From assembly GCA_048268245.1 (NCBI GenBank), contig JBLWVX010000010.1, positions 1 to 64,000 of the forward strand: a stretch of DNA of 64,000 bases. The letters run 5' to 3'. Below are positions 1 to 64,000 of this stretch, piece after piece. The position numbers were made by a program, and so were the translations under genes. The notes beneath the pieces are model-generated. The model was given only the letters and a program-made list of their open reading frames with translations, was not told where the DNA came from and made no database searches. Position 1 is the first letter of the stretch. Each line of letters begins with the position of its first letter. This DNA comes from Arcobacteraceae bacterium. GTDB lineage: Bacteria; Campylobacterota; Campylobacteria; Campylobacterales; Arcobacteraceae.

Positions 1-182
1 TACAATAATTAACACATATAAGCTCTTAATATAAGAAAAAATAAAGCTTGAGAGTAAAAATGTTACTTTTTTCTATAGTTTTAAAAACTATATAGATAAT
101 TTAGAAAATTGCTATGTTTATACTACGCTTTTATTTTATAATAAATCAAAATTTGACAATAATTAATTATAGAGGTTACCAA

Positions 183-656
183 ATGAGTGAAGAAGTAAAA
201 AGAGAAAAATCTTTAACAATGACAATGTTAATGACTCCAGATAAAGCAAACTTTTCTGGGAAAAATGTACATGGTGGTGAAATTTTAAAAATGCTAGATC
301 ATGTTGCATATGCTTGTGCTGCAAGATATACAGGAATGTATGCAGTAACATTATCAGTTGATATGGTATTATTTAAAAATCCAATTAAAATAGGTTCTCT
401 TGTTACTTTCCATGCATCAGTAAACTACACAGGTAGAACATCAATGGAAATTGGTATTAAAGTAATTTCAGAAGATATTAAAGACCATACAATTAAAAAT
501 ACAAATGTATGTTACTTTACTATGATTTCAGTAGATGAAGCTGGTAAACCAACACCAGTACCAAAACTTGATTTACAAACTGAAGATGATAAAAGAAGAT
601 ATAACGATGCTATAAAAAGAAGAGAAATTAGAATGGACTCAAGACACGCTAAGTAG
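183..656 (+). CDS. Acyl-CoA thioesterase (hotdog fold, YciA-like)
   Basis: Motifs ANFSGKNVHGGEILKMLD, VTLSVD, VNYTGRTSMEIG. ATG 183 with AGAGG RBS preferred over 114. Confidence 0.9.
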   Translation: MSEEVKREKSLTMTMLMTPDKANFSGKNVHGGEILKMLDHVAYACAARYTGMYAVTLSVDMVLFKNPIKIGSLVTFHASVNYTGRTSMEIGIKVISEDIKDHTIKNTNVCYFTMISVDEAGKPTPVPKLDLQTEDDKRRYNDAIKRREIRMDSRHAK

Positions 657-676
657 TCTTGATTTTTCTAATAAAT

Positions 677-713
677 AAAAAAAGGGGATAGATTAAATCT
701 ATCCCCTTTTTTT
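677..713. terminator. Bidirectional intrinsic terminator
   Basis: AAAAAAAGGGGATAGATT-A-AATCTATCCCCTTTTTTT inverted repeat between convergent genes. Confidence 0.85.
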
Positions 714-737
714 ATGATATATAAGTATTAAAAGAGG

Positions 738-2333
738 CTATTTAGCCTCTTTTGATTCGATATACTCTTCATAAGTTCCTTTGAAGTCAACAATTGAACC
801 ATCTTCTTGAATTTCTATAATTCTATTTGCATAAGCATCTAATAATTCTCTATCGTGTGATACACAAATTACAGAACCTGGATACTCGTGTAATCCTTCA
901 CCTAAAGCAATAATTGCTTCTAAGTCTAAGTGGTTTGTTGGTTCATCTAAAACCATAAAGTTTGGTTGCTCTAACATAATCTTAGATAACCACATTCTAT
1001 GTTTTTCCCCACCTGAACAAGCTTCTACTTTCTTTTCTTGCTCTTGTCCGTTGAATAACATTCTTCCTAAACAGTTTCTAATTTCATTAATATCTGCATC
1101 TCTATCAAATGATCTTAACCAATCATAAAGTGTAATATCTCCTGAAATTAAATCTGTAGCATTTTGAGGGAAGTAACCATTTTGAATAGTAGCACCCCAG
1201 TGTACTTCACCATTATCAGCTTCAATATTTTGAACAATAATTTCACATAAAGTAGTTTTACCAATACCATTTGGTCCGATTAATGCAATCTTATCACCCT
1301 TCTCTACTGTAAATGAAATATCATTTAATACAGTTTCTCCATCATAAGACTTAGAAACATTTTTAACCATTAGTAATTCTTTACCAACTTCTCTTTTTTG
1401 TCTAAAGATAATTGAAGGGTCTCTTCTTGAAGAAATTTCAATAGCACCCATTTCTAATTTATCAAGTTGTTTTTGTCTTGAAGTAGCTTGTTTTGCTTTT
1501 GAAGCATTTGCAGAGAATCTAGCAATAAACTTTTCTAACTCTTCTTTCTCTTTTTGTTTTTTATTCATATCTGTTTGAGCTTGTTTAGCTAAAACTGTTG
1601 AAGCTATATACCAATCATCATAGTTTCCAGTGAACTCTCTAATCTTTTTAAAGTCAACATCTAAAATATGTGTACAAACTGCATTTAAGAAGTGTCTATC
1701 GTGAGAGATAACTACCATTGTACCATCATGGTGTTGTAACTGGTTTTCTAACCATCCAATAGTTTCAATATCAAGGTTATTTGTAGGCTCATCCAAGAAT
1801 AAAACATCAGGTTTTGGATATAAAACTTGTGCTAATAAAACCTTAAACTTGTCACCACCTGTCAATGTAGACATTAAGTCAGTATGTTGAGATGCGGGGA
1901 ATCCTAAATCTTCTAATATTTTTGTAATTTTAACATCATACTCATATGTTGGGTCTTCTTCAACACAAACAATCTCTAATTCAGCTAATCTGTTGTTTAC
2001 TTCATCAGTAAACTCAGGACTCATATATAATTCTTCTTTTTCTTTGATAGCATCATATAATCTTTTATTACCTAATAATACTGTGTCAAATAAAGAGTAC
2101 TCTTCGTATGCAAATTGGTTTTGCTCTAACGTTCCAACTTTTTTACCATTTTGAACTTGCACTTCACCTTCAGTTGCATCTTCAATACCTGATAAAATTT
2201 TAAGGAATGTAGTTTTACCAGCACCATTAGCACCAATAAGACCATATCTTTTCCCTGTATCTAGTTTAAGATTAATATCTTGAAATAGCACTCTTGCGCC
2301 GAATGCTTTTTTTAAATTTACTACTTGTACCAT
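738..2333 (-). CDS. ABC-F family ATPase (YbiT-like)
   Basis: Two ABC domains (GANGAGKT, GPNGIGKT; LDEPTNNLD, LDEPTNHLD), no TM segments, linker FIARFSANASKAKQATSR. Confidence 0.92.
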   Translation of the reverse strand: MVQVVNLKKAFGARVLFQDINLKLDTGKRYGLIGANGAGKTTFLKILSGIEDATEGEVQVQNGKKVGTLEQNQFAYEEYSLFDTVLLGNKRLYDAIKEKEELYMSPEFTDEVNNRLAELEIVCVEEDPTYEYDVKITKILEDLGFPASQHTDLMSTLTGGDKFKVLLAQVLYPKPDVLFLDEPTNNLDIETIGWLENQLQHHDGTMVVISHDRHFLNAVCTHILDVDFKKIREFTGNYDDWYIASTVLAKQAQTDMNKKQKEKEELEKFIARFSANASKAKQATSRQKQLDKLEMGAIEISSRRDPSIIFRQKREVGKELLMVKNVSKSYDGETVLNDISFTVEKGDKIALIGPNGIGKTTLCEIIVQNIEADNGEVHWGATIQNGYFPQNATDLISGDITLYDWLRSFDRDADINEIRNCLGRMLFNGQEQEKKVEACSGGEKHRMWLSKIMLEQPNFMVLDEPTNHLDLEAIIALGEGLHEYPGSVICVSHDRELLDAYANRIIEIQEDGSIVDFKGTYEEYIESKEAK

Positions 2334-2531
2334 AAAAAAATAACTCCAAATCTGTAATATGTTGCGATTATATCCAATTAAAGCTGATGTATAATTTATA
2401 CTAAAAAATTTATTATTTTTATATATAAATAACTTTAAAAGTAATATTCATAAACTCTTAATACCAATCAAATAGTTTATTATTTAACTTTCGTTATAAT
2501 TATTATAATAACATAATAAAGAGTTACATTA

Positions 2532-5500
2532 ATGAAAAACATTTCTATCAAACTTAAACTAATAATCCTTATTGGTTTATCACTTCTTATTTTAGCATCA
2601 ACACTAGGTTTTGTCTCAATAAAACAAATGAAAGAGACTTTAATAGAATCAAAATATTCCCAGTTAACCGCAGCTAGAGACTCAAAGATAAAACAGCTTG
2701 AGGATATATTTAAGCTTTATAAAAAACAAATTTATCTACTGACTAATACTAACTTTTCAAGAGGATTAACAGAAGAGTTTTTATCAGTTCATGAAGAAAT
2801 AGGTATAGATCCATATAATAGGTTTCCAATAGATAATAAAAAAGTGAAAGATATACTACCAAAATGGGATGCTTTTTATAAAAGTTATACTGATACTTAT
2901 CCTTTTGATGATGTATATATAATTTCTGCTAATACAGGTCATGTAATGTATACATACCAAAAATGGAATGATTATGGTACAAACTTAGCAAATGGTGAGT
3001 TTAGAAAAAGTGGGCTTGCAAAAATCTGGAAAAAAGTTAAAAAGTATAAAAGAGTAGTTTTTTATGATATGAGTGCTTATGAAGCAAGAAATGGTGAGCC
3101 AAGTATGTTTATTGGTGCGCCTGTATATATTAATAAAGAATTTAAGTCCGTTTTAGTTTATAAAATAGATAATGGTGGAATTCAAGATATTATGAAGTAT
3201 AGAAGTGGATATGTAAATTCACATGATGACTATTTAGTAGGAGAAGATCACTTAATGAGAAGTGATAGCTTCTTATCACCTAATACACACTCTTTAGTAA
3301 ACTCATTAAAATATCCTCAAAATGGTAAAGTAAATACTACAGCAGCAACCGAAGCTTTAAGAGGCAATACGGGAACAAAAGTTATCACTGATTATTTAGG
3401 AAATAAAGTTTTATCTTCTTATACAAACTTTGATATTGATGAAGAGCTAAGATGGGCAGTAATTTCAGAAATTAATTTAGAAGATGTATTAAAAAAACCA
3501 AATGAATTAAGAGATACAATGATTATAATTTCACTTGTATCTTTCTTGGTAATAATGATTTTATTATATTTAGTTATTCAAAAATATATTATCAATTCTT
3601 TAAGTAATTTTCAAGATGGCCTATTAAACTTTTTTGAGTTCTTAAATCAAGAAACACATGAAGTAAAACTTCTAAATAATGATACAAATGATGAAATTGG
3701 TATTATGAGTAAGGCTGTAAATAAAGGTATTGTTAAAACAAGGGAAAATATAGAAAAAAGTGATATTGAAGATTGGATTAAAGATGGTCATACTCAATTA
3801 AATCAAATACTAATGAATTTAAAATCAGTAAATGATGTTAGTAATGAGTCTATAAAATTTATAAGTAATTATATAAATGCTGGTGTTGGTGTATTTTACT
3901 TTTATAAAGAAGATACACAAAAACTTCAACAGTACGCAAGTTATGCTCATATAGTAAGAGATGAACTATCAACTTCATTTGCTCTAAAAGAAGGTGTTGT
4001 TGGTCAAGTTGCCTTCCAAAAAGAACCAATCTTACTTAAAAATATTAAAAAAGATGAAAATCTAATAACAACAGGAACTATAACTCAAGCTTCGTATAAT
4101 ACTTATACATTCCCATTAATTTACAATGATGAACTATTTGGGGTTATTGAACTTGGTTCATTTAATGAATTTAACAAGCAAACATTAGAGTTTTTATCTA
4201 GTATTACAAAAGCTATTTGTATTTCTTTATCTACATCTATTCAATCTAGTAAGGTTCAAAAACTACTAGAAAATACAAAAATTGCAAATGATAGATTAGA
4301 AAAACAACAACTAGAACTTCAAGAAGCTAATGCACAAATGGAAGAACAACAAGTTCAACTAGAAGAAGCAAATGCAAACATGGAAGAACAACAGCAGCAA
4401 TTAGAAGAAGCTAATGCTAATATGGAAGAACAACAGCAACAACTAAAAATCTCAGAACAAAACCTGAAACTTCAAAATCAGCAATTAGAAGAAACAAAAA
4501 AAGAAATAGAAAATAAAGCTGATGAATTAGCAAGGTCAGGTAAATATAAATCTGAATTCTTAGCTAATATGAGTCATGAGTTAAGAACTCCTTTAAATTC
4601 TATTATTTTACTTTCATCACTATTACAAAAAAATAGTAAGAAATCTCTAACTAATGATGATATCAAAAAAGCTAAAACTATTTTTGATTCAGGGAATGAT
4701 CTATTAAGACTTATTAATGATATATTAGATTTATCAAAAGTAGAGTCAGGAAAAATGGAAGTAATTGTAGATAACTTCTCTAGTAGTGATTTATTATCAC
4801 ATTTAAAAGATACTTTTGATTTTACTGCAAAAGATAAAGGTTTAGATTTTAATATTATTGATGAGTATAAAAATACTATACACAATGATAAAGATAGAAT
4901 CTTACAAATTTTAAGAAACCTAATTTCAAATGCCTTTAAATTTACAAAAGAAGGTTCTATTACTGTTAAAATTGAGCCATCATTAGACCTTTCACAAGAG
5001 TTTAAAATTAGCGTAATAGATACAGGTATTGGTATTCCTCATAATAAACAAGAAGATATATTTAAAGCCTTTACACAAGCTGATGGGGGAACAAGTAGAC
5101 AATATGGTGGTACAGGACTTGGATTATCTATTTCAAGAGAGTTGGCAAAACTTCTAGGAGGATATATTTCATTAGAATCAAAAGAAGGTAAAGGAAGTAA
5201 TTTTAGTATTGACTTACCTAATTTAGAGAGTGTAAATAATGATAAGTCTGTATTTGAAGATGAAGGAAGTTTTAAACTTCAAAGCAATGACATAGTAGAG
5301 AAAGATTTAAATACTAACTCTAAAATACCTAATGATGATAGAAATATAATTAGTTCAAGTGATGAAGCATACTTAATAATAGACGATGATGAAGCTTTTG
5401 CTGATATCGTTTATGAAGAGATTAAAAAAGACAATAACTTTGTACTAGTTGCATATGATGGAACTAGTGGTTTAGACCTAGTTAGAAATTATAATATAAA

Positions 5501-6515
5501 GGGTGTTTTACTTGATTTAACACTTCCTGATATGGATGGTATTGATGTATTAAAACAACTAAAATCACAAGCACATACAAAAAATATCCCTGTACACATC
5601 ATATCTTCAAAAGATAAAAATAAAGAGACTTTAGAACTTGGTGCAATAGGATACTTACAAAAACCTGTATATGATGGTGATATTAACAATATCATTTCCT
5701 CAATTGACTCTTTCCAAGAGAAAAAAATTAAAGATTTACTTATAGTTGAAGACGATGAAGTACAAAGAGAAGCCTTGATTGAACTTGTTGGTGAAGGTGT
5801 TAATATAAAAGGTGTAAAAACAGCCTCACAAGCTATTGATGAAGTAAAAAAAGAGCTTTATGATACAGTTGTTGTTGATTTAGGACTTATTGATGGAAGT
5901 GGTTATGAGGTATGTGAGTTTATTAAAAACAATCACCCTAATCTTCCAATTATTATTTATACTGGAAAAGATATTTCAAATGAAGACAAAATAAAGCTTC
6001 AGGAGTACAGTAATAGTATTATTATAAAAACAGCCCACTCAAATGAAAGAATCTTAAATGAAATCAACCTATTCTTACATAGAGAAGAAGAACTAAAAGA
6101 TGTAAACAATGAAATTTTTGATGCAATAGATTTAAAAGATACAAATATATTAATCGTAGATGATGATATAAAAAATATTTTTGTTTTAGATGCAGCATTA
6201 AAAGAGTTTGAAGCTAATACTTTTACAGCATTTAATGGTCAAGAAGCTATTGACTTTTTAAAGCAAAACAGTCAGATTGATTTAATTTTAATGGATATTA
6301 TGATGCCAGTGATGAATGGATATGAAGCTATGGAAAAAATTAGAGAAGATGCTAGCTTAAAACATATTCCAATTATTGCAGTAACTGCAAAAGCAATGAA
6401 AGAAGACAGAGAAAAATGTATTAGTCTTGGTGCTGATGATTATATGTCTAAACCTATTGATTTAAACATCTTAGGAAATCTTATAAAAGTTTGGAGTACT
6501 AAGAAACATAAATGA
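2532..6515 (+). CDS. Hybrid sensor histidine kinase (TM-Cache-like-TM-HAMP-GAF-coiled coil-HisKA-HATPase-3xREC)
   Basis: FLANMSHELRTPLN H-box, NLISNAFKFT, DTGIGI, GGTGLGL, three receiver domains. Confidence 0.92.
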   Translation: MKNISIKLKLIILIGLSLLILASTLGFVSIKQMKETLIESKYSQLTAARDSKIKQLEDIFKLYKKQIYLLTNTNFSRGLTEEFLSVHEEIGIDPYNRFPIDNKKVKDILPKWDAFYKSYTDTYPFDDVYIISANTGHVMYTYQKWNDYGTNLANGEFRKSGLAKIWKKVKKYKRVVFYDMSAYEARNGEPSMFIGAPVYINKEFKSVLVYKIDNGGIQDIMKYRSGYVNSHDDYLVGEDHLMRSDSFLSPNTHSLVNSLKYPQNGKVNTTAATEALRGNTGTKVITDYLGNKVLSSYTNFDIDEELRWAVISEINLEDVLKKPNELRDTMIIISLVSFLVIMILLYLVIQKYIINSLSNFQDGLLNFFEFLNQETHEVKLLNNDTNDEIGIMSKAVNKGIVKTRENIEKSDIEDWIKDGHTQLNQILMNLKSVNDVSNESIKFISNYINAGVGVFYFYKEDTQKLQQYASYAHIVRDELSTSFALKEGVVGQVAFQKEPILLKNIKKDENLITTGTITQASYNTYTFPLIYNDELFGVIELGSFNEFNKQTLEFLSSITKAICISLSTSIQSSKVQKLLENTKIANDRLEKQQLELQEANAQMEEQQVQLEEANANMEEQQQQLEEANANMEEQQQQLKISEQNLKLQNQQLEETKKEIENKADELARSGKYKSEFLANMSHELRTPLNSIILLSSLLQKNSKKSLTNDDIKKAKTIFDSGNDLLRLINDILDLSKVESGKMEVIVDNFSSSDLLSHLKDTFDFTAKDKGLDFNIIDEYKNTIHNDKDRILQILRNLISNAFKFTKEGSITVKIEPSLDLSQEFKISVIDTGIGIPHNKQEDIFKAFTQADGGTSRQYGGTGLGLSISRELAKLLGGYISLESKEGKGSNFSIDLPNLESVNNDKSVFEDEGSFKLQSNDIVEKDLNTNSKIPNDDRNIISSSDEAYLIIDDDEAFADIVYEEIKKDNNFVLVAYDGTSGLDLVRNYNIKGVLLDLTLPDMDGIDVLKQLKSQAHTKNIPVHIISSKDKNKETLELGAIGYLQKPVYDGDINNIISSIDSFQEKKIKDLLIVEDDEVQREALIELVGEGVNIKGVKTASQAIDEVKKELYDTVVVDLGLIDGSGYEVCEFIKNNHPNLPIIIYTGKDISNEDKIKLQEYSNSIIIKTAHSNERILNEINLFLHREEELKDVNNEIFDAIDLKDTNILIVDDDIKNIFVLDAALKEFEANTFTAFNGQEAIDFLKQNSQIDLILMDIMMPVMNGYEAMEKIREDASLKHIPIIAVTAKAMKEDREKCISLGADDYMSKPIDLNILGNLIKVWSTKKHK
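4317..4442 (+). repeat. Three tandem 42-nt (14-aa) repeats in the kinase coiled coil
   Basis: LQEANAQMEEQQVQ / LEEANANMEEQQQQ / LEEANANMEEQQQQ. Confidence 0.85.
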
Positions 6516-8164
6516 ATATAGTTGCACAGAAACATGAGAATATTTTAAAAATAATAGTTCAAAAAATACGAAAAGAGGATATTAAAACTCTTGTAAAACA
6601 TTTCGATAGTGATATTGAAAAAATAGAACTTAGTTTTTTAAATATTCAAATGATACCAAAAGAGTTGATAATTGAATTAAAAAAAAGAGTTAACAAAATT
6701 GATATTTTTACAAATGAAACAACTTTAAAAACCTATTTAATGAACCTAGGTTTTACATTAAAATATAAAGACATATATAATGACAAACCAAAAACATTAA
6801 ATTTACAATATATTGCAATTGGAGGGAGTGCAGGAAGTTTAGCTAAATTTATAGAAATTCTAAAAGCTTTACCAAAATCACAAGTTTCAATTTTTATTAT
6901 TATGCATCAAAAGCCTGATAAAGAAACATCTCTTAGTGATATATTACAAAGATATACAAATAATTATAATGTAGTAGAAGCAAAATCTAATATGGGAGTT
7001 GAACCAAATACGATCTATTGTGCACCAGCAGGTAAACATATGATTGTAGCAGGTAATTTCATTTTCTTAACACAAGAAGAGAAAAGAAACTTTTCAAGAC
7101 CATCTATAAGTACAAGTTTTGAGTCATTATCAAATGAATACAAAAATACCCTACTTGCTATTCTAGTTTGTGGATATGGTGCAGATGGAAGTGATAGTTT
7201 AGAATGTTTAAGTAAAAATGGCTCAACTGTTTTAATAGAAGACCCAAAAGAGTGTGAAGCAAAAGCTATGCTTGAAAATGCTATTGCTACTAAACTTTAC
7301 AATGAAGTTTTAAATTTAGAACAATTGATTGATTATATTAAGTTTAATTTAGACGATAATTTCTTTGATAAAAATGACATTAAAATATTTCTAAAAAAAG
7401 TGTATGAAAAATATGGCTATGACTATAGTGGATACAACGAAAATCATATAAAAAGGAGAATACATCTTTTCTATTCAAACCTAAAACCTAAAGACTTTAA
7501 GGAGTTTGAAGAAATAGTTTTAGATAATAAAAGTGTATTTAAGGACTTATTTTTAAATATTTCTGTTAATATAACTACTTTTTATAGAAACCCCAAAGTA
7601 TTCAAACTATTAAAAGAAGATATTCTTCCAAAATTAGATAGTTTTTTAGATATAAGAATTTGGTGTGCTGGATGTAGTAGTGGTGAAGAGCCCTACTCTA
7701 TTGCCATTTTTTTAAAAGAGTTAGGCTTACTTGATAGAAGTTTGATTTATGCAACAGATTTAAATGATGTGATTTTAGAAAATGCTAAAAATGGTTTATA
7801 TTCAAAAGAGAGTTATAACAGGTTTTTAAAGAATTATTATCAAGCAGGTGGTAATCAAAGTTTTAGTAAATACTTTATAAACCATGGAGATTTTGTTGAA
7901 ATAGATGAAAATATAAAGGACAAAATTTTGTTTTTTAAACATAATTTAGCCCTTGATTCTAAACTTAATGAGTTTCAATTAATATTTTGTAGAAATGTAT
8001 TAATCTATTTTGATAAAGATTTAAAAAACAGAATTTTTGATTTATTTAAAGAATCACTTGACTCTTATGGCTTTTTAGTTTTAGGTGAGAGTGAATCTTT
8101 AAACAATAATTTAAACTATATAACAATTGATGAAAAAAATAAAATATATAAGAGGAAAATATGA
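6512..8164 (+). CDS. CheB methylesterase-CheR methyltransferase fusion with short N-terminal (STAS-like) domain
   Basis: CheB motifs GGSAGS, IMHQ, RPSI, GYGADGS; CheR motifs NITTFYRNP, IWCAGCSSGEEPYSIA, IFCRNVLIYF, LGESE. Confidence 0.9.
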   Translation: MNIVAQKHENILKIIVQKIRKEDIKTLVKHFDSDIEKIELSFLNIQMIPKELIIELKKRVNKIDIFTNETTLKTYLMNLGFTLKYKDIYNDKPKTLNLQYIAIGGSAGSLAKFIEILKALPKSQVSIFIIMHQKPDKETSLSDILQRYTNNYNVVEAKSNMGVEPNTIYCAPAGKHMIVAGNFIFLTQEEKRNFSRPSISTSFESLSNEYKNTLLAILVCGYGADGSDSLECLSKNGSTVLIEDPKECEAKAMLENAIATKLYNEVLNLEQLIDYIKFNLDDNFFDKNDIKIFLKKVYEKYGYDYSGYNENHIKRRIHLFYSNLKPKDFKEFEEIVLDNKSVFKDLFLNISVNITTFYRNPKVFKLLKEDILPKLDSFLDIRIWCAGCSSGEEPYSIAIFLKELGLLDRSLIYATDLNDVILENAKNGLYSKESYNRFLKNYYQAGGNQSFSKYFINHGDFVEIDENIKDKILFFKHNLALDSKLNEFQLIFCRNVLIYFDKDLKNRIFDLFKESLDSYGFLVLGESESLNNNLNYITIDEKNKIYKRKI

Positions 8165-9360
8165 AAGAAGATATAACAGTATTAGTAGTTGATGATGTAG
8201 AAGCAAATAGAGTATCCTTACAATATTTAATAGATGAATATTTAGAAAATATCAACCTATTATTAGCTCCAAGTGGAGAAGATGCTCTAAAAATCACATA
8301 TAAGACTAATGTTGACATTATTATTTTAGACATTCAAATGCCAGGACTTGATGGTTTTGATACAGCAAAATACCTAAAATCAAATCCTAAAACACAAAAC
8401 ATTCCTATTATATTTTTAACAGCAGCATTCAAAGAAGAAGAGTTTAAACAAAAGGGTTTTGAAATTGGTGCTATTGACTACCTTACAAAGCCTATTGATA
8501 ATCATCAGTTTATCAATAAACTTAAACTTTATATAGAAGTAATTGTGAAAAACAAACAATTACAAGCAGTAAATGATGATTTATATCAAGCTTTACAAAA
8601 AGAGATTGAATTAAAAGAAAGAATTGAAAAACAACAATTGGAATTAATAGAACAAAGTAAAATGGCTGCATTAGGTGAAATGATTGGAAATATTGCTCAT
8701 CAATGGAGACAGCCTTTATCTGTTATATCAACTTGTGCTTCTGGAATGCATTTAAATATTGATTTAGGTCTTATGAAAAAAGAAGATATGGAAAAAAATA
8801 TTGATATGATAATAAAAACTACAAATGACTTATCAAATACTATAGAGTCTTTTAGAGACTATACAAACAAAGAAAAACTTATGAGTTTTAATTTAAGTGA
8901 AACAATAAAAAAATGTATTGAATGTGAAGACTACATCTTATCAAAAAATGAAATTGATGTAATTATGAATTTAGATGATGATATTATTTTAGAAAATTTG
9001 CCAAATAGCTTATTTCAGGCTATTGTAAATATAGTGAGAAATGCAAATGATGCCTTAGGAAAATTAGATACTCATAAGTACATATTTATTGAAACTAAAA
9101 AACTTGAAAATAATAGAGTTGAAATACTTATCAAAGATAATGCAGGTGGTATTAAAACAGAGTTTATAAATAAAGTTTTTGAACCTTATTTTACAACTAA
9201 ACATAAATCACATGGAGTTGGTCTTGGTTTAAATATTGTATATAAAATCATTCATGACTCTATGTGTGGAAAAGTAAAAGTAAAAAATAGCAGATATAAT
9301 TACAATGATGAAAAGTTTGAAGGAGCTGTTTTCACGATAGAATTACCAACATCTATATAA
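8161..9360 (+). CDS. REC-histidine kinase hybrid
   Basis: N-terminal receiver (VVDD, LDIQMP); EMIGNIAHQWRQPL H-box, DNAGGI, FEPYFTTK, GVGLGL. Confidence 0.9.
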   Translation: MKEDITVLVVDDVEANRVSLQYLIDEYLENINLLLAPSGEDALKITYKTNVDIIILDIQMPGLDGFDTAKYLKSNPKTQNIPIIFLTAAFKEEEFKQKGFEIGAIDYLTKPIDNHQFINKLKLYIEVIVKNKQLQAVNDDLYQALQKEIELKERIEKQQLELIEQSKMAALGEMIGNIAHQWRQPLSVISTCASGMHLNIDLGLMKKEDMEKNIDMIIKTTNDLSNTIESFRDYTNKEKLMSFNLSETIKKCIECEDYILSKNEIDVIMNLDDDIILENLPNSLFQAIVNIVRNANDALGKLDTHKYIFIETKKLENNRVEILIKDNAGGIKTEFINKVFEPYFTTKHKSHGVGLGLNIVYKIIHDSMCGKVKVKNSRYNYNDEKFEGAVFTIELPTSI

Positions 9361-9459
9361 AAATTTTCTTTTAATATATGATATTATTTTGATACTATTA
9401 ATATTAAAAATACAACAAATATCAATAAAATTAAAAAAGTTGAAGAGAAGTTTCTAAGT

Positions 9460-9812
9460 CATGAAAAAATCATTAAAGTGATGCACTTAAAGATAAAGTA
9501 GATATAAAATTTATAATAAATATGAAACTCTAATTAGAGTTAAAATAGATGATAAGATAGTATATTTTGGAGAGTTTTTAGATACAGTAAAAGAAATAAA
9601 AAAGTAAAAAAGCTTACTATGATAGTAATTGATAAAGTTTTGAGTATTTCAAAGATAAAACAAATATACAGTTTTCTATAAATTTAAATATTCAAACAAT
9701 TGCTGAGTATGTAGAAAACGAAAATCTTTTTAATTATGTTAAAACAATGGGAATTGATTACTCTCAAGAATACTATATAGGTAAATCAGAAGATGAAATC
9801 AAGATTACATAA
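9460..9812 (+). pseudogene. Decayed EAL-domain (c-di-GMP phosphodiesterase) remnant
   Basis: Fragments KYETLIRVKIDDKIVYFGEFLD (from 9518) and IQTIAEYVENENLFNYVKTMGIDYSQEYYIGK (within 9681-9812), separated by stops and deletions. 5' boundary approximate. Confidence 0.7.
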
Positions 9813-9814
9813 AC

Positions 9815-11308
9815 CTATAATTCCACTTCAAATGCCATTTTTAAAACATCACTTTCTGTTAATTCTTCTTTTGTTCTTGCTTTTGGATCTTTGATAAGTA
9901 AAACTTTATGTTTTAAATCATCTAAATGATACTTTTCAAGATTTTTTATCAAAGTATCATTTATCATCTCTTTTTTCAAGCTATCACTATCAAGTAATCT
10001 TGTAATAGCATTTTTTAAATTTGCTTTTGTTCTTTCATAAATTCTTTCTTCTTCTGTAAGAGTTACATAAACTTTATCTAAATACTCAGCAATACCCTCA
10101 CCTGCGTATTTATATGTAGTAACTGAATTATAAACATACTTTTGTGCTTTTACATGAGGAATAAATACACCTGTAAAGATTGAACCCTCAACAGTATTAA
10201 TTCCATCTAAATCTTTTAAAGGATTATGAGAACAAATATAATCTTCTTTTACAACAGATGGTGAAAATTTAAGTGAACTTATATTGTTTTTAAGAATAAT
10301 ATAACTACCTGTTACCTCTTTGGGTCCACCTTTTAAAGACGTTAATTCATTTTTAAAAGCTAAGAAGTCTCCATGAACAACTTTTGGACATCCTTCAAGA
10401 GAAATAAGTTCATTATTACTAATATCAAAATCCCCTTCCACTTCGTTAAAACTAAGTGGAAGTTTTGAAAGGTTTGCTAGCTTATCAGATAGTTTTACAC
10501 TTCCTTTTACATTTACAGAGTTATTTGGGAGTATTTCAAAACTTTTTATACCATGCTTACCAAGCCATCTACTTATATCTTCTTTATTACATAAAGCTAC
10601 TAAAGGTTTGTAAACATGAGAAACTACATCTTTACCCTTATACTTCCAAAAATTTTCTTCTTCATTGTAACTATTTGCAAGTTTATTTAATCTAACATCT
10701 GTTCTTACATCCCAACCAATAGTATCTGCAATTCCATCTAAACTTTTTAAAAGATTTCCATTACAAATATAGTCTTGAACTACAGTTATTGGTCCACCAT
10801 TCAAATCTTTGATATAGTTATGAGAACAATCAAAATATGCATCAATATATTTAGGTCCACCTTTTAATGATTCTATTTTATTATGTTCACATCTGAAGTA
10901 ACCTTTTATAGTTCTAGGACTACCTTTTATAGATGTTAGTTGATTATTAGAACAATTAAAAAAGCCTATTACTTCTTTTGGACAATAAGAAAGATTTACT
11001 AGTTTATTATGAGAACAATCAAAATCCCCAACTTTTACAGGTGCACCAAATAATGATTCTAAGTTATTTTTTGAACAGTTGAAATCTTTTCCTACTTTTT
11101 CAGGACATCCATCAAGTGTCTCTAAAGAGTTATTACTAATATCGAAATAGCCATTTACTAATTTAAATTTTACAGGAAGTCTTTTTTCTCTAATTTTTTC
11201 ATTTAAATTAACACTACCATGAACAGTAATATATAAATCATCTGAAATTGTGTAATTCTCAATTGAGTGTTCTATTAACCAATTCTCAACTGCAGATAAA
11301 CTTGTCAT
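9815..11308 (-). CDS. Leucine-rich-repeat-like protein with two repeat modules
   Basis: ~21-aa repeats NxLxSLxGxPxxVxGxFxCS in two blocks, each preceded by a similar cap (NWLIEHSI/RWLGKHGI...VxGSVxL). Confidence 0.75.
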   Translation of the reverse strand: MTSLSAVENWLIEHSIENYTISDDLYITVHGSVNLNEKIREKRLPVKFKLVNGYFDISNNSLETLDGCPEKVGKDFNCSKNNLESLFGAPVKVGDFDCSHNKLVNLSYCPKEVIGFFNCSNNQLTSIKGSPRTIKGYFRCEHNKIESLKGGPKYIDAYFDCSHNYIKDLNGGPITVVQDYICNGNLLKSLDGIADTIGWDVRTDVRLNKLANSYNEEENFWKYKGKDVVSHVYKPLVALCNKEDISRWLGKHGIKSFEILPNNSVNVKGSVKLSDKLANLSKLPLSFNEVEGDFDISNNELISLEGCPKVVHGDFLAFKNELTSLKGGPKEVTGSYIILKNNISSLKFSPSVVKEDYICSHNPLKDLDGINTVEGSIFTGVFIPHVKAQKYVYNSVTTYKYAGEGIAEYLDKVYVTLTEEERIYERTKANLKNAITRLLDSDSLKKEMINDTLIKNLEKYHLDDLKHKVLLIKDPKARTKEELTESDVLKMAFEVEL

Positions 11309-11434
11309 TTTTCACCTTTAATTATATATACTAAATTTTAGTTTTTATTTGCTTTATTTCTTATTAGATTGTCTATTTCAAGGCTTAATTAGAAGTTATT
11401 CTTACAAAAAGAGTGTTATACTCTCTTTGTTTTC

Positions 11435-12907
11435 TTAGTTATTTTTCTCAGGTCTATAAACTTTTATATTATTTAAACCCTCTGAATCTCTTAAAAATTG
11501 TGCATGTAATTGACTCAATATTCCTTTATCACAATAAAATAAGTACTCTTTATCTTGTGGTAGTTTTCTAAACTGTGATTTTAACTTATAAAATGGTATT
11601 TTCAATGTCTCAACACTTGTTTGGATACAATCATCACTTTGTCTGATATCAACAACAGTATAATCCCCTGTTGATAAATCTGTAACAACATCAATTTGAC
11701 CTATTTCATTTACATCATCATCTATTTCATCAACATTTACTACAACAGCATCTTTTACTGCTTTATCTAACACTTCATAGTTAAAAGCTTTTGCTTCTTT
11801 TTCCATTCTATCAAATGAACCATGAGTTACAGGGCTTTTTGAAATAACACCACAATATTCAGGCATACTCTCAGCAAATCTTGTAGTGCCTATTTTAGTT
11901 GCTATTTCTATAATCTCAGGTTTATTCATAGTTGATAAGGGTCTTAAAATTAGTTTATTTGAAACTTTATCAATTAAAGCTAGATTTCTTAATGTTTGAC
12001 TTGAAACCTGAGCTACACTCTCACCTGTAAGTAAAGCATCAATTTTCATTTCATCTGCTATTTTCTCAGCTGCCATAACCATGAGTCTTTTTAGTGTAAC
12101 ACCCATATAAGGCTCACTAGTTGACTTGAAAATTTCAGTTACAACATCATCAAAAGGAACCGAAGTAAAAGTAACCCTATGAGAAGAACCAAATTTATTC
12201 CATAAATAGTAAGCTACTTGTTTAACTCCAATTTCATGGGCAATTCCACCAAGGTTAAAGAAAATAAAGTGAGTTTTAATTCCTCTTTTCATAGTAAGGT
12301 AAGATGCAACAGTTGAGTCAAAACCACCTGACATTAAAGATAAAATAGAGTTTTGACTTCCAATAGGGAAACCTGATAAACCTCTATATTTTTTAGTTAC
12401 TATATTTAGCTGATTATTTACAAGCTCAATATTTATAGTTACCTCAGCATTTCTTAAATCTACACCTTTTGTTTCGTTGTGAGCTAACATATATCCACCA
12501 ACAGTTTGTTCTATATCCGTTGATTTAAATTCATGTGTTCCACTTCTTTTTACTCTTACAACAAAAGTTTTATCTTTAATTTCATGAGACATCAACTCAT
12601 TTGCTTTTACTTTAATTTCATCTATAGTTCTAATATTTTCAAATTGTAATACTTCTAAAATCAACTCAACACCAGGAGTGTCTTTTAGTTTTTGTCTTAC
12701 TTGCTCTATAAGTTCATTTGCACAAGTTATTTCCATTTTATCTGAGAATTTTTTTACAGTGATTTTTTCATCTATTTTATGAAGTACCGTTATTAGGTTA
12801 TTATAAAGCTGTCCAACCATTTGTCTTTTAGCTTTTGTTCCTTTTACCATAATCTCTGGGAAGAACTTTACTACAAATTTTTGTGTCTTATCTTTCGACA
12901 TTTCCAT
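11435..12907 (-). CDS. thiI: tRNA 4-thiouridine synthase ThiI
   Basis: THUMP domain, PP-loop SGGFDS, QVSSQTL, PEYC, C-terminal rhodanese domain (FYCDKG). Confidence 0.95.
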   Translation of the reverse strand: MEMSKDKTQKFVVKFFPEIMVKGTKAKRQMVGQLYNNLITVLHKIDEKITVKKFSDKMEITCANELIEQVRQKLKDTPGVELILEVLQFENIRTIDEIKVKANELMSHEIKDKTFVVRVKRSGTHEFKSTDIEQTVGGYMLAHNETKGVDLRNAEVTINIELVNNQLNIVTKKYRGLSGFPIGSQNSILSLMSGGFDSTVASYLTMKRGIKTHFIFFNLGGIAHEIGVKQVAYYLWNKFGSSHRVTFTSVPFDDVVTEIFKSTSEPYMGVTLKRLMVMAAEKIADEMKIDALLTGESVAQVSSQTLRNLALIDKVSNKLILRPLSTMNKPEIIEIATKIGTTRFAESMPEYCGVISKSPVTHGSFDRMEKEAKAFNYEVLDKAVKDAVVVNVDEIDDDVNEIGQIDVVTDLSTGDYTVVDIRQSDDCIQTSVETLKIPFYKLKSQFRKLPQDKEYLFYCDKGILSQLHAQFLRDSEGLNNIKVYRPEKNN

Positions 12908-13048
12908 TATTTAAATACCCTTATATTTTTATATAAGCGCAATTATAACATAAGAGTTTTAAGTTTAGTGTAGAGTAAAAAAGAATAAATAAGGTATGAA
13001 TAGTATTTAAAACACTATCTACCTTATAAGATTTTTATATGAGTTAAA

Positions 13049-13468
13049 TTAAACGATTTTTTCAATAAATACTTTAAATGTTAAATCTTTTCCAGCTAAA
13101 GGGTGATTATAGTCAACTGTTACCTCATCTTTAGTTACATCAGTAACTGTAGCTTTTAAAAGTGATCCATCTTGGGCTTCACCTTCTAAAATCATTCCAA
13201 TTTGTAAATCAATACCCTCAAAATCACTAACTGGAACTTTTTCATTTAAAGTTTCATCATATGGTCCATAAGCTTTATCACTTTTTACAGTAACAGTTCT
13301 TGTTTCACCTTCATTTATATCTGTAATTAATTCTTCAAATCCTGCTAATAATTGTCCTGAACCAAACGCAAATGTCATTGGCTTATCGCCCATATTGCTT
13401 TCTATTATTCTATCATCTACTTTTAATTCAAATGTCATAGTTACTAATTGATCTTTTTTAATAGCCAT
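13049..13468 (-). CDS. FKBP-type peptidyl-prolyl isomerase (SlyD/SlpA-like, no His-rich tail)
   Basis: AYG, VTVDYNHPLAGKDLTF. Confidence 0.9.
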   Translation of the reverse strand: MAIKKDQLVTMTFELKVDDRIIESNMGDKPMTFAFGSGQLLAGFEELITDINEGETRTVTVKSDKAYGPYDETLNEKVPVSDFEGIDLQIGMILEGEAQDGSLLKATVTDVTKDEVTVDYNHPLAGKDLTFKVFIEKIV

Positions 13469-13665
13469 TTGTATTCCTTATTTAAAATGCATAACTATAT
13501 CAAAAAAATCTTTAATGAAAATTAGTAAACTTCTATTTATGTTATAGTATATATAGTAGTATTATCTATACAATAGCTATAGCTTATTAAAATTTGATTT
13601 CATAAGAATTATTTAAGTTTACTCACATGTATTGCTATATACCCTACTTACAATTTTACATTTGT

Positions 13666-13837
13666 CGTATAGGAATAAAAAATTTTCTTTAATTAATAGA
13701 AAATATTCCATTTTGAAAGATTTATTTTCACAAAAAGCTAAAAAATAAAGATTTTGATAGCTATTCTAAACTAAAAACAAGAATTGTATATTTTAAACTC
13801 CATTTACTATTTAACAAACACCGTATAGGAATAAAAA
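13666..13837. repeat. 16-bp perfect direct repeat CGTATAGGAATAAAAA (13666-13681 and 13822-13837)
   Basis: Read directly from the intergenic region upstream of modE. Confidence 0.8.
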
Positions 13838-13842
13838 GCTTT

Positions 13843-13905
13843 CATTATATACTAAGGTATACAACGCTAATATTTTACAAACGTTATATAATCAAATATA
13901 TAAGG
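13843..13905 (+). promoter_or_regulatory. Two ModE boxes upstream of modE
   Basis: CAT-TATATA-N6-TATACA-ACG (13843-13866) and CGT-TATATA-N6-TATATA-AGG (13882-13905, overlapping the RBS) fit the ModE consensus TATATA-N6/7-TATATA. Confidence 0.75.
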
Positions 13906-13911
13906 ACAAAA

Positions 13912-14694
13912 GTGAATATATCATCAAACTTAACTTTAGAGCTATTTAATCAGCCTTTTTTATTAGAAAAAAGAATAGATTTACTACTTGCTATAAAAGA
14001 GCATGGTTCTATATCAAAAGCAGCTAAAGCTGTACCTATGAGCTATAAAGCTGCATGGGATGCAATAGATAGTATGAATAACTTATCAGCTAAAGCTCTT
14101 GTATCAAAAGAGACAGGAGGAAAAGGTGGTGGAGGAACTGCTCTTACTTCTTATGGGGAGAGTATCATTAAAACCTACTTACTATTAAAAGAAGAACAAA
14201 AAAGGTTTATGGAGAAGTTAAACGATCTAACAGATATAGACACAGGAACTTTTAAAACAATAGGAAGACTAGCTATGCAAATAAGTGCAAGAAATCAAAT
14301 AATAGGAAGAGTAGACAAAATAGTTTCAAATGAAGTAAATGCAAATATCATAATAGTCCCTAAAAGTGGTCATGAGCTTTTTGCAAATATTACCTATGAT
14401 GCTTTACAATCTTTAGATATAAAAAAGAATGATGAAGTAACTGCTATTTTTAACTCAAATAATATACTTTTATCTACAAGTAGTGATATAGCCATTAGTG
14501 CAAGAAACAAAATAAAAGGCACAATCAAAGATATCACAAAAAACTCTACTAATAGTGAAGTTACTATTGATATTAGTGAAAATGAGACTATTACCTCTAT
14601 TATTACAACAGGAGCAGTAAAGAACCTAAAACTTGAAATAGGAAAGCCTGTATATGCTTATATAAAATCAAATGATATTATGGTGGGGAAATAA
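13912..14694 (+). CDS. modE: Molybdate-responsive regulator ModE (wHTH + 2 TOBE)
   Basis: GSISKAAKAVPMSYKAAWD, GGKGGGG, two ISARN TOBE motifs. Confidence 0.95.
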   Translation: MNISSNLTLELFNQPFLLEKRIDLLLAIKEHGSISKAAKAVPMSYKAAWDAIDSMNNLSAKALVSKETGGKGGGGTALTSYGESIIKTYLLLKEEQKRFMEKLNDLTDIDTGTFKTIGRLAMQISARNQIIGRVDKIVSNEVNANIIIVPKSGHELFANITYDALQSLDIKKNDEVTAIFNSNNILLSTSSDIAISARNKIKGTIKDITKNSTNSEVTIDISENETITSIITTGAVKNLKLEIGKPVYAYIKSNDIMVGK

Positions 14695-15441
14695 ATGAAA
14701 AAGATTCTAACAACTGTTGCTTTGCTTTCATGTGGTTTATACGCAAACACATTAAATATAGCAGTTGCAGCAAATGTATCATATGCAATCAAAGAGTTAA
14801 AAAAAGAGTTTATAAAAACAAATCCTGATACTAAAGTAAATATCACTTTAGGAAGTAGTGGAAAACTAACAGCACAAATCAAAAACAATGCACCTTATGA
14901 TGTTTTTATGTCTGCAAATATGAAATATCCGCAAGCTTTATACAAAGATGGTTTAGCTTTAAATACTCCGCAGGTTTATGCAATGGGCTCATTGTCTTTA
15001 TTTTCAAAGAAAGAACAAAACTTCTCCCAAGGTTTAGATTTACTAAAAGATGAAAATATAAAACATATTGCAATTGCAAATCCTAAAACAGCTCCATATG
15101 GAGAAGCATCATTTGAGCTTTTAGAAAACAAGAAGCTTTTAAATAAGCTTCAAAAGAAGTTTGTATATGGTGAATCAATTTCACAAACTCTCTCATATAC
15201 CTTTACTGCTGCTAACATAGGATTTATCGCAAAATCTATGCTTTTTAGTCCAAAGATGTCTAAGTATAAAGAAGGATTAAACTATATACATATTGACCCT
15301 AAGTTTTACACTTCAATAAAGCAAGGTGCTATTATTTTAAAAAATAGCAAGAATAAAAAAGATGCCAATAAGTTTTATAATTTCTTATTTTCTAAAGAAG
15401 CTAAGAGTATTTTTGAAAACTACGGCTATATTGTAAAATAG
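14695..15441 (+). CDS. modA: Molybdate ABC transporter substrate-binding protein
   Basis: Signal peptide, AVAAN, GSSGKL, IANPKTAPYG. Confidence 0.95.
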   Translation: MKKILTTVALLSCGLYANTLNIAVAANVSYAIKELKKEFIKTNPDTKVNITLGSSGKLTAQIKNNAPYDVFMSANMKYPQALYKDGLALNTPQVYAMGSLSLFSKKEQNFSQGLDLLKDENIKHIAIANPKTAPYGEASFELLENKKLLNKLQKKFVYGESISQTLSYTFTAANIGFIAKSMLFSPKMSKYKEGLNYIHIDPKFYTSIKQGAIILKNSKNKKDANKFYNFLFSKEAKSIFENYGYIVK

Positions 15442-15451
15442 GACTTTGTAT

Positions 15452-15841
15452 ATGTTAAAAGCAATAGTAAAAAGTATACAAACAGAAGAAATTATACATC
15501 TTGTAGAATTTAGTTTTCATCAAACAACTTTGAAAATGTTAAGTTTAGAGCTAAATGACAATATAAAAATAGGAACAAAAGTAGCTTTATCTATCAAGTC
15601 AACTCATATAACTTTAGCAAAAAAGTTTTCAGGAGAGCTTAGCTGTAGCAACCAAATAAAAGCAAAAATTGATGATATTAAAAATGGAAAAATTTTAAGT
15701 TCGATTATACTAAATATAGATGGTGATATTTTAGAAGCTATTATTACAAGTAGTGCAGCTTTTGATATGAACTTAAAAAAAGATGATGATGTAATAGTGT
15801 TAATAAAAGCAAGTGAAATATCTATAAAAGAAGTATTATAA
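15452..15841 (+). CDS. Di-TOBE (Mop/molbindin-like) protein
   Basis: LSCSNQI, AIIT, LIKASEI TOBE motifs. ATG 15452 is well spaced from AGGA. Confidence 0.85.
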   Translation: MLKAIVKSIQTEEIIHLVEFSFHQTTLKMLSLELNDNIKIGTKVALSIKSTHITLAKKFSGELSCSNQIKAKIDDIKNGKILSSIILNIDGDILEAIITSSAAFDMNLKKDDDVIVLIKASEISIKEVL

Positions 15842-16530
15842 TGTTTGATTTACTTTTAAATATTGAACTAACACCTTTTTATATCTCTTTTAAGTTGGCA
15901 CTTATTACAACTATTATTCTATTTATAATTGCCCTACCCTTATCATGGTGGCTTAGCCAGAGTAATTCAAAAGTAAAACCTTTTATTGAAGCAATTACAG
16001 CATTACCTATTGTATTACCTCCATCAGTAATTGGTTTTTATATACTTTGGGCATTATCAAGCAACTCTTATATAGGAGCTTTCTTTGAAGAGACTTTTGG
16101 AATACAACTTGTGTTTAATTTTACAGGCTTAGTAATAGCTAGTTGTTTTTATAGTCTTCCTTTTATGGTTCAACCCTTACAGAGTGGTTTTGAAAACCTA
16201 AATAAAAATATGCTTGAAGCAAGTTATATAAGTGGTAAAAGTAAACTAATCACCCTATTTAAAGTAGCACTACCAAATATCAAACCTTCACTTTTAACTG
16301 CACTTATTGTAACTTTTGCCCATACTGTAGGCGAATTTGGTGTAGTTTTGATGATAGGAGGAAGTATTCCAGGTGAAACTAAAGTGGCATCTGTAGCTAT
16401 ATATGAATTTGTTGAAATCTTGGATTATGGTATGGCCCATGTATATAGTGCTATTATGTTAGGACTTAGCTTCTTAGTATTACTAAGTGTTTATATTTTT
16501 AATGCAAAACAGAAAAAGAGTTTTATTTAA
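15841..16530 (+). CDS. modB: Molybdate ABC transporter permease
   Basis: LPIVLPPSVIGFY, FAHTVGEFGVVLMIGGSIPGET. Confidence 0.95.
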   Translation: MFDLLLNIELTPFYISFKLALITTIILFIIALPLSWWLSQSNSKVKPFIEAITALPIVLPPSVIGFYILWALSSNSYIGAFFEETFGIQLVFNFTGLVIASCFYSLPFMVQPLQSGFENLNKNMLEASYISGKSKLITLFKVALPNIKPSLLTALIVTFAHTVGEFGVVLMIGGSIPGETKVASVAIYEFVEILDYGMAHVYSAIMLGLSFLVLLSVYIFNAKQKKSFI

Positions 16531-16560
16531 TTTCAATATGAAATACTTTTATAAATAAAT

Positions 16561-16592
16561 TATAATTTATGTTATCATAAGCTTTGATAACA
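16561..16592 (+). promoter_or_regulatory. Putative -10 box and palindrome upstream of the toxin gene
   Basis: TATAAT 16561-16566; TGTTATCA-N7-TGATAACA 16570-16592. Confidence 0.5.
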
Positions 16593-16605
16593 ATTAGGAT
16601 TACTT

Positions 16606-16998
16606 ATGAAAGACTATGATAAATGGAATAAAGTTAAAAAAGAGACTTCAAACCAAAATAACTTCTTTACTTTTAAAGTTAGAGAAATTTATTGGCTAAA
16701 GGTTGGATATAACATAGGATATGAAGTATATGGGAAAGGAGATGACTATTTAAGACCAGTGTTAATTTTAAGAAAATTTAGCAAAGAAAGCTTCTTAGGA
16801 ATTCCTTTAACAAGTTCAACGAAAAAGGATATGTTTCATTATGGATTTTATCCCCTAAATAAAGATAAAAAGAATTATGCCATGCTGTCACAAATAAAAC
16901 TGTTTTCTTCAAAAAGAATACACGATAAAATGGGTAAAATTTCTGTAGAAGATTTTAAAAAGTTAAAAGTAAATTTAAAAGAATTAATTGGATTATAA
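16606..16998 (+). CDS. PemK/MazF-family endoribonuclease toxin, no protein antitoxin
   Basis: EIYW..VGYNIGYEVYGK...RPVLIL...GIPLTS...LSQIK..SSKRI..KMGKI matches the PemK/MazF pattern. Only 75 nt separate it from modB. Confidence 0.85.
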   Translation: MKDYDKWNKVKKETSNQNNFFTFKVREIYWLKVGYNIGYEVYGKGDDYLRPVLILRKFSKESFLGIPLTSSTKKDMFHYGFYPLNKDKKNYAMLSQIKLFSSKRIHDKMGKISVEDFKKLKVNLKELIGL

Positions 16999-17044
16999 AT
17001 ACTCCCCTAAAGATTAGGGGCTTCCTGCAAGCAGGTTGGTTTGT
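16998..17044 (-). ncRNA. Candidate ~45-nt antitoxin RNA, convergent to the MazF-like gene
   Basis: Minus strand reads ACAAACCAA-CCTG(CTTG)CAGG-AAG-CCCCTAA(TCT)TTAGGGG-AGTATT, directly downstream of a consensus promoter. Ends are inferred. Confidence 0.6.
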
Positions 17045-17050
17045 AAGAGA

Positions 17051-17079
17051 ATTATATAACAAAAGAATATATATGTCAA
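17051..17079 (-). promoter_or_regulatory. Consensus sigma70 promoter on the minus strand
   Basis: TTGACA (17079-17074), 17-nt spacer, TATAAT (17056-17051). Confidence 0.8.
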
Positions 17080-17091
17080 GAAAGGAAAAAA

Positions 17092-18873
17092 GTGGAACTT
17101 GTTTATTTATGGATTAAAGATTATAAAAATATAAAGGAGCAAGGGTTTAATTTCTCTCCTAGGTTTGAGTGTAAATATGATAAAGATTCAAATAAGTTGA
17201 CTATTGATGAAAATAAAAAGTATGTTAATATTTTTCCTGAAAATATTAATGTTACTGCTATTGTTGGTGAGAATGGGAGTGGGAAAAGTACTATTTTAAA
17301 ATATATAGCACAATATTTATCATTATTATTAACTAGAATAGATTCAATAGCACTTTCTCCAGATACTTTTATTTTTATTTTTTTTGATAAATTATCAAAT
17401 AATATTTATACTGCAGGAAATGTTCTAGAAGATACTCATATAATAAATAAAACTGTATACAAAACTTTCTCGAATAAGATAGAAACATTTAAGTCAAAGA
17501 AATATATTGATTTTTTAAAAAGTAAAAAACATGATAAAATGATAAGTCTTGATACAAATGAAAGATACAATAACTCTATACATAAACACCTTCTTAAAAA
17601 AAATTTAAACAAATTAATAAATAATTCCTTTACACTCCACTATGATTATTCTTTTAATATGTTTACAAACTATCATAGTGAAACTAATTTTTTATCTGTG
17701 CCTAATAAGGAGTACGATATTTATCAACATCATAATTATGATAAAACTTTATTAGTTGAACACATAATTAATAAGTCATACATTGAAAAAGAGAAAAAAT
17801 ACTTTGAACCAAGTAAACTCTTAATATTGTTTCAGCCACTTAAAAATCTTAAGTTTCAATTTAAACAAAACATGAGTATTAAAGAATTTATGGTGTTTCT
17901 AATTAATAGCAGTATCTTTGAATTATTGAAAAGACAACATAGAAACTTTATCAATAATAAAAATGCTGAAAATAATCCAGAGTTATTAGACAATTTAATA
18001 ACTAATAATATTAAATCAATTAAAGAAATTATAGATAATCAAACAAAACAAGTTCCCTTAGCATATCAACTAAAAGATTTAGTTAATTATCTAAAGATAT
18101 TAAAAAAAACTAATTCTTTAAACATCTTTTCAATTGATAAAGAGTATGAGAGGATAAATATAAATATTAATTATCTTAATGATAATAACATTAAACTTTT
18201 AACACAAATTCCTACTGATATATTAAAGCTAAAAATTTATTCAGATAATTTTGATTATGATGATTTAAGTAATGGAGAAAAATCAGCTCTTAGAATAAGA
18301 TTTTATATTGAAAGAGCAATACAAAATAGCAAAAGAGACAATTATTTTATTTTACTTGATGAAGCTGATAATGAACTACATCCGCAATGGCAAAAAAAGC
18401 TTATTAAATATCTATATGACATTTTTAAAAATAGAAGAGAAACTTTTCATTTTATCTTAACTTCCCACTCACCTTTTATACTTTCAGACTTACCAAAAGA
18501 AAATATAATTTTTCTAGAAAATGGGAAGCAAGAATACCCATTTAAAGATAATGAGCAAACTTTTGGAGCAAATATACATACCCTACTTTCCCATGGTTTT
18601 TTTATGGAAGATGGTCTCATGGGAGAATACGCAAAAGAGAAAATAAATGAAGTTATTGAAATATTAAAGCATGATAGTTTATCTTCTGATGAAATAAAAA
18701 CTTGCAAAGATATTATCTCAATAATTGGTGAGCCAATTTTACAAAAGACCTTACAAAGTCAATTAGATATGAAACTTTATCCAAAAGAAACTCAATTAGA
18801 AAAACTTGAAAGAGAACAAAGAGAAATTCAAGCAGAAATAGATGAGCTAAAGAAAAAAAATGAAACAGATTGA
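17092..18873 (+). CDS. ABC/AAA ATPase, Septu PtuA-like
   Basis: Walker A GENGSGKST, signature LSNGEK, Walker B ILLDEADNELHPQWQ, H-loop TSHSPFILSD, TFGANIHTLL; overlaps an HNH gene. Confidence 0.8.
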   Translation: MELVYLWIKDYKNIKEQGFNFSPRFECKYDKDSNKLTIDENKKYVNIFPENINVTAIVGENGSGKSTILKYIAQYLSLLLTRIDSIALSPDTFIFIFFDKLSNNIYTAGNVLEDTHIINKTVYKTFSNKIETFKSKKYIDFLKSKKHDKMISLDTNERYNNSIHKHLLKKNLNKLINNSFTLHYDYSFNMFTNYHSETNFLSVPNKEYDIYQHHNYDKTLLVEHIINKSYIEKEKKYFEPSKLLILFQPLKNLKFQFKQNMSIKEFMVFLINSSIFELLKRQHRNFINNKNAENNPELLDNLITNNIKSIKEIIDNQTKQVPLAYQLKDLVNYLKILKKTNSLNIFSIDKEYERINININYLNDNNIKLLTQIPTDILKLKIYSDNFDYDDLSNGEKSALRIRFYIERAIQNSKRDNYFILLDEADNELHPQWQKKLIKYLYDIFKNRRETFHFILTSHSPFILSDLPKENIIFLENGKQEYPFKDNEQTFGANIHTLLSHGFFMEDGLMGEYAKEKINEVIEILKHDSLSSDEIKTCKDIISIIGEPILQKTLQSQLDMKLYPKETQLEKLEREQREIQAEIDELKKKNETD

Positions 18874-19738
18874 TTTATCTATAGTAAATGATGATTTTTT
18901 AGAAAGCTATTATAACTCTATAAATATAGAAAATATAAAAAAAGAGCTTAGTGATAGAAAATATAAAAAAATCACTGATAATTTAGAACTTCTAATAAAA
19001 GCCGATTTAAGTGAAATTAAAAGCAAACTAAATTTATGTGATAGCTATTCATTTGAAGAAAAAAAAGAAATCAAAAAAGCTTTTAACTATTCAAACCATA
19101 GACAAAATGAAAAATTTATGGAACATTTCAAAAAGTTAAATATAAGAAGTTGCCCTTTTTGTAACAACAACTATGTATACTTTTACAAAAAAAAGAAGGA
19201 TAAATATAATACAATAGCAACACTAGAACACTACTATCCAAAATCAAAATACCCTCATCTATCTTTATCTTTTTATAACCTCATTCCTTCATGTAATACT
19301 TGTAATAGCAAGTTCAAAGGTAATGATAGTCATGAAGGAAATATACTTCATCCATATTTTGAAGATTTCAGTGAAAAAGTCAAGTTCTATATAAGCGTAA
19401 ATGCACTTCCAGTAGATAAAGATATAAAATTAGAAGTTAATCTTCACACTGATGATACTCGAAGTAAAAAAACTATTGATAGGTTCCAATTAAAAGAAGT
19501 ATATTCAGAACATGATGATATGGCAAAAGAGATATGGAATAAAGCACAAGCATACAATGAGTCAAGAATTGAAGAACTATATGAAAGTTTTTTCAAAGAC
19601 TTAAACTATACAAAAGAAGATGTTAAAAATATGGCTTTTTGTAACTATTTACATGAAGATGATATTAATAAAAGAAACCATAGTAAATTAACACAAGATA
19701 TATTAAAACAGTTTGATTTAATAAAAGAGAATAAATGA
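18860..19738 (+). CDS. HNH endonuclease, Septu PtuB-like
   Basis: CPFC...LEHYYPKSKYP...NLIPSCNTCN zinc-HNH pattern. Confidence 0.8.
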   Translation: MKQIDLSIVNDDFLESYYNSINIENIKKELSDRKYKKITDNLELLIKADLSEIKSKLNLCDSYSFEEKKEIKKAFNYSNHRQNEKFMEHFKKLNIRSCPFCNNNYVYFYKKKKDKYNTIATLEHYYPKSKYPHLSLSFYNLIPSCNTCNSKFKGNDSHEGNILHPYFEDFSEKVKFYISVNALPVDKDIKLEVNLHTDDTRSKKTIDRFQLKEVYSEHDDMAKEIWNKAQAYNESRIEELYESFFKDLNYTKEDVKNMAFCNYLHEDDINKRNHSKLTQDILKQFDLIKENK

Positions 19739-20583
19739 TTAAAATAGATATAAAAAAGCAACTACATGGACAAATAGGTAATATAAACCTAGATGTAAAC
19801 TTACAAATACAAAAAGGTGATTTTATAGCCCTTGCAGGTAAAAGTGGCAGTGGTAAGACAACTTTACTTAGAATACTTGCAGGATTAGAAAGTGCCAGTG
19901 GTAATATAGAAGTAAACGGCGATACATGGCTTGATGATAAAACAAGTCTAGCAGTTCAAAAAAGACAAATAGGTTTTGTTTTTCAAGATTATGCTTTATT
20001 TGAAAACATGAGTGTTTTACAAAATCTACTTTATGTAAATAAAGACAGAGATTTAGCTTTTAAACTACTTGAACTAACTGATTTAAAAAATCTTATAAAT
20101 AGATACCCAAATAGTTTAAGTGGAGGTCAAAAGCAAAGACTTAGTATATGTAGAGCTATGATGAAGAAACCAAAACTTTTATTACTTGATGAGCCACTAT
20201 CAGCCCTTGACCCTAAAATGAGAAATAGTTTGCAAGATGAGATACTAACTCTTCACAAAGAGTTTAATACTACAACTATTATGGTAAGTCATGAACCAAG
20301 AGAGATATATAAACTAAGCAATAGAGTTATTTTACTTGAAGATGGGAAAGTATTAAATGATGGGAAACCTAAAGATGTACTTTTAAAAACACAAGGTTCT
20401 CAAAAATTCTCTTTTGAGGGAGAAATACTTGATATTATAAAAGTTGATGTGGTAAATATAGCTATTATTAGTATAGGACAACAACTTGTTGAGGTAGTTT
20501 TAAGTAACCAAGAACTTAAAGACCTAAAAGTTGGTTCTAAGATAAATGTAGGGACAAAAGCCTTTTCCCCTATCGTAAAATAG
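19735..20583 (+). CDS. modC: Molybdate ABC transporter ATP-binding protein
   Basis: GKSGSGKT, FVFQDYALF, LSGGQ, LLDEP, C-terminal TOBE; mod operon context. Confidence 0.9.
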   Translation: MIKIDIKKQLHGQIGNINLDVNLQIQKGDFIALAGKSGSGKTTLLRILAGLESASGNIEVNGDTWLDDKTSLAVQKRQIGFVFQDYALFENMSVLQNLLYVNKDRDLAFKLLELTDLKNLINRYPNSLSGGQKQRLSICRAMMKKPKLLLLDEPLSALDPKMRNSLQDEILTLHKEFNTTTIMVSHEPREIYKLSNRVILLEDGKVLNDGKPKDVLLKTQGSQKFSFEGEILDIIKVDVVNIAIISIGQQLVEVVLSNQELKDLKVGSKINVGTKAFSPIVK

Positions 20584-20584
20584 T

Positions 20585-21343
20585 TTATGGTAAAGTATTT
20601 ATTCTATACCCTAAACTATAAATATTTTCAATTCTAAGTTCAGGAACTTTTTTTCTTAGTCTTGAGATTATATTTTTTAGATTTGTAATATCAGGTGATT
20701 TATCATCATCATCTTTCCACAGATAAGATAAAATCTCTTCATTAGTAGAAGTTTTTTCTGGCACTCTTAAAAGTAAATCAAAAAGTAAATACTCTTTTTT
20801 TGTTAGCTTTACAACTTCCCCATTATTTAGTAGTTGATTATTTTGTTTATCCCATATTAAATTCTTTGATAGTTTTAACATTGGGTTTTCTAAAATATCT
20901 ACTTGAACTGATTTATCATCTAAATAAATATCTTTTGAAACTTTATAAATAACTTCAACAAAGTTATCAAAATCTATAGGTTTTAAAATAAATTGAGAAA
21001 TTCCTAAGTTTATAAGTTCCATAAGGTACTCTGATTCATTATGTGCAGATAATACAATTAATGATTGATTCTCATTTTGATTGTAAATAAGTTTTGTTAA
21101 CTCAATACCATCCATATTTGGCATTTTTATATCTGTAATTACTAAATCGAAATACTTTTCATTTCTATTATAATAATTCATATATTTTTCAAAACCATCT
21201 TTACCGTCAACTGCAATAGCTATTTCTTTTTGAAAAATATCTTCTAATAACTCTTTTGTTTCTTTTCTGATAAATTCGTCATCTTCAACAAATAATACAT
21301 TTATGTCTTTAGAATATTTTTCTAAAAGTATATAATCAATCAT
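20585..21343 (-). CDS. OmpR-family response regulator
   Basis: FVEDD, ITDIKMPNMDG, LKP, C-terminal wHTH (ISRLRKK). Confidence 0.9.
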   Translation of the reverse strand: MIDYILLEKYSKDINVLFVEDDEFIRKETKELLEDIFQKEIAIAVDGKDGFEKYMNYYNRNEKYFDLVITDIKMPNMDGIELTKLIYNQNENQSLIVLSAHNESEYLMELINLGISQFILKPIDFDNFVEVIYKVSKDIYLDDKSVQVDILENPMLKLSKNLIWDKQNNQLLNNGEVVKLTKKEYLLFDLLLRVPEKTSTNEEILSYLWKDDDDKSPDITNLKNIISRLRKKVPELRIENIYSLGYRINTLP

Positions 21344-21415
21344 TTATCTTGTCCCTTTTAATACAATAAAACATTATATGTATTATAATACATTTAGATT
21401 ATAAAGGAATTATAT

Positions 21416-22465
21416 ATGGAAAAAGATAAGACAATTTCCTTAGAGTTGCATAATATTTTGGACAATACTATAGAAGGTATCATAATTATTGAAGATGGAT
21501 TTATAAAAAATGTAAATAAATCTCTAGTAAATATACTACATTATGAAAAAGAAGAAGAGTTGATTGGTAACTTAGCAACAGGTATACTAATTCCTACATC
21601 AAATAAAAAGTATATTAAATATAATAGTAGAACATTTCAAGAAATATCACTTATCACTAAAGATGCTACTATCATACCAGCAATTATTAAAATCAAATCT
21701 ATTACATTAAATAATAAGAAGTGTAAAATGGTATCAGTTTTAGATATGAGTGAAATAAAAGAAAAAGAAGATATGTTAATTGAACAATCAAAACTAGCTG
21801 CAATGGGTGAAATGATTTCAGTTATTGCTCATCAATGGAGACAGCCTTTAAATACAATCGCAAGTATTGCTACTAGACTTAAGATGAAAGTAAAAATGAA
21901 TAGTTTAACAAATGAACTTGTAGAAGAAAAAGCTGATGAAATCAATAACTACTTACAGTATATGTCTAAAACTATAGATGATTTTAGAAACTTCTTTGAA
22001 CCTCAAAAAGAGCAAACTCCTGTAACAACCCTAGCTTTAGTAGAAGATACACTCAAAATGATTGGGAAATCCTTTGAAAATCAAAATATAAAAATCATTG
22101 TGGAAAACAAAAGATATTCAGCTTTATACCTACATAAAAATGAGCTTTTACAAGTCTTAATAAATATCTTAAACAATTCAAAAGATGCTTTCTTAGAAAG
22201 GGAGATTAAAGAAGCTAAAATAAATATCTCTTTTGATGAAAAAGATACTTATCAAATGATATATATAAAAGATAATGCAGGAGGAATACCTAGTGAAATT
22301 ATTGCAAAAATATTTACTCCATATTTTACAACCAAAAAAAGCAAAAATGGAACAGGTCTTGGCTTATATATATGTAAAAGTATTATTGAAAAACACTCAA
22401 ATGGAGAGTTAAGTGTAGAGAATTATGAAGATGGAGTACTATTTAAAATAAAACTTTTTAAATAA
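21416..22465 (+). CDS. PAS-domain sensor histidine kinase
   Basis: N-terminal PAS-like region; IAHQWRQPL, DNAGGI, GTGLGL. Confidence 0.9.
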   Translation: MEKDKTISLELHNILDNTIEGIIIIEDGFIKNVNKSLVNILHYEKEEELIGNLATGILIPTSNKKYIKYNSRTFQEISLITKDATIIPAIIKIKSITLNNKKCKMVSVLDMSEIKEKEDMLIEQSKLAAMGEMISVIAHQWRQPLNTIASIATRLKMKVKMNSLTNELVEEKADEINNYLQYMSKTIDDFRNFFEPQKEQTPVTTLALVEDTLKMIGKSFENQNIKIIVENKRYSALYLHKNELLQVLINILNNSKDAFLEREIKEAKINISFDEKDTYQMIYIKDNAGGIPSEIIAKIFTPYFTTKKSKNGTGLGLYICKSIIEKHSNGELSVENYEDGVLFKIKLFK

Positions 22466-22477
22466 TACTCATTTTTT

Positions 22478-23176
22478 CTATAAAGTATTTACTACATAGC
22501 CTCTATTTGAGGCATTTTTAATCAATGAATTATGAGTCTTCTCTCTTATATGTTTAATAATATTTCTTAATGAGTATTTGGAAAAATTCTTATTTCTCCA
22601 AACAATTCTTTCAATAGTTTCATATGTAACTAACTGATTTTTTCTCTCTATTAAAAGTTTAACTAAACTTTTTTCAGTTCTTGTTAGTTTTATTACTCTT
22701 CTATCACAAAATAGTTCATCTCTTGCAACATCAAAATAAAAGCCTTTTTCAAACTCTATTTTTTTATTTTGATTTTGAAAGTTTAAAAATAGTTTTATAT
22801 TTAAGATAAGTTCTAAGGGTTTAATTGGTTCCAAAAATACTGAATATACATTAGAATTTTTATACAAAATTTGATTTTCATTTGCTTCATTTTCAAGTAG
22901 TATAATAGGTATATTAAATTTATAAGAGAAGTTTTGTTCGAATATATCTGTAAACTCTTTTATGTTTCTATTTTTTCTATTATCAAATACTACTAAGTCA
23001 AATAATGACAATTTATCATAGATTAAATTGAATTTGTCCATTTCAAAAAAAGAGATTTTATATAAAGTATCTTCTTGAAATTCTTTTATTCTTGATATTA
23101 AACTTTCTTCATTACTTATTATTAATACTGACTTAGGTTTTATACTATTTGTAGTGTTTATAAATATATTATTCAT
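22478..23176 (-). CDS. Atypical response regulator (degenerate receiver + OmpR wHTH)
   Basis: wHTH LTRTEK..LRNIIKHIREK..RGY; receiver lacks the acidic pair and KP. Confidence 0.75.
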   Translation of the reverse strand: MNNIFINTTNSIKPKSVLIISNEESLISRIKEFQEDTLYKISFFEMDKFNLIYDKLSLFDLVVFDNRKNRNIKEFTDIFEQNFSYKFNIPIILLENEANENQILYKNSNVYSVFLEPIKPLELILNIKLFLNFQNQNKKIEFEKGFYFDVARDELFCDRRVIKLTRTEKSLVKLLIERKNQLVTYETIERIVWRNKNFSKYSLRNIIKHIREKTHNSLIKNASNRGYVVNTL

Positions 23177-23222
23177 CTTAAGTCCTGTTGGTTATTTTAT
23201 TTGATTTATTATATTAAATAAT

Positions 23223-23240
23223 CGTATCACAAACGTATCA
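23223..23240. promoter_or_regulatory. CGTATCA-N4-CGTATCA direct repeat (possible OmpR-type site)
   Basis: 11-bp-period repeat upstream of the atypical regulator. Confidence 0.45.
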
Positions 23241-23241
23241 A

Positions 23242-23616
23242 TTAATTATTAAATTCCAACTTAAACTTTAAACCATCAGGAGTATTCTCAATTGAGATGT
23301 TTTTAAACATAACATTATTCTCTTCAAAAACATTATTTTTAGAAGTTTTTGCATTGTCTTCAATAAGAATATATTTTTTATCTTCTTTTGAATAAACACT
23401 CACATAAATATTTATTTTATTGTTTTGCGAACTTCTACAATTATTGATAGAAGCATGTAGTAAAGTAGAAAGAGTATCAAGTAATTCATTTTTATTAGCG
23501 TTTACTTCAATAGATGTATCTATATTTTCAAAAATATTAAGCTCATCTTCTACTGTTTTTACTTTTTCAATAGCTGCTTCAACTATACTATCTAATAAAA
23601 TTTTGTTCTCAGACAT
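23242..23616 (-). CDS. Hypothetical protein resembling a degenerate stand-alone HATPase domain
   Basis: NKNELLDTLSTLL..ILIEDNA..IENTPDGLKFKLEF parallels the C-terminus of the neighbouring kinase, without the G boxes. Confidence 0.6.
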   Translation of the reverse strand: MSENKILLDSIVEAAIEKVKTVEDELNIFENIDTSIEVNANKNELLDTLSTLLHASINNCRSSQNNKINIYVSVYSKEDKKYILIEDNAKTSKNNVFEENNVMFKNISIENTPDGLKFKLEFNN

Positions 23617-23694
23617 AATTGCACCTTTTACTTTTTCTTTAGTATAGTTATAAAAAGTGTTACTATAGTATCATTTTGTAAAAGGTGCTATTTT

Positions 23695-24324
23695 TTAATC
23701 TATAAATTCAACTATATCTTCTAATTTTTCTCTTTGTTGAGATGATTGCTCATTTATTCTATACCCAATAGGTAGTACTACAGATGTTTGGTACTTTGTA
23801 GTATCAAGCTCTAAAATTTCATCAAGTTTATCTTTTTCAAAACCTTCTATAGGACAAGTATCAATACCTTTAACAGCTGCAGCTGTCATCATATTTCCTA
23901 AAGCGATATATGTTTGTCTTGCTGTCCAGCTATAGATGTTTTCATCAGTAGCTAATGTATCTTTTAAATGATCAGCATAAAGATTTAAATAGAAATCAAG
24001 TTTTTCTTGAGGCATTTGTCTTCTTCCAAATTTTCTTTTTGGAATACCTGATTCTGGTTTAACACCTTCAATAGCTGCTAGAACAATAACTAAATGTGAA
24101 CAAGATGTAATTTGTACTTGATTCCAACAAGCAGGTCTAATTTTTGCTTTTAATTCTTCGTTTGTGATAACTAAAAACTTCCATGGTTCCATACCAAATG
24201 AAGAAGGAGATTTTCTACCTACTTCTAAGATAAAATTCATATCTTCATCAGAAACCTTTTTTGTTTCATCAAATACCTTACATGCATGTCTAAAATCCAT
24301 TGCTTCCATAAAACTTTTATCCAT
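23695..24324 (-). CDS. NAD(P)H nitroreductase family protein
   Basis: RHACKVFD, SPSSFGMEPWKF, DTCPIEGF. Confidence 0.92.
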   Translation of the reverse strand: MDKSFMEAMDFRHACKVFDETKKVSDEDMNFILEVGRKSPSSFGMEPWKFLVITNEELKAKIRPACWNQVQITSCSHLVIVLAAIEGVKPESGIPKRKFGRRQMPQEKLDFYLNLYADHLKDTLATDENIYSWTARQTYIALGNMMTAAAVKGIDTCPIEGFEKDKLDEILELDTTKYQTSVVLPIGYRINEQSSQQREKLEDIVEFID

Positions 24325-24334
24325 CGATCAATCC

Positions 24335-24631
24335 TTATAATTCTAACTTTTTTAATTTTTCTATACTAAAACTTTCAAGTTTATCTTCCATAAAATCAAC
24401 GCAAGAGATGAAATACTCTTTTTTCTCATGGAAACTTAAAGCCTCTTCGTTTTCCCAAGTCTCCACAAGAGTAAAAGAGTATTTATCTTCTAAATCTTGA
24501 TGCAAATCGTACTGAATACAACCTGTGTCATATTTGTTTGTATTTGTATGAAGTTTAACTAACTGTTCATAAACTTTTTCTAAAAACTCTTCTTTAACTT
24601 TTAGTTTTGCAACAATAACAATCTTACTCAT
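24335..24631 (-). CDS. ABM-family putative quinol monooxygenase
   Basis: GCIQYDLHQD, VETWENEEAL..H; adjacent to mdaB-like gene. Confidence 0.85.
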   Translation of the reverse strand: MSKIVIVAKLKVKEEFLEKVYEQLVKLHTNTNKYDTGCIQYDLHQDLEDKYSFTLVETWENEEALSFHEKKEYFISCVDFMEDKLESFSIEKLKKLEL

Positions 24632-25227
24632 TATTTATCCTTGAAATTTTTTGCTAATACTTGCTTAAATCTTTTTAATTCATCCTCTACATTTAAATCG
24701 CTTTTAAATATATCATTTATAGAGTATGTTTCAAGTTGTTTTGCTCCACAAAATTGAAATACTTTATGAACAGCATAATTTGCCTCATCTAAAGATAAAC
24801 CTTCAAAAAACCCATCTTTATTATCAAACTCAGAAATTGGACAATTATATGTCAGACTTAACATATATTTCTTATTTTGCATAAGTCCACCGCTTCCATA
24901 CTTAAGAGAAGGATCTTTTCTACTTCTTCCATCATTTTCATAAGTTACTTTTCCAACACCTGCTGAAAAAATCTCATCTATATATTTTTTTGTAAGCCAA
25001 GGAACACCCATCCAATAAACAGGGTATTGAAATAAAATATAATCAGCCCAAGCAAATTTTTCTACTTCTTCTTGTATGTCATAACCTTTATCTATAGCAG
25101 TTTGTTTTACTTCAAACTTATTTTCACTAAAAAACTCTTTTGCATTATCTATATAAGTTTGTGTTAGTTTACCTTCAGCAAAACCTTCATACTTTTGATG
25201 TCCGTTTATAATCAATACGTTTTTCAT
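24631..25227 (-). CDS. mdaB: NAD(P)H quinone oxidoreductase (MdaB-like, flavodoxin-2)
   Basis: QYPVYWMGVPW, DGRSR...YGSGG, YMLSLTYN. Confidence 0.85.
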   Translation of the reverse strand: MKNVLIINGHQKYEGFAEGKLTQTYIDNAKEFFSENKFEVKQTAIDKGYDIQEEVEKFAWADYILFQYPVYWMGVPWLTKKYIDEIFSAGVGKVTYENDGRSRKDPSLKYGSGGLMQNKKYMLSLTYNCPISEFDNKDGFFEGLSLDEANYAVHKVFQFCGAKQLETYSINDIFKSDLNVEDELKRFKQVLAKNFKDK

Positions 25228-25287
25228 CTAAATCCTTTTGTTGATTTGGAAAATTATATACATAATAAACTTAAATTCCTCTTACTT

Positions 25288-25302
25288 TACTTTAGGTAAG
25301 TA
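25288..25302. promoter_or_regulatory. HxlR/DUF24-type operator TACT-N7-AGTA
   Basis: TACTttaggtaAGTA between the divergent mdaB-like and HxlR genes. Confidence 0.55.
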
Positions 25303-25354
25303 ATGGAGTTAATTTGTTTTATGTTATAATTAAAACTGAAAAGGAAATTTAATA

Positions 25355-25747
25355 ATGTATATAGTAAATGATAAAGAATATAAGTGTTCAGTTGCAGTAA
25401 CATTAGACATTTTTAATGATAGATGGAAATTATCAATCATATGGCACTTATTAGAAAAAGATAAAAGATTCAAAGACTTACATGAAAGTATTCCTGAAAT
25501 TACTCAGAAAACTTTAACAGTAAAATTAAAAGAGTTAGAAGAAAAAAATATAATAAATAGAGAGGTTTTCCCAGAAGTTCCTCCAAAAGTAGTATACTCT
25601 TTAACTGATGCTGGAAAAAGATTGAGACCCGTATTAAAAGAGATGTATGAATGGGGAATATCTTATGCTCAAGAACATGGAGAGATTACAAAAGATAATG
25701 CTTCTTGTGAAGTAGCTATTTCTCAAAATATTGGCTTTAAAAAATAA
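25355..25747 (+). CDS. HxlR (MarR/DUF24) redox-sensing regulator
   Basis: N-terminal Cys (YKCSV), RWKLSIIWHL, ITQKTL, VPPKVVYSLT. Confidence 0.9.
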   Translation: MYIVNDKEYKCSVAVTLDIFNDRWKLSIIWHLLEKDKRFKDLHESIPEITQKTLTVKLKELEEKNIINREVFPEVPPKVVYSLTDAGKRLRPVLKEMYEWGISYAQEHGEITKDNASCEVAISQNIGFKK

Positions 25748-26643
25748 TGGCAAACTTTGCTTTAATAGCAATAGCAATTCTTGCTGGATATGTTTTACAA
25801 AAGTTTAAAATATTTCCACAAGAAACCTCTAATATTTTAAATAAATATATTATCTATATCCCCTTACCTGCAATAATTCTTTTGCAAGTTCCAAAGCTTT
25901 CATTTTCATTTGATGTATTAATTCCTACTATTATTGCATGGCTAGTTATGGGAATATCTGCAATTTTTGTTCTGTTTTTTTCAAAAGTTCTATTATGGTC
26001 AAAAGAAGTTACTGGAAGTTTACTTTTAGTAGCAATATTAACTAATAGTTCAATTATGGGTATTCCAATAATTGAACTATATTTAGGCTCAGAAGCTTTA
26101 CCTTATGTTCTTATATATGACCAACTAGGAACTTTTTTAGCTTTAGCTGCTTATGGTACTTTTGTAACTGCTTATTATAGTTCAAGTGGAAATATCCATG
26201 CTAAAGTTATAGTTAAAAAAATAGTTACATTCCCTTCGTTTATTGCTTTGATGTTTGCACTTGCCCTACTTGGTCAAGAGTTTAATCCACTAATTACAGA
26301 AGTTTTAACTAAATTTGCAAATACCTTAGTTCCAGTTGCACTTGTTGCTGTTGGTTTACAACTTCAATTTAAACTACCAAAAGATGATTTACAACCTTTA
26401 AGTATTGCACTTTTAATAAAACTGCTTTTAGCACCGCTTATAGCTTATGGAATTTGTATTTTATTTGGTTGGTATAATCTAGCTGGTATTACTTCTATTT
26501 TTGAAGCAGGAATGGCTCCAATGATAACAGCAGGAGCCATAGCATCAATGGCTGGACTTGCACCTAGACTTAGTACTGCAATAGTTGGATATGGAATAAT
26601 ATTCTCATTTTTAACAACATATATTATAAGTATACTTATCTAA
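25747..26643 (+). CDS. AEC (auxin efflux carrier) family transporter
   Basis: About 10 TM segments; NSSIMGIP, EAGMAPM. Confidence 0.85.
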   Translation: MANFALIAIAILAGYVLQKFKIFPQETSNILNKYIIYIPLPAIILLQVPKLSFSFDVLIPTIIAWLVMGISAIFVLFFSKVLLWSKEVTGSLLLVAILTNSSIMGIPIIELYLGSEALPYVLIYDQLGTFLALAAYGTFVTAYYSSSGNIHAKVIVKKIVTFPSFIALMFALALLGQEFNPLITEVLTKFANTLVPVALVAVGLQLQFKLPKDDLQPLSIALLIKLLLAPLIAYGICILFGWYNLAGITSIFEAGMAPMITAGAIASMAGLAPRLSTAIVGYGIIFSFLTTYIISILI

Positions 26644-26757
26644 TAAATATAAGTTTTACTTAAATATAAAAAAATTTTATATTTTATCCTATTGTTTTTA
26701 TAAATACTAAACATAAAGATTGTATGATTTGGTAAATTTTTTTATAGGATAAAATAT

Positions 26758-27486
26758 ATGATAAAAACAGCAAGAAATTTATTATTAGCATTAGCATTAA
26801 CAACAGGATTAAATGCTGCTACTGAACTTAGTAAAGATGAAATCAAAAAATTTGAAAACTTAGAGCTTTTTAAAGGTGTAAATATTAAAGTTAAGAAAGC
26901 TTATGACACAGAAAGCCTATACATTTTAAAAGTAAATGTTAAAGGTAAAGTTGATGAAATTTATTTAACTAAAGATAAAAAGTACTTAATTGCAGGAGAT
27001 GTAATCAACACTACGGATGGTTCAAAACTATCAGTTCCAGCTGACTTATCAATAGCTAAAGGAAATCAAGCTTTTACGTATGGAAAAGGAAATGATGAAT
27101 ATTACTTATTTACAGATCCAGAGTGTCCTTATTGTAAGAAATTTGAATCATATTTAACTCAAATAGAAGATAAAGTAAAAATAAATGTATTTTATTTTCC
27201 TTTAGATTTCCATAAAAATGCTAAAGATATTTCTCTTTATGTTATGAATCAAGACTCAAATAAAGATAAAATTAATGCTATGCTAAATACTACAAAAGAT
27301 ACACCAGCATTTAAAAATAGAAAAATAGATGCAAAAAAACTTAAAAGTTTAGAAGCTAAACTTGATAAGCAAATAGAAATTGGAAAAGAACTTGGAGTTC
27401 AAGGAACACCAGCTGTTTTTGATAAAGATGGAAACAAAGTAAATTGGGTTCAAATGCTTCAGTCTTATGGAATTAATGTACAATAG
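26758..27486 (+). CDS. DsbC-family thiol-disulfide isomerase
   Basis: Signal peptide, FTDPECPYCKK, GVQGTP. Confidence 0.9.
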   Translation: MIKTARNLLLALALTTGLNAATELSKDEIKKFENLELFKGVNIKVKKAYDTESLYILKVNVKGKVDEIYLTKDKKYLIAGDVINTTDGSKLSVPADLSIAKGNQAFTYGKGNDEYYLFTDPECPYCKKFESYLTQIEDKVKINVFYFPLDFHKNAKDISLYVMNQDSNKDKINAMLNTTKDTPAFKNRKIDAKKLKSLEAKLDKQIEIGKELGVQGTPAVFDKDGNKVNWVQMLQSYGINVQ

Positions 27487-27509
27487 TTATCAAAGTAAGG
27501 AATAATATA

Positions 27510-28073
27510 ATGAAAATAGCAGTATTTTGTGGCTCAAGTATTGGAAATAACGAAGTTTATTCTAATGCAGCAAAACAACTTAGTAAATATTTAGCACTTA
27601 ATAATATAGATATAGTCTATGGTGGTGGGAATGTTGGTCTTATGGGAGTTATAGCTTCAACTGCAATGCAAAATGGTGGAAAAGTTTATGGAGTTATACC
27701 TGAAGATTTACAAGATAAAGAGCTTGGTCATACAGGAATCACTGAACTTAAGATAGTAAAAGATATGCATGAAAGAAAAGCAGCAATGGCTGATATGGCT
27801 GATGCTTTTGTAGCACTTCCAGGAGGAATTGGTACTTTTGAAGAGATATTTGAAGTTTGGACTTGGGCACAACTTGGATATCATAATAAACCTTGTGCAT
27901 TTTATAATACAAATGGCTTTTATGATAGTTTATTTAATATGATTGACAATATTTGTCAAGAAGGTTTTATGAAAAAAGAGTACTCTAATATGCTTATAAA
28001 AACTTCTAATGTAGAAGAACTACTTGAAAAAATAAACACATATACTCCTCCAAAAGTAAAATGGAAAAACTAA
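27510..28073 (+). CDS. LOG-family nucleotide phosphoribohydrolase
   Basis: VFCGSS, YGGGNVGLMG, MHERK, PGGIGTFEE. Confidence 0.92.
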   Translation: MKIAVFCGSSIGNNEVYSNAAKQLSKYLALNNIDIVYGGGNVGLMGVIASTAMQNGGKVYGVIPEDLQDKELGHTGITELKIVKDMHERKAAMADMADAFVALPGGIGTFEEIFEVWTWAQLGYHNKPCAFYNTNGFYDSLFNMIDNICQEGFMKKEYSNMLIKTSNVEELLEKINTYTPPKVKWKN

Positions 28074-28104
28074 GAAATAAGTACTTTTATAAGTACTTAT
28101 TTCT
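28073..28104. terminator. Inverted repeat between convergent genes
   Basis: AGAAATAAGTACTT-TTAT-AAGTACTTATTTCT. Confidence 0.65.
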
Positions 28105-28897
28105 ATAATAAAGCGTTTATCTGTCTTACTTCCTCTTCTTCTAAACTAAAGTTAGATATTTCTAAATCTTCTTGCATATGAATTTTTGATGTAGTTCCAT
28201 TTAAAGGAGTAATTCCCAATTGATTTAAAAATCTATAAAAAATTTGAGGAACTGTTTTATCATATTTTATTGCTAAAGACTGTACTTCTTTGGAACTTAA
28301 AAGATGAGGATTTGCTGTAAGAGACCAAAAACTTTGGTATGTAATATCTTTTTGTCTACAAAACTCTCTTATTTGTTTATCATAATCACTATCTTTATAA
28401 AATCTATTTTGTACAACTTTTGGTTTTATATCTAGTACATCATATAAATAAATAAGTAAATTTAAATCATAACAATTACTTATTCCTATTTGCCCTACTT
28501 GTCCACATTGTACAAATTCTTCCATTGTTTTAAAGACTTTTACTAAGTCTTCTATTGGTCCAAAAGGAGAGTGTAAAATATAAGAATCTATATAATCAGT
28601 TTTCAAATTCTCTTTAGATTTTAAAAAAGATTTCTCTAATTGTATTAAAATATCATCAGAAGCTAAGTAAGGCATATTGCTCTCATCTTGGCCATTTATT
28701 GGAGTAAATTTTGTTTGAATAAAAATATCTTCTCTTTTTATACCATTTTTATAGGCATTTTCTAAACCAACTCCTACTAAATCTTCTCTATAATGTCTTG
28801 GCTGGCATGCTGTATCAACAGCTTTGAAGCCACAAAGAAGTGCTTGTTCAACTAATCTTGAAGTCTCTTCTTTTTTCCATGCTGTTCCATATATCAT
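28103..28897 (-). CDS. Aldo/keto reductase
   Basis: DTA..Y, QTKF, DSYILHSP, IGISN. Confidence 0.9.
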   Translation of the reverse strand: MIYGTAWKKEETSRLVEQALLCGFKAVDTACQPRHYREDLVGVGLENAYKNGIKREDIFIQTKFTPINGQDESNMPYLASDDILIQLEKSFLKSKENLKTDYIDSYILHSPFGPIEDLVKVFKTMEEFVQCGQVGQIGISNCYDLNLLIYLYDVLDIKPKVVQNRFYKDSDYDKQIREFCRQKDITYQSFWSLTANPHLLSSKEVQSLAIKYDKTVPQIFYRFLNQLGITPLNGTTSKIHMQEDLEISNFSLEEEEVRQINALL

Positions 28898-28909
28898 AAC
28901 TAAACCTTT

Positions 28910-29803
28910 TTATTTTATTTCATTACTTTTTTTCAATAATACAATAGTAGCAAAAATTGATAGTAAAATACCAAAAAAAGTATTAATATTTATTTTTTCA
29001 TTTTCCATAAAATATATTAAAAAAGCAACAATAGCAGGATTTAAATATACATAAGCCATAAGTTTATTAGGTCCTAGAATAACAGTTGATTTTTGATATA
29101 AAAAAACAGTAATCAAAGTAGCTCCTATACTTAAATATAACATATACCAAAAGTTTTCACCTTGGAGTTTTTCCCAATGTAAAGGAATGTCTAATGCTAC
29201 TAAAGCAATACTCATCCAAATAATCCCACCAAATAGTGTCATCAAAGTAATACTTAATACTTCATCATCTTTTTCATAAAAGAATTTTGTACTTATTGAA
29301 TACAAAGCCATAGATAAAACACCAAATAAAAATATAATATCTCCATTGTTAAAACTTAAGTTTATTAATCTTTGAATATCTCCATCAAAGATAACTATAG
29401 TAGTACCTATCATTCCAATTAAATATATAAACAGCTTTAAAATATTTAGTTTATCTTTGAAAATAAAGTTTGCTAATATTGCAGTGATTAAAGGTACTAA
29501 AGTAAATAGTGTTGCTGTGTTTAAAGCTGTTGTATCTTCTAAAGCTTTAAAAAGTAAAATAAAATACAAACTATAAAAGAAGCTTATTTTAAGACCTTTT
29601 ATAAAACTTCCTTTTATTTTTACTCTATATTTTTTTACTATTAAAATAATAGGTAGTAAACTTATAAAAGCTAAAACAAACCTTCCTAAAGTTAAAGAGA
29701 TTGGATCTATTATTCCAGATAGTTTTCCTGAGATTATAAAAGATAGTGCTACTAGTATTGTGGCTGTGAATACCAAGATATGTGCTTGTATATTTTGATT
29801 CAT
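28910..29803 (-). CDS. DMT/EamA family transporter
   Basis: About 10 TM segments in two EamA repeats. Confidence 0.88.
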   Translation of the reverse strand: MNQNIQAHILVFTATILVALSFIISGKLSGIIDPISLTLGRFVLAFISLLPIILIVKKYRVKIKGSFIKGLKISFFYSLYFILLFKALEDTTALNTATLFTLVPLITAILANFIFKDKLNILKLFIYLIGMIGTTIVIFDGDIQRLINLSFNNGDIIFLFGVLSMALYSISTKFFYEKDDEVLSITLMTLFGGIIWMSIALVALDIPLHWEKLQGENFWYMLYLSIGATLITVFLYQKSTVILGPNKLMAYVYLNPAIVAFLIYFMENEKININTFFGILLSIFATIVLLKKSNEIK

Positions 29804-29886
29804 AAATTTCCTTTTTTATTTGTAGTTTATAAGAAGTAAAATTTTTTGTCATTTACATAGGTTGATTTTTTAGCTAATATTTCAAA

Positions 29887-30489
29887 ATGAATGAAGAAGA
29901 AATATTAAAAAGTTTAAATAAAACATTAAACTCATACTCTACTATCTCAAAAGAAACTTGGAATAAATTTAAAGAAATTTGCACTATTAGAAGTATCAAA
30001 AAAGGTCAATATGCCTATGATTTATACGATGAGGTAAATGAAATATCTTTTGTTTATAAAGGTTTATTTAGAACATTTAGTATGAATGAACAAGGTGAAG
30101 AGTATACAAAAAACTTTTTTTGGGAAACAAGATTTTATGGACCAATGGTTGCACTTCTTACAAATAGTGAAGTTGATTCTTGTGTCCAAGCTTTAGAAGA
30201 CTCTATTGTTGTTGATATTAAACATGATAAATATAGAGAACTTTTAAAAGAAGCCAATGACCTAAAAATGTATCATATTTTATATTTGGAAAAACACTGG
30301 ATACTACAAAAAGACCATAATACTTATGCTTTAGTTTTAGAAGATGCAAAACTTAGATATGAAAGATTTTTAGATGAATTTGCACATATATTACCAAGAC
30401 TTTCACAACATCATATTGCTTCATATCTTGGGATATCCCCTACTCACTTAAGTAGGATAAGAAAATCATTAGAAAATAAAAAACGGTAG
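29887..30489 (+). CDS. Crp/Fnr family regulator
   Basis: cNMP-binding domain; HIASYLGISPTHLSRIRK HTH. Confidence 0.9.
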   Translation: MNEEEILKSLNKTLNSYSTISKETWNKFKEICTIRSIKKGQYAYDLYDEVNEISFVYKGLFRTFSMNEQGEEYTKNFFWETRFYGPMVALLTNSEVDSCVQALEDSIVVDIKHDKYRELLKEANDLKMYHILYLEKHWILQKDHNTYALVLEDAKLRYERFLDEFAHILPRLSQHHIASYLGISPTHLSRIRKSLENKKR

Positions 30490-30496
30490 GAAAACT

Positions 30497-31303
30497 ATGC
30501 TAAAAAATTCAGTAATGAAAGAGCTATCTTTTCAAGAACATAAATTGATATTTAAATACATTCATAAAAAACATACTTTCTCTAAACATATCCATGATGA
30601 TAAATACATGCTAGGAATTTGTTTAGAGGGCAAAAACTATTTTAATATGGACAAGCAAGATTTTGAAGTTACTAAAGGTATGTTATGCCTTATTCCACCA
30701 AATACTGTTCACTCATGTAAAACTACAAATATTGATAATAAATGGCAGTTTCTTACTTGTTTTATACCTAAAGATTTCTTTGAAGAAATTGCAAAAAGTA
30801 TTTGTAATAAAAGTAACTTTACTTTTAAGAACTATTTCATAAAAGATAATGATTTAGCTACTTATTTAGAAAAAATCATTAGAGATACTTTAACTCATGA
30901 AAAAGTTTTTGACAATGACATCATAGACTTCATCACCCTATTTTGTGAAAAATACATGACATATAAAGAAAAAATCAAAACCATTGAAAATGAAAAGTTT
31001 GAAGAGTTATTTAAATTTTTTAAAGAGGAAAAATATGATTTAAAAGAGTTTAGCTTTTATGATATGGCAAAAGTTATGAACATGAACCCTTACTATTTTC
31101 ATAGAGTTTTTTCAAAGTCTATAGGATTAACTCCTCAAACTTTTATAAACTTTTTACGAGTTTCAAAAGCTACAAAACTTTTAACAAACTATGAAAGTTT
31201 GTCACATTTAGCCCTAGAGTGTGGCTTTTATGATCAAGCACATTTTACAAAAGAGTTTAAAAAATATCATGGAGTAACACCTACAAAATATAAGAACATT
31301 TAA
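30497..31303 (+). CDS. AraC family regulator
   Basis: Cupin HIH; CGFYDQAHFTKEFKKYHGVTP. Confidence 0.9.
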   Translation: MLKNSVMKELSFQEHKLIFKYIHKKHTFSKHIHDDKYMLGICLEGKNYFNMDKQDFEVTKGMLCLIPPNTVHSCKTTNIDNKWQFLTCFIPKDFFEEIAKSICNKSNFTFKNYFIKDNDLATYLEKIIRDTLTHEKVFDNDIIDFITLFCEKYMTYKEKIKTIENEKFEELFKFFKEEKYDLKEFSFYDMAKVMNMNPYYFHRVFSKSIGLTPQTFINFLRVSKATKLLTNYESLSHLALECGFYDQAHFTKEFKKYHGVTPTKYKNI

Positions 31304-31374
31304 AATATGTTCAAAATATTACAATACAAAAGTTTATTTAAACAGTAATATTCTTTAAAAACAAAAGGAATTTT

Positions 31375-32721
31375 ATGTTTAAAACTATTTTATTTATTCT
31401 TATACCTATTTTTATTTATCTAGGATTATTTAGCTTTATAGAAGAGCAAAAAGACTTAATATTACTTAGTTTAATTATTACAACTATCATATATTGGGCT
31501 TCAAATCTAGTACCCTTATATTTTAGTTCTTTGATTTTTTTATTTACAGCACTTGCTTTTTCTCTAGCTAGTAAAGATGTGATTTTTTCAGGTTTTTCAT
31601 CAGGAGCATTTTGGTTAGTCTTTGCAGGTATGCTAATAGCTACTGCTATAAAAAATACAAATTTAACTCTAAGATTTACAAATCTATTTTCAAATATAAA
31701 AAACCTTACTTACTTAAAGCTTTTGATTTATATATCTATTTTTGCTGTTTTATTTAGTTTTGTTATGCCTTCAAGTGTAGTAAGAATTGTTTTAGTTATA
31801 CCTTTGGCGATTGCACTAGCTTCTAGTTTAGGATTTCAAAAAGAAGACAAAGGTTTTACAGGAATTATGTTGACTTTTATTTTATGTACTTCTTTACCTG
31901 CATTTACTGTTTTACCAGCAAATGTACCAAATATGATACTTGCAGGACTTACAAAAGAAATATATGATTATGAACTACTTTTTTCTTACTATTTTATAGC
32001 AAACTTTTTAGTTCTTGGGTTTATAAAAAATATAATTATTGTATCTTTAGTTTACTATTTCTTTAAAGATGAACTAAAAAATAAACTAAAAAAAGAAGAA
32101 ATAGAAGGCTTTAAAAAAGATGAAAAAATTGTTTTAGCTACTATTTTTATAATGCTTATATTATGGATGAGTGATTTTGTTCATCAAATCTCGCCAAGTA
32201 TTATAGCTATAATAGGCGTATTATTTTTAGCATTTCCTACAATAAATATCATTAAAGCCAAAGATTTTAATAGTATCAATTTCTCTTCTTTGATATATGT
32301 AGTAGCTATTATTAGTTTAGGTTCAATTGTAGCTAATAATGACTTTTTGGAAAATGCTCTAAAATCTTTGGTTAATCAATACGAACCTTTTGATTTAGAG
32401 ATTTTAAACTATATAACTCTTACATCTTTTATGTCTTTTAGCGGTATTATAATTACTCAACCAACAATCCCAGCTATTTTTACACCAATTGCCCAACAGC
32501 TAAGTGATATAAGTGGTTTTAGTTTAAATGAAGTATTTATGATGCAAGTAGCAGCTTTTTCAAATGTATTTTTTCCATTTCAAGCCCCACCTTTAGCTGT
32601 AGGGCTTGCATTATCACAAATAAAACAAAGACATATGTTAAAAATCATACTTTTACTTGCACTAATAACTATAGTTTTTTTATATCCATTAGAATATTTT
32701 TGGTTAAGTTTTTTAAGATAA
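31375..32721 (+). CDS. SLC13/DASS-like permease
   Basis: Multi-TM; FSGFSSGAFWLVF, MPSSVVR, LPANVPN. Confidence 0.8.
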   Translation: MFKTILFILIPIFIYLGLFSFIEEQKDLILLSLIITTIIYWASNLVPLYFSSLIFLFTALAFSLASKDVIFSGFSSGAFWLVFAGMLIATAIKNTNLTLRFTNLFSNIKNLTYLKLLIYISIFAVLFSFVMPSSVVRIVLVIPLAIALASSLGFQKEDKGFTGIMLTFILCTSLPAFTVLPANVPNMILAGLTKEIYDYELLFSYYFIANFLVLGFIKNIIIVSLVYYFFKDELKNKLKKEEIEGFKKDEKIVLATIFIMLILWMSDFVHQISPSIIAIIGVLFLAFPTINIIKAKDFNSINFSSLIYVVAIISLGSIVANNDFLENALKSLVNQYEPFDLEILNYITLTSFMSFSGIIITQPTIPAIFTPIAQQLSDISGFSLNEVFMMQVAAFSNVFFPFQAPPLAVGLALSQIKQRHMLKIILLLALITIVFLYPLEYFWLSFLR

Positions 32722-32745
32722 AATTTACTTTTAATTGGAGTTATT

Positions 32746-33534
32746 ATGAATATAATAGATTTTGAAAATATTAATGTAGGTTATAACGAAAAGATAGTAC
32801 TTAAAGATATAACATTAAAGATTAAAGAAAATGAGCATTGGGCAATACTAGGTGCTAATGGTTCTGGAAAATCAACTTTGATAAAGATAATACAATCAGA
32901 ACTTCACCCAAGAAGAACAAATAAATTTAAAAAAGAGATTTTAGGAAAAAGTAATTATTCTATTTTTGAGCTAAAGAAACAGCTAGGAATTATTACCAAT
33001 GACTTACATAATTTCTTTTCTACCTCAGGTTCATACTTAAATGGATATGAAGTAACTCTTAGCGGATATTATAGCTCTATTGGAATTTTTTCTCATCAAG
33101 ATTTCAGTGAAGAACAACACAAAAAAGCCCAAGAAGTAATGAGATTCTTAGAAATTAAACATTTAAAAGAAAAAAAAGTATCTACTATGTCTACAGGAGA
33201 ACTTAGAAAATGTATAGTTGCAAGAGCTTTAATCCATGAACCCAAAGCATTTATTTTAGATGAACCTACTGTTGGATTGGATATAAAAGCTCAAATAAAT
33301 TTCATAGCAATGTTAAAAAAGTTATCTGCAAACTGCTCTATCATTTTAGTAACTCATCACTTAGAAGAAATTTTTGAAGAGATTGACAATATCGCACTTA
33401 TACATAAAAACAGTATCTATAAAAGTGGTAAGAAAAAAGAAATACTAACAAGTCAAAACTTATCAGAAATCTTTGATACTAAACTTCATATCAAAGAAAA
33501 AAAAGGACGTTATTTCGTAGAAGAAATAGGCTAA
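32746..33534 (+). CDS. ABC transporter ATP-binding protein (ModF/YlmA-like)
   Basis: HWAILGANGSGKST, MSTGE, LDEP, VTHH. Confidence 0.85.
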   Translation: MNIIDFENINVGYNEKIVLKDITLKIKENEHWAILGANGSGKSTLIKIIQSELHPRRTNKFKKEILGKSNYSIFELKKQLGIITNDLHNFFSTSGSYLNGYEVTLSGYYSSIGIFSHQDFSEEQHKKAQEVMRFLEIKHLKEKKVSTMSTGELRKCIVARALIHEPKAFILDEPTVGLDIKAQINFIAMLKKLSANCSIILVTHHLEEIFEEIDNIALIHKNSIYKSGKKKEILTSQNLSEIFDTKLHIKEKKGRYFVEEIG

Positions 33535-33869
33535 GACTTTTTTACATATTTTGGAGTTATTTTAATAGCTCCAATTTTTGGTATCTTACAATCGATATTA
33601 TGATTATCAGCACTATCAACTAATCTAATATTTTTAATTTTTGTACCAACTTTTACAACCGAAGAACTTCCTTTGATTTTTAAATCTTTTATAACTGTTA
33701 CATCATCCCCTGCTCTTAATATTGCACCATTTGCATCTTTTACAGTAAACTCTTTTTCTTCTAAATCCTCTTTTGTAAACTCATGTGTGCACTCAGGGCA
33801 GATGATTAAACTTCTATCTTCATAAGTATATTCACAATTACATTTTGGACAATTTGGTAAATCTAGCAT
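33531..33869 (-). CDS. Zinc-ribbon protein YjdM/PhnA
   Basis: CPKC...CPEC, KDANG..L..GDDVTVIKDLKIKGSS. Confidence 0.92.
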   Translation of the reverse strand: MLDLPNCPKCNCEYTYEDRSLIICPECTHEFTKEDLEEKEFTVKDANGAILRAGDDVTVIKDLKIKGSSSVVKVGTKIKNIRLVDSADNHNIDCKIPKIGAIKITPKYVKKS

Positions 33870-33879
33870 TTATTTCCTT

Positions 33880-34512
33880 TTATTCTTCACCCATTTCAAT
33901 AGCAATTCTTAGAAAACCTGTAAAAACAGCATTGTCAAATTTCACTGATGGATGAACGTTTTTTTTCATATCATCTAAATGTTTTGAATACTTTTCATAA
34001 AATTCAAAACTAGGCTTTGGTTTGTAAACAATATCTTTTAAATCAAAATATTTTATGATATTTTTTGTAGTTGTTGGCTTTATAAAATACTCGCTTTGTC
34101 TTTTTAAATAATAAGGTACTACACTTATTATAGTCCACTTTGCAAGTCTGTATTCACCTAAAAACTCAACTAAACCCTCAAAACCTTCTTTTTTATTTCC
34201 ATATAAAAGCTCATAAATTTCAATACTTAACATATCTTTTTCATAAGAGTTTAAAGTTGCTAGTGCATCTTTTAGTTTTAGTTTATCAAACAGCGATACC
34301 ATAACTGATTTTTGAATAACTTTATAAAAGTTTTCAACTACTAAATTTGGGTTTGAAAAATTCTCTTTTTTCAAAGCTTCTTTTGCAAACTCTTCAAGCT
34401 TTTCAGGCTTAAATTTTTTCATTCTTGGGAAAAAGTACTCATCCTTAAAGCCTTTTGGATATTGTTCTAAAAACTCAGCTTCTATGTCTTTTAGTTTTTC
34501 TAAATAGTGCAT
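33880..34512 (-). CDS. Hypothetical protein
   Basis: 210-aa ORF tightly packed between racemase and yjdM genes. Confidence 0.75.
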   Translation of the reverse strand: MHYLEKLKDIEAEFLEQYPKGFKDEYFFPRMKKFKPEKLEEFAKEALKKENFSNPNLVVENFYKVIQKSVMVSLFDKLKLKDALATLNSYEKDMLSIEIYELLYGNKKEGFEGLVEFLGEYRLAKWTIISVVPYYLKRQSEYFIKPTTTKNIIKYFDLKDIVYKPKPSFEFYEKYSKHLDDMKKNVHPSVKFDNAVFTGFLRIAIEMGEE

Positions 34513-34513
34513 A

Positions 34514-35212
34514 TTAACTCTTCTTTAAGGCCTTATTTACAGCCTCTAGTGCATGTATACTTGTAGTATCAAATAGTTTTATATTTGTATCATTTTGAGA
34601 TACTAACATTCCTATTTCTGTACAGCCTAAGATAACACCTTGAGCACCTTTTGCCTTTAATAAATCCATTATTCTTAAATACTCTTTTTTTGAAGAATCA
34701 TTTATTTTCCCAAGACATAATTCCTCATATATTATCTTATGAACTATTTTTATATCTTCTTTATTTGGAACTATTACTTCAATATCAAAGTTTGCTTGTA
34801 TTGTATTTTTATAAAAATCTTGCTCCATAGTAAAAGCTGTACCTAAAAGCCCTACTTTTTTGATACCTTCTTCTTGAAGTTTTTTACCAGTTGCATTTGC
34901 TATGTGTAAAATAGGAATACTAATATTTTCTTGGATAATAGGTGCAACTTTATGCATAGTGTTTGTACAAATAAGCAAAAAATCAGCCCCTGCATTTTGG
35001 ATATTTTGGGCAGCTTCACTTAATATCTTTGATGTTTCATCCCATTTTCCTGAATGTTGTAATTTTTCTATCTCATCAAAATCAACACTATAAATGACTA
35101 CTTTAGCACTATGTAAGCCACCCATTTGTTTTTTTACTTCTTCGTTGATTTGTTTATAATATAAAGCTGTACTCTCCCAACTCATTCCACCAAGCAGTCC
35201 TATAGTTTTCAT
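34514..35212 (-). CDS. Aspartate/glutamate racemase family (YgeA/RacX-like)
   Basis: GLLGGMSWEST, CTNTMH, ILGCTEI. Confidence 0.93.
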   Translation of the reverse strand: MKTIGLLGGMSWESTALYYKQINEEVKKQMGGLHSAKVVIYSVDFDEIEKLQHSGKWDETSKILSEAAQNIQNAGADFLLICTNTMHKVAPIIQENISIPILHIANATGKKLQEEGIKKVGLLGTAFTMEQDFYKNTIQANFDIEVIVPNKEDIKIVHKIIYEELCLGKINDSSKKEYLRIMDLLKAKGAQGVILGCTEIGMLVSQNDTNIKLFDTTSIHALEAVNKALKKS

Positions 35213-35221
35213 TTTAAACCT

Positions 35222-35668
35222 TTATTTTATAGAAATATAAATCTCTATTTGCTCATCTTCTTCATATTTTTCAAAGTCAAAATTATATGCTCTTTCATAT
35301 TCACACTCTTCTGAACTAAAATAGTTCCAAACATCATGCCAAGCATCAATTACTACATCAGGCAACTCACCTTGTTTTGTAAATACTAAATATCTATCTT
35401 TTTCAATCGTGATTGCATTTTTAGGTTTAGTAACTTCTACTCCTACTGTATAATCATAATCAGAATTTACATCATTTTCATATTTGTTGTAAACACCATA
35501 CATTGCAAAACTTTTAGCTTTGTTGAATGTCTTTGATTCTATATTGTCATCAACATATTTTTGCCATAAACCTGGTATTTTTGCTATTTCTTCATTTAGT
35601 TCTGTTTCGTTGTTTGTTCTTGTAGTAATACCTGCTACATAGAATTTTTCTAAGTATTTTACTTTCAT
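35222..35668 (-). CDS. GyrI-like small-molecule-binding protein
   Basis: GITTRTNN, IPGLW, RAYNFDFEKY, EIYISI. Confidence 0.85.
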   Translation of the reverse strand: MKVKYLEKFYVAGITTRTNNETELNEEIAKIPGLWQKYVDDNIESKTFNKAKSFAMYGVYNKYENDVNSDYDYTVGVEVTKPKNAITIEKDRYLVFTKQGELPDVVIDAWHDVWNYFSSEECEYERAYNFDFEKYEEDEQIEIYISIK

Positions 35669-35748
35669 ATTTCTCTTTTATTTTTATTTATGGAATAGTA
35701 GCAAAAGAAGATAAAAAGAATTTGATATTTGATTGAAGTATTGAATAC

Positions 35749-35765
35749 ATCGCCCAAAAGGCGAT
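35749..35765 (-). terminator. Hairpin after the YbcL-like gene
   Basis: ATCGCC-CAAAA-GGCGAT. Confidence 0.5.
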
Positions 35766-35768
35766 ATA

Positions 35769-36293
35769 TTATCTTCTATAGTATGAGATTAGTGAAGCTT
35801 TAGCTATTGCGTGGTTGTTTAAGTAATAACCTACAATTGCAGGGTTTGTGTTTTTGTCTAAGCCTAGTTTTTCTGTATCTAAAGCATATACTGTAAAAAT
35901 ATATCTATGAGCTTTATCTCCTTTTGGAGGACAAGCACCACCAAAACCACTTTTCCCATAGTTTGTTACACTTTGAACTATATTTTTATGCTCTTTTGAA
36001 CCAAAGTCTTTTTCTAAACTCATAGTATCTTTTGGAATATCAAAAACCAACCAATGCCACCAACCAGAACCAGTTGGAGCATCTGGATCATAAACAGTTA
36101 TAGCAAAAGATTTTGTACCTTTTGGTGCGTTTTCCCATGAAAGATGTGGAGATGTATTCTTTCCTGTACATCCAAAACCGTTAAACTCTTGAGTTTTTGT
36201 AAGTTGTCCTTTTAAAGTATCACTTTTTAAAGTAAAATTATCGGCAAATAGAGAAATAAAACTAAATGCTAATACTAATAATATTTTTTTCAT
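35769..36293 (-). CDS. YbhB/YbcL (PEBP/RKIP) family periplasmic protein
   Basis: DPDAPTGSGWWHW, GACPP, HRYIFTVYAL. Confidence 0.93.
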   Translation of the reverse strand: MKKILLVLAFSFISLFADNFTLKSDTLKGQLTKTQEFNGFGCTGKNTSPHLSWENAPKGTKSFAITVYDPDAPTGSGWWHWLVFDIPKDTMSLEKDFGSKEHKNIVQSVTNYGKSGFGGACPPKGDKAHRYIFTVYALDTEKLGLDKNTNPAIVGYYLNNHAIAKASLISYYRR

Positions 36294-36359
36294 ATTCTTC
36301 CTTTTTGTAAGATAGTATTATTATAAACTAAAATAATATAAAAAAGTACTAGAAAAAAA

Positions 36360-37175
36360 CTAATTTTTGTTGTTTTTTATCTGTTTTGGAGTTAAGTTAT
36401 ACTCTTTTTTAAACACTTGTATAAACCAAGATAAGTTATCAAAGCCACATTCTTTACAGACTTCACTAACATTTTTATCACTATTTTCTAAAAGTATCTT
36501 TGCTTTTTGCAGTCTTTTTTTTGTTTGCCATTTTTTAGGTGTTGTTTTGTAAACTTCTTTGAATTTCTGTCTAAAAGATATATCGCTCATTTTTAAAGCA
36601 TATGATAGGTCTAAAATACTATCTTCAAATGAAAAATTGTTTTCTATAAAAGATTTAAAATAGTTGTCTTTGTAGATTGAGTATAAAAAGCTTTTAAATT
36701 CAGTTGAGTATTTACTAGTTAATATATTTAAAAAAGCTTCTTCTAGTTTTAGTTTTATAATCTCTTTATTTGTTGTTTTTAATGTTTTAACATAGTTACA
36801 AGTAGAGTTCATAACAATACTAAGTTCTTGTGTCTTTTTAAAACTTAATATATCTGTTTCTTTTGAAGTTTCATCTTTAAAAGATATATCATATTTTGAA
36901 ATAAAATCTAAAAGTATAGAGTCTTCATAAAAAAATAACATAGCTTCATAATACTCATCTAAAACTTCACTCATCACATAAGTTCCACTTTTTAGAAATA
37001 AAAACTGATTCTCATCCACATAAATATCTTTATCATTTAGATGAAGAATTTTTGTACCTTTTATTACAAGTATTAAAACATTTGATTCTAATAAAACTTC
37101 ATTTTTATACTGTGGTTCTTTTTGAATATAGTTAAAATATGAAAAGCTTTGAGTTTCAGGTATTTTTAGTTTCAA
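36360..37175 (-). CDS. AraC family regulator
   Basis: C-terminal CGFDNLSWFIQVFKK..TPK. Confidence 0.88.
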   Translation of the reverse strand: MKLKIPETQSFSYFNYIQKEPQYKNEVLLESNVLILVIKGTKILHLNDKDIYVDENQFLFLKSGTYVMSEVLDEYYEAMLFFYEDSILLDFISKYDISFKDETSKETDILSFKKTQELSIVMNSTCNYVKTLKTTNKEIIKLKLEEAFLNILTSKYSTEFKSFLYSIYKDNYFKSFIENNFSFEDSILDLSYALKMSDISFRQKFKEVYKTTPKKWQTKKRLQKAKILLENSDKNVSEVCKECGFDNLSWFIQVFKKEYNLTPKQIKNNKN

Positions 37176-37660
37176 TCTTTTTCCTTTTGACTACTCATAT
37201 CTTTTATCATAGAATAGTTTATTAGAGTTTGATTTTCTCTTTTAACATAGTTTTTCTTTAATTCTTTAAAACCAAGCTTCTCAAAAAAAGGTTTTGCTGT
37301 TATACTCGCATCAACTTTTAGTATTTTAATATCATGATTATTTGCATTTTTAATTATCTGCTCCAACATAAATCTACCTACTTTAAAACCTTGATATTTA
37401 TGATGAACATAAAAACAATCTATATAATCATCCTCAAAAACATAAAAACCTACTATTTCATCTTCAATCATACATAAATAAGTATTTGAAGTTTTAAGCC
37501 TGTTTTCCCAAGCTTTTAAATCTATATTTTTACTAGCCCAAGCATTTAATTGCTCTTTTGTATAATCTTTTTTATTTACATTATGCACAGTGTTTGTAAA
37601 AAGATTTACCACTTCTTTTAAATGTTTTTCTTCATAAGGTTTTATACTAAATGAACTCAT
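37172..37660 (-). CDS. GNAT acetyltransferase (YafP-like)
   Basis: FYVHHKYQG, ASITAKPFFEKLGF. Confidence 0.9.
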   Translation of the reverse strand: MSSFSIKPYEEKHLKEVVNLFTNTVHNVNKKDYTKEQLNAWASKNIDLKAWENRLKTSNTYLCMIEDEIVGFYVFEDDYIDCFYVHHKYQGFKVGRFMLEQIIKNANNHDIKILKVDASITAKPFFEKLGFKELKKNYVKRENQTLINYSMIKDMSSQKEKD

Positions 37661-38634
37661 TTTAAAATACCCACTATTTTATCTATTATCTTTTTATGAA
37701 TCTGCTCTTTACTAACTTTGTCTTCATAACAAAGATTTGGATTTTGTTTTGTACCTTTTAATATGATCTTACCTTTTTTAGTACACAGTGAAAATGAACT
37801 AAAAACATTTGAATCTTTTATCTTTTCATATATAAAGCTATCTTTAAAATGACTATTATCCAAAACTTTTTGATTTGATAAATTTATAAAATAAAAATCT
37901 TGTATATTGTGATTTAAACTGTTTTTATCAAACATTTGAGAATATTCCATATCAAATAAGACTGCCTTTTTACTTGGTATTGATATTTGTATGCTTTTTA
38001 AAAAGTTTTCATCAAAACTCTTTAAATCTATACCATTTTCTTTAAACCAAGTACAATCTAAACTTTGAGTATTTAAACATTGGTTTTTATACTCTACATA
38101 ATTTAACTTTGCAGATGAATATAAAGCCAAACTAGTAGCCCCAAGTAAAAAACCTACAGAATTGATGTTTTTATAATCAATACTATTTTTAAATTTTTCA
38201 GTCTCTTTTAGCTTTTCAAAAGATATATGCATATCATTTGCTCTTAACCAAGGCTCATAAAAAGCAGTTGTTTTATCAAGTTTACTTCTTGTAAGCAAAA
38301 CTATAAATCCTTTTTGCACTAAAGCTTTTGCTAACCAATCTATCTGATTAGAAGCACTTCTAAGACCCCCATGAGATAAAAAAATCAAAGGATACTTACC
38401 CTTTTTTAAAGCCCCATCTAAAGCAACACTTTGAGATACAAAAAGTTTGTGTTTCCCTAAAACAAACTCTTCATTATCAACACTTGGATAAAAAACCATA
38501 CTTTTTATATCAGAGTTTCTATGCTTTGAATAAACATCAAAGGTAGTAAATCCAACTTTGTTGTTGGCTAATAATGCTGTAGATATAAAAAAGAAAAGAA
38601 GTAGTGTTTTTTGTATAGCTTTTATTGATTTCAA
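37657..38634 (-). CDS. Secreted alpha/beta-hydrolase-fold protein
   Basis: Signal peptide, VFYP, GKYPLIFLSHGG; nucleophile elbow reads GFLLG. Confidence 0.7.
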   Translation of the reverse strand: MKSIKAIQKTLLLFFFISTALLANNKVGFTTFDVYSKHRNSDIKSMVFYPSVDNEEFVLGKHKLFVSQSVALDGALKKGKYPLIFLSHGGLRSASNQIDWLAKALVQKGFIVLLTRSKLDKTTAFYEPWLRANDMHISFEKLKETEKFKNSIDYKNINSVGFLLGATSLALYSSAKLNYVEYKNQCLNTQSLDCTWFKENGIDLKSFDENFLKSIQISIPSKKAVLFDMEYSQMFDKNSLNHNIQDFYFINLSNQKVLDNSHFKDSFIYEKIKDSNVFSSFSLCTKKGKIILKGTKQNPNLCYEDKVSKEQIHKKIIDKIVGILK

Positions 38635-38762
38635 TTCTTATCCTATATTTTCTTATTAATTTTAATACTAAATGATAAAACTAGTTATCATTTTGAGATA
38701 TTTTAGTAAAAATGTAAAGCAACTTTATCATTTGATTATAAAAATTTTTTAAATAGGATATT

Positions 38763-39680
38763 CTATCTAAGTAAATTGTCTGTTAAATACCATTTATTTA
38801 AAGTGTCTTTAATACCTTTTTCTACTCCTTGAGTGTTCGGGAATAATGTTGTTGAAGTCATTCCTACTTTTTCACATAACTCATATAGTTTGATAACTTC
38901 AGTTATTGGTAAAGTTATTTTTAATAAAGGAGTATTTGGTAAAATTGAAAATATATTTTCTAATCCTTCTACAACAAAACGCTCACCTCTATTACCACTA
39001 TGTGAATGAACAGTAAATAAACCTTTTTGAGAAGATATATTAAGTGTGGAACTTCTAGGAACATATAAGATTTTAAAATCGTATAAATTTTTAAATTCTA
39101 AATTTAATACCCAAATTGCTATCTTTTCATCACCTTTAAAACCTTTATCAGGTTCTTTTTCTTCTAAAAGTTCTATATATCTATAAAATGCTGAAGATAC
39201 TGCAAAATACATAGCAACATATGGAGATTCAGTCCAATCTAATAATCTAGTAGGAACAGAGTGATGTTGAGCCATTGCCATTAATTCAAATATTTCTTCA
39301 TTTGGCCATAAAGAAGGGTTAAGCAAATACTTATCTATATTATTTGGATTGAGATTATTCTCTCTAAAACTTATTGAATCATTTGGAATTTTTATACCTA
39401 AATTATCACAGTATTCTACAAATTTATTTAAAATAGATAATTCATTATAAACTTGCATATCTGCAGTAGTTTTTTCTTCCTCTTCTTCTTTTTTTTCTTC
39501 CTGTAGTTTCTTATCATATTTTCTTAAAGAAGAAGGTATCAATCCCCAAGTTGAATTAGACTGTCCTCGATAAATTAGTTTACAAGGGTCATCAAATAAA
39601 TTATTAGTTGGACTTAACAATTCCCATAGTTCATTTGCAGTTTCACAATGTTTTTCTTTAAATGGCTCATATTTCATCAT
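38763..39680 (-). CDS. FRG-domain protein
   Basis: IYRGQ...LIPS, AQHHSVPTRLLDWTESPYVAMYFA, SQKGLF. Confidence 0.88.
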   Translation of the reverse strand: MMKYEPFKEKHCETANELWELLSPTNNLFDDPCKLIYRGQSNSTWGLIPSSLRKYDKKLQEEKKEEEEEKTTADMQVYNELSILNKFVEYCDNLGIKIPNDSISFRENNLNPNNIDKYLLNPSLWPNEEIFELMAMAQHHSVPTRLLDWTESPYVAMYFAVSSAFYRYIELLEEKEPDKGFKGDEKIAIWVLNLEFKNLYDFKILYVPRSSTLNISSQKGLFTVHSHSGNRGERFVVEGLENIFSILPNTPLLKITLPITEVIKLYELCEKVGMTSTTLFPNTQGVEKGIKDTLNKWYLTDNLLR

Positions 39681-39759
39681 TTACTCTCAATTGTTTTTAT
39701 TTGATACTCTAATTTTGCATTACTAATACTTAAGTAAAATAATTTGCATAAGTTTTTTA

Positions 39760-40860
39760 TCAAAACTTCTTAATCAAGTCCACATAAACAGCTGTTAAGT
39801 CTTCTACTTCTTTTACTGTTGTTCTCTCACCTACACTATGAATAGTGTCGTTGATTACTCCAAACTCTATAGCTTCTATACCAAAGCTTCCGAAGTATCT
39901 AGCGTCACTTGTACCACCTGCTGTTGAGTGTTTTGTAGTAACTCCTGTGATTTCTTTGATTGAGTTCTCCATAGCTTTTACTACTTTTGATTCTTTGTTT
40001 GTTACAAATGGAAAAGAACCTTGTGTAGTTTTAAAGTCATACTCTAAACCTTTTAGATTTTCATGTATGAACTCTTCTACCGATTCTCTTGTAGTGTTTG
40101 TTGAGTTTCTTACATTGAACATAAGTTTTAACTCATTTGGTGTTACATTTGTAACTTGCATACCACCTCTTATATCTGTGATTACCATTTTTGATGGTGC
40201 AAAGTATTCATCTCCGTCATCTAAGTTATGTCCTGCTATTTTTGGCAATACATGAGCGAAGTTATGTACTGGATTTACGCACTTTTCTGGATATGCTGCA
40301 TGGCCTTGCTTTCCTTTGATAGTAATGTATCCGTTGATACTTCCTCTTCTTCCTACTTTTATAGCATCTCCAAATACATCTTCACATGTAGGCTCTGCTA
40401 CAACTGCGTATTGAGGTATGAAGTTTATCTCTTTTAAATGCTCAAGCATTTTAATAGTTCCATAAGTTCCCTCTCCTTCTTCATCAGAAGTCATAAGAAT
40501 ACTTAGTGTGCCATCAAAGTTTTCGGCGTGTTTACAAGCATATAAAAACGCTGCATCACCACTTTTCATATCTTGTGTTCCACGTGCAGTGATAACTCCA
40601 TCGACAATATCAGCAGCAAAAGGATCAACTTCCCAACCCTCACCAGGAGGTACTACATCTATATGCCCTGCAAAACATAAGTGTTGTGGATTGTCGTTGA
40701 ATTTTTTATAATAAAATCTATTTTTTACACCTTCCATATCAACACTTATACATTCCCATGTATCACCTAAATACTCTTCTATAAAATCAAACGCCCCATC
40801 ATCATCAGGAGTAACTGACTTAAATCTTAATAATTTTTGAAATAGTTCTATAACTGTCAT
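39760..40860 (-). CDS. dapE: Succinyl-diaminopimelate desuccinylase
   Basis: FAGHIDVVP, RGTQDMK, SDEEG, GRRGS, GHAAYP, GGTSDAR. Confidence 0.95.
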   Translation of the reverse strand: MTVIELFQKLLRFKSVTPDDDGAFDFIEEYLGDTWECISVDMEGVKNRFYYKKFNDNPQHLCFAGHIDVVPPGEGWEVDPFAADIVDGVITARGTQDMKSGDAAFLYACKHAENFDGTLSILMTSDEEGEGTYGTIKMLEHLKEINFIPQYAVVAEPTCEDVFGDAIKVGRRGSINGYITIKGKQGHAAYPEKCVNPVHNFAHVLPKIAGHNLDDGDEYFAPSKMVITDIRGGMQVTNVTPNELKLMFNVRNSTNTTRESVEEFIHENLKGLEYDFKTTQGSFPFVTNKESKVVKAMENSIKEITGVTTKHSTAGGTSDARYFGSFGIEAIEFGVINDTIHSVGERTTVKEVEDLTAVYVDLIKKF

Positions 40861-40962
40861 TTAATTCCTTTTATATATAATGGGATTGTAGCGAAATTGT
40901 GATTTATTTTGCTATAATAATTAAAATTGCTAAAAAATTATGAGCAAAAAAAGGTAATAATT

Positions 40963-43900
40963 ATGAGTAGATTTGATAAAATATTTTACACCATTGTAAT
41001 ATCATTAAGTATTTATGTAACTGTAGGATTTAAACTAATTCCATATATTGTTGAAGACCAATTAGTAAAAAATCTTGACAAAACGCTAACCCTAAAATCT
41101 CACGTTAAAAAAGTAGATTTTAACCCTTTTACATTTCATGCAAAGATACATGATTTTAGATTAGGAGATTATGATAAGCCAACTGTTTCTTTTGAAGAGT
41201 TTGCTTTAGATTTTGGAGTTTTACAGTCTTTATTTGAATTACATATAAATATAGAAAATGTATCACTAAAAAGTGCATTTGTTGATGTGGTACAGCAAAA
41301 AGATGGAACAATCAATCTTACAAAACTTTTAAAACCATCAAAAGATGAACCAATAAAAAAAGAACCCACAAAAGAAGAAAATAATTTAGCCTTTTTAGTT
41401 TCAAAACTATCTTTAATTGATACAAAAATAAACTATACAAGACTAAAAGAAAATGATCCTTTCTTTTTATCAATTGATGATATAAATTATACTTTATATG
41501 ATTTAGGTAGTTTTGGAAACCCTTTATCATCAAATAGCTTTGCTTTAAATATAAATAAAAACTCTAAACTACTAATTCAAGGTGCTTTTAGACTTCAACC
41601 TTTTACTATGTATGGTAAAGCAACTCTAGAAAATCTAGAACTTGCAAAGCTTTTAGAGTATGAAAAAGAGATGCTAAACTTCACAATTGATAAAAAAGCA
41701 AAGTTTAATACTGTTGTTAACTTTGATATTACTACAAAAGATGAGTTTAATCTAGAACTTTTTACAGATAAACTAAACCTATCAAATCTAAATATCAACA
41801 GTCAAAACAAAGATATTTTAAAATTAGCAAGTTTTGATATAAAAAGAGTTGATTTAAACCTAAAAGATGAAGACCTGAAAGTATCAGGTGTGACTTTATC
41901 AACACCAATTATAAATTTACTACAAAATAAAGATGGACTAAATATCACAAAACTAGTAAACTCAAACGATAAAGAAGAAGAAAAAAAAGAAGAATCAAAA
42001 CCAAATAACTGGAAAGTAAATGTATCAAATATCAAACTAGAGAATGCAAGTTTAAACTTTAAAGATACTGTAAATAACTTAGAAGTTAAAAACTCAAACT
42101 TTTCTTTTAATACTGATACAGTAAATCTAAAAGGCTCACAAATTGATTTAAGTAATCTTTCATTAAACAATCCAAAGCTTTCATTTACAGATAACAAAAA
42201 TAGACTTAATATAGATAGTAAAAATTTAAATATCAAACTAAATAAATTAGCTTTAATTGATAATAAAATAGCTATAGATAAACTAGGTATCACAAAAGAA
42301 AGTTTAGCTTTAAAAGATAGAAAAAATGCTATGTATATAAACACAAATAAAACTTCTTTAAACCTGAACAATATAAAAGTAGCAGATGGTAAGACATCAG
42401 TAAGTTCTGTAAACTCAATGATTAAAACAATAACCTTAAATCAAACAAGAGAAAAACAAAAAATAAATATAAATAACTTAGGACTTAATGTAAATAGCAT
42501 AAATCTAAATGGTCAAAATATAAGCATTGCAAAAGCAAAAATATCAAAACCATCAATCAAACTTACAAATCAAAAATCAAATAGCCTAATAAACGCAAGA
42601 AATATTCAATTAAGTTTAAATGATATTAACAAAAACTCAAAACTAATAAGAGTTAAACAACTAAGATTAAATGAACCAAATTTAAGTATTTACAATACAA
42701 AAGAGAAAACTAAAATAAATACTTCAAATATAAATGTTTTAGTAAAAGATATAAAAAGCTATACAAATGGTCTTTTAAGTGTTGCTAGTACAGATATAAT
42801 AAATCCAAAAATATCTATATCTCTTCCTAAAAAAGCTAACAGTACTGCAAAAAAAGAAGAGGAAACAAAAATAAAACAAGCAAATAGTAAAAACAATGCG
42901 AAATTAAACATAGGACCTGTTAATATCAAAAATGGTTCTTTAGCATTTGAAGATAAAAACCTACCTCTTCCTTTTAAAACTACAGTATCAAAGCTAAATG
43001 GTCAAATCTCAGAGTTAGATACTACAAAAGCTAGTAAAACAAGACTGAAAGTAAATGGCGTTGTTGATAAATATGGAACTACAAAGATTACAGGTGTTGT
43101 AAATCCAAATGACATAAAAGTATTAACAGATGTAAACATGGTATTTAAAAATATCTCTATGAAAAACTTCACACCTTATACTTCAAAGTTCATAGGTAAA
43201 GAGTTAGATAGTGGTAAGCTAGATTTAGATTTAAAATATAATATTCAAAAGTCAGATTTAGATGCTCAAAACTCAATTGTTATCACAAAAATAGAGTTAG
43301 GGAAAGATGTAAAAAGTGATGATGCTGTTTCGCTTCCTCTTGGTTTAGCAATTGCGCTACTTGAGGACTCAAATGGAGTTATAGATTTAAATATACCAGT
43401 ATCAGGAAATGTAGATGACCCTAAATTCCAAATAGGCTCAATAGTATGGAAAGCTTTTACAAACTTAATTATGAAAGCTGTAACAGCTCCATTTTCACTT
43501 CTAGGAGCAATGTTTGGATTTGATGAAAATGAAATAAAAAGTGTAAATTTTGATTTTGGAAAAAGTGAAATTACTCCAATACAAAAAGAAACACTTGATA
43601 AAATATCTAAAATTCTAAATAAAAGACCAAATTTAGCTTTAAAACTTGTAGCTTCATATGATGAGTCTAAAGACATGTATGCAATGAAAAAATCAAACTT
43701 CGAAAAACAAATAAAAGCAAAAATACCAAATGATCAAATAAGAGATTATGAAAAAAGATACCTTGAAGTTATGATGTCAATGTACAAAAAATTTGACAAA
43801 AAGTTAAGTTCTAAAAAAAGCTTCACTAAAGGTGGAAAACTAAACACAAAAGAGTATAGTAAATATCTAGAAAAAAATCTAATTTCTAAACAAAGTATTA

Positions 43901-44073
43901 CTAAAAAAGATTTAGAAGATATGGCGAAAAATAGAGTTTTAAATATAAAAGAATACTTATCTAAAACTAAAAAAATCAAAGCTTCACAAATCATAATAAG
44001 TAATGATATAAAAACAAAAACTCAAAGTAAAAAAACTTCAGATATTGAGCTAGAGATCTCACAAGCAAAATAA
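40963..44073 (+). CDS. DUF748/AsmA-like protein
   Basis: N-terminal TM, FNPFT, LPLGLAIALLEDSNGVIDLNIPVSG, C-terminal OmpA-like segment. ATG 40963 follows AAGGT. Confidence 0.85.
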   Translation: MSRFDKIFYTIVISLSIYVTVGFKLIPYIVEDQLVKNLDKTLTLKSHVKKVDFNPFTFHAKIHDFRLGDYDKPTVSFEEFALDFGVLQSLFELHINIENVSLKSAFVDVVQQKDGTINLTKLLKPSKDEPIKKEPTKEENNLAFLVSKLSLIDTKINYTRLKENDPFFLSIDDINYTLYDLGSFGNPLSSNSFALNINKNSKLLIQGAFRLQPFTMYGKATLENLELAKLLEYEKEMLNFTIDKKAKFNTVVNFDITTKDEFNLELFTDKLNLSNLNINSQNKDILKLASFDIKRVDLNLKDEDLKVSGVTLSTPIINLLQNKDGLNITKLVNSNDKEEEKKEESKPNNWKVNVSNIKLENASLNFKDTVNNLEVKNSNFSFNTDTVNLKGSQIDLSNLSLNNPKLSFTDNKNRLNIDSKNLNIKLNKLALIDNKIAIDKLGITKESLALKDRKNAMYINTNKTSLNLNNIKVADGKTSVSSVNSMIKTITLNQTREKQKININNLGLNVNSINLNGQNISIAKAKISKPSIKLTNQKSNSLINARNIQLSLNDINKNSKLIRVKQLRLNEPNLSIYNTKEKTKINTSNINVLVKDIKSYTNGLLSVASTDIINPKISISLPKKANSTAKKEEETKIKQANSKNNAKLNIGPVNIKNGSLAFEDKNLPLPFKTTVSKLNGQISELDTTKASKTRLKVNGVVDKYGTTKITGVVNPNDIKVLTDVNMVFKNISMKNFTPYTSKFIGKELDSGKLDLDLKYNIQKSDLDAQNSIVITKIELGKDVKSDDAVSLPLGLAIALLEDSNGVIDLNIPVSGNVDDPKFQIGSIVWKAFTNLIMKAVTAPFSLLGAMFGFDENEIKSVNFDFGKSEITPIQKETLDKISKILNKRPNLALKLVASYDESKDMYAMKKSNFEKQIKAKIPNDQIRDYEKRYLEVMMSMYKKFDKKLSSKKSFTKGGKLNTKEYSKYLEKNLISKQSITKKDLEDMAKNRVLNIKEYLSKTKKIKASQIIISNDIKTKTQSKKTSDIELEISQAK

Positions 44074-44090
44074 AAAATCATAACTTAAAC

Positions 44091-44120
44091 TTATAAATAT
44101 GTCATTTGACATATTTATAA
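44091..44120. promoter_or_regulatory. 14-bp inverted repeat (terminator or operator) overlapping a TTGACA -35
   Basis: TTATAAATATGTCA-TT-TGACATATTTATAA; TTGACA at 44106, 17-nt spacer, TATTAT. Confidence 0.5.
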
Positions 44121-44169
44121 TAATCTGATATTATTCTTTTAATTTATATTTAAATTATAAGGACAACTT

Positions 44170-44715
44170 ATGAAAAATGGATTTATATCAATTATAATAC
44201 TTTTATTAGGGTTTTTATTTTATGGTGTATTTACTCAAATAGGTAAAACTTCCTCGAAAAATCTAAAAAGAGTTCCTTGTCAAAACAAGACTATCACTTT
44301 TGAAAAGATAAACACAGAAGCAAATATCTCTAAAGCTATTAAACTTATAGAAAATGGCTCAATTAATATTGAAGGTTATATTGATTACTCAAAATTTATG
44401 AAAAGCAATCTAGAAAGCAAAGTATCAAATAATGACATTAAAAATAGAATCATAAAAATATTAGCTACATATAAAAAATCAGATGAAAAGCTTGATCAAA
44501 AAGTAGATATTAAATTCTATATTTATGAAAATGATAGAGAAGATAAAAGAAAAAAAGGTGATAGTTGTAAAGTTTATGCTGGATATATTGTCTTAGAGTT
44601 CTCTCTAAATAACCAACAAGTATATAAAATACAAACTGACTACATGAAAGATAATACAAGTGATTTAGATGAAAGAATAAACTGTGCTATCAAATCACTA
44701 ATTTTATTAAAATAA
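44170..44715 (+). CDS. Hypothetical membrane-anchored protein
   Basis: N-terminal TM, RBS AAGGA. Confidence 0.75.
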   Translation: MKNGFISIIILLLGFLFYGVFTQIGKTSSKNLKRVPCQNKTITFEKINTEANISKAIKLIENGSINIEGYIDYSKFMKSNLESKVSNNDIKNRIIKILATYKKSDEKLDQKVDIKFYIYENDREDKRKKGDSCKVYAGYIVLEFSLNNQQVYKIQTDYMKDNTSDLDERINCAIKSLILLK

Positions 44716-44724
44716 AGGGATAAA

Positions 44725-45114
44725 ATGACACAAAAAATATTTAAGGAAAAATATCATATATTTGAGATTGTTTATAAAAAAGGTGAATTAAAATACAATA
44801 GTGTAGATGAAATCATTAGTTCACTAAAAGACATGATAGAAAAACACCCTATCATTTCATATATAGCTATATTTGATCAATATGCACATACAAACTCTTT
44901 AGAAATAGGTGAAATAAACCCTTCTATAAAAGCAGCAAAAAACATAGTATTTTGTTTTGGGAAAGAACTACCTACTGCAGAAGTTTTAGCCGTAAGACCA
45001 AGAAGCATAGGTGTTTGTGAGATGGAGGATTCATACATAATAAACTTTCTTGAAGCTCCAAATGATGCAGCAAATGTAACAATGGAAAACTTTATTAAAA
45101 GCCTTAAAAACTAG
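44725..45114 (+). CDS. Hypothetical protein (DUF302-like)
   Basis: FDQYAHT, VFCFG, AVRPRSIGVCE. Confidence 0.7.
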   Translation: MTQKIFKEKYHIFEIVYKKGELKYNSVDEIISSLKDMIEKHPIISYIAIFDQYAHTNSLEIGEINPSIKAAKNIVFCFGKELPTAEVLAVRPRSIGVCEMEDSYIINFLEAPNDAANVTMENFIKSLKN

Positions 45115-45162
45115 TATCAGAAATTAAAATGCTTCCTTTAAATCTATAAAAGAAGTTTAGTT

Positions 45163-45189
45163 AAAGAGGTAATAAAAGTACCTCTTTTT
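45163..45189. terminator. Terminator hairpin
   Basis: AAAGAGGTA...TACCTCTTTTTT between convergent genes. Confidence 0.7.
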
Positions 45190-47393
45190 TAAAGCTTAAT
45201 AACCTTAGCACCAAAACCACCCTGAGAAGGATGTGCGTCTGTATAACCTCTAACTTTTGGATGTGAATCCAAAAACTTTTTAACAGCATAAGATAGCTTT
45301 CCAGTACCAATTCCATGATAAACTAAAACTTCATCAAAGCCTGCAATTAGGGCATCTGATAAAAATTTATCAAGATTATCAATAGCTTCATCTGATCTTT
45401 GTCCATGTAAATCCAATTTTACATGACCACTATCTGGTTTTTGTACATTAACTGTAGCTTTTTTAGGTGGAGTTTTTATCTTTGGAGGGTTTCCACTTCT
45501 TTGTAAATCTTCAAGTTTTACTTGAACTTTCATACCCATATCATTTTCAATAAAAGCTTTTTTACCTTTTATTGAAATAAGTGTTCCTTTTGTAGTTCTA
45601 TATTTTACTCTATCCCCTACTTTAAGCTCAACAGGATCTACTACTTTGTTAGTTTTAATTTCACTAGCTTTTTTATGAGAAGTATTTAGATGCTGATGAC
45701 CTTCTCTTACCATCTTAGCTTTTATTGCTTTTTTTGCTTCTTCTCTTGCATCTTTATACTCTTTGTGAAGCTTTGACTTTTCAGAATAAATCTGTTCATC
45801 TAAAGTCTCTTTTTGCTCTTTTAGATTTCTTGACAATCTTTGCATATTATCAATTTCTTCATCAAGTTTTGCAATTTTTAGTTTATATTCTCGCTCTAAA
45901 TCACTACTTCTTTCAATAAGCTCATTTAGTCTATCTTTATCTTCTCCATAAACCTCTTTTGCTCTTTTTACTACATTTTGAGGAATTCCATATCTACTTG
46001 CAGTTTCAAAAGCATAAGATTTACCAATAGTTCCTTGTAAAAACTCATAAGTTGGTTTTTGATTTTCTTCATCATAAAGTGCTGCGATTAATTCTACATC
46101 ATCATTTGAAGCCATAAGAGCAGCTAGTCTTTTATGGTGAGTTGTAATAATTACTTTAATATCTCTTTTCATTAAATCTTCAATTATTACTTTAAATAAA
46201 CTTGCAGCTTCATCTGAATCAGTACCTAGCTCAATCTCATCTACACCAACTATTGCATTTTTTGCACTAAATAGTTTTGAGAATTCTACCATTCTTCCTG
46301 CAAATGTTGAGATGTCATTTTTTACACTTTGAGGGTCATCTAATACAGCGTTGATATTTTTGAAACTTCCTATTTGTGTCTCTTTTGAAGCTTTGTATGG
46401 TAATAAATACTTTGATAAAAGTACAGCTGATAAAATTGATTTTAACATCATTGTTTTACCACCTGCATTTACCCCTGTAATCATAACTACTGATTTTGTA
46501 AAATCGATAGTTATGGGTTTTGCATCATGTAATGCAGGATGAGAAAAGTTTACTAATTTATTCTCTTTTTTCTTTGATGGTAAGATAAAGTTTTTATCAT
46601 CCATTTTTGCAAAGAAAATTCTAGCTTGATAGTGATCAAATCTATCAAACTCTTTGTTTATAAATTTTAAAAACATCAAGTTTTTTTCAAATATCGAACT
46701 TATCTGCTTACAAACTTTTAATAAAATTTCTTCTTTTTTATTTAATAAATCATTTTGAGCTTGTTTAAGTGAGCTTACACTATGAGGTAGTACATAGAAA
46801 AAACCTGAATTTGATCTATCTAAAACAGATGCTTTTAAAACATGATTAAATCCACCTCTTACAAGTAAACACTCTTCACCATTTACATAGTGAACTTGTG
46901 TATCTACAAGATATGTTCTTAAATTACTATTATTTATAGATTTATAAAGGCTTTGTTTGATTTGTTCTTTGTTTTTTTTGATAGCTTCATTTACTCTATC
47001 AAAATCATCACTTACACCATGTTTTAAGTTTGATTTTTCATCAAAGTAATTACAAACCTCATTTACATCTGATGGTATGATAATCTTATCTATCCACTCT
47101 TGAAGTTTTCCTTCAAAGTTAAATCTTTTTAAATAGTTGAAATACTTGATGATTTTTATAAACTCATAAATTTCATATACTTTTAAAATACCTTGCTTTT
47201 GTAAGTGAACTAGTTGATTATCTAAATTTTCAACTTTTTTAGGTTCATTTATATCATAGTTTGAAAGTTCATTTATAAGTTTAAAGTGAAGGTTTATATC
47301 CCCTTCTAAGATAATTGATTTTTCTCTAGCTAAAAGCTTAGAAAAAGATTCTATATAGTCTGTTAAATCTAATTTTTTTAATATATTTTGCAT
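45189..47393 (-). CDS. mutS2: Endonuclease MutS2
   Basis: ITGVNAGGKT, ISTFAGRM, DEIELGTD, C-terminal Smr domain LDLHG/HGIGTG. Confidence 0.95.
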   Translation of the reverse strand: MQNILKKLDLTDYIESFSKLLAREKSIILEGDINLHFKLINELSNYDINEPKKVENLDNQLVHLQKQGILKVYEIYEFIKIIKYFNYLKRFNFEGKLQEWIDKIIIPSDVNEVCNYFDEKSNLKHGVSDDFDRVNEAIKKNKEQIKQSLYKSINNSNLRTYLVDTQVHYVNGEECLLVRGGFNHVLKASVLDRSNSGFFYVLPHSVSSLKQAQNDLLNKKEEILLKVCKQISSIFEKNLMFLKFINKEFDRFDHYQARIFFAKMDDKNFILPSKKKENKLVNFSHPALHDAKPITIDFTKSVVMITGVNAGGKTMMLKSILSAVLLSKYLLPYKASKETQIGSFKNINAVLDDPQSVKNDISTFAGRMVEFSKLFSAKNAIVGVDEIELGTDSDEAASLFKVIIEDLMKRDIKVIITTHHKRLAALMASNDDVELIAALYDEENQKPTYEFLQGTIGKSYAFETASRYGIPQNVVKRAKEVYGEDKDRLNELIERSSDLEREYKLKIAKLDEEIDNMQRLSRNLKEQKETLDEQIYSEKSKLHKEYKDAREEAKKAIKAKMVREGHQHLNTSHKKASEIKTNKVVDPVELKVGDRVKYRTTKGTLISIKGKKAFIENDMGMKVQVKLEDLQRSGNPPKIKTPPKKATVNVQKPDSGHVKLDLHGQRSDEAIDNLDKFLSDALIAGFDEVLVYHGIGTGKLSYAVKKFLDSHPKVRGYTDAHPSQGGFGAKVIKL

Positions 47394-47428
47394 GGGCGCA
47401 TTATAGCCAAAAGGCTATAATACTTTTA

Positions 47429-48763
47429 TTATAAATAATACTGCCAGTAAACTAAAGCTATTGTAGTAATACAAATAATACCAAAGATATTAAATACAAT
47501 ACCAAATTTAGCCATATCTTTTACTTTTACAGCTCCACTACTCATAGCAATAGCATTTGGAGGAGTTGCAATAGGAAGCATAAAGGCATAAGAAGCACAA
47601 ATCGTAGCTACAAATAAAATAAGCGTAGTGTCAACATTTGCTACCTGACTTAGTGAGTAAATAATAGGTAGTGCAATAGAGATTAATGCTGTATTTGATG
47701 TAACTTCTGTTGTAAATGTAATTAGTGTTGCAACTAAAATTATTAAGAATACTACTGGTAAATTAGTAAGTTGTAATAAATAGTTTGCTATTTCACCAGC
47801 AAGTCCTGTTGATGAGAATGCCGCTGCAATAGAAAAACCTGCACCAAATAAGAAGATGATTTCATAAGGAATTTTTTTTGTATCATCCCATGTTAAAAAA
47901 CCAATTTTTGGCATGAACATTAATAAACCATAACCAAGCAAAATACCTTTTTCATTTATACCAAGTCCTGAATAATATGGCTCAATTTTAGAGTTTATTA
48001 AAAGTAAAACTACAAGTGAACCTAAAATATATAAAAGTCTTCTTTGCTCAGAGTTTAGATGTTCTCTATCTTCTAAATGTGTATTAAACTTAAGATTATT
48101 TACTCCAAGAGATAAAACAAATGGAATAATTAAAAGCATCATAAAGGCTAAAGGTCCTGTTAAGAAAATCCATTTAACAAATGGAATAGCTTCAATAGAT
48201 TGTTGTTCCATAAATCCTAAAAGAATTAAATTTGGAGGTGTTCCAATAGGTGTAACAATGCCACCAATACTTGCACCATAAGCAATAGCTAGAACTAGTC
48301 TCATTTTTAATCTTAAATCATCAGTTAAAAACATAGCAATTGGAATAAGTAAAAGTGCTGTAGTTGTATTTGAGATAAGTGAACTTAAAAATGCTGAAGT
48401 TACTGCTAATGAGAATAAAACTCCCCTTGGTGTATTAGGGAAAAGTGTCAATAACTTATTTGAAACATACTTATGTAAATTGGTCTTTTGAGTTGCAATA
48501 GCAATCATAAAACCACCTAAAAATAGAAAAATAATAGATTTAGAGTAGTTAGCTGTAGTTGCGTTTGTACTCAAGATATCAAATGCGGGGAAAAGTAATA
48601 TAGGAAATAGTGATACTACTCCTAAAGGTAATGCCTCATTTGTCCATAATGCAACAAGAAATACAATAATTGCAAGTAAAGTTGCATGCTGCGTGTTAAA
48701 CGCATAACCAGCTACAAAAAATGTAGCTAGTGCTAATAGTAATGCTATAGCTATTTTTTTCAA
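47429..48763 (-). CDS. SLC13/DASS sodium:dicarboxylate or sulfate symporter
   Basis: SNT, TPIGTPPN, TSNTA, MLPIATPPNAI. Confidence 0.9.
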   Translation of the reverse strand: MKKIAIALLLALATFFVAGYAFNTQHATLLAIIVFLVALWTNEALPLGVVSLFPILLFPAFDILSTNATTANYSKSIIFLFLGGFMIAIATQKTNLHKYVSNKLLTLFPNTPRGVLFSLAVTSAFLSSLISNTTTALLLIPIAMFLTDDLRLKMRLVLAIAYGASIGGIVTPIGTPPNLILLGFMEQQSIEAIPFVKWIFLTGPLAFMMLLIIPFVLSLGVNNLKFNTHLEDREHLNSEQRRLLYILGSLVVLLLINSKIEPYYSGLGINEKGILLGYGLLMFMPKIGFLTWDDTKKIPYEIIFLFGAGFSIAAAFSSTGLAGEIANYLLQLTNLPVVFLIILVATLITFTTEVTSNTALISIALPIIYSLSQVANVDTTLILFVATICASYAFMLPIATPPNAIAMSSGAVKVKDMAKFGIVFNIFGIICITTIALVYWQYYL

Positions 48764-48890
48764 TTTAATCCTTTCTTTTTTAACTGCAAATTACATTGTA
48801 ATGTACAAATGTTCAAATAGCAAAAGAAAGTGTATAAAAATTGTATAGCCTAAAGTAAATAATTACCTATAGTAACATAAAAAAATGTTA

Positions 48891-48934
48891 TAACATTATT
48901 TGTACACAATAAGTACATTTTATGTACATTTTAC
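48891..48934. promoter_or_regulatory. Four phased 11-bp direct repeats upstream of the DASS transporter
   Basis: TAACATTATTT GTACACAATAA GTACATTTTAT GTACATTTTAC. Confidence 0.5.
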
Positions 48935-48941
48935 ATATAAT

Positions 48942-49484
48942 TTACTTCTTTTTTGGTCTAAAAGGCTTAATTACTTCTTCATTACACTCTAAAAATGGAC
49001 CTTCCATTAAATCAATACAATAAGGAATTGCAGGGAATACTGCATCTAAACACTCTCTAATTGATTTTGGTTTACCTGGTAAATTTACAATTAATGAACT
49101 ACCTCTTAATCCTGCTGTTTGTCTTGATAAAATAGCTGTAGGTACAAACTTCAAAGACTCTGCTCTCATAAGTTCACCAAAACCTGGCATCATTCTATCA
49201 CATACAGCTTCTGTAGCTTCTGGCGTTACATCTCTTGCTGCTGGTCCTGTACCACCTGTTGTTACTACTAAACAACACCCTTGATTATCAACTAAATCCT
49301 TCATAGTATCTTCAATAGTTTTTTGGTCATCTTCAATACATCTGTATACAGGTTCCCAAGGTGATGTTAAATAGTCATTCATTGTCTCTTCTATAGCTTT
49401 TCCACTAATATCTTCATAAATTCCTTTACTAGCTCTATCAGATGCTGTAATAATTCCTATTTTTGCTATTTGTTTTTCACTCAT
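48942..49484 (-). CDS. mog: Molybdopterin adenylyltransferase
   Basis: SDRAS.G.YED.SG, TTGGTG..RDVTPEA, NLPGKPK. Confidence 0.95.
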   Translation of the reverse strand: MSEKQIAKIGIITASDRASKGIYEDISGKAIEETMNDYLTSPWEPVYRCIEDDQKTIEDTMKDLVDNQGCCLVVTTGGTGPAARDVTPEATEAVCDRMMPGFGELMRAESLKFVPTAILSRQTAGLRGSSLIVNLPGKPKSIRECLDAVFPAIPYCIDLMEGPFLECNEEVIKPFRPKKK

Positions 49485-49999
49485 AAAATATGTCCTTTTT
49501 CTTTTATATAATATACTGTTGCATAATCTTTAAAAAAATCATTTGCTTTTTTTGAATCAATAATTTTATCTTTTTCTCCAAGATAAACTTCTATCTTCAC
49601 TCCTTTATCAAGAAGTCTTTGAAGCTTTTCTTCACACCATTCATACGTCAAAAGTTCTTCAAGTTCTTCATAAGTACCTAATTTAAAATATTTAGATGTA
49701 TCTTTTTTATTTGGATAAGCAATATTTTCTAAAAAATTATCACAATAAGCTTGTGCATCTTTTTTAAAAAACATTAATTGCATTCTTTTAAACTTTTTAT
49801 CTTGTGTTTGGAAAAAAGCAGGTGAGAATAATTGAAGCTTATCAACCCTTAAAGAGTTTTCTAAAACCTCTTCAAATGCCTTTATTGCTCCATATGAAAA
49901 CCCAGAAATTGTAAAATCATTTTCTACTAAATACTCAGAAAAAAGTTCTTGCTCATTTTCTAAGCAAAAGCCAGAATAGAAACTTTTAAATATCTTCAA
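49481..49999 (-). CDS. bioV: Pimelyl-ACP methyl ester esterase BioV
   Basis: SGFC, GFSYGA, LFSPAFF, GHIL; Campylobacterota synteny. Confidence 0.85.
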   Translation of the reverse strand: MKIFKSFYSGFCLENEQELFSEYLVENDFTISGFSYGAIKAFEEVLENSLRVDKLQLFSPAFFQTQDKKFKRMQLMFFKKDAQAYCDNFLENIAYPNKKDTSKYFKLGTYEELEELLTYEWCEEKLQRLLDKGVKIEVYLGEKDKIIDSKKANDFFKDYATVYYIKEKGHIL

Positions 50000-51473
50000 C
50001 GTTTATTACCTCATTTTCCAACATAATATTCTTTAATCTTTCAACATTTGCAGAATTATGCGATAAATCAGCTCTTAATTCATTTTTTATATTAGTAATT
50101 AACTCTTCAATTGAACCAGTCATTTTGTACTTTTCTACAATATCTTTTGCAGTAGCATAAGCACTTTCTAAATCTTTGTGATTTATAGCATACTTCTCTT
50201 TTTTTATAACTTCAACACCAATGATTCCAGCTAAGTCTCTTTTTATATTTTGGCATAGCTCATGATATGAAGGATAAGTAGATTCTAGTTTTTCAACATT
50301 TTCATCAAATAAAGCAACTTTTGATTTAGAAATAAAGGCTTTTGATGCCTGATAAATAGATAAAATCTCTTTTTGTTTATCATCAAGGATTTTAATCTGT
50401 TTTTTTCCAAACTCTAGTTTGTTTTTAGCAACTTCAATATCATCCATATCTAAAACTTTTGATTCTCGTTTTATCATACATAATAAAGCTTCATTAATAA
50501 GTGTTGCAAGTGATGCTGAACTAAACCCTGAAGTATCATTTGCTAATTTTTCGATATTAACTTCATGATTTTTTTCTTTTAAATACAGCTCTAAAATTCT
50601 TTTTCTATCTTCAATATTTGGAAGTCCAACATGAACACGTCTATCAAACCTTCCAGCTCTTAAAAGTGCATCATCTAAAACTTCAATTTTATTTGTTGCA
50701 GCTATTACAATAACTCCACTATCACCTTCAAATCCATCCATTTGAGTTAATAGCTCATTTAAAGTAGCTTCTCTTTCATCATTTGATTTTCCACTTCTTG
50801 CTTTCCCTACTGCATCTATTTCATCAATAAAAACAATAGCAGGTGCACTAAGCTTTGCTTTTGCAAAAAGTTCTCTAACTTTTTTTGCACCCATTCCAAC
50901 ATAAATCTGAACAAAAGAAGCTCCACTTTGATAGAAGAAAGGTACATCAGCTTCTCCTGCAACTGCTCTTGCTATAAGTGTTTTACCAACACCAGGAGGT
51001 CCAACTAATAAAACACCTTTTGGTAATTTAATTCCATATTTTAAATACTTTTTAGGTTCATTTAAAAAATCTACTACTTCTTCAAGTTCTTCTTTTATTT
51101 CAGAAATTCCTGCGATATCTTTAAAAGTTACATTTGAACTAACTGCTTGAATATCTGAATTTATAATTTCATTTGAGACTTGTGCTCTTGACTTTACTAA
51201 CTCTTCATTAAAAGCACTATTTTTAATAGACTTGTTACCTCTTTTATTTTGAATATAGTCTCGAATCTTTTCTTGATTAAATTTAAGTACAAAAGCAAAA
51301 CCTAAAAGTACGAATAAGAAACCTATTCCTAAATAATAAGAACTATTTTGTATGTGAGCACTACTTTTGTAGATTGTATATAAAAAAAGTATCAGAAGAA
51401 CGATGGCAGAAATTGCCATCAACTTAAAGTTTTTATCTAAATTTTTATCTGTCTTATTTGAATTTTGCGACAT
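49986..51473 (-). CDS. Membrane AAA ATPase, FtsH-like without HEXXH
   Basis: Two TM segments, GPPGVGKT, FIDEIDAVG, ALLRAGRFDRR. Start 51473 or 51500. Confidence 0.88.
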   Translation of the reverse strand: MSQNSNKTDKNLDKNFKLMAISAIVLLILFLYTIYKSSAHIQNSSYYLGIGFLFVLLGFAFVLKFNQEKIRDYIQNKRGNKSIKNSAFNEELVKSRAQVSNEIINSDIQAVSSNVTFKDIAGISEIKEELEEVVDFLNEPKKYLKYGIKLPKGVLLVGPPGVGKTLIARAVAGEADVPFFYQSGASFVQIYVGMGAKKVRELFAKAKLSAPAIVFIDEIDAVGKARSGKSNDEREATLNELLTQMDGFEGDSGVIVIAATNKIEVLDDALLRAGRFDRRVHVGLPNIEDRKRILELYLKEKNHEVNIEKLANDTSGFSSASLATLINEALLCMIKRESKVLDMDDIEVAKNKLEFGKKQIKILDDKQKEILSIYQASKAFISKSKVALFDENVEKLESTYPSYHELCQNIKRDLAGIIGVEVIKKEKYAINHKDLESAYATAKDIVEKYKMTGSIEELITNIKNELRADLSHNSANVERLKNIMLENEVINVEDI

Positions 51474-52722
51474 TTTTATCAGCCTTTGCTTCATAGTCAT
51501 CTATGAAAATCCAATCTCCTACAATATCAACAGGAGATTCAACTTCTATTTGATTGAAGAATTGATCAAGCCCAATATATTTCCCATTTTTCTCTTGCTC
51601 TATTAAAACTTCAAGTCTTTGCTTGTTATTTTGTCTAAAATCAAGATTTTTTTGTTCAATAATTCTTGTCAATTCGTTATAACGTATTTTAGCAACGTCA
51701 CCTCTAATTTCAGGTTTCATAGTTGCACTTGGTGTTCCATCTCTTTTTGAGTAGGTAAATGCATGAACATGTGTAAGTGGAAATTTATGAAGATTTTCCA
51801 TAGCCTCTTTCCATAACTCGTCAGTTTCACCTGGATGACCTACGATAAAGTCCGTTCCTAATGCATATCCATTATCTTTTAAAAACTCAAAAAGTTCTAG
51901 GTCAGATAATACTTTATTTCTTCTGTTCATTATCTTTAACATATCTTTTGATGTATGCTGCAGTGCAATATGAAGATGTTTTGCCATAAATGGCTCATTG
52001 ATAATTTCTTTAAATTCATCATCAATTTGAATAGGTTCAATACTTCCCATTCTAATTCTTCTAACACCTTTGATTTGTGACATTTTCTTTAAAAGTTTTG
52101 CTAATGAAGTATGTTGTTTTTTACCATATGAACCTACATTTGTTCCAGTTAAAATAAACTCTCCAAAACCATTTGCAGCTAAAGTAGTTACTTGTTCTAA
52201 GATTTTATCTTCTCTATAAGACCTAGCATCACCTCTTACATAAGGAATAATACAATAAGAACATCTAAAATCACAACCCTCTTGTATTTTAATAAAGGCT
52301 CTACTTTTACCAACAAACTCTTCAACAATAGTTTCATCAATATGTTCTAAATCACCTGCTTGAAAAAATCTTTCTTCTTGTTTTAAAAGTTCATTAATAT
52401 TCTCTTTTTCAGAGTGTCCAAATAATGAGTCAACTTTTTGCTCTTTAAATAAGCTCTCACCTTTTGTCCATACTCCACAACCTGTAAATACAACTCTTGG
52501 ATCTTTTGGAAGTTTTTTTAAAGAGTTAATATAGCCTCGTGCAGTTGAGTCAGCACCATTTGTAACAGTACAAGAGTTGATTACAACTACATCTGCTTCA
52601 TTCTCTTTTTGTGTAATTTCAAAATCTTTTAAATTACTCATCATAACTTGAGTATCAAATACATTTGTTCTACAACCAAAAGTTTTAAAATATACCTTTG
52701 GTTTATCACTTGAAAAATTCAT
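51454..52722 (-). CDS. mtaB: tRNA t6A37 methylthiotransferase MtaB
   Basis: TFGCRTN, NSCTVT, CDFRCSYC radical-SAM motif. Confidence 0.92.
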   Translation of the reverse strand: MNFSSDKPKVYFKTFGCRTNVFDTQVMMSNLKDFEITQKENEADVVVINSCTVTNGADSTARGYINSLKKLPKDPRVVFTGCGVWTKGESLFKEQKVDSLFGHSEKENINELLKQEERFFQAGDLEHIDETIVEEFVGKSRAFIKIQEGCDFRCSYCIIPYVRGDARSYREDKILEQVTTLAANGFGEFILTGTNVGSYGKKQHTSLAKLLKKMSQIKGVRRIRMGSIEPIQIDDEFKEIINEPFMAKHLHIALQHTSKDMLKIMNRRNKVLSDLELFEFLKDNGYALGTDFIVGHPGETDELWKEAMENLHKFPLTHVHAFTYSKRDGTPSATMKPEIRGDVAKIRYNELTRIIEQKNLDFRQNNKQRLEVLIEQEKNGKYIGLDQFFNQIEVESPVDIVGDWIFIDDYEAKADKNVAKFK

Positions 52723-52740
52723 TAAATATTTGTCCTTAAT

Positions 52741-54498
52741 TTATCTTTTAATAATTGCATCTTCTAATTCACTTGGTACATTTCTTTTATGTACAGAAAC
52801 CCCATATGCATTATCTGTTTTATTAATATTAATTTGTTGAGTTGGGTATGCAATATGAATATCATCTTCTTTCATAAATGCACTAATAATCTCAGGAGAC
52901 ATAGTACTTCTTAGCTGTAATGCAGCATAAGAGTTTGTTAAATACCATCCTGAAATTACCATACCATGCTCTTCTGCAAAAGTAAATACTCTAGGTTCTA
53001 CTCCTGTAGCTCTTAGCTGATATTTACTTCTCATTTTAGATAACTGTTTTCTTGTAATATCAGTATATCCTTTTGAATAGTGTTTTAAAATATCTTTTAC
53101 AATTCTTTGTGCTTTTTTATGGTTTGAATCAAAAGTAATAGTAATATCAATACCATCCCAAACTGTTCTAAGTCCTGCATGTGTATAGTTTGCAATCATT
53201 TCAGAAAATACGTAGTTATTTGGAATGAAGAAAATTCTACCAGTTCTTCTATTTACTGTATATGATGTATAAGTAATATCTTCTCTAATTGTAATTTTAA
53301 ATAGCGAAATATCAAGAACATCACCTACTACTTCTAAACCATTTCTTGTAACTTTTATTCTATCTCCAACTTGAATAGAACCTGATGTTACAATAACCAT
53401 CCATCCAAAAATAGACATAAACCAATCTTTAAGTGCAATAGCAATACCAGCAGAAGCGAAACCTAAGATTGTTACTACATAAGAAACATTATCTATATAT
53501 GAGAAAAGTATTACCATAATTACTAAAAATACAACCGTAAAGTTGATTACTTTATTTGTCATATAGTAACTCTCATTTTGAGAGAAGTACTTTTTAAGTG
53601 TAAGTTTTACTAAAAATGTAATCACCCATAAAAGAACAATAATTGCTAATATGATTATGATTTTCTGAACTTGTTGAGATATTTGATCTTTTATCTCTAA
53701 AATAACTTGTTCAATTTTTCTTGTATATACAATTTGTGTTGTAGATACAATTTCTAAAACCATATTAAAATCTTTTTTTTGTTTATCTAAAAAAGTAATC
53801 TTATCTTTGTAAATACTCTTTTGGTCTAAATTAAATAACTCTAGATATAAAACAAGCTCCCTATCAAGTTTTAAAGTTAAATTCTCAATATCTTTTTCTA
53901 AATTTTGGAATTGTTTTTTATTATCTTCAAGTCTTTTAATATGAGATAAAGCATTTATAATTCCAAAAGGATTAGTAATTTCTTGATATTCTTCAATTTC
54001 TGGAGGATTAATAAGTCCACCAATAGGTGAACCTTTATACTCTTTAATAAGTTCTAATTCGTTTTCTTTTACTTTTATCTTATTATGTAATTGATATAGT
54101 TTTTCTTCGTTTTGAATTTTTTTCTTGTATGCTAAATCTTTTTTAAAGTTTGCAAGTTCAGTTGAAATCTTACTATAAGAAATATAGTTTGAATATCTTT
54201 TTAATAAAATATTATCTTTTAATTCTAAATCAATCTTTCTAACATTCTCTAATAAAACATTTATTTTAGCAAGATTTTGCATATCAATTTCTCTTGCTTT
54301 TTTCTCAGCTAATTCTCTTGCTTTTTTTGCTTCAAGCTCTTTTTGCGCAGCATCAAACTTTTGTTTTATCATCTTTTGTTCTATTTCATCAACAACTGCT
54401 TTATCTTCTGGTGCAATTACATCACCTGAAGTTACATTCTCTTGTGCAAATGAAATAGAAAAAATTAATAAAGCAGATAATACTATTTTTTTAATCAA
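52741..54498 (-). CDS. MscS-family mechanosensitive channel
   Basis: GFASAGIAIALKD, VGDRI, IPNN. Confidence 0.9.
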   Translation of the reverse strand: MIKKIVLSALLIFSISFAQENVTSGDVIAPEDKAVVDEIEQKMIKQKFDAAQKELEAKKARELAEKKAREIDMQNLAKINVLLENVRKIDLELKDNILLKRYSNYISYSKISTELANFKKDLAYKKKIQNEEKLYQLHNKIKVKENELELIKEYKGSPIGGLINPPEIEEYQEITNPFGIINALSHIKRLEDNKKQFQNLEKDIENLTLKLDRELVLYLELFNLDQKSIYKDKITFLDKQKKDFNMVLEIVSTTQIVYTRKIEQVILEIKDQISQQVQKIIIILAIIVLLWVITFLVKLTLKKYFSQNESYYMTNKVINFTVVFLVIMVILFSYIDNVSYVVTILGFASAGIAIALKDWFMSIFGWMVIVTSGSIQVGDRIKVTRNGLEVVGDVLDISLFKITIREDITYTSYTVNRRTGRIFFIPNNYVFSEMIANYTHAGLRTVWDGIDITITFDSNHKKAQRIVKDILKHYSKGYTDITRKQLSKMRSKYQLRATGVEPRVFTFAEEHGMVISGWYLTNSYAALQLRSTMSPEIISAFMKEDDIHIAYPTQQININKTDNAYGVSVHKRNVPSELEDAIIKR

Positions 54499-54499
54499 T

Positions 54500-55534
54500 T
54501 TAGAATTCCTTTAAAACCTCAATAACGTCAGCTTTACTTACTTCATCAGTAATAATACAATCACCTAAACCTTTAGGTAATATAAACTTGATTTTATTAT
54601 CTAGTGATTTTTTATCTAAGAAAAAGTGCTCATAGAAATCTTCCACATCTTTTATAGTATATGAAGTTGGTATTTCATACTTTTCAAGAAGTGTTTTTAC
54701 TCTTTGTGCTTCTTCTTCATTCATAAGTCCAACTTTTACAGCTAATTTATTTGCCATAACCATTCCAATACCAACAGCTTCACCATGTAAATATGTATCA
54801 TAATTTGTTTCATTTTCAATTACATGCCCAAAAGTATGTCCATAATTTAAAGCAGCTCTAATTCCATGCTCTTTTTCATCTTTTGATACTACATCTGCTT
54901 TTGTTTCAACAGATTTTGCAATAGCAATTTTTATATTCTCATCATTTGTTAAATCATTTTGCTCTAACCACTCAAAGAAATCTTTGTTAAAAGTAACTGC
55001 CATTTTAACTATTTCAGCTACTCCTGCACCAAATTCTCTTTTTGGTAAAGTCTTTAACATACTTGGATCAATTAAAACAGCTTTTGGTTGATGAAAAGCT
55101 CCAATTAAATTTTTTCCATATTTGTTATTTATACCTGTTTTACCACCAACACTTGCATCAACTTGAGAAAGAAGTGTTGTAGGAATTTGAACAAAATTAA
55201 TTCCTCTTTGATAAATAGAAGCTGCAAAACCAGTCATATCACCTATTACTCCACCACCAAAAGCAACAAGTAGTGATTTTCTGTCAAGTCTATGTTCAAA
55301 ACAATGATTTAAAATCATATCAATTGTACTCATATTTTTATACTCTTCCCCATCAGGAATAGTTACAACACTTAGCTCTTTTGCACTTAAATATTGTTTT
55401 AAGTACTCAAGATGAAAACCACTAACAGTTGGGTTAGTTACCACAACTACTTTTGTATCAAAATGTATGTCGTTTAATTTATCAATCGTAATATCGTAAG
55501 ATGTGTTATTTGGTAAAGTAATATTTACTATCAT
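54500..55534 (-). CDS. aroB: 3-dehydroquinate synthase
   Basis: GGGVIGD, PTTLLSQVDASVGGKT, LNYGHTFGH, LHGEAV. Confidence 0.96.
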   Translation of the reverse strand: MIVNITLPNNTSYDITIDKLNDIHFDTKVVVVTNPTVSGFHLEYLKQYLSAKELSVVTIPDGEEYKNMSTIDMILNHCFEHRLDRKSLLVAFGGGVIGDMTGFAASIYQRGINFVQIPTTLLSQVDASVGGKTGINNKYGKNLIGAFHQPKAVLIDPSMLKTLPKREFGAGVAEIVKMAVTFNKDFFEWLEQNDLTNDENIKIAIAKSVETKADVVSKDEKEHGIRAALNYGHTFGHVIENETNYDTYLHGEAVGIGMVMANKLAVKVGLMNEEEAQRVKTLLEKYEIPTSYTIKDVEDFYEHFFLDKKSLDNKIKFILPKGLGDCIITDEVSKADVIEVLKEF

Positions 55535-55683
55535 ATAAAATCCATTTAGTCTAAATTTATAAGATTTTATCCAAAAAAATCTAATTATCGGTTTAAAAAG
55601 TTCTATGAAATCGGGCTTTATTAAATGTATTTAAGATTCATTTGTTAGGGTAGATAAAATAATTAATTTCAAAGGGGGAGAGT

Positions 55684-56937
55684 ATGAATATTGTTAATAT
55701 TGGATTTTTTAGGGTATGAATAAAAACATGTCATTATTAACAATTTTTTTGATTTTAATAGCAGTTTTCTTAACAAGGTATTATCCAATTAAAAATGCAG
55801 ATTTTTTTACACATATTAGAGAATATCTAAATCCTTTTTTAGAATGGTATTATGTACTTTTAGTTGCTTTTTTACTCTTTTTTATGCTTTGGCTTGGTAT
55901 GAAGGTATAGAAATATAAAACTTTGAGAAGACTTAGAACAACCTGAATTTACTTTTTTTTCTTGGTTTTTTATTATTTTGCAGCAGGAACAGGTGTGGAT
56001 ATTCTTTTTTGATCAGTAGCACAAGCATTAATACAATTTCAAGAAAATCCTTTTACAGGTACACAAATGACACCTGAAGCTGCAATTAAAGGTATAAGTG
56101 TGGCATATTTTCATTAAAGATTAAACAGATTAATGATTGATAATATTGTAGATGTCCTAGCAGTTATTGGTACAATTTTTGTTATTACAACAACTCTTGG
56201 GCTAAGTATTGAACAAATGAACACAAGATTAAAAGAACTATTAAAGATTAATACATCAACAACATTACAAATTAGAGTTATTGTAGTTATACAGTTGATA
56301 GTAACAATGTCTGTACAATCAGGGCTTAACAAAGGTGTAAAACTACTTTCTGTTGGAAACTTTTACTTAAGTATCATAGCTTTAGAATTTTTGCTTATTT
56401 TTAGGGATGGTGGATAGCTAGGTATTCATTTGTTGGTATGTTTATTGCAAGAATTTCTAGAGGAAGAATATTTGAAGAATTTGTAGCTGGTCTACTTTCA
56501 ACACCTACTTTAATTACAATAATTTGGATTGGTTTATTTGGTGGTACTGCTCTTTATGAAGAGCTTTTTTGCTAAAAGATATTGTAACTGCTGCAAATAA
56601 TGATGTATCAGGTTCAACAAATCCTCCATCACTTCATAGAGCATTATGGAAAGTTATTCTTACGCTATTAACTGGTGTACTTATAGTAGCAAGAAGTGTT
56701 AAAACACTCCAAGCAGCAGTAATTACAGCATTATTGCCTTTTTCAGTTATTATCATTATTATGATTGCAGGACTTTTAAAAAGTCTAAGTTTAGAAAATA
56801 CTGCTGTAAGATCAGGAAATGAAATTTTAAGTGCAAGAGAACTATGGATTATTGAAAAAGATGTGGATGAAGAAACTACGATAATTAATGAACTAAACCC
56901 TAATATCAAAAAAATAGAAGAGCCTGAATATAAATAA
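55684..56937 (+). pseudogene. BCCT (betaine/choline/carnitine) transporter pseudogene
   Basis: Fragments PEFTFFSW..LFAAGTG..ILF*S, GLNKGVKLLS, FVGMFIARISRGR..EF, LQAAVITALLPF in different frames with stops and deletions. Confidence 0.85.
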
Positions 56938-56948
56938 GGCTTTTCTGT

Positions 56949-57083
56949 TTAAGATGGAAATACAAAAAAAGTACTACCAATAATACTACCTGCTAAGAAT
57001 AAACCTTGAAGCTTAAACTGAGACAAAATATCCATAGAACTTAAATCTGAACTATAAAATGAATCATAGTAATCTATTTTCAT
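56949..57083 (-). CDS. Putative 44-aa small protein with hydrophobic C-terminus
   Basis: MKIDYYDSFYSSDLSSMDILSQFKLQGLFLAGSIIGSTFFVFPS, RBS AAGGA. Confidence 0.5.
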   Translation of the reverse strand: MKIDYYDSFYSSDLSSMDILSQFKLQGLFLAGSIIGSTFFVFPS

Positions 57084-57201
57084 TTTTAATCCTTTTAGTA
57101 ATAAAATATTACTTTATTCTATAAAAGTAAGCTTAAATTAATATAAATATACTATGTTTAAAATGTTTTTTATGAAAAATTTGAAAAAATAATGTGGAAT
57201 T

Positions 57202-57277
57202 TGGCGACCCCAGTGTGATTCGAACACACGTCTTCAGGAGGAAATCCTGACGTCCTTGGCCGCTAGACGACGGGGTC
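57202..57277 (-). tRNA. tRNA-Glu(TTC), atypical anticodon loop
   Basis: Cloverleaf GACCCCG/TGGGGTC, D arm, TCAGG-ATTTCCT-CCTGA, GTGTG-TTCGAAT-CACAC, G73, encoded CCA; 76 nt. Confidence 0.9.
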
Positions 57278-57351
57278 ATATTTTGAAGACTGCAATTATA
57301 ATGTAAAATATATTGTATTTCTCTTAAAATATAAAGATTTATTACAATAGC

Positions 57352-57795
57352 TTATCTAAGTTTTAATTTTCTTCTTTTTGTAATCTTGTAAATAGAAGAT
57401 GAAACCTTTTCACTAAAGCCATCTTTTTGATTTACTATAATATCACTATTCTCTAAAGCAAACTTTTCATCAAAACTATTTCCAGATAGATTAGCAGATG
57501 TAGAATATAATATTTTAAATCTTGATATAAAAGGATGAAATAATGAATCTTTATTTATAACTCTAAATGATTTAAGATTTGGGTAAATATAAGTAGTTTT
57601 TGAAGCTCTTCTAACTTCTTTTCTAAACTTTTTAGGAACTCTAGTATTTTGGTTTAATGTCTTAAAAGAATCAACTGTATTTAGTATCTTTTTACTTCTA
57701 GGTCTTTGTTTTACATCTGAAAGCCTCTCATGTGAAGCACATGAGAAACCTACAGTTGTATCAGTTTGTACTAAATAAACTAATGATGAGTTCAT
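57352..57795 (-). CDS. Short Sua5/YrdC (TsaC-like) protein
   Basis: QTDTTVG, KQRP..K, STSAN. Confidence 0.85.
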   Translation of the reverse strand: MNSSLVYLVQTDTTVGFSCASHERLSDVKQRPRSKKILNTVDSFKTLNQNTRVPKKFRKEVRRASKTTYIYPNLKSFRVINKDSLFHPFISRFKILYSTSANLSGNSFDEKFALENSDIIVNQKDGFSEKVSSSIYKITKRRKLKLR

Positions 57796-60700
57796 TAGTC
57801 AGCTAAAAATTCCTGAATAGATTGTACATTTACACCATTTGAGCTCTTAAGAGCCTTCATCGCTTCAATACAAGCTAAAGCAGTTGCAGCTGTTGTACCA
57901 TAAGGAACATTCTCTTTTAATACTGCTCTTCTGATGTTTTTACCATCATCTTTTGATGACTCTTTACCATCTGATGTATTAAATGCAAGTGCAATTTCAC
58001 CATTTGTAATAGCATCAGTAATATTTGGTCTACCCTCAGAAATCTTAAGAACTTTCTCACACTCAATACCTGCATCAGTAATAGCTTTGTGAGTTCCACC
58101 AGTAGCAACTACTGAGAATCCCTCCTCTACTAAGCCTTTTGCTATTTGTGGAGCAAACTCTTTATCTAAATCACATAATGAAATAAACACTTTCCCTTCT
58201 GTTGGAAGTCCATTTTTAGCAGCACTTTGTGCTTTTGCATATGCCTCACCAAAGTTATCAGAAATACCCATAACTTCACCAGTTGACTTCATCTCAGGTG
58301 TTAAGATTGGATCTGAACCAGATAATTTGTTGAATGGGAATACAGCTTCTTTAACTGCAATATGTCCTTTTAATTTTGGTTTTAATACACCATTATCTTC
58401 ATGAACAATATCTTTATCATATACAGCAAGTGCATCTCTTAAACTCTCACCCCACATAACTCTAGTAGCAATCTTAGCTAAAGGCATACCAGTAGCTTTT
58501 GATACAAATGGAACAGTTCTTGATGCTCTTGGGTTTACTTCGATTAAGTAAATTTGACCTTTATGAATTGCATATTGAGTATTCATAAGACCAACTACAC
58601 CAAGACCAAGTGCCATAGCTTTAGTTTTTTCTTCTAACTCTTTGATTAGCACTTCTGAAATTGATACAGGAGGTAATGAACAAGCAGAGTCACCTGAGTG
58701 AACTCCAGCTTCTTCAATATGTTGCATAATCCCACCAATATAAACTTCTTTACCATCAGAAATACAATCAACATCAAGTTCAATTGCTCTATCTAAGAAT
58801 TTATCAATTAATACAGGTGCATCATTTGATACAGATACTGCTTCATCCATATATTGTCTTAGTTCATCTGTAGAGTATACAATTCTCATACCTCTACCAC
58901 CAAGTACAAATGAAGGTCTTACAAGTACTGGGTATCCAATTCTTTCAGCAATCTCTATTGCTTCATCAACTTTTACAGCTGTACCATTATCAGGTTGTAA
59001 TAATCCTGCTTTTTCAACAAATGTAGAGAACTTTTCTCTATCTTCTGCTAAATCAATAACTTCTGCAGTAGTACCAATAATCTTTCCACCAACATCATGA
59101 ATAGCATTTGCTAATTTAAGTGGAGTTTGTCCACCAAAGTGAACAATAATACCATCTGGTTTTTCTTGTTCAATTACAGCTCTTACGTGTTCAAAGTCAA
59201 TTGGCTCAAAGTATAATACATCAGACGTATCATAATCAGTTGATACTGTTTCTGGATTACAGTTATACATGATTGTTTTGATACCCATTTCATTTAAAGC
59301 AAATGATGCGTGTACACAACAATAGTCAAACTCAATACCTTGACCGATTCTGTTAGGACCACCACCAATAATTAATACTTTTTTAGTATCATCTTGTTTT
59401 TCAACTTTTGGTATTTTTGTAATATTCGTTGAAGAGTAAAGATATGGTGTAAGTGCTTTAAATTCAGCAGCACAAGTATCAACTTCATTGTATTCAAAAT
59501 CAACATCTAAAGCTTTTCTTGCAGAATATACTTCTTCTTCAGTTTTTCCAATAAGTAAACCAATCATAGCATCAGAGAATCCATTTGTTTTTGCTTCTCT
59601 CATAGCTTCTTCATTTGTAAGAATAGCATCACTCATTGAAGTTTCAATGTTATAGATTTCTCTAAATTTAGATAAGAACCATGGGTCGATGTTACATAAT
59701 TCAAATAGTTCTTCATTTGTAAGACCTTTTCTATAACCGTCCATTAAGTATCTTAATCTATCTGCATTTGGTCTTCTGATTTCAGCTTTGATTTTTTCTA
59801 AATCATCACAAATTGGATCAAATCCAACTAGACCTGTTTCCATAGAACATAATGCTTTTTGGATAGACTCATTAAATGTTCTACCTATAGCCATAACCTC
59901 ACCTACTGATTTCATACCTGTTGTAAGTGTAGAGTTTGCTTTAGGGAATTTTTCAAAAGTAAATCTTGGAATCTTTGTAACAACATAATCAATTACAGGC
60001 TCAAATGATGCAGCAGTTCCCGTAATATCATTTGTAATTTCATCTAAAGTAAATCCAACAGCAAGAAGTGTTGCTACTTTAGCAATAGGATAACCAGTTG
60101 CTTTAGATGCAAGAGCAGAAGATCTAGAAACTCTTGGGTTCATTTCAATTACAATCATTCTTCCTGTGTTTGGACAAATAGAGAACTGTACGTTTGATCC
60201 ACCAGTATCAACACCAATCTCTCTTAAGATTGCAAAAGAAGCATTTCTCATGTCTTGGTATTCTTTATCTGTAAGAGTAAGTGCAGGAGCTATAGTAGTA
60301 GAGTCACCTGTGTGAACACCCATAGGGTCTAAGTTTTCAATAGAACATACAATAATACAGTTATCTTTTTTGTCTCTGATAACTTCCATCTCGTATTCTT
60401 TCCAACCAAGCATAGATTCCATTATCTCAATTTCATTGATTGGAGAAGCTTCAATACCCTCTTCAGCAAGTTTTTTAAATTCGTCCATATTATAAGCAAC
60501 ACCTGAACCACCACCGGCTAGTGTAAATGAAGCTCTTGAAATAACTGGGAAACCAATCTCTTTTGCTTTTGTAATTGCTTCATCAACAGAATAAGCATTT
60601 GCAGATTTTGGTAAATCCATACCAATTTTAATCATAGCTTCGTTGAAAAGATGTCTATCTTCACCTTTTTTAATTGCATCAGGATGAGCTCCAAGGAATT

Positions 60701-61034
60701 GTACTCCATCAAGCATACCTTTTTCATACATAGTAGTTGCAACATTAAGTGCAGTTTGTCCACCCATAGTAGGTAAAATAGCATCAATGTTCTCTTTTTC
60801 TATGATTTTAGCAACAACCTCTTCAGTAATAGGTTCAATATAAGTTTTATCAGCAAATTCTGGATCAGTCATGATCGTAGCTGGATTTGAATTAATTAAA
60901 ACAACTCTGTATCCTAGTTCTTTTAGCGTTTTAGTAGCTTGTGTACCTGAGTAGTCAAACTCACACGCTTGTCCAATTACGATTGGTCCAGAACCAATAA
61001 GTAAAATAGATTTTATATCTTCTCTTTTTGGCAT
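57795..61034 (-). CDS. carB: Carbamoyl-phosphate synthase large subunit
   Basis: [52 protein letters not shown]. Confidence 0.98.
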
Positions 61035-61132
61035 AAAAAATTCCCCACATGTTTTTTTATAAAATTTGGGAAGTATAGCTAAAAAGGACTTAAACTAGGG
61101 TTACACGAAATGTATAAGAGTTTTTTGTGAGA

Positions 61133-61166
61133 AAAAATAGCATTATATTTTCATAATGCTATTTTT
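61133..61166 (-). terminator. Intrinsic terminator
   Basis: AAAAATAGCATTAT-N6-ATAATGCTATTTTT after the ThiF/MoeB-like gene. Confidence 0.75.
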
Positions 61167-61173
61167 ATATAGT

Positions 61174-61854
61174 TTATGCTGTAGGTAAGTTAAATTTCTT
61201 TGTAGAAATAACACCTTCATCATCAAATGAAAGGTAGTATAAAACATCTTTTTTCACAGGTAATCCAGCTAAATATCTAATAGCTAAGTTTGCTTGTAGT
61301 GAACCTATGTGCATTACAATTGGACAAGCAATACCATTTGGTTTTCTATCATTTACTACAAATACTGCTTCATAAGAAGCTTTTTCAAAGAAACATACTT
61401 GTCCATGGAACTCTTCTACAGAACCATAAATCCAAGCTTGGTTATTTTGAATACAATACTCATTTATAGCTGCTCTACTTGGTAGGTTATCAGTTGCATC
61501 AATAATCAAGTCAAACTCTAAACCTCTTTTTGCAAACTCATCAAAAGATTCATTGTAAGATGTAACTTTAGTATAAGGACATCTTGACTCAACTAACTCT
61601 TTTAAAACCTCACATTTTGGCTTTCCATCATCACCAACTTTAAAACCAATTTGTCTATGAATATTGTGAACACCAACTTCATCAAAATCAACAAAAGCAA
61701 ACTCACCAATACCAGAAGCACCTAAGGCAATACCTAAAGTACACCCTAATCCACCACTACCAATGATAGCTACTTTTTTATTTTGTAATGAGTCTTGAGT
61801 TTCCTCACCCCATAGTTTTATCTGTCTGTTAAAAAATTCATGAATTTCACTCAT
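61174..61854 (-). CDS. ThiF/MoeB/HesA family adenylyltransferase
   Basis: FNRQIKLWG, GSGGLG, DFDEV..HNIHRQ, DATDN. Confidence 0.9.
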   Translation of the reverse strand: MSEIHEFFNRQIKLWGEETQDSLQNKKVAIIGSGGLGCTLGIALGASGIGEFAFVDFDEVGVHNIHRQIGFKVGDDGKPKCEVLKELVESRCPYTKVTSYNESFDEFAKRGLEFDLIIDATDNLPSRAAINEYCIQNNQAWIYGSVEEFHGQVCFFEKASYEAVFVVNDRKPNGIACPIVMHIGSLQANLAIRYLAGLPVKKDVLYYLSFDDEGVISTKKFNLPTA

Positions 61855-62164
61855 GCTTAATCCTTAGTAAATAAGTAAAGTTTATAAAAATTATATTATG
61901 ATGTAATGATAACACATTTAGATTAAATTTCTTTGACTTGAATCAATAATAATCTTGATAAATTCTATATACTTTTATTTATTTGTAATACTATTCAATT
62001 GGGTTATTATTATAAATTTTAGATATATCATAAATATCACTTCGATAACTTTTTCTAATTTATTTTCAAATTCACTATTACCATTTTCATTTACTCTATG
62101 TTTTAAATGAAATAAAGCTACATTTTTATTTATATCTTCTACATTATCTGTGTTTATTGAATAG

Positions 62165-62270
62165 TTATAAAACTGCTAAATGTTCATAATCTTATAAGAT
62201 TTTGGCTTCCTAGCTTTAGAAGTTTTTCCCTTGGTTTGTCTATATTTTCAAGTTTTTTTATACTACTCAT
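62165..62270 (-). pseudogene. radC: RadC N-terminal fragment
   Basis: MSSIKKLENIDKPREKLLKLGSQNL, then a +1 frameshift to DYEHLAVL*. Confidence 0.7.
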
Positions 62271-62283
62271 GACTATACCTTAT

Positions 62284-62312
62284 TTGACAAAAATATTTTA
62301 CTATGTTATGAT
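62284..62312 (+). promoter_or_regulatory. sigma70 promoter convergent to the toxin remnant
   Basis: TTGACA (62284-62289), 17-nt spacer, TATGAT (62307-62312) with extended TGn. Confidence 0.7.
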
Positions 62313-62317
62313 TTTTT

Positions 62318-62362
62318 ATAATTCGCCTACGGGCACACCCACTTTTTTAAGTGGGGCTAATT
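62318..62362 (+). ncRNA. Second candidate two-hairpin antitoxin RNA
   Basis: ATAATTC-GCC(TACG)GGC-ACA-CCCACTT(TTTT)AAGTGGG-GCTAATT. Ends are inferred. Confidence 0.55.
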
Positions 62363-62460
62363 AAATCTTTAGACTTACTAATCACTATTTTAAAATCATT
62401 TGTATTTGTAGTTTTTTTGATGACATTCCAATCATCAAAAGTTTGCGTGAGTGTTTTCAT
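62347..62460 (-). pseudogene. Internally deleted PemK/MazF-like toxin remnant
   Basis: MKTLTQTFDDWNVIKKTTNTNDFKIVISKSKDLISPT* with RBS GGAGG. Its ends match YDKWNKVKK and DFKKLKVNLKELI of 16606-16998. Confidence 0.7.
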
Positions 62461-62521
62461 AAACTCCTCCTATATAGAAGAAGTTTATCTAAATTTTTAT
62501 AATAATATTATAAGTTATATA

Positions 62522-62725
62522 TTAGTTTTTATTTTCAGTAGTGAAGATAAGTTTTGCTTCATCTAAAAGCTTTTGAGCCTCATCTAGTTCTTTCATTCCA
62601 TTTTTATATACATCTAGTGAATCACTTAGTGTGATTTCTGGATTTGAAAGTTTATCTAAAAGATTTTTTGCTTTTATTATTTTGTCTTCAAATACTAATT
62701 TTTCTTCTTTTATTTCTTCGCTCAT
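62522..62725 (-). CDS. xseB: Exodeoxyribonuclease VII small subunit
   Basis: FEDKI...L.....ITLSDSLDVYKNGM...AQKLLDEAKL. Confidence 0.9.
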   Translation of the reverse strand: MSEEIKEEKLVFEDKIIKAKNLLDKLSNPEITLSDSLDVYKNGMKELDEAQKLLDEAKLIFTTENKN

Positions 62726-62728
62726 TTA

Positions 62729-63835
62729 TTATTTTCCTTTTAAAATATCTCTTACATGGTCTTCAAACTTCTCAACCTCAACTAAGAATGAATCATGTCC
62801 AGATTGACTATCAACCATTTTATAAGTTACTTGATCTTGCTTTCCAAGTTTTATCATAATATCTCTTATCTCTTCCATCTCTTCAGGGAAGAAAAGCATA
62901 TCATCTTTAAAAGATATAAGATGTAAATTACACTTTACTTTATCAAAAGAGTCTTCTAGTTTATCTTTATTTCTTCCTGCATCAAAAATATTCATTGTCT
63001 TACAGATATAAAGATATGATAGTGGGTCAAAAAACTTAGGAAAACTATATGAGTTATATTCTAAGTATCTCTCAACTTCAAATCTACCAAATAGTTCATA
63101 TAAACCATCAGTTCTAGCATACTCTCTACCGAACTTAGTATTAAAAAGTTCTGGACTTAAATATGCTATTAAACCTGCCATTCTTCCTATTGCTAAACCT
63201 GGTAAACCTTGTGCTTGTAAATCATCTGGGTCATAAAAACCATCTTTGAAAGCTGGGTCATGTCTAATTGATTCTATTGCTATTTTATTTATGGCAATTG
63301 CCCAAGGTCTTGTATAAGCAGTAGTTGCCATAGCTATAACTGTATCTGTAAAATCAGGTTGTTCTATAGAATAACAAAGTGCTTGCATTCCACCCATAGA
63401 ACCACCAATAACAGCTACAGCTTTTTTAATCCCAAGTCTATCATAAAGTCTCATTTGAGCTCTTACAACATCTGAAATAGTAAGTATAGGAAACTTAAAT
63501 CTATACTCTTTTCCAGTTGAAGGATCAATACTTAGAGGGTTTGTAGACCCAAAAGTACTTCCTATGTTATTTGAACAAATAACAAAATATTTTGTAGTAT
63601 CTATTACTTTACCATCACCTATAAACTTATCCCACCATCCAGGCTTTGCTTCATTTGCATATCTTCCTGCTGCATGATGTGATCCTGCTAGTGCATGACA
63701 AATTACAATAACATTTGATTTATCCTCATTTAGCTCTCCATAAGTCTCATATACCAACTCAAAAGACTCTAAAATCCTACCACTTTCTAAATGTAAAGGT
63801 TCATCAAATTTTTCAGTTTTAGTCTCTATTCTCAA
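62729..63835 (-). CDS. metX: Homoserine O-acetyltransferase
   Basis: CHALAG, GWWD, GGSMGGMQA, GHDSFL; TTG start. Confidence 0.93.
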   Translation of the reverse strand: MRIETKTEKFDEPLHLESGRILESFELVYETYGELNEDKSNVIVICHALAGSHHAAGRYANEAKPGWWDKFIGDGKVIDTTKYFVICSNNIGSTFGSTNPLSIDPSTGKEYRFKFPILTISDVVRAQMRLYDRLGIKKAVAVIGGSMGGMQALCYSIEQPDFTDTVIAMATTAYTRPWAIAINKIAIESIRHDPAFKDGFYDPDDLQAQGLPGLAIGRMAGLIAYLSPELFNTKFGREYARTDGLYELFGRFEVERYLEYNSYSFPKFFDPLSYLYICKTMNIFDAGRNKDKLEDSFDKVKCNLHLISFKDDMLFFPEEMEEIRDIMIKLGKQDQVTYKMVDSQSGHDSFLVEVEKFEDHVRDILKGK

Positions 63836-63923
63836 ATTCTATCCATCTTCTTTAATATACTTTATATTTTAATCCTATTTATATTAGCAAAAATAATATA
63901 AGAATTTGTTTTAGCTACTCACT

Positions 63924-64000
63924 TTAGTAAGCCTTCTTTAGCTCTTCGTAGTCTACTTTCATCAAAGATTGCCATGTTTTATTTGGACTCCATAGTTCAA
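63924..64000 (-). CDS. 3' end of a gene running off the window
   Basis: Open frame ...ELWSPNKTWQSLMKVDYEELKKAY* upstream of metX. Confidence 0.5.
   Translation of the reverse strand, partial: ELWSPNKTWQSLMKVDYEELKKAY

Follow-up and report, generated by a model that had tools for sequence, protein, structure and literature searches.

A MazF/PemK-family toxin gene without a protein antitoxin is accompanied by a conserved convergent small structured RNA, a putative antitoxin, in Campylobacterota

In type II toxin-antitoxin systems, MazF toxins require the MazE protein. Type III systems (ToxIN, CptIN and TenpIN) combine an endoribonuclease toxin with a structured RNA, and have been proposed to serve phage defence and plasmid maintenance. 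Convergent RNAs that overlap at their 3' ends are found in a set of type I systems, namely bsrG/SR4 and txpA/RatA of Bacillus subtilis and par of Enterococcus faecalis, and the RNase-like toxin of SymE/SymR shows that type I toxins are not confined to membrane peptides. In addition, Rfam holds a pemK RNA motif, which was named for its association with pemK genes.

The described system that resembles the present locus most closely is on plasmid pVir of Campylobacter jejuni 81-176, where cjrA, according to passages in citing papers, is an antisense RNA and the antitoxin in a type I system (Shen et al. 2016, Mol Microbiol 101:909). The locus considered here lies in a 64,000-nt stretch of an Arcobacteraceae genome (contig JBLWVX010000010.1, positions 1 to 64,000; hereafter the window), for which a reading of the sequence only had proposed a MazF-fold toxin with a convergent RNA antitoxin.

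The toxin gene (16606–16998, plus strand) is an open reading frame (ORF) of 130 aa that starts 75 nt after modB (15841–16530). Its sole Pfam match is PemK_toxin (PF02452; E = 8.1e-9, 36.1 bits against a cut-off of 23.1, residues 26–127), and the best Foldseek matches of its AlphaFold2 model (pLDDT 83.7) are the MazF proteins of Staphylococcus aureus, B. subtilis, Mycobacterium tuberculosis and Escherichia coli (probability 1.00, TM 0.63–0.77). In a profile alignment with B. subtilis EndoA (4mdx), residues R50-P51, T69, Q96 and R104 are aligned to RPV, T, Q and R, T69 falling on the threonine of AITAQ. Among 99 sequences, R50 and P51 never vary and T69 shows at least 90% conservation. We take the active-site Arg and Thr to be those that correspond to Arg25 and Thr48 of B. 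subtilis EndoA. The product is predicted to be an endoribonuclease of the MazF/PemK family. The subfamily has, moreover, an extra N-terminal helix (residues 2–15 in the model), conserved and basic, which carries the motif DxWNxxKK and in which W7, N8, K11 and K12 are invariant or nearly so.

That this ORF leaves no room for a protein antitoxin, as had been claimed, is borne out by the 75-nt gap and by the homolog loci, none of which has a MazE-type gene. At 45 of 74 loci the toxin start follows the end of an unrelated upstream gene by no more than 80 nt, and no MazE/PemI-type family was found among neighbouring ORFs of at least 70 aa (0/74 upstream, 0/68 downstream). Judged by this gene content, the toxin is an orphan, with neither a protein antitoxin gene nor space for one. 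The flanking genes differ from locus to locus and are unrelated; they include pgk/gap, hsdM/hsdS, mcrC/mcrB, ruvA and rpoN.

The modB-toxin gap is not wholly featureless. It contains a promoter-like site, ATGAAA-17-TATAAT (16538–16566, plus strand), which matches 10 of 12 positions, a consensus match only, and which could be the toxin gene's own promoter. The module has at most a weak promoter of its own.

Past the toxin stop codon, the sequence-only reading had placed a minus-strand promoter and two hairpins, the latter ending just before the stop codon and rich in G+C for such AT-rich DNA. All of these were recovered at the same positions. The promoter, TTGACA-17-TATAAT, is of the sigma-70 type (17051–17079, minus strand), agrees with the consensus at 12/12 positions, and is the only perfect one (17079..17051) among the 7 promoter-like sites in 16400–17300, where shuffled sequences give 6.0 ± 2.3 sites of any quality. 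The small RNA predicted to start from it has about 43 nt (17002–17044, minus strand) and consists of the 5' leader ACAAACCAA, hairpin A, CCUG(CUUG)CAGG (17024–17035), the linker AAG, hairpin B, CCCCUAA(UCU)UUAGGGG (17004–17020), and a short tail, both hairpins being those of the minus-strand fold. Its start was placed by the spacing from the -10 box, and its end by analogy with CJpv3 (see below), which ends 2 nt after the last hairpin. Hairpin B lies 5 nt from the toxin stop codon, and G+C amounts to 56% in the hairpin block as against 27.5% in the window as a whole. The RNA gene begins 5 nt past the stop codon with no terminator in between, and at its other end the -35 box is only 12 nt before the start codon of an ATPase gene.

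The single-sequence fold of this RNA (-13.7 kcal/mol, z = -1.48) is no better than chance, 14 of 200 shuffles being equally good, and the case for the RNA therefore rests on comparison. A search of Rfam at E ≤ 10 returned for this region of the window only a chance-level match to PsrR1 (17.2 bits, gathering score 42), and a search at gathering score of the RNA sites of 17 homolog loci returned one tRNA and nothing else. A scan for tandem repeats gave no array, its only row being a 1.9-copy repeat of 12 nt within the toxin coding region. A search for RNA-seq sets with 16400–17400 gave none that matched (three rows, each containing 0.05 of the words that were sampled).

Relatives of the toxin are encoded in 166 stretches of the genome collection scanned. 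The family is spread over Campylobacterota, their plasmids and prophages (including those of Campylobacter), and bacteria of the candidate phyla radiation. Conservation of the promoter and hairpins among such homologs was the check that the sequence-only reading had suggested. A strict rule, by which a -10 box, hairpin A and hairpin B must follow one another on the minus strand with the -10 box 10–16 nt before hairpin A, is satisfied directly 3' of the homolog, on the opposite strand, in 47 of 79 regions. It is satisfied in none of the same 79 regions read on the plus strand, in none of 244 regions 1.5 or 2.5 kb away, and in 2 of 395 dinucleotide shuffles. A looser rule is satisfied in 59 of the 79 regions and in 3 of 350 controls; the remaining regions hold, by eye, mostly variant forms, several with 12/12 promoters. 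The convergent arrangement, with RNA and toxin abutting, is invariable, and the module always lies within a run of co-directional genes, for example pgk/gap, hsdM/hsdS, terminase/portal and modB/modC.

Because MAFFT alignments of mixed RNA classes misplace the helices (RNAalifold found only 4 pairs on one such alignment), class-specific covariance models were built, two of them (R1 and R2) for class 1 and the third (R3) from 4 seeds with the same geometry. All three are narrow and miss other variant classes; with filters off, R3 gave no convincing match in 21 residual loci, though variant RNAs are visible there by eye. The window RNA scores 68.3 bits with R1 and 64.5 bits with R2. In 740 kb, R3 has 36 matches with E ≤ 1; all but one sit immediately 3' of a PemK-like ORF and on the strand opposite to it, and these 35 include second copies that came to light only afterwards. 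Matches of R2 weaker than about E 1e-7 in 151 genomes of the family were taken as false because no promoter or PemK neighbour accompanied them. At other sites of the source genome, five weak R2 matches without confirmation by R3 were also discarded.

In an alignment that was fitted to the model, 98.4% of the cells form pairs, against 72.9% after shuffling and 42–64% after sliding, and 11 of the 12 pairs show changes on both sides, with 102 such cells against 27 ± 5. These changes affect 3 of 4 pairs of hairpin A and 8 of 8 modelled pairs of hairpin B. Internal G-U pairs outnumber A-C pairs (24 vs. 7, p = 0.003), which favours the minus strand. By these comparisons of sequence, the promoter and the two hairpins define an RNA on the minus strand that is conserved, shows covariation and is tied to the MazF subfamily.

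The same comparisons make it highly improbable that the antitoxin is a tiny minus-strand protein (ORF 16955–17062, 35 aa), or that the hairpins are nothing but a bidirectional terminator. The changes are compensatory base-pair changes and not codon-like, and the length from hairpin A to hairpin B falls into all three classes modulo 3 (22, 16 and 9 cases), even between close relatives. It is true that the 35-aa ORF, with its TTG start, overlaps the hairpins, and that a minus-strand ORF of at least 30 aa starts inside the RNA in 12 of 49 loci, but 37 of the 49 have none. Hairpin B followed by AGUAUUUAUA does score as terminator-like on the minus strand; most homologs, however, have no U-tract after hairpin B, and a terminator would leave unexplained a conserved consensus promoter at a fixed distance.

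Transcription of such an RNA has been mapped in two homolog loci of C. jejuni. The pVir protein pVir0047 (CJJ81176_pVir0047) has 134 aa, belongs to the PemK/MazF family, and is 40% identical to the window toxin over 116 residues (E = 1e-24), its N-terminal motif FDEWNEVKK being the same DxWNxxKK motif. The locus has no MazE gene, and it has a convergent, consensus-like promoter, TTGATT-17-TATAAT. In the differential RNA-seq data of Dugar et al. (2013; tables S5, S12, S3 and S4), the pVir start site at 31119(-) has a step height of 16164, and the weak toxin start site at 30608(+), with its 26-nt leader, one of 28, so that the start of the RNA is about 580-fold stronger than the toxin's own. The small RNA in question, CJpv3, was detected by Northern blotting and has 77 nt (Dugar et al. 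2013). Two hairpins form its 3' part, and the end itself lies 2 nt after hairpin B, with no U-tract, at a distance of 4 nt from the toxin stop codon. In strain RM1221, the same data place an antisense primary start site at CJE1470 on the predicted promoter, and in both C. jejuni homolog loci with data (pVir and RM1221) the primary starts are 7 nt after the -10 box. According to Clark (2014), C. jejuni lysogens express the CJE1470 protein, although no MazE was found.

The citing passages and the Dugar tables together indicate that cjrA/cjpT is probably CJpv3/pVir0047; a search of the supplement of PMC7826846 for cjrA/cjpT gave no match. Since the covariance models do not score the pVir RNA (5.5 bits with R3 at filters off, the models being narrow), its kinship with the window RNA rests on position and layout. 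The layout had at first been presented as a different one. This was overstated, for a 40%-identical homolog has the same layout on pVir of C. jejuni 81-176, and cjrA/cjpT, going by the citing passages, was reported in 2016. A literature search found no paper that describes a conserved convergent RNA for a MazF subfamily.

At the modB-modC site of three relatives, the toxin gene has been lost by three different deletions and the RNA and its promoter have been kept. Two of these relatives retain the ATPase gene right after the RNA promoter. One relative has a toxin remnant and the RNA directly before modC, with no ATPase. The source genome itself has a second copy with a stop at the invariant Trp codon and an intact RNA. 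The persistence of the RNA after deletion of the toxin, and the starts mapped in two homolog loci of C. jejuni, make an antitoxin role the preferred reading, and we consider it likely that the RNA is an antitoxin, whatever its mechanism. The earlier RNA-antitoxin interpretation is supported as regards the missing protein antitoxin, the conserved linked RNA and the role proposed for it, is unsupported as regards the ACA mimic (see below), and was overstated as regards the novelty.

The retention of the RNA after toxin loss also means that the RNA or its promoter could have another role. The ATPase gene (17092–18873) and the gene for an HNH protein (18860–19738) together form a predicted defence pair (17092..19738, plus strand; PADLOC PDC-M62A, E = 5.8e-107, and PDC-M62B, E = 8.9e-56), which shares the modB-modC insert with the toxin-RNA module. 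It is conceivable, but improbable, that the RNA and promoter are not an antitoxin but a transcriptional device that insulates or tunes read-through into ATPase/HNH or modC, or that serves the defence pair. Such a device would agree with the persistence of RNA and promoter in the three toxin-less relatives, two of them with the ATPase next, with the closeness of the -35 box to the ATPase start codon, and with the constant position of the module inside co-directional gene runs. The downstream genes, however, are unrelated across the 79 homolog loci and none is PDC-M62-like, one relative has its toxin remnant and RNA before modC without the ATPase, all model matches but one follow a PemK-like gene, and PADLOC lists no PemK component for PDC-M62.

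A place for the PemK-like gene, as a third gene, or for the RNA within PDC-M62, a Septu-like ATPase-HNH system, was considered and rejected. PADLOC matches are confined to the ATPase and the HNH protein, every other homolog lacks the pair downstream, and in one relative the toxin remnant and RNA precede modC without the pair. The ATPase/HNH pair is a separable neighbour, outside the toxin-RNA module.

As to mechanism, we give an even chance to the proposal that the module, of about 500 bp, is a toxin-antitoxin system with a small structured RNA antitoxin that is probably cis-antisense; an antisense mechanism specifically falls slightly short of an even chance. Because no terminator separates the stop codon from the RNA gene, toxin transcripts would run on into the complement of the RNA. 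The abundant RNA would then pair with the 3' tail of the toxin mRNA and lower its stability or output, in a type I-like 3'-overlap arrangement such as the citing passages report for cjrA/cjpT, and once production of the short-lived RNA stops the toxin would win. In the source organism, this supposes that the RNA is transcribed from its consensus promoter, that the protein is toxic, and that the RNA neutralises it by antisense action. The invariable convergent abutment agrees with an overlap being required in cis. Since CJpv3 stops short of the toxin stop codon, a duplex would involve only the 3' UTR, which is itself putative. Pairing in trans between the RNA and the toxin translation start was also considered and found unconvincing, cognate combinations being hardly better than non-cognate ones (-14.0 vs. 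-13.3 kcal/mol, mean rank 0.47, permutation p ~0.05).

The form of the RNA bears on this question. In homologs, hairpin A reads UCC(UUCG)GGA, GGC(ACUA)GCC or CGC(CUUCGU)GCG, or has a longer form, and the loops belong to stable tetraloop types (UUCG, CUUG, GNRA-like). Even at loci with proteins of only 40–50% identity, hairpin A and its flanks hardly vary. Hairpin B is rich in pyrimidines in its 5' arm and in purines in its 3' arm, and has a U-rich loop. The conserved single-stranded flanks are AAU ahead of hairpin A, CU behind it, and a tail of (A/G)UAA. The leaders read UACAAA, CUUAAA, UCUAAU, CAUAAA and others; because ACA is not conserved in them, the idea that a 5' ACA acts as a substrate mimic is unsupported. 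Tetraloops are poor kissing loops, which, with the near-invariance of hairpin A, suggests that the RNA is better suited to binding a protein than to acting as a pure antisense.

In a type III-like mechanism, which we judge rather unlikely, the small RNA would bind directly to the MazF-fold protein and obstruct its active site. By analogy with ToxN and ToxI, the toxin may then cut the RNA just after hairpin B, and the convergent position would serve only compactness and co-inheritance. In keeping with such binding, the toxin is, by family and fold, a predicted RNA-binding endoribonuclease, its subfamily has the extra basic helix with W7, N8, K11 and K12, and the RNA has a structured core with stable tetraloops and conserved single-stranded flanks, a hairpin A that changes little as the proteins diverge, and, in CJpv3, an end without U-tract 2 nt after hairpin B that stays outside the coding region. 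On the other hand, a protein ligand acting in trans would not need an invariant orientation and abutment, cjrA is classed as antisense and type I in the passages of the citing papers, tandem repeats are absent, and the toxin is outside the ToxN family. The more specific proposal, that the RNA is a single-unit convergent 'type III' protein-binding inhibitor whose 3' end is made by the toxin at the (A/G)UAA tail, with the WNxxKK helix as an RNA-binding adaptor, is doubtful to a similar degree.

The loci compared here point to a whole MazF subfamily that has no MazE and has a tiny convergent RNA instead. If cjrA/cjpT is a member, a result from a single plasmid becomes one on a widespread family, with a defined RNA structure outside Rfam, which offers a clean way to ask whether such an RNA works as an antisense or as a ligand of the enzyme. 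An RNA partner would also explain 'orphan MazF' annotations such as that of CJE1470. If direct inhibition is true, this would be the first MazF proper to be restrained by an RNA ligand. The lodging of the module between co-directional genes and the repeated toxin losses that spare the RNA are both instructive on how a minimal addiction module spreads and decays.

Among known systems, type II MazEF/PemIK shares with the window module the toxin family, the fold and the aligned active-site residues, but the module has no MazE/PemI gene and its toxin has the extra N-terminal helix. Type III systems share a toxin of the wider Kid/MazF-like fold and a small structured RNA without a protein antitoxin. 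The window toxin, however, is a true MazF/PemK and not a ToxN/AbiQ protein (by Pfam and Foldseek, and with no PADLOC match), and a single RNA gene with a promoter of its own lies downstream of it in convergent orientation, whereas type III RNAs are upstream, same-strand tandem repeats. From the Rfam pemK RNA motif the module differs in that neither the window nor the 17 homolog loci gave a meaningful Rfam match. The type I systems bsrG/SR4, txpA/RatA and par resemble it in having a convergent small RNA that adjoins the toxin transcript at its 3' end or overlaps it there; they differ in that the window toxin is a soluble MazF-fold enzyme of 130 aa rather than a small hydrophobic, membrane-active peptide, and in that the window RNA is far shorter (about 43 nt), the mapped homolog RNA stopping before the coding region. 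From cjrA/cjpT, equated here with CJpv3/pVir0047, the window module differs in that CJpv3 is longer (77 nt against about 43 nt) with an extra 5' hairpin, and in that the pVir copy is plasmid-borne and the window copy chromosomal, inside the mod operon. It is nevertheless to this system that the likeness extends furthest, taking in a homologous toxin with the same motif, the lack of MazE and, for the RNA gene at the level of sequence layout only, a convergent promoter of the sigma-70 type and hairpins by the stop codon.

The 5' part of the mod operon in the window comprises modE, modA, a TOBE protein and modB (15841-16530), and modC starts again at 19735, after three extra genes inserted behind modB. 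The first of these is a PemK-like toxin ORF of 130 aa (16606-16998), with a Pfam PemK_toxin match that exceeds the cut-off (E 8.1e-9), which lies 75 nt behind modB, as the sequence-only reading had stated. The other two encode an ATPase (17092-18873) and an HNH protein (18860-19738), matching the PADLOC candidate defence pair PDC-M62A (E 5.8e-107) and PDC-M62B (E 8.9e-56) and, more weakly, Septu PtuA/PtuB. The PemK-like protein has no PADLOC match.

On the minus strand, a promoter TTGACA-17-TATAAT (17079..17051) agrees with the consensus at 12/12 positions. It is followed by ACAAACCAA, the promoter-proximal hairpin CCUG(CUUG)CAGG (hairpin A), AAG, and the hairpin CCCCUAA(UCU)UUAGGGG (hairpin B), which ends 5 nt short of the toxin stop codon. 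The promoter and both hairpins were thus found as previously noted, as was their G+C richness (56% in the hairpin block against 27.5% in the window). Folding of the window RNA by itself (z -1.48, with equally good shuffles) is no proof when taken alone.

In a profile of 99 relatives, the nearest solved structure to the toxin is EndoA/MazF of B. subtilis (4mdx, E 1e-5). The invariant R50-P51 falls on the RPV of EndoA, and T69, Q96 and R104 on its T, Q and R; Arg25 and Thr48 are catalytic in EndoA. The AlphaFold2 model (pLDDT 83.7) has a MazF fold with an extra N-terminal helix (residues 2-15), on which the conserved DxWNxxKK motif sits, and the top Foldseek matches are all MazF proteins. As modelled, the toxin is a true member of the MazF family and not a ToxN.

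A homolog scan of one genome per species gave 166 stretches with a relative, from which 79 loci were retained. Most relatives are in Campylobacterota (Arcobacteraceae, Sulfurimonas, Sulfuricurvum, Sulfurovum, Helicobacteraceae and Nautiliaceae), and several are in candidate-phyla-radiation bacteria (Peribacteria, Saccharibacteria, Paceibacterota, Woesebacteria and Gracilibacteria; loci L023, L027, L029, L043, L049, L050, L059, L061, L065, L066, L070, L072 and L074, most with the RNA), which suggests exchange with Campylobacterota of shared habitats. Further members are carried by plasmids of Campylobacter and Helicobacter and by CJIE4 prophages of C. jejuni. The copy in Campylobacter phage CJIE4-1 (L125:1180-1774), flanked by the genes for the large terminase and the portal protein, is one more module inserted within a co-directional operon.

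The genes flanking the toxin are unrelated from locus to locus: pgk/gap, pseudouridine synthase/pepN, hsdM/hsdS, McrBC components, ruvA, rpoN, ATP synthase gamma and sugar-nucleotide enzymes. The upstream gene ends at most 80 nt from the toxin start in 45/74 loci, mostly on the same strand. The proposed lack of a protein antitoxin holds beyond the 75-nt gap of the window, as no MazE/PemI-type family was found among 74 upstream and 68 downstream ORFs of at least 70 aa. The sole antitoxin-like neighbour among the 74 upstream ORFs is a SocA/Panacea-domain protein (L007:5447-5944), encoded 54 nt before the PemK-like gene. Tandem PemK-like gene pairs are seen at L020:6001-7093, L022:4309-6387 and L070:2235-3770, with a convergent RNA of its own behind both copies in L020 and L070 and behind the upstream copy in L022; the contig stops shortly after the second L022 copy, so that its RNA region is not covered. 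In sugar-nucleotide/pseudaminic-acid-type clusters, PemK frames without a stop codon extend across the RNA region into long ORFs (L018, L019, L024, L028, L035, L037, L046, L062, L073 and L075; L017:2075-3619), one of which joins PemK and DUF354 domains. These may be real fusions or chance read-through.

Within the 110 nt 3' of each toxin stop codon, a recurrent order is seen: a variable hairpin, a small hairpin, and then TATAAT and TTGAC, both reverse-complemented. A strict minus-strand rule (a -10 box of at least 5/6 located 10-16 nt before hairpin A, at least 3 bp in A and at least 6 bp in B) was applied to 79 regions, namely the window and 78 loci, one locus being too short. Conservation of promoter and hairpins among homologs, which had been put forward as a check, was seen in 47/79 regions, against 0/79 in the plus-strand reading, 0/244 for regions 1.5 or 2.5 kb off and 2/395 for dinucleotide shuffles. 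Under a looser rule (promoter at least 9/12, plus hairpin B), the numbers are 59/79 regions and 3/350 controls, and the median distance from the end of hairpin B to the end of the protein domain is 2 nt. Among the loci outside these rules, several have a variant form in which hairpin A is extended, often after a 12/12 promoter. No sigma-70-like consensus promoter was found in the G+C-rich candidate-phyla loci L061, L065 and L076, and no clear hairpin B in L071, L073 and L078, where promoter and hairpin A are present.

A covariance model built from four seeds sharing one geometry (R3) matched 36 sites in 740 kb (E ≤ 1). All except one weak match (E 0.77) lie on the opposite strand immediately 3' of a PemK-like ORF, including second copies in L019, L020 and L070 that were shown only later by tblastn. 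In the R3 alignment, which is fitted to the model and thereby biased toward pairing, 98.4% of cells pair (72.9% when shuffled, 42-64% with the partner slid), and 11/12 pairs change on both sides, in 102 cells against 27 ± 5. The slid and shuffled controls and an independent scanner nevertheless speak for a real pairing signal. A scanner permitting both G-U and A-C found 40 G-U against 17 A-C pairs overall, and 24 against 7 (p 0.003) among internal pairs with Watson-Crick neighbours. Since G-U pairs outnumber A-C pairs, the comparison indicates that the structure is under selection on the minus strand. A small protein encoded in the region is rejected: the A-to-B length takes values in each of the three modulo-3 classes, and an ORF of at least 30 aa starting in the RNA is absent from 37/49 loci. 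As far as the comparative evidence goes, the RNA is confirmed as real. The family-wide structure is absent from Rfam.

Weak matches to another model (R2) in L097, L098 and L099 (about 1501-1567; two of the three genomes from the same genus) represent a different, unrelated conserved element: GAUGCCUUUAUUUUUAUAAAGGAGUA, a hairpin leading into a ribosome-binding site and ATG, with no promoter and no PemK neighbour.

Mapped transcripts are available for two C. jejuni homologs. Plasmid pVir of strain 81-176 encodes a 134-aa family member, 40% identical and sharing the N-terminal motif, for which a minus-strand promoter TTGATT-17-TATAAT with a start 7 nt beyond was predicted from sequence. In tables S5/S12 of Dugar et al. 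(2013, PMC3656092), 31119(-) is a primary start site antisense to CJJ81176_pVir0047 with a step height of 16164, compared with 28 for the toxin start site 30608(+), and the 51-nt upstream sequence printed there is the predicted promoter. The sRNA CJpv3 (31119 to 31043, 77 nt) is listed as 'Detected on Northern blot'; its 3' end lies 2 nt past the last hairpin and 4 nt short of the toxin stop codon, and its predicted fold has three hairpins (-25.8 kcal/mol, z -3.9). For the RM1221 prophage copy CJE1470, the primary start listed on the antisense strand (step height 74.4) is likewise 7 nt behind a TATAAT matching the phage sequence. Its MazF protein was detected in 5/5 isolates tested and a MazE gene was not found, according to Clark et al. 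(2014). Therefore, both homolog loci with dRNA-seq data bear the predicted start. With equal spacing, the window RNA is expected to start at 17044 and to be about 43 nt long; the start proposed earlier, near 17044, would agree with the 7-nt spacing.

The modB-modC junction (window 16530-19735; L118, L119, L121) is a recurrent insertion site, occupied by varying inserts in at least four of the family's genomes and empty in three of the same genus, where modB leads straight into modC. In the window, this site holds the toxin, RNA, ATPase and HNH genes. G024 retains only the final 13 toxin codons, followed by RNA and promoter and the same ATPase/HNH pair (HNH 93% identical, ATPase conserved in its C-terminal third only). 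In G092 the toxin is wholly absent, and the RNA lies 6 nt beyond the modB stop codon, before the ATPase. G088 has a toxin remnant (residues 92-130), the RNA and at once modC, the ATPase/HNH pair being absent. As the deletion end-points differ, three separate toxin losses are indicated, each sparing the RNA, and by this comparison the toxin-RNA module is separable from the defence pair. Between the pairs at window 17092-19738 and L123:875-3545 (same genus; HNH 93% identical), the last ~150 ATPase residues are nearly unchanged and the first ~380 do not align, as if an N-terminal or sensor region had been exchanged.

One further orphan RNA adjoins a HigBA-like pair. The window's own genome carries a second PemK-like copy (contig C13:28110-28496; L087:1501-1932), 43% identical, in which TGA stands precisely in place of the invariant Trp7 codon. 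The promoter facing it (TTGCAT-17-TATAAT) and the RNA, with its UCC(UACG)GGA hairpin, are intact; this toxin gene is probably a pseudogene whose RNA has survived. Among the loci examined, no intact toxin convincingly without RNA was found. Such an asymmetry is to be expected if the RNA is an antitoxin.

It is quite probable that the small RNA is an antitoxin, by whatever mechanism; this part of the sequence-only reading is well supported by comparison and would apply to the window locus as well. The substrate-mimic part is not supported, as the 5' ACA (MazF site) is without conservation. The favoured mode of action, held tentatively, is cis-antisense, whereby the RNA would base-pair to the toxin transcript at its 3' tail, because the convergent abutting position is invariant, the RNA gene follows the toxin stop codon without an intervening terminator, and the pVir RNA cjrA is termed antisense in the citing literature. 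Direct inhibition of the toxin protein by the RNA is a serious rival, if a rather unlikely one: the mature homolog RNA, as listed, does not reach into the coding region, stable tetraloops close the hairpins, hairpin A and its flanks are nearly invariant among proteins only 40-50% identical, and the toxin subfamily is predicted to bear an added basic helix. Pairing with the toxin translation start is unsupported by the pairing comparison.

ToxN of the ToxIN systems differs from the window toxin, which is modelled as MazF proper. A closer precedent is the cjrA/cjpT pair, reportedly specific to the 81-176 plasmid. Papers citing Shen et al. (2016) present cjrA as a small antisense RNA that serves as a type I antitoxin on pVir, with cjpT as the toxin protein. 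The obvious candidate for cjpT/cjrA is pVir0047 with CJpv3. This pVir locus resembles the window locus in its PemK/MazF toxin (40% identity), convergent promoter and hairpins near the stop codon, and differs in having 77 nt and three hairpins against about 43 nt, as predicted, and two. The covariance models do not score the pVir RNA, and the kinship of the two RNAs therefore rests on position and layout. Thus, this kind of system appears, from those citations, to be already on record for one plasmid; what is new is the family-wide RNA structure, its spread to candidate-phyla bacteria, plasmids and prophages, and the question of mechanism.

Follow-up and report, generated by a model that had tools for sequence, protein, structure and literature searches.

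MazF/PemK proteins are textbook protein-neutralised (type II) toxins. Convergent antisense RNAs that overlap the 3' end of the toxin gene are known from the type I systems txpA/RatA and bsrG/SR4 of Bacillus subtilis and par of Enterococcus faecalis, and the Rfam pemK RNA motif is a cis element located upstream of pemK genes in Firmicutes. On the Campylobacter jejuni plasmid pVir, CjrA/CjpT is said to form a type I pair (reportedly the work of Shen et al. in 2016); CjpT is probably pVir0047 and CjrA presumably the small RNA CJpv3. Two open papers cite Shen 2016 for CjrA as a type I antisense RNA antitoxin on pVir, and PMC10470494 applies this description to CjrA of strain 81-176.

Transcription at these C. 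jejuni loci has been mapped by dRNA-seq. A transcription start site (TSS) at 31119 on the minus strand of pVir, antisense to pVir0047, has a step height of 16164, and that of the toxin's own TSS is 28 (Dugar et al., 2013). The sRNA CJpv3 spans 31119-31043 (77 nt) and was detected on Northern blots (Dugar et al., 2013, Table S12). Strain RM1221 has a TSS at 1367803 that is antisense to CJE1470 (Dugar et al., 2013), the MazF-like gene of CJIE4. We found that pVir0047 (30634-31038), annotated as a PemK/MazF family toxin, faces a convergent TTGATT-17-TATAAT promoter and that CJpv3 ends 5 nt short of the pVir0047 stop codon, in a GC-rich hairpin. Both C. jejuni TSSs lie 7 nt past the -10 element predicted from the sequence, which is an extended -10 in RM1221. 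Cjpv2 was ruled out as the RNA partner of the toxin, as it is encoded ~5 kb away from it on pVir.

We compared this arrangement with a locus in a window of 64,000 nucleotides, the whole stretch of DNA analysed here, which comes from contig C10 of a 2.68-Mb Arcobacteraceae genome. The locus lies in a 667-bp interval between a ThiF/MoeB-like gene (61174-61854, minus strand) and xseB (62522-62725, minus strand). A second, intact locus lies elsewhere in the window. The features of both are as follows.

62284-62312, plus strand: sigma-70-type promoter TTGACA-17-TATGAT (TTGACA 62284-62289, 17-nt spacer, TG-extended TATGAT 62307-62312, consensus score 11/12), predicted to drive the small RNA and pointing at the toxin remnant
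62319-62365, plus strand: predicted small RNA, RNA2, from covariance model R1 and folding, with both ends inferred
62325-62334, plus strand: hairpin B, GCC(UACG)GGC with a UNCG-type tetraloop, from folding
62338-62355, plus strand: hairpin A, CCCACUU/AAGUGGG, a 7-bp stem with a UUUU loop, from folding; the remnant ORF has its stop codon within this hairpin, on the opposite strand
62347-62460, minus strand: 37-codon PemK/MazF-family toxin remnant, MKTLTQTFDDWNVIKKTTNTNDFKIVISKSKDLISPT, assigned by orthology to a 138-aa gene of genome G002
62464-62470, minus strand: GGAGGAG, ribosome-binding site of the remnant ORF; the same leader serves radC in genome G001
62184-62270, minus strand: 28-codon radC remnant (UPF0758_N; PF20582 with a sub-cutoff E of 5.6e-4), adjacent to the cassette and outside the module
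16606-16998, plus strand: intact toxin 1, 130 aa, MazF fold with an N-terminal helix (PF02452 36.1 bits, cutoff 23.1)
17079-17051, minus strand: locus-1 convergent promoter TTGACA-17-TATAAT, facing toxin 1
16984-17050, minus strand: RNA1, an R1 match

A first-pass annotation of the window had described a 37-codon ORF with a GGAGG ribosome-binding site, faced by TTGACA-17-TATGAT and followed by a UACG tetraloop hairpin, a 3-nt linker and a 7-bp hairpin. Each of these elements was found in place, the linker reading ACA; only the leader, which had been called A-rich, is better described as U/A-rich (UAAUUC). The promoter sequence is rare in this DNA: TTGACA-N17-TATRAT occurs at two sites on both strands of the 64-kb window versus 0.08 expected, each site faces a PemK locus, and two matches were attained in 0/100 shuffles of the window. 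The hairpins fold with -16.4 kcal/mol (z = -4.25), and an equally good fold was seen in 0/200 shuffles. We placed the start of RNA2 ~7 nt past the -10 element and its 3' end just past hairpin A by analogy with CJpv3; the 3' end is uncertain, because a clear U tract is absent after hairpin A and the corresponding tail in Patescibacteria is A-rich.

Taken alone, the remnant ORF gave no Pfam match, and BLASTP against the 130-aa toxin 1 aligned its N-terminus with 9/17 identities (E 2e-4) and its C-terminus weakly (E 0.56). Its membership of the PemK family follows from orthology. A DNA search of 41 related genomes recovered the same interval in the same-genus genome G002 with 86-92% identity and ~300 extra bases; there, a full 138-aa PemK_toxin protein (26.0 bits versus a cutoff of 23.1) is encoded between xseB and radC. 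The remnant corresponds to the first ~20 and last ~16 residues of this protein, and the 101 codons between them are gone through an in-frame internal deletion of 303 bp, whose junction, as taken from the flanks and the protein comparison, lies near 62398-62403. In G002 both deletion edges carry TTTTATTT-like short repeats, and the -10 element of the orthologous module reads TATAAT where the window has TATGAT; over the 75 nt from promoter to hairpin A, the two sequences differ at 3 positions. Among the deleted residues are an Arg and a Thr aligned with R25 and T48 of B. subtilis MazF (EndoA), which we take to be its catalytic residues. Since the aligned catalytic Arg and Thr/Ser both lie in the deleted part, the remnant cannot be active. 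At the level of sequence, these comparisons confirm the ORF at 62347-62460 (minus strand) as a PemK/MazF-family toxin gene gutted by an internal deletion. The first-pass annotation had proposed that the N- and C-terminus of a PemK-derived toxin are kept and the catalytic core is lost, and had suggested looking for a full-length toxin next to xseB in relatives; the G002 gene, at the same site and above the PF02452 cutoff, and BLASTP agree in bearing this out.

A third state of the site was seen in genome G001 (L149, G001:C1:1419700-1421400, 757-820), which is empty: exactly the stretch between the start codons of toxin and radC is missing, and toxin, RNA and promoter with it, so that the xseB-proximal leader and its GGAGGAG run directly into radC. 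This joint absence indicates that toxin, RNA and promoter come and go as one cassette. The radC gene of the window is dead, due to a 1-nt insertion followed by truncation, and G001 and G002 keep a 220-aa radC (L149 818-1480; L004 939-1601). A metagenome contig (run X2) that matches xseB turns unrelated on the cassette side of 62522 and carries another GC-rich hairpin; the xseB-proximal site thus seems variable between strains. Assembled contigs of runs X1, X2, X10 and X12 aligned to 61000-63500 left 61924-62511 uncovered; such contigs carry no information on transcript starts or strand.

Locus 1 shows the same geometry with a different primary sequence, as the first-pass annotation had noted and as our comparison of the promoters and of both hairpins affirmed. 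The hairpins of RNA1 are CCUG(CUUG)CAGG and CCCCUAA/UUAGGGG, separated by the linker AAG. The gene after toxin 1 (17092-18873, plus strand) encodes an ATPase of 593 aa with a match to PADLOC PDC-M62A (E 6e-107) and weaker ones to Septu PtuA models; because of this adjoining ATPase, toxin 1 stands at the edge of a candidate defence locus. A third PemK paralogue of the same genome (G000:C13:28110-28496; L002 1501-1893) has 43% identity to toxin 1; in its DxWN motif, precisely the codon of the invariant Trp reads TGA. Translation from an internal ATG could nevertheless give a 101-aa product above the Pfam cutoff, and the paralogue's convergent promoter TTGCAT-17-TATAAT and RNA are intact. To the mRNA of toxin 1 or toxin 3, RNA2 is complementary over no more than 9 consecutive nt. 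Judged by these sequences, cross-neutralisation of toxin 1 by base pairing with RNA2 looks unlikely, and with so little contiguous complementarity RNA2 has no living target under a pairing mechanism.

The toxin itself belongs to the MazF fold. The AF2 model of toxin 1 (pLDDT 77.8) gave the MazF structures of S. aureus, M. tuberculosis, E. coli and B. subtilis as top Foldseek matches with a probability of 1.00 and TM values of 0.62-0.79, and a profile search of the PDB matched EndoA (E 1.9e-4). R50-P51 is invariant in 20/20 aligned toxins, the Thr/Ser of a PLT motif aligns with T48, and an extra N-terminal helix carries an invariant W-N...K motif. With pVir0047, toxin 1 has 39.7% identity over residues 4-117 (E 1e-15). 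A candidate protein antitoxin was not apparent: a screen upstream of 93 distinct loci found no recurrent small ORF, and the gaps of 61-100 nt before the toxins are devoid of ORFs. The commonest upstream neighbours were radC (9 loci), an HsdM-like gene (7) and another PemK gene (5). RadC-like proteins account for 9/80 upstream ORFs, and there may be a recurring PemK-RadC neighbourhood. Models of type III toxins did not recognise the protein either (best NCBIfam match TenpIN, 15.4 bits versus a cutoff of 90), PADLOC gave no match for the toxin, and tandem repeats were found at neither window locus.

We asked how far the RNA unit accompanies the toxin. Homologous loci were collected from 65/184 genomes of the family and from the best 80 of 457 relatives (one genome per species, bacteria). 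The covariance model R1 was built from an alignment of 31 distinct RNAs (A1) and is trained on Arcobacteraceae. In the 2.68-Mb genome it produced exactly three matches, which coincide with the 3/3 PemK loci at the 3' end of the toxin; RNA2 was the top match (62312-62372, 73.2 bits, E 2e-13). In 80 loci of other genomes it gave 61 matches, all 61 antisense at the toxin 3' end. The neighbouring genes differ from locus to locus. Together with the joint absence in G001, these data link the RNA to the toxin and not to the Septu-like genes, which is the association that the first-pass annotation had drawn from the two window loci. R1 gave no match in the pVir RNA, and the connection with CJpv3 is therefore based on the homology of the toxins and the common layout.

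The same association was obtained with a rule-based detector that looks, in the region past the toxin stop codon, for a promoter scoring at least 9/12, followed by a hairpin of 3-6 bp and a second one of 5 bp or longer. It was positive in 80/100 distinct homologue regions from Campylobacterota and Patescibacteria, in 0/100 of their reverse complements and in 0/500 shuffles. The detector is blind to regions with a weak promoter or with a toxin ORF that continues across the hairpins; by eye, ~14 of the 20 missed regions still have the elements and ~6 are without them. The spacer measures 17 nt in 65 of the 80 detected modules, and in most of them the promoter sits 9-15 nt from hairpin B. In 28/80 the toxin stop codon falls within hairpin A, which means that mRNA and sRNA must overlap there. 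The 5' leader follows the consensus YAYAAWU, often ACAAUU, with the variants ACAA, AUAA and CUAA. A few toxins are without a detectable RNA or promoter downstream (L051, L057 (1501), L065 (1501), L063, L112), three of them directly after an HsdM-like gene.

The first-pass annotation had also suggested aligning the RNAs structurally, and this revealed two helices common to both window loci and their relatives. In A1, 91.4% of the cells pair versus 36-60% when the partner is slid, compensatory changes occur in 5/10 pairs, and RNAalifold recovers the same two helices. In alignment A4, which was fitted to the model, 94.8% of the cells pair and 9/10 pairs show compensatory changes, including all 7 pairs of hairpin A. 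The helix of hairpin B is kept in 93.5-95.5% of the cells, and its outer pair alternates between U-A and G-C. Rfam 15 contained no relevant family for 61800-62800 at E up to 10, nor for the window locus and six others at E up to 1. The open literature on PemK/MazF, RNA antitoxins, orphan toxins and type III systems yielded no MazF-fold family with a convergent structured RNA, and the names 'cjpT' and 'CJpv3' had no relevant match among the open papers searched.

The module ranges over Arcobacteraceae, Sulfurimonas, Sulfuricurvum, Sulfurovum, Sulfurospirillum, Hydrogenimonas and Nitratiruptor, and is also found on Helicobacter and Campylobacter plasmids, in CJIE4 prophages and in several lineages of Patescibacteria. 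Patescibacterial loci (L091, L093, L096-L098, L100, L108, L110, L120, L121) have TTGACx-16/17-TAxxxT, an ACAAAU leader and two hairpins. Their loops are different (AUUA, AUUC, ACAUA), a third hairpin often follows, and R1 misses most of them. A divergent, longer PemK branch (L127 843-1340, minus strand; L128; genomes G157 and G154) consists of 166-aa proteins with a PF02452 E of 3e-14 that the toxin-1 query did not pick up; the RNA copies with the highest scores belong to this branch, in which an additional hairpin separates hairpin A from the stop codon of the toxin.

The state of the window locus, RNA without toxin, is not exceptional. Scanning 151 family genomes with R1 gave 85 RNA places, a count inflated by one as two identical promoter and RNA copies that flank a run of N in G098 (L143 793-901, G098:C49) represent a single element, and 19 of these places had no toxin match alongside. 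Examination of 16 of the 19 showed toxin fragments only in 8, one of them a fusion of N-terminus to C-terminus like the window remnant, nothing in 6, and a divergent full 166-aa PemK toxin in 2. Further RNA places adjoin toxins with stop codons or frameshifts. Toxins without the RNA amounted, by eye, to ~6/100 loci; this asymmetry is subject to the bias that loci from which both partners were lost are invisible to the search. That one partner can stand alone and the other cannot is the signature expected of an antitoxin. The antitoxin role of the RNA and the order of decay proposed in the first-pass annotation are thereby supported indirectly, through this asymmetry and the published transcription of homologues. 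The decayed window locus is an ordinary end state of the module. The whole interval is decaying, as the broken radC shows, and the 75-bp RNA element may be intact by chance rather than by selection.

We consider it likely that the locus is an orphan RNA antitoxin of a CjrA/CjpT-like module of type I style, its transcription, antitoxin function and mechanism being the conjectural part. The ancestral cassette of ~0.5 kb would have consisted of a gene for a MazF/PemK-fold endoribonuclease toxin and a convergent small RNA gene. In intact cassettes the near-consensus promoter would give rise to an abundant RNA of ~45-80 nt, in which a short 5' leader precedes a small hairpin of high stability and, after a brief linker, a longer hairpin rich in GC. 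This RNA is complementary in full to the 3'-terminal part of the toxin mRNA, in many cases with the stop codon included, and would act as the antitoxin by pairing there and keeping toxin synthesis low, as in 3'-overlapping type I systems, among which CjrA/CjpT has been placed. This site of pairing is favoured because of the full complementarity and of the stop codon within hairpin A in 28/80 loci. Pairing of the sRNA in trans with the 5' UTR/RBS of the toxin found no support, as a cognate-specific signal was not detected (-15.8 versus -15.6 kcal/mol, p = 0.34). In the window, deletion between short T-rich repeats has removed 101 codons including the catalytic core and left the RNA gene intact, which would make the locus an orphan antitoxin. 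The orphan RNA is probably a neutral leftover here, and possibly a protection against re-addiction by a like cassette.

A different partner for the RNA would be the toxin protein itself. The RNA might bind it directly in a type III-like manner, with the leader and the rigid hairpin lying in the RNA groove of MazF as a mimic of substrate or product, and the antisense position would then be incidental. We regard this as unlikely. It would explain why the two-hairpin geometry, the linker and the leader are conserved over two phyla despite changed stems, which a pure antisense RNA would not need. The closest solved relatives of the toxin are the MazF proteins of B. subtilis and S. aureus, which cut U^ACAU, and with direct binding the RNA-only loci might still neutralise related toxins. 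However, ToxI-like tandem repeats are missing, the toxin lies outside the type III families by the TenpIN score given above, and the leader is variable (ACAA, AUAA, CUAA) and coincides in part with the start site and a -10-like hexamer, an overlap that could account for its conservation. Moreover, its pVir counterpart AAUUCC is upstream of the mapped TSS, and CjrA is described as type I. The boldest form of this idea is similarly unlikely: a large MazF branch, on chromosomes, plasmids and prophages of Campylobacterota and Patescibacteria, would have swapped its protein antitoxin for a conserved structured RNA absent from Rfam that neutralises the toxin protein directly, the conserved 5' leader, which begins at the transcription start, serving as a substrate mimic that resists cleavage and is held by the UNCG hairpin, and the RNA-only loci, that of the window among them, being kept as immunity against incoming cassettes.

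The hairpins might instead simply terminate transcription, of the toxin gene in general and of the metX-xseB operon in the window, with the facing promoter insulating or tuning the locus without neutralising the toxin and their survival reflecting terminator function. GC-rich hairpins right after a stop codon are typical of terminators, terminators covary too, the reverse strand of the hairpin region also folds (-14.4 kcal/mol, z = -2.5), and the hairpins are the first strong structure after xseB in the window. Yet this leaves unexplained the near-consensus promoter, of a form confined to these loci in the genome, with its fixed 17-nt spacing and, in most of the 80 detected modules, a set distance of 9-15 nt to hairpin B, as well as a pVir transcript that is ~577x the toxin's own at the start site (16164 versus 28). 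RNA units also persist without an upstream gene (L133, L136-L139, L141), G001 does without the element after xseB, and the MazF-fold toxins are solitary, without a protein antitoxin in the upstream screen of 93 loci; we judge the terminator reading improbable. That an AT-rich intergenic stretch mimics a promoter, two hairpins and a short ORF by chance can practically be dismissed. Short ORFs and looser promoter-like sites are indeed common here (11 observed versus 13.5 expected in 2 kb), but the full-gene orthologue, the R1 E of 2e-13, the 0/500 shuffles and the two consensus promoters versus 0.08 expected refute it.

The preferred reading, an orphan RNA antitoxin of a type I-style module, can be set against the known systems. 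The pVir0047/CJpv3 pair shares with the window module a homologous toxin (pVir0047) without an annotated adjacent protein antitoxin, a convergent promoter and an sRNA that ends at the toxin 3' end. Its RNA cannot be aligned with RNA2, is longer and has about three hairpins instead of two, and the pVir module is plasmid-borne and intact, whereas the window module is chromosomal and its toxin deleted. txpA/RatA, bsrG/SR4 and par resemble the module in the strong promoter that faces the toxin gene and in complementarity confined to the 3' end of the toxin mRNA. Their toxins, in contrast, are hydrophobic peptides of <60 aa, and the module toxin is a soluble MazF-fold RNase of 130-138 aa. With respect to the definition of type I, the module thus has an antisense RNA gene complementary to the toxin mRNA and lacks the small hydrophobic (membrane) peptide toxin, which is usual in type I but not universal. 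ToxIN, CptIN and TenpIN (type III) likewise combine an endoribonuclease toxin with a structured RNA partner; their RNAs are tandem repeats upstream, as opposed to a single convergent RNA downstream, and the module toxin scores below all type III cutoffs. The Rfam pemK motif is also a structure associated with pemK-family genes, whereas the module RNA lies downstream on the opposite strand, has its own promoter and is without a match in Rfam 15.

The module resembles MazEF/PemIK (type II) in its toxin fold and in the Arg and Thr that are likely catalytic. It differs in the extra N-terminal helix, in the RNA partner and in having no MazE/PemI-like gene upstream (93 loci). Annotation labels the module toxin genes 'type II'. 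Since a whole MazF sub-family is without a protein partner in the upstream screen and has a conserved convergent RNA gene instead, with 457 relatives in one genome per species, this label and counts of 'orphan toxins' are misleading. The RNA is a definable family, with two covarying helices, its own promoter and no Rfam match, that could be modelled and annotated, and the window relic provides, together with ~14 similar relics, natural evidence on which partner is the antidote. The module class is widespread and poorly described, and it is known, if at all, from one plasmid pair.
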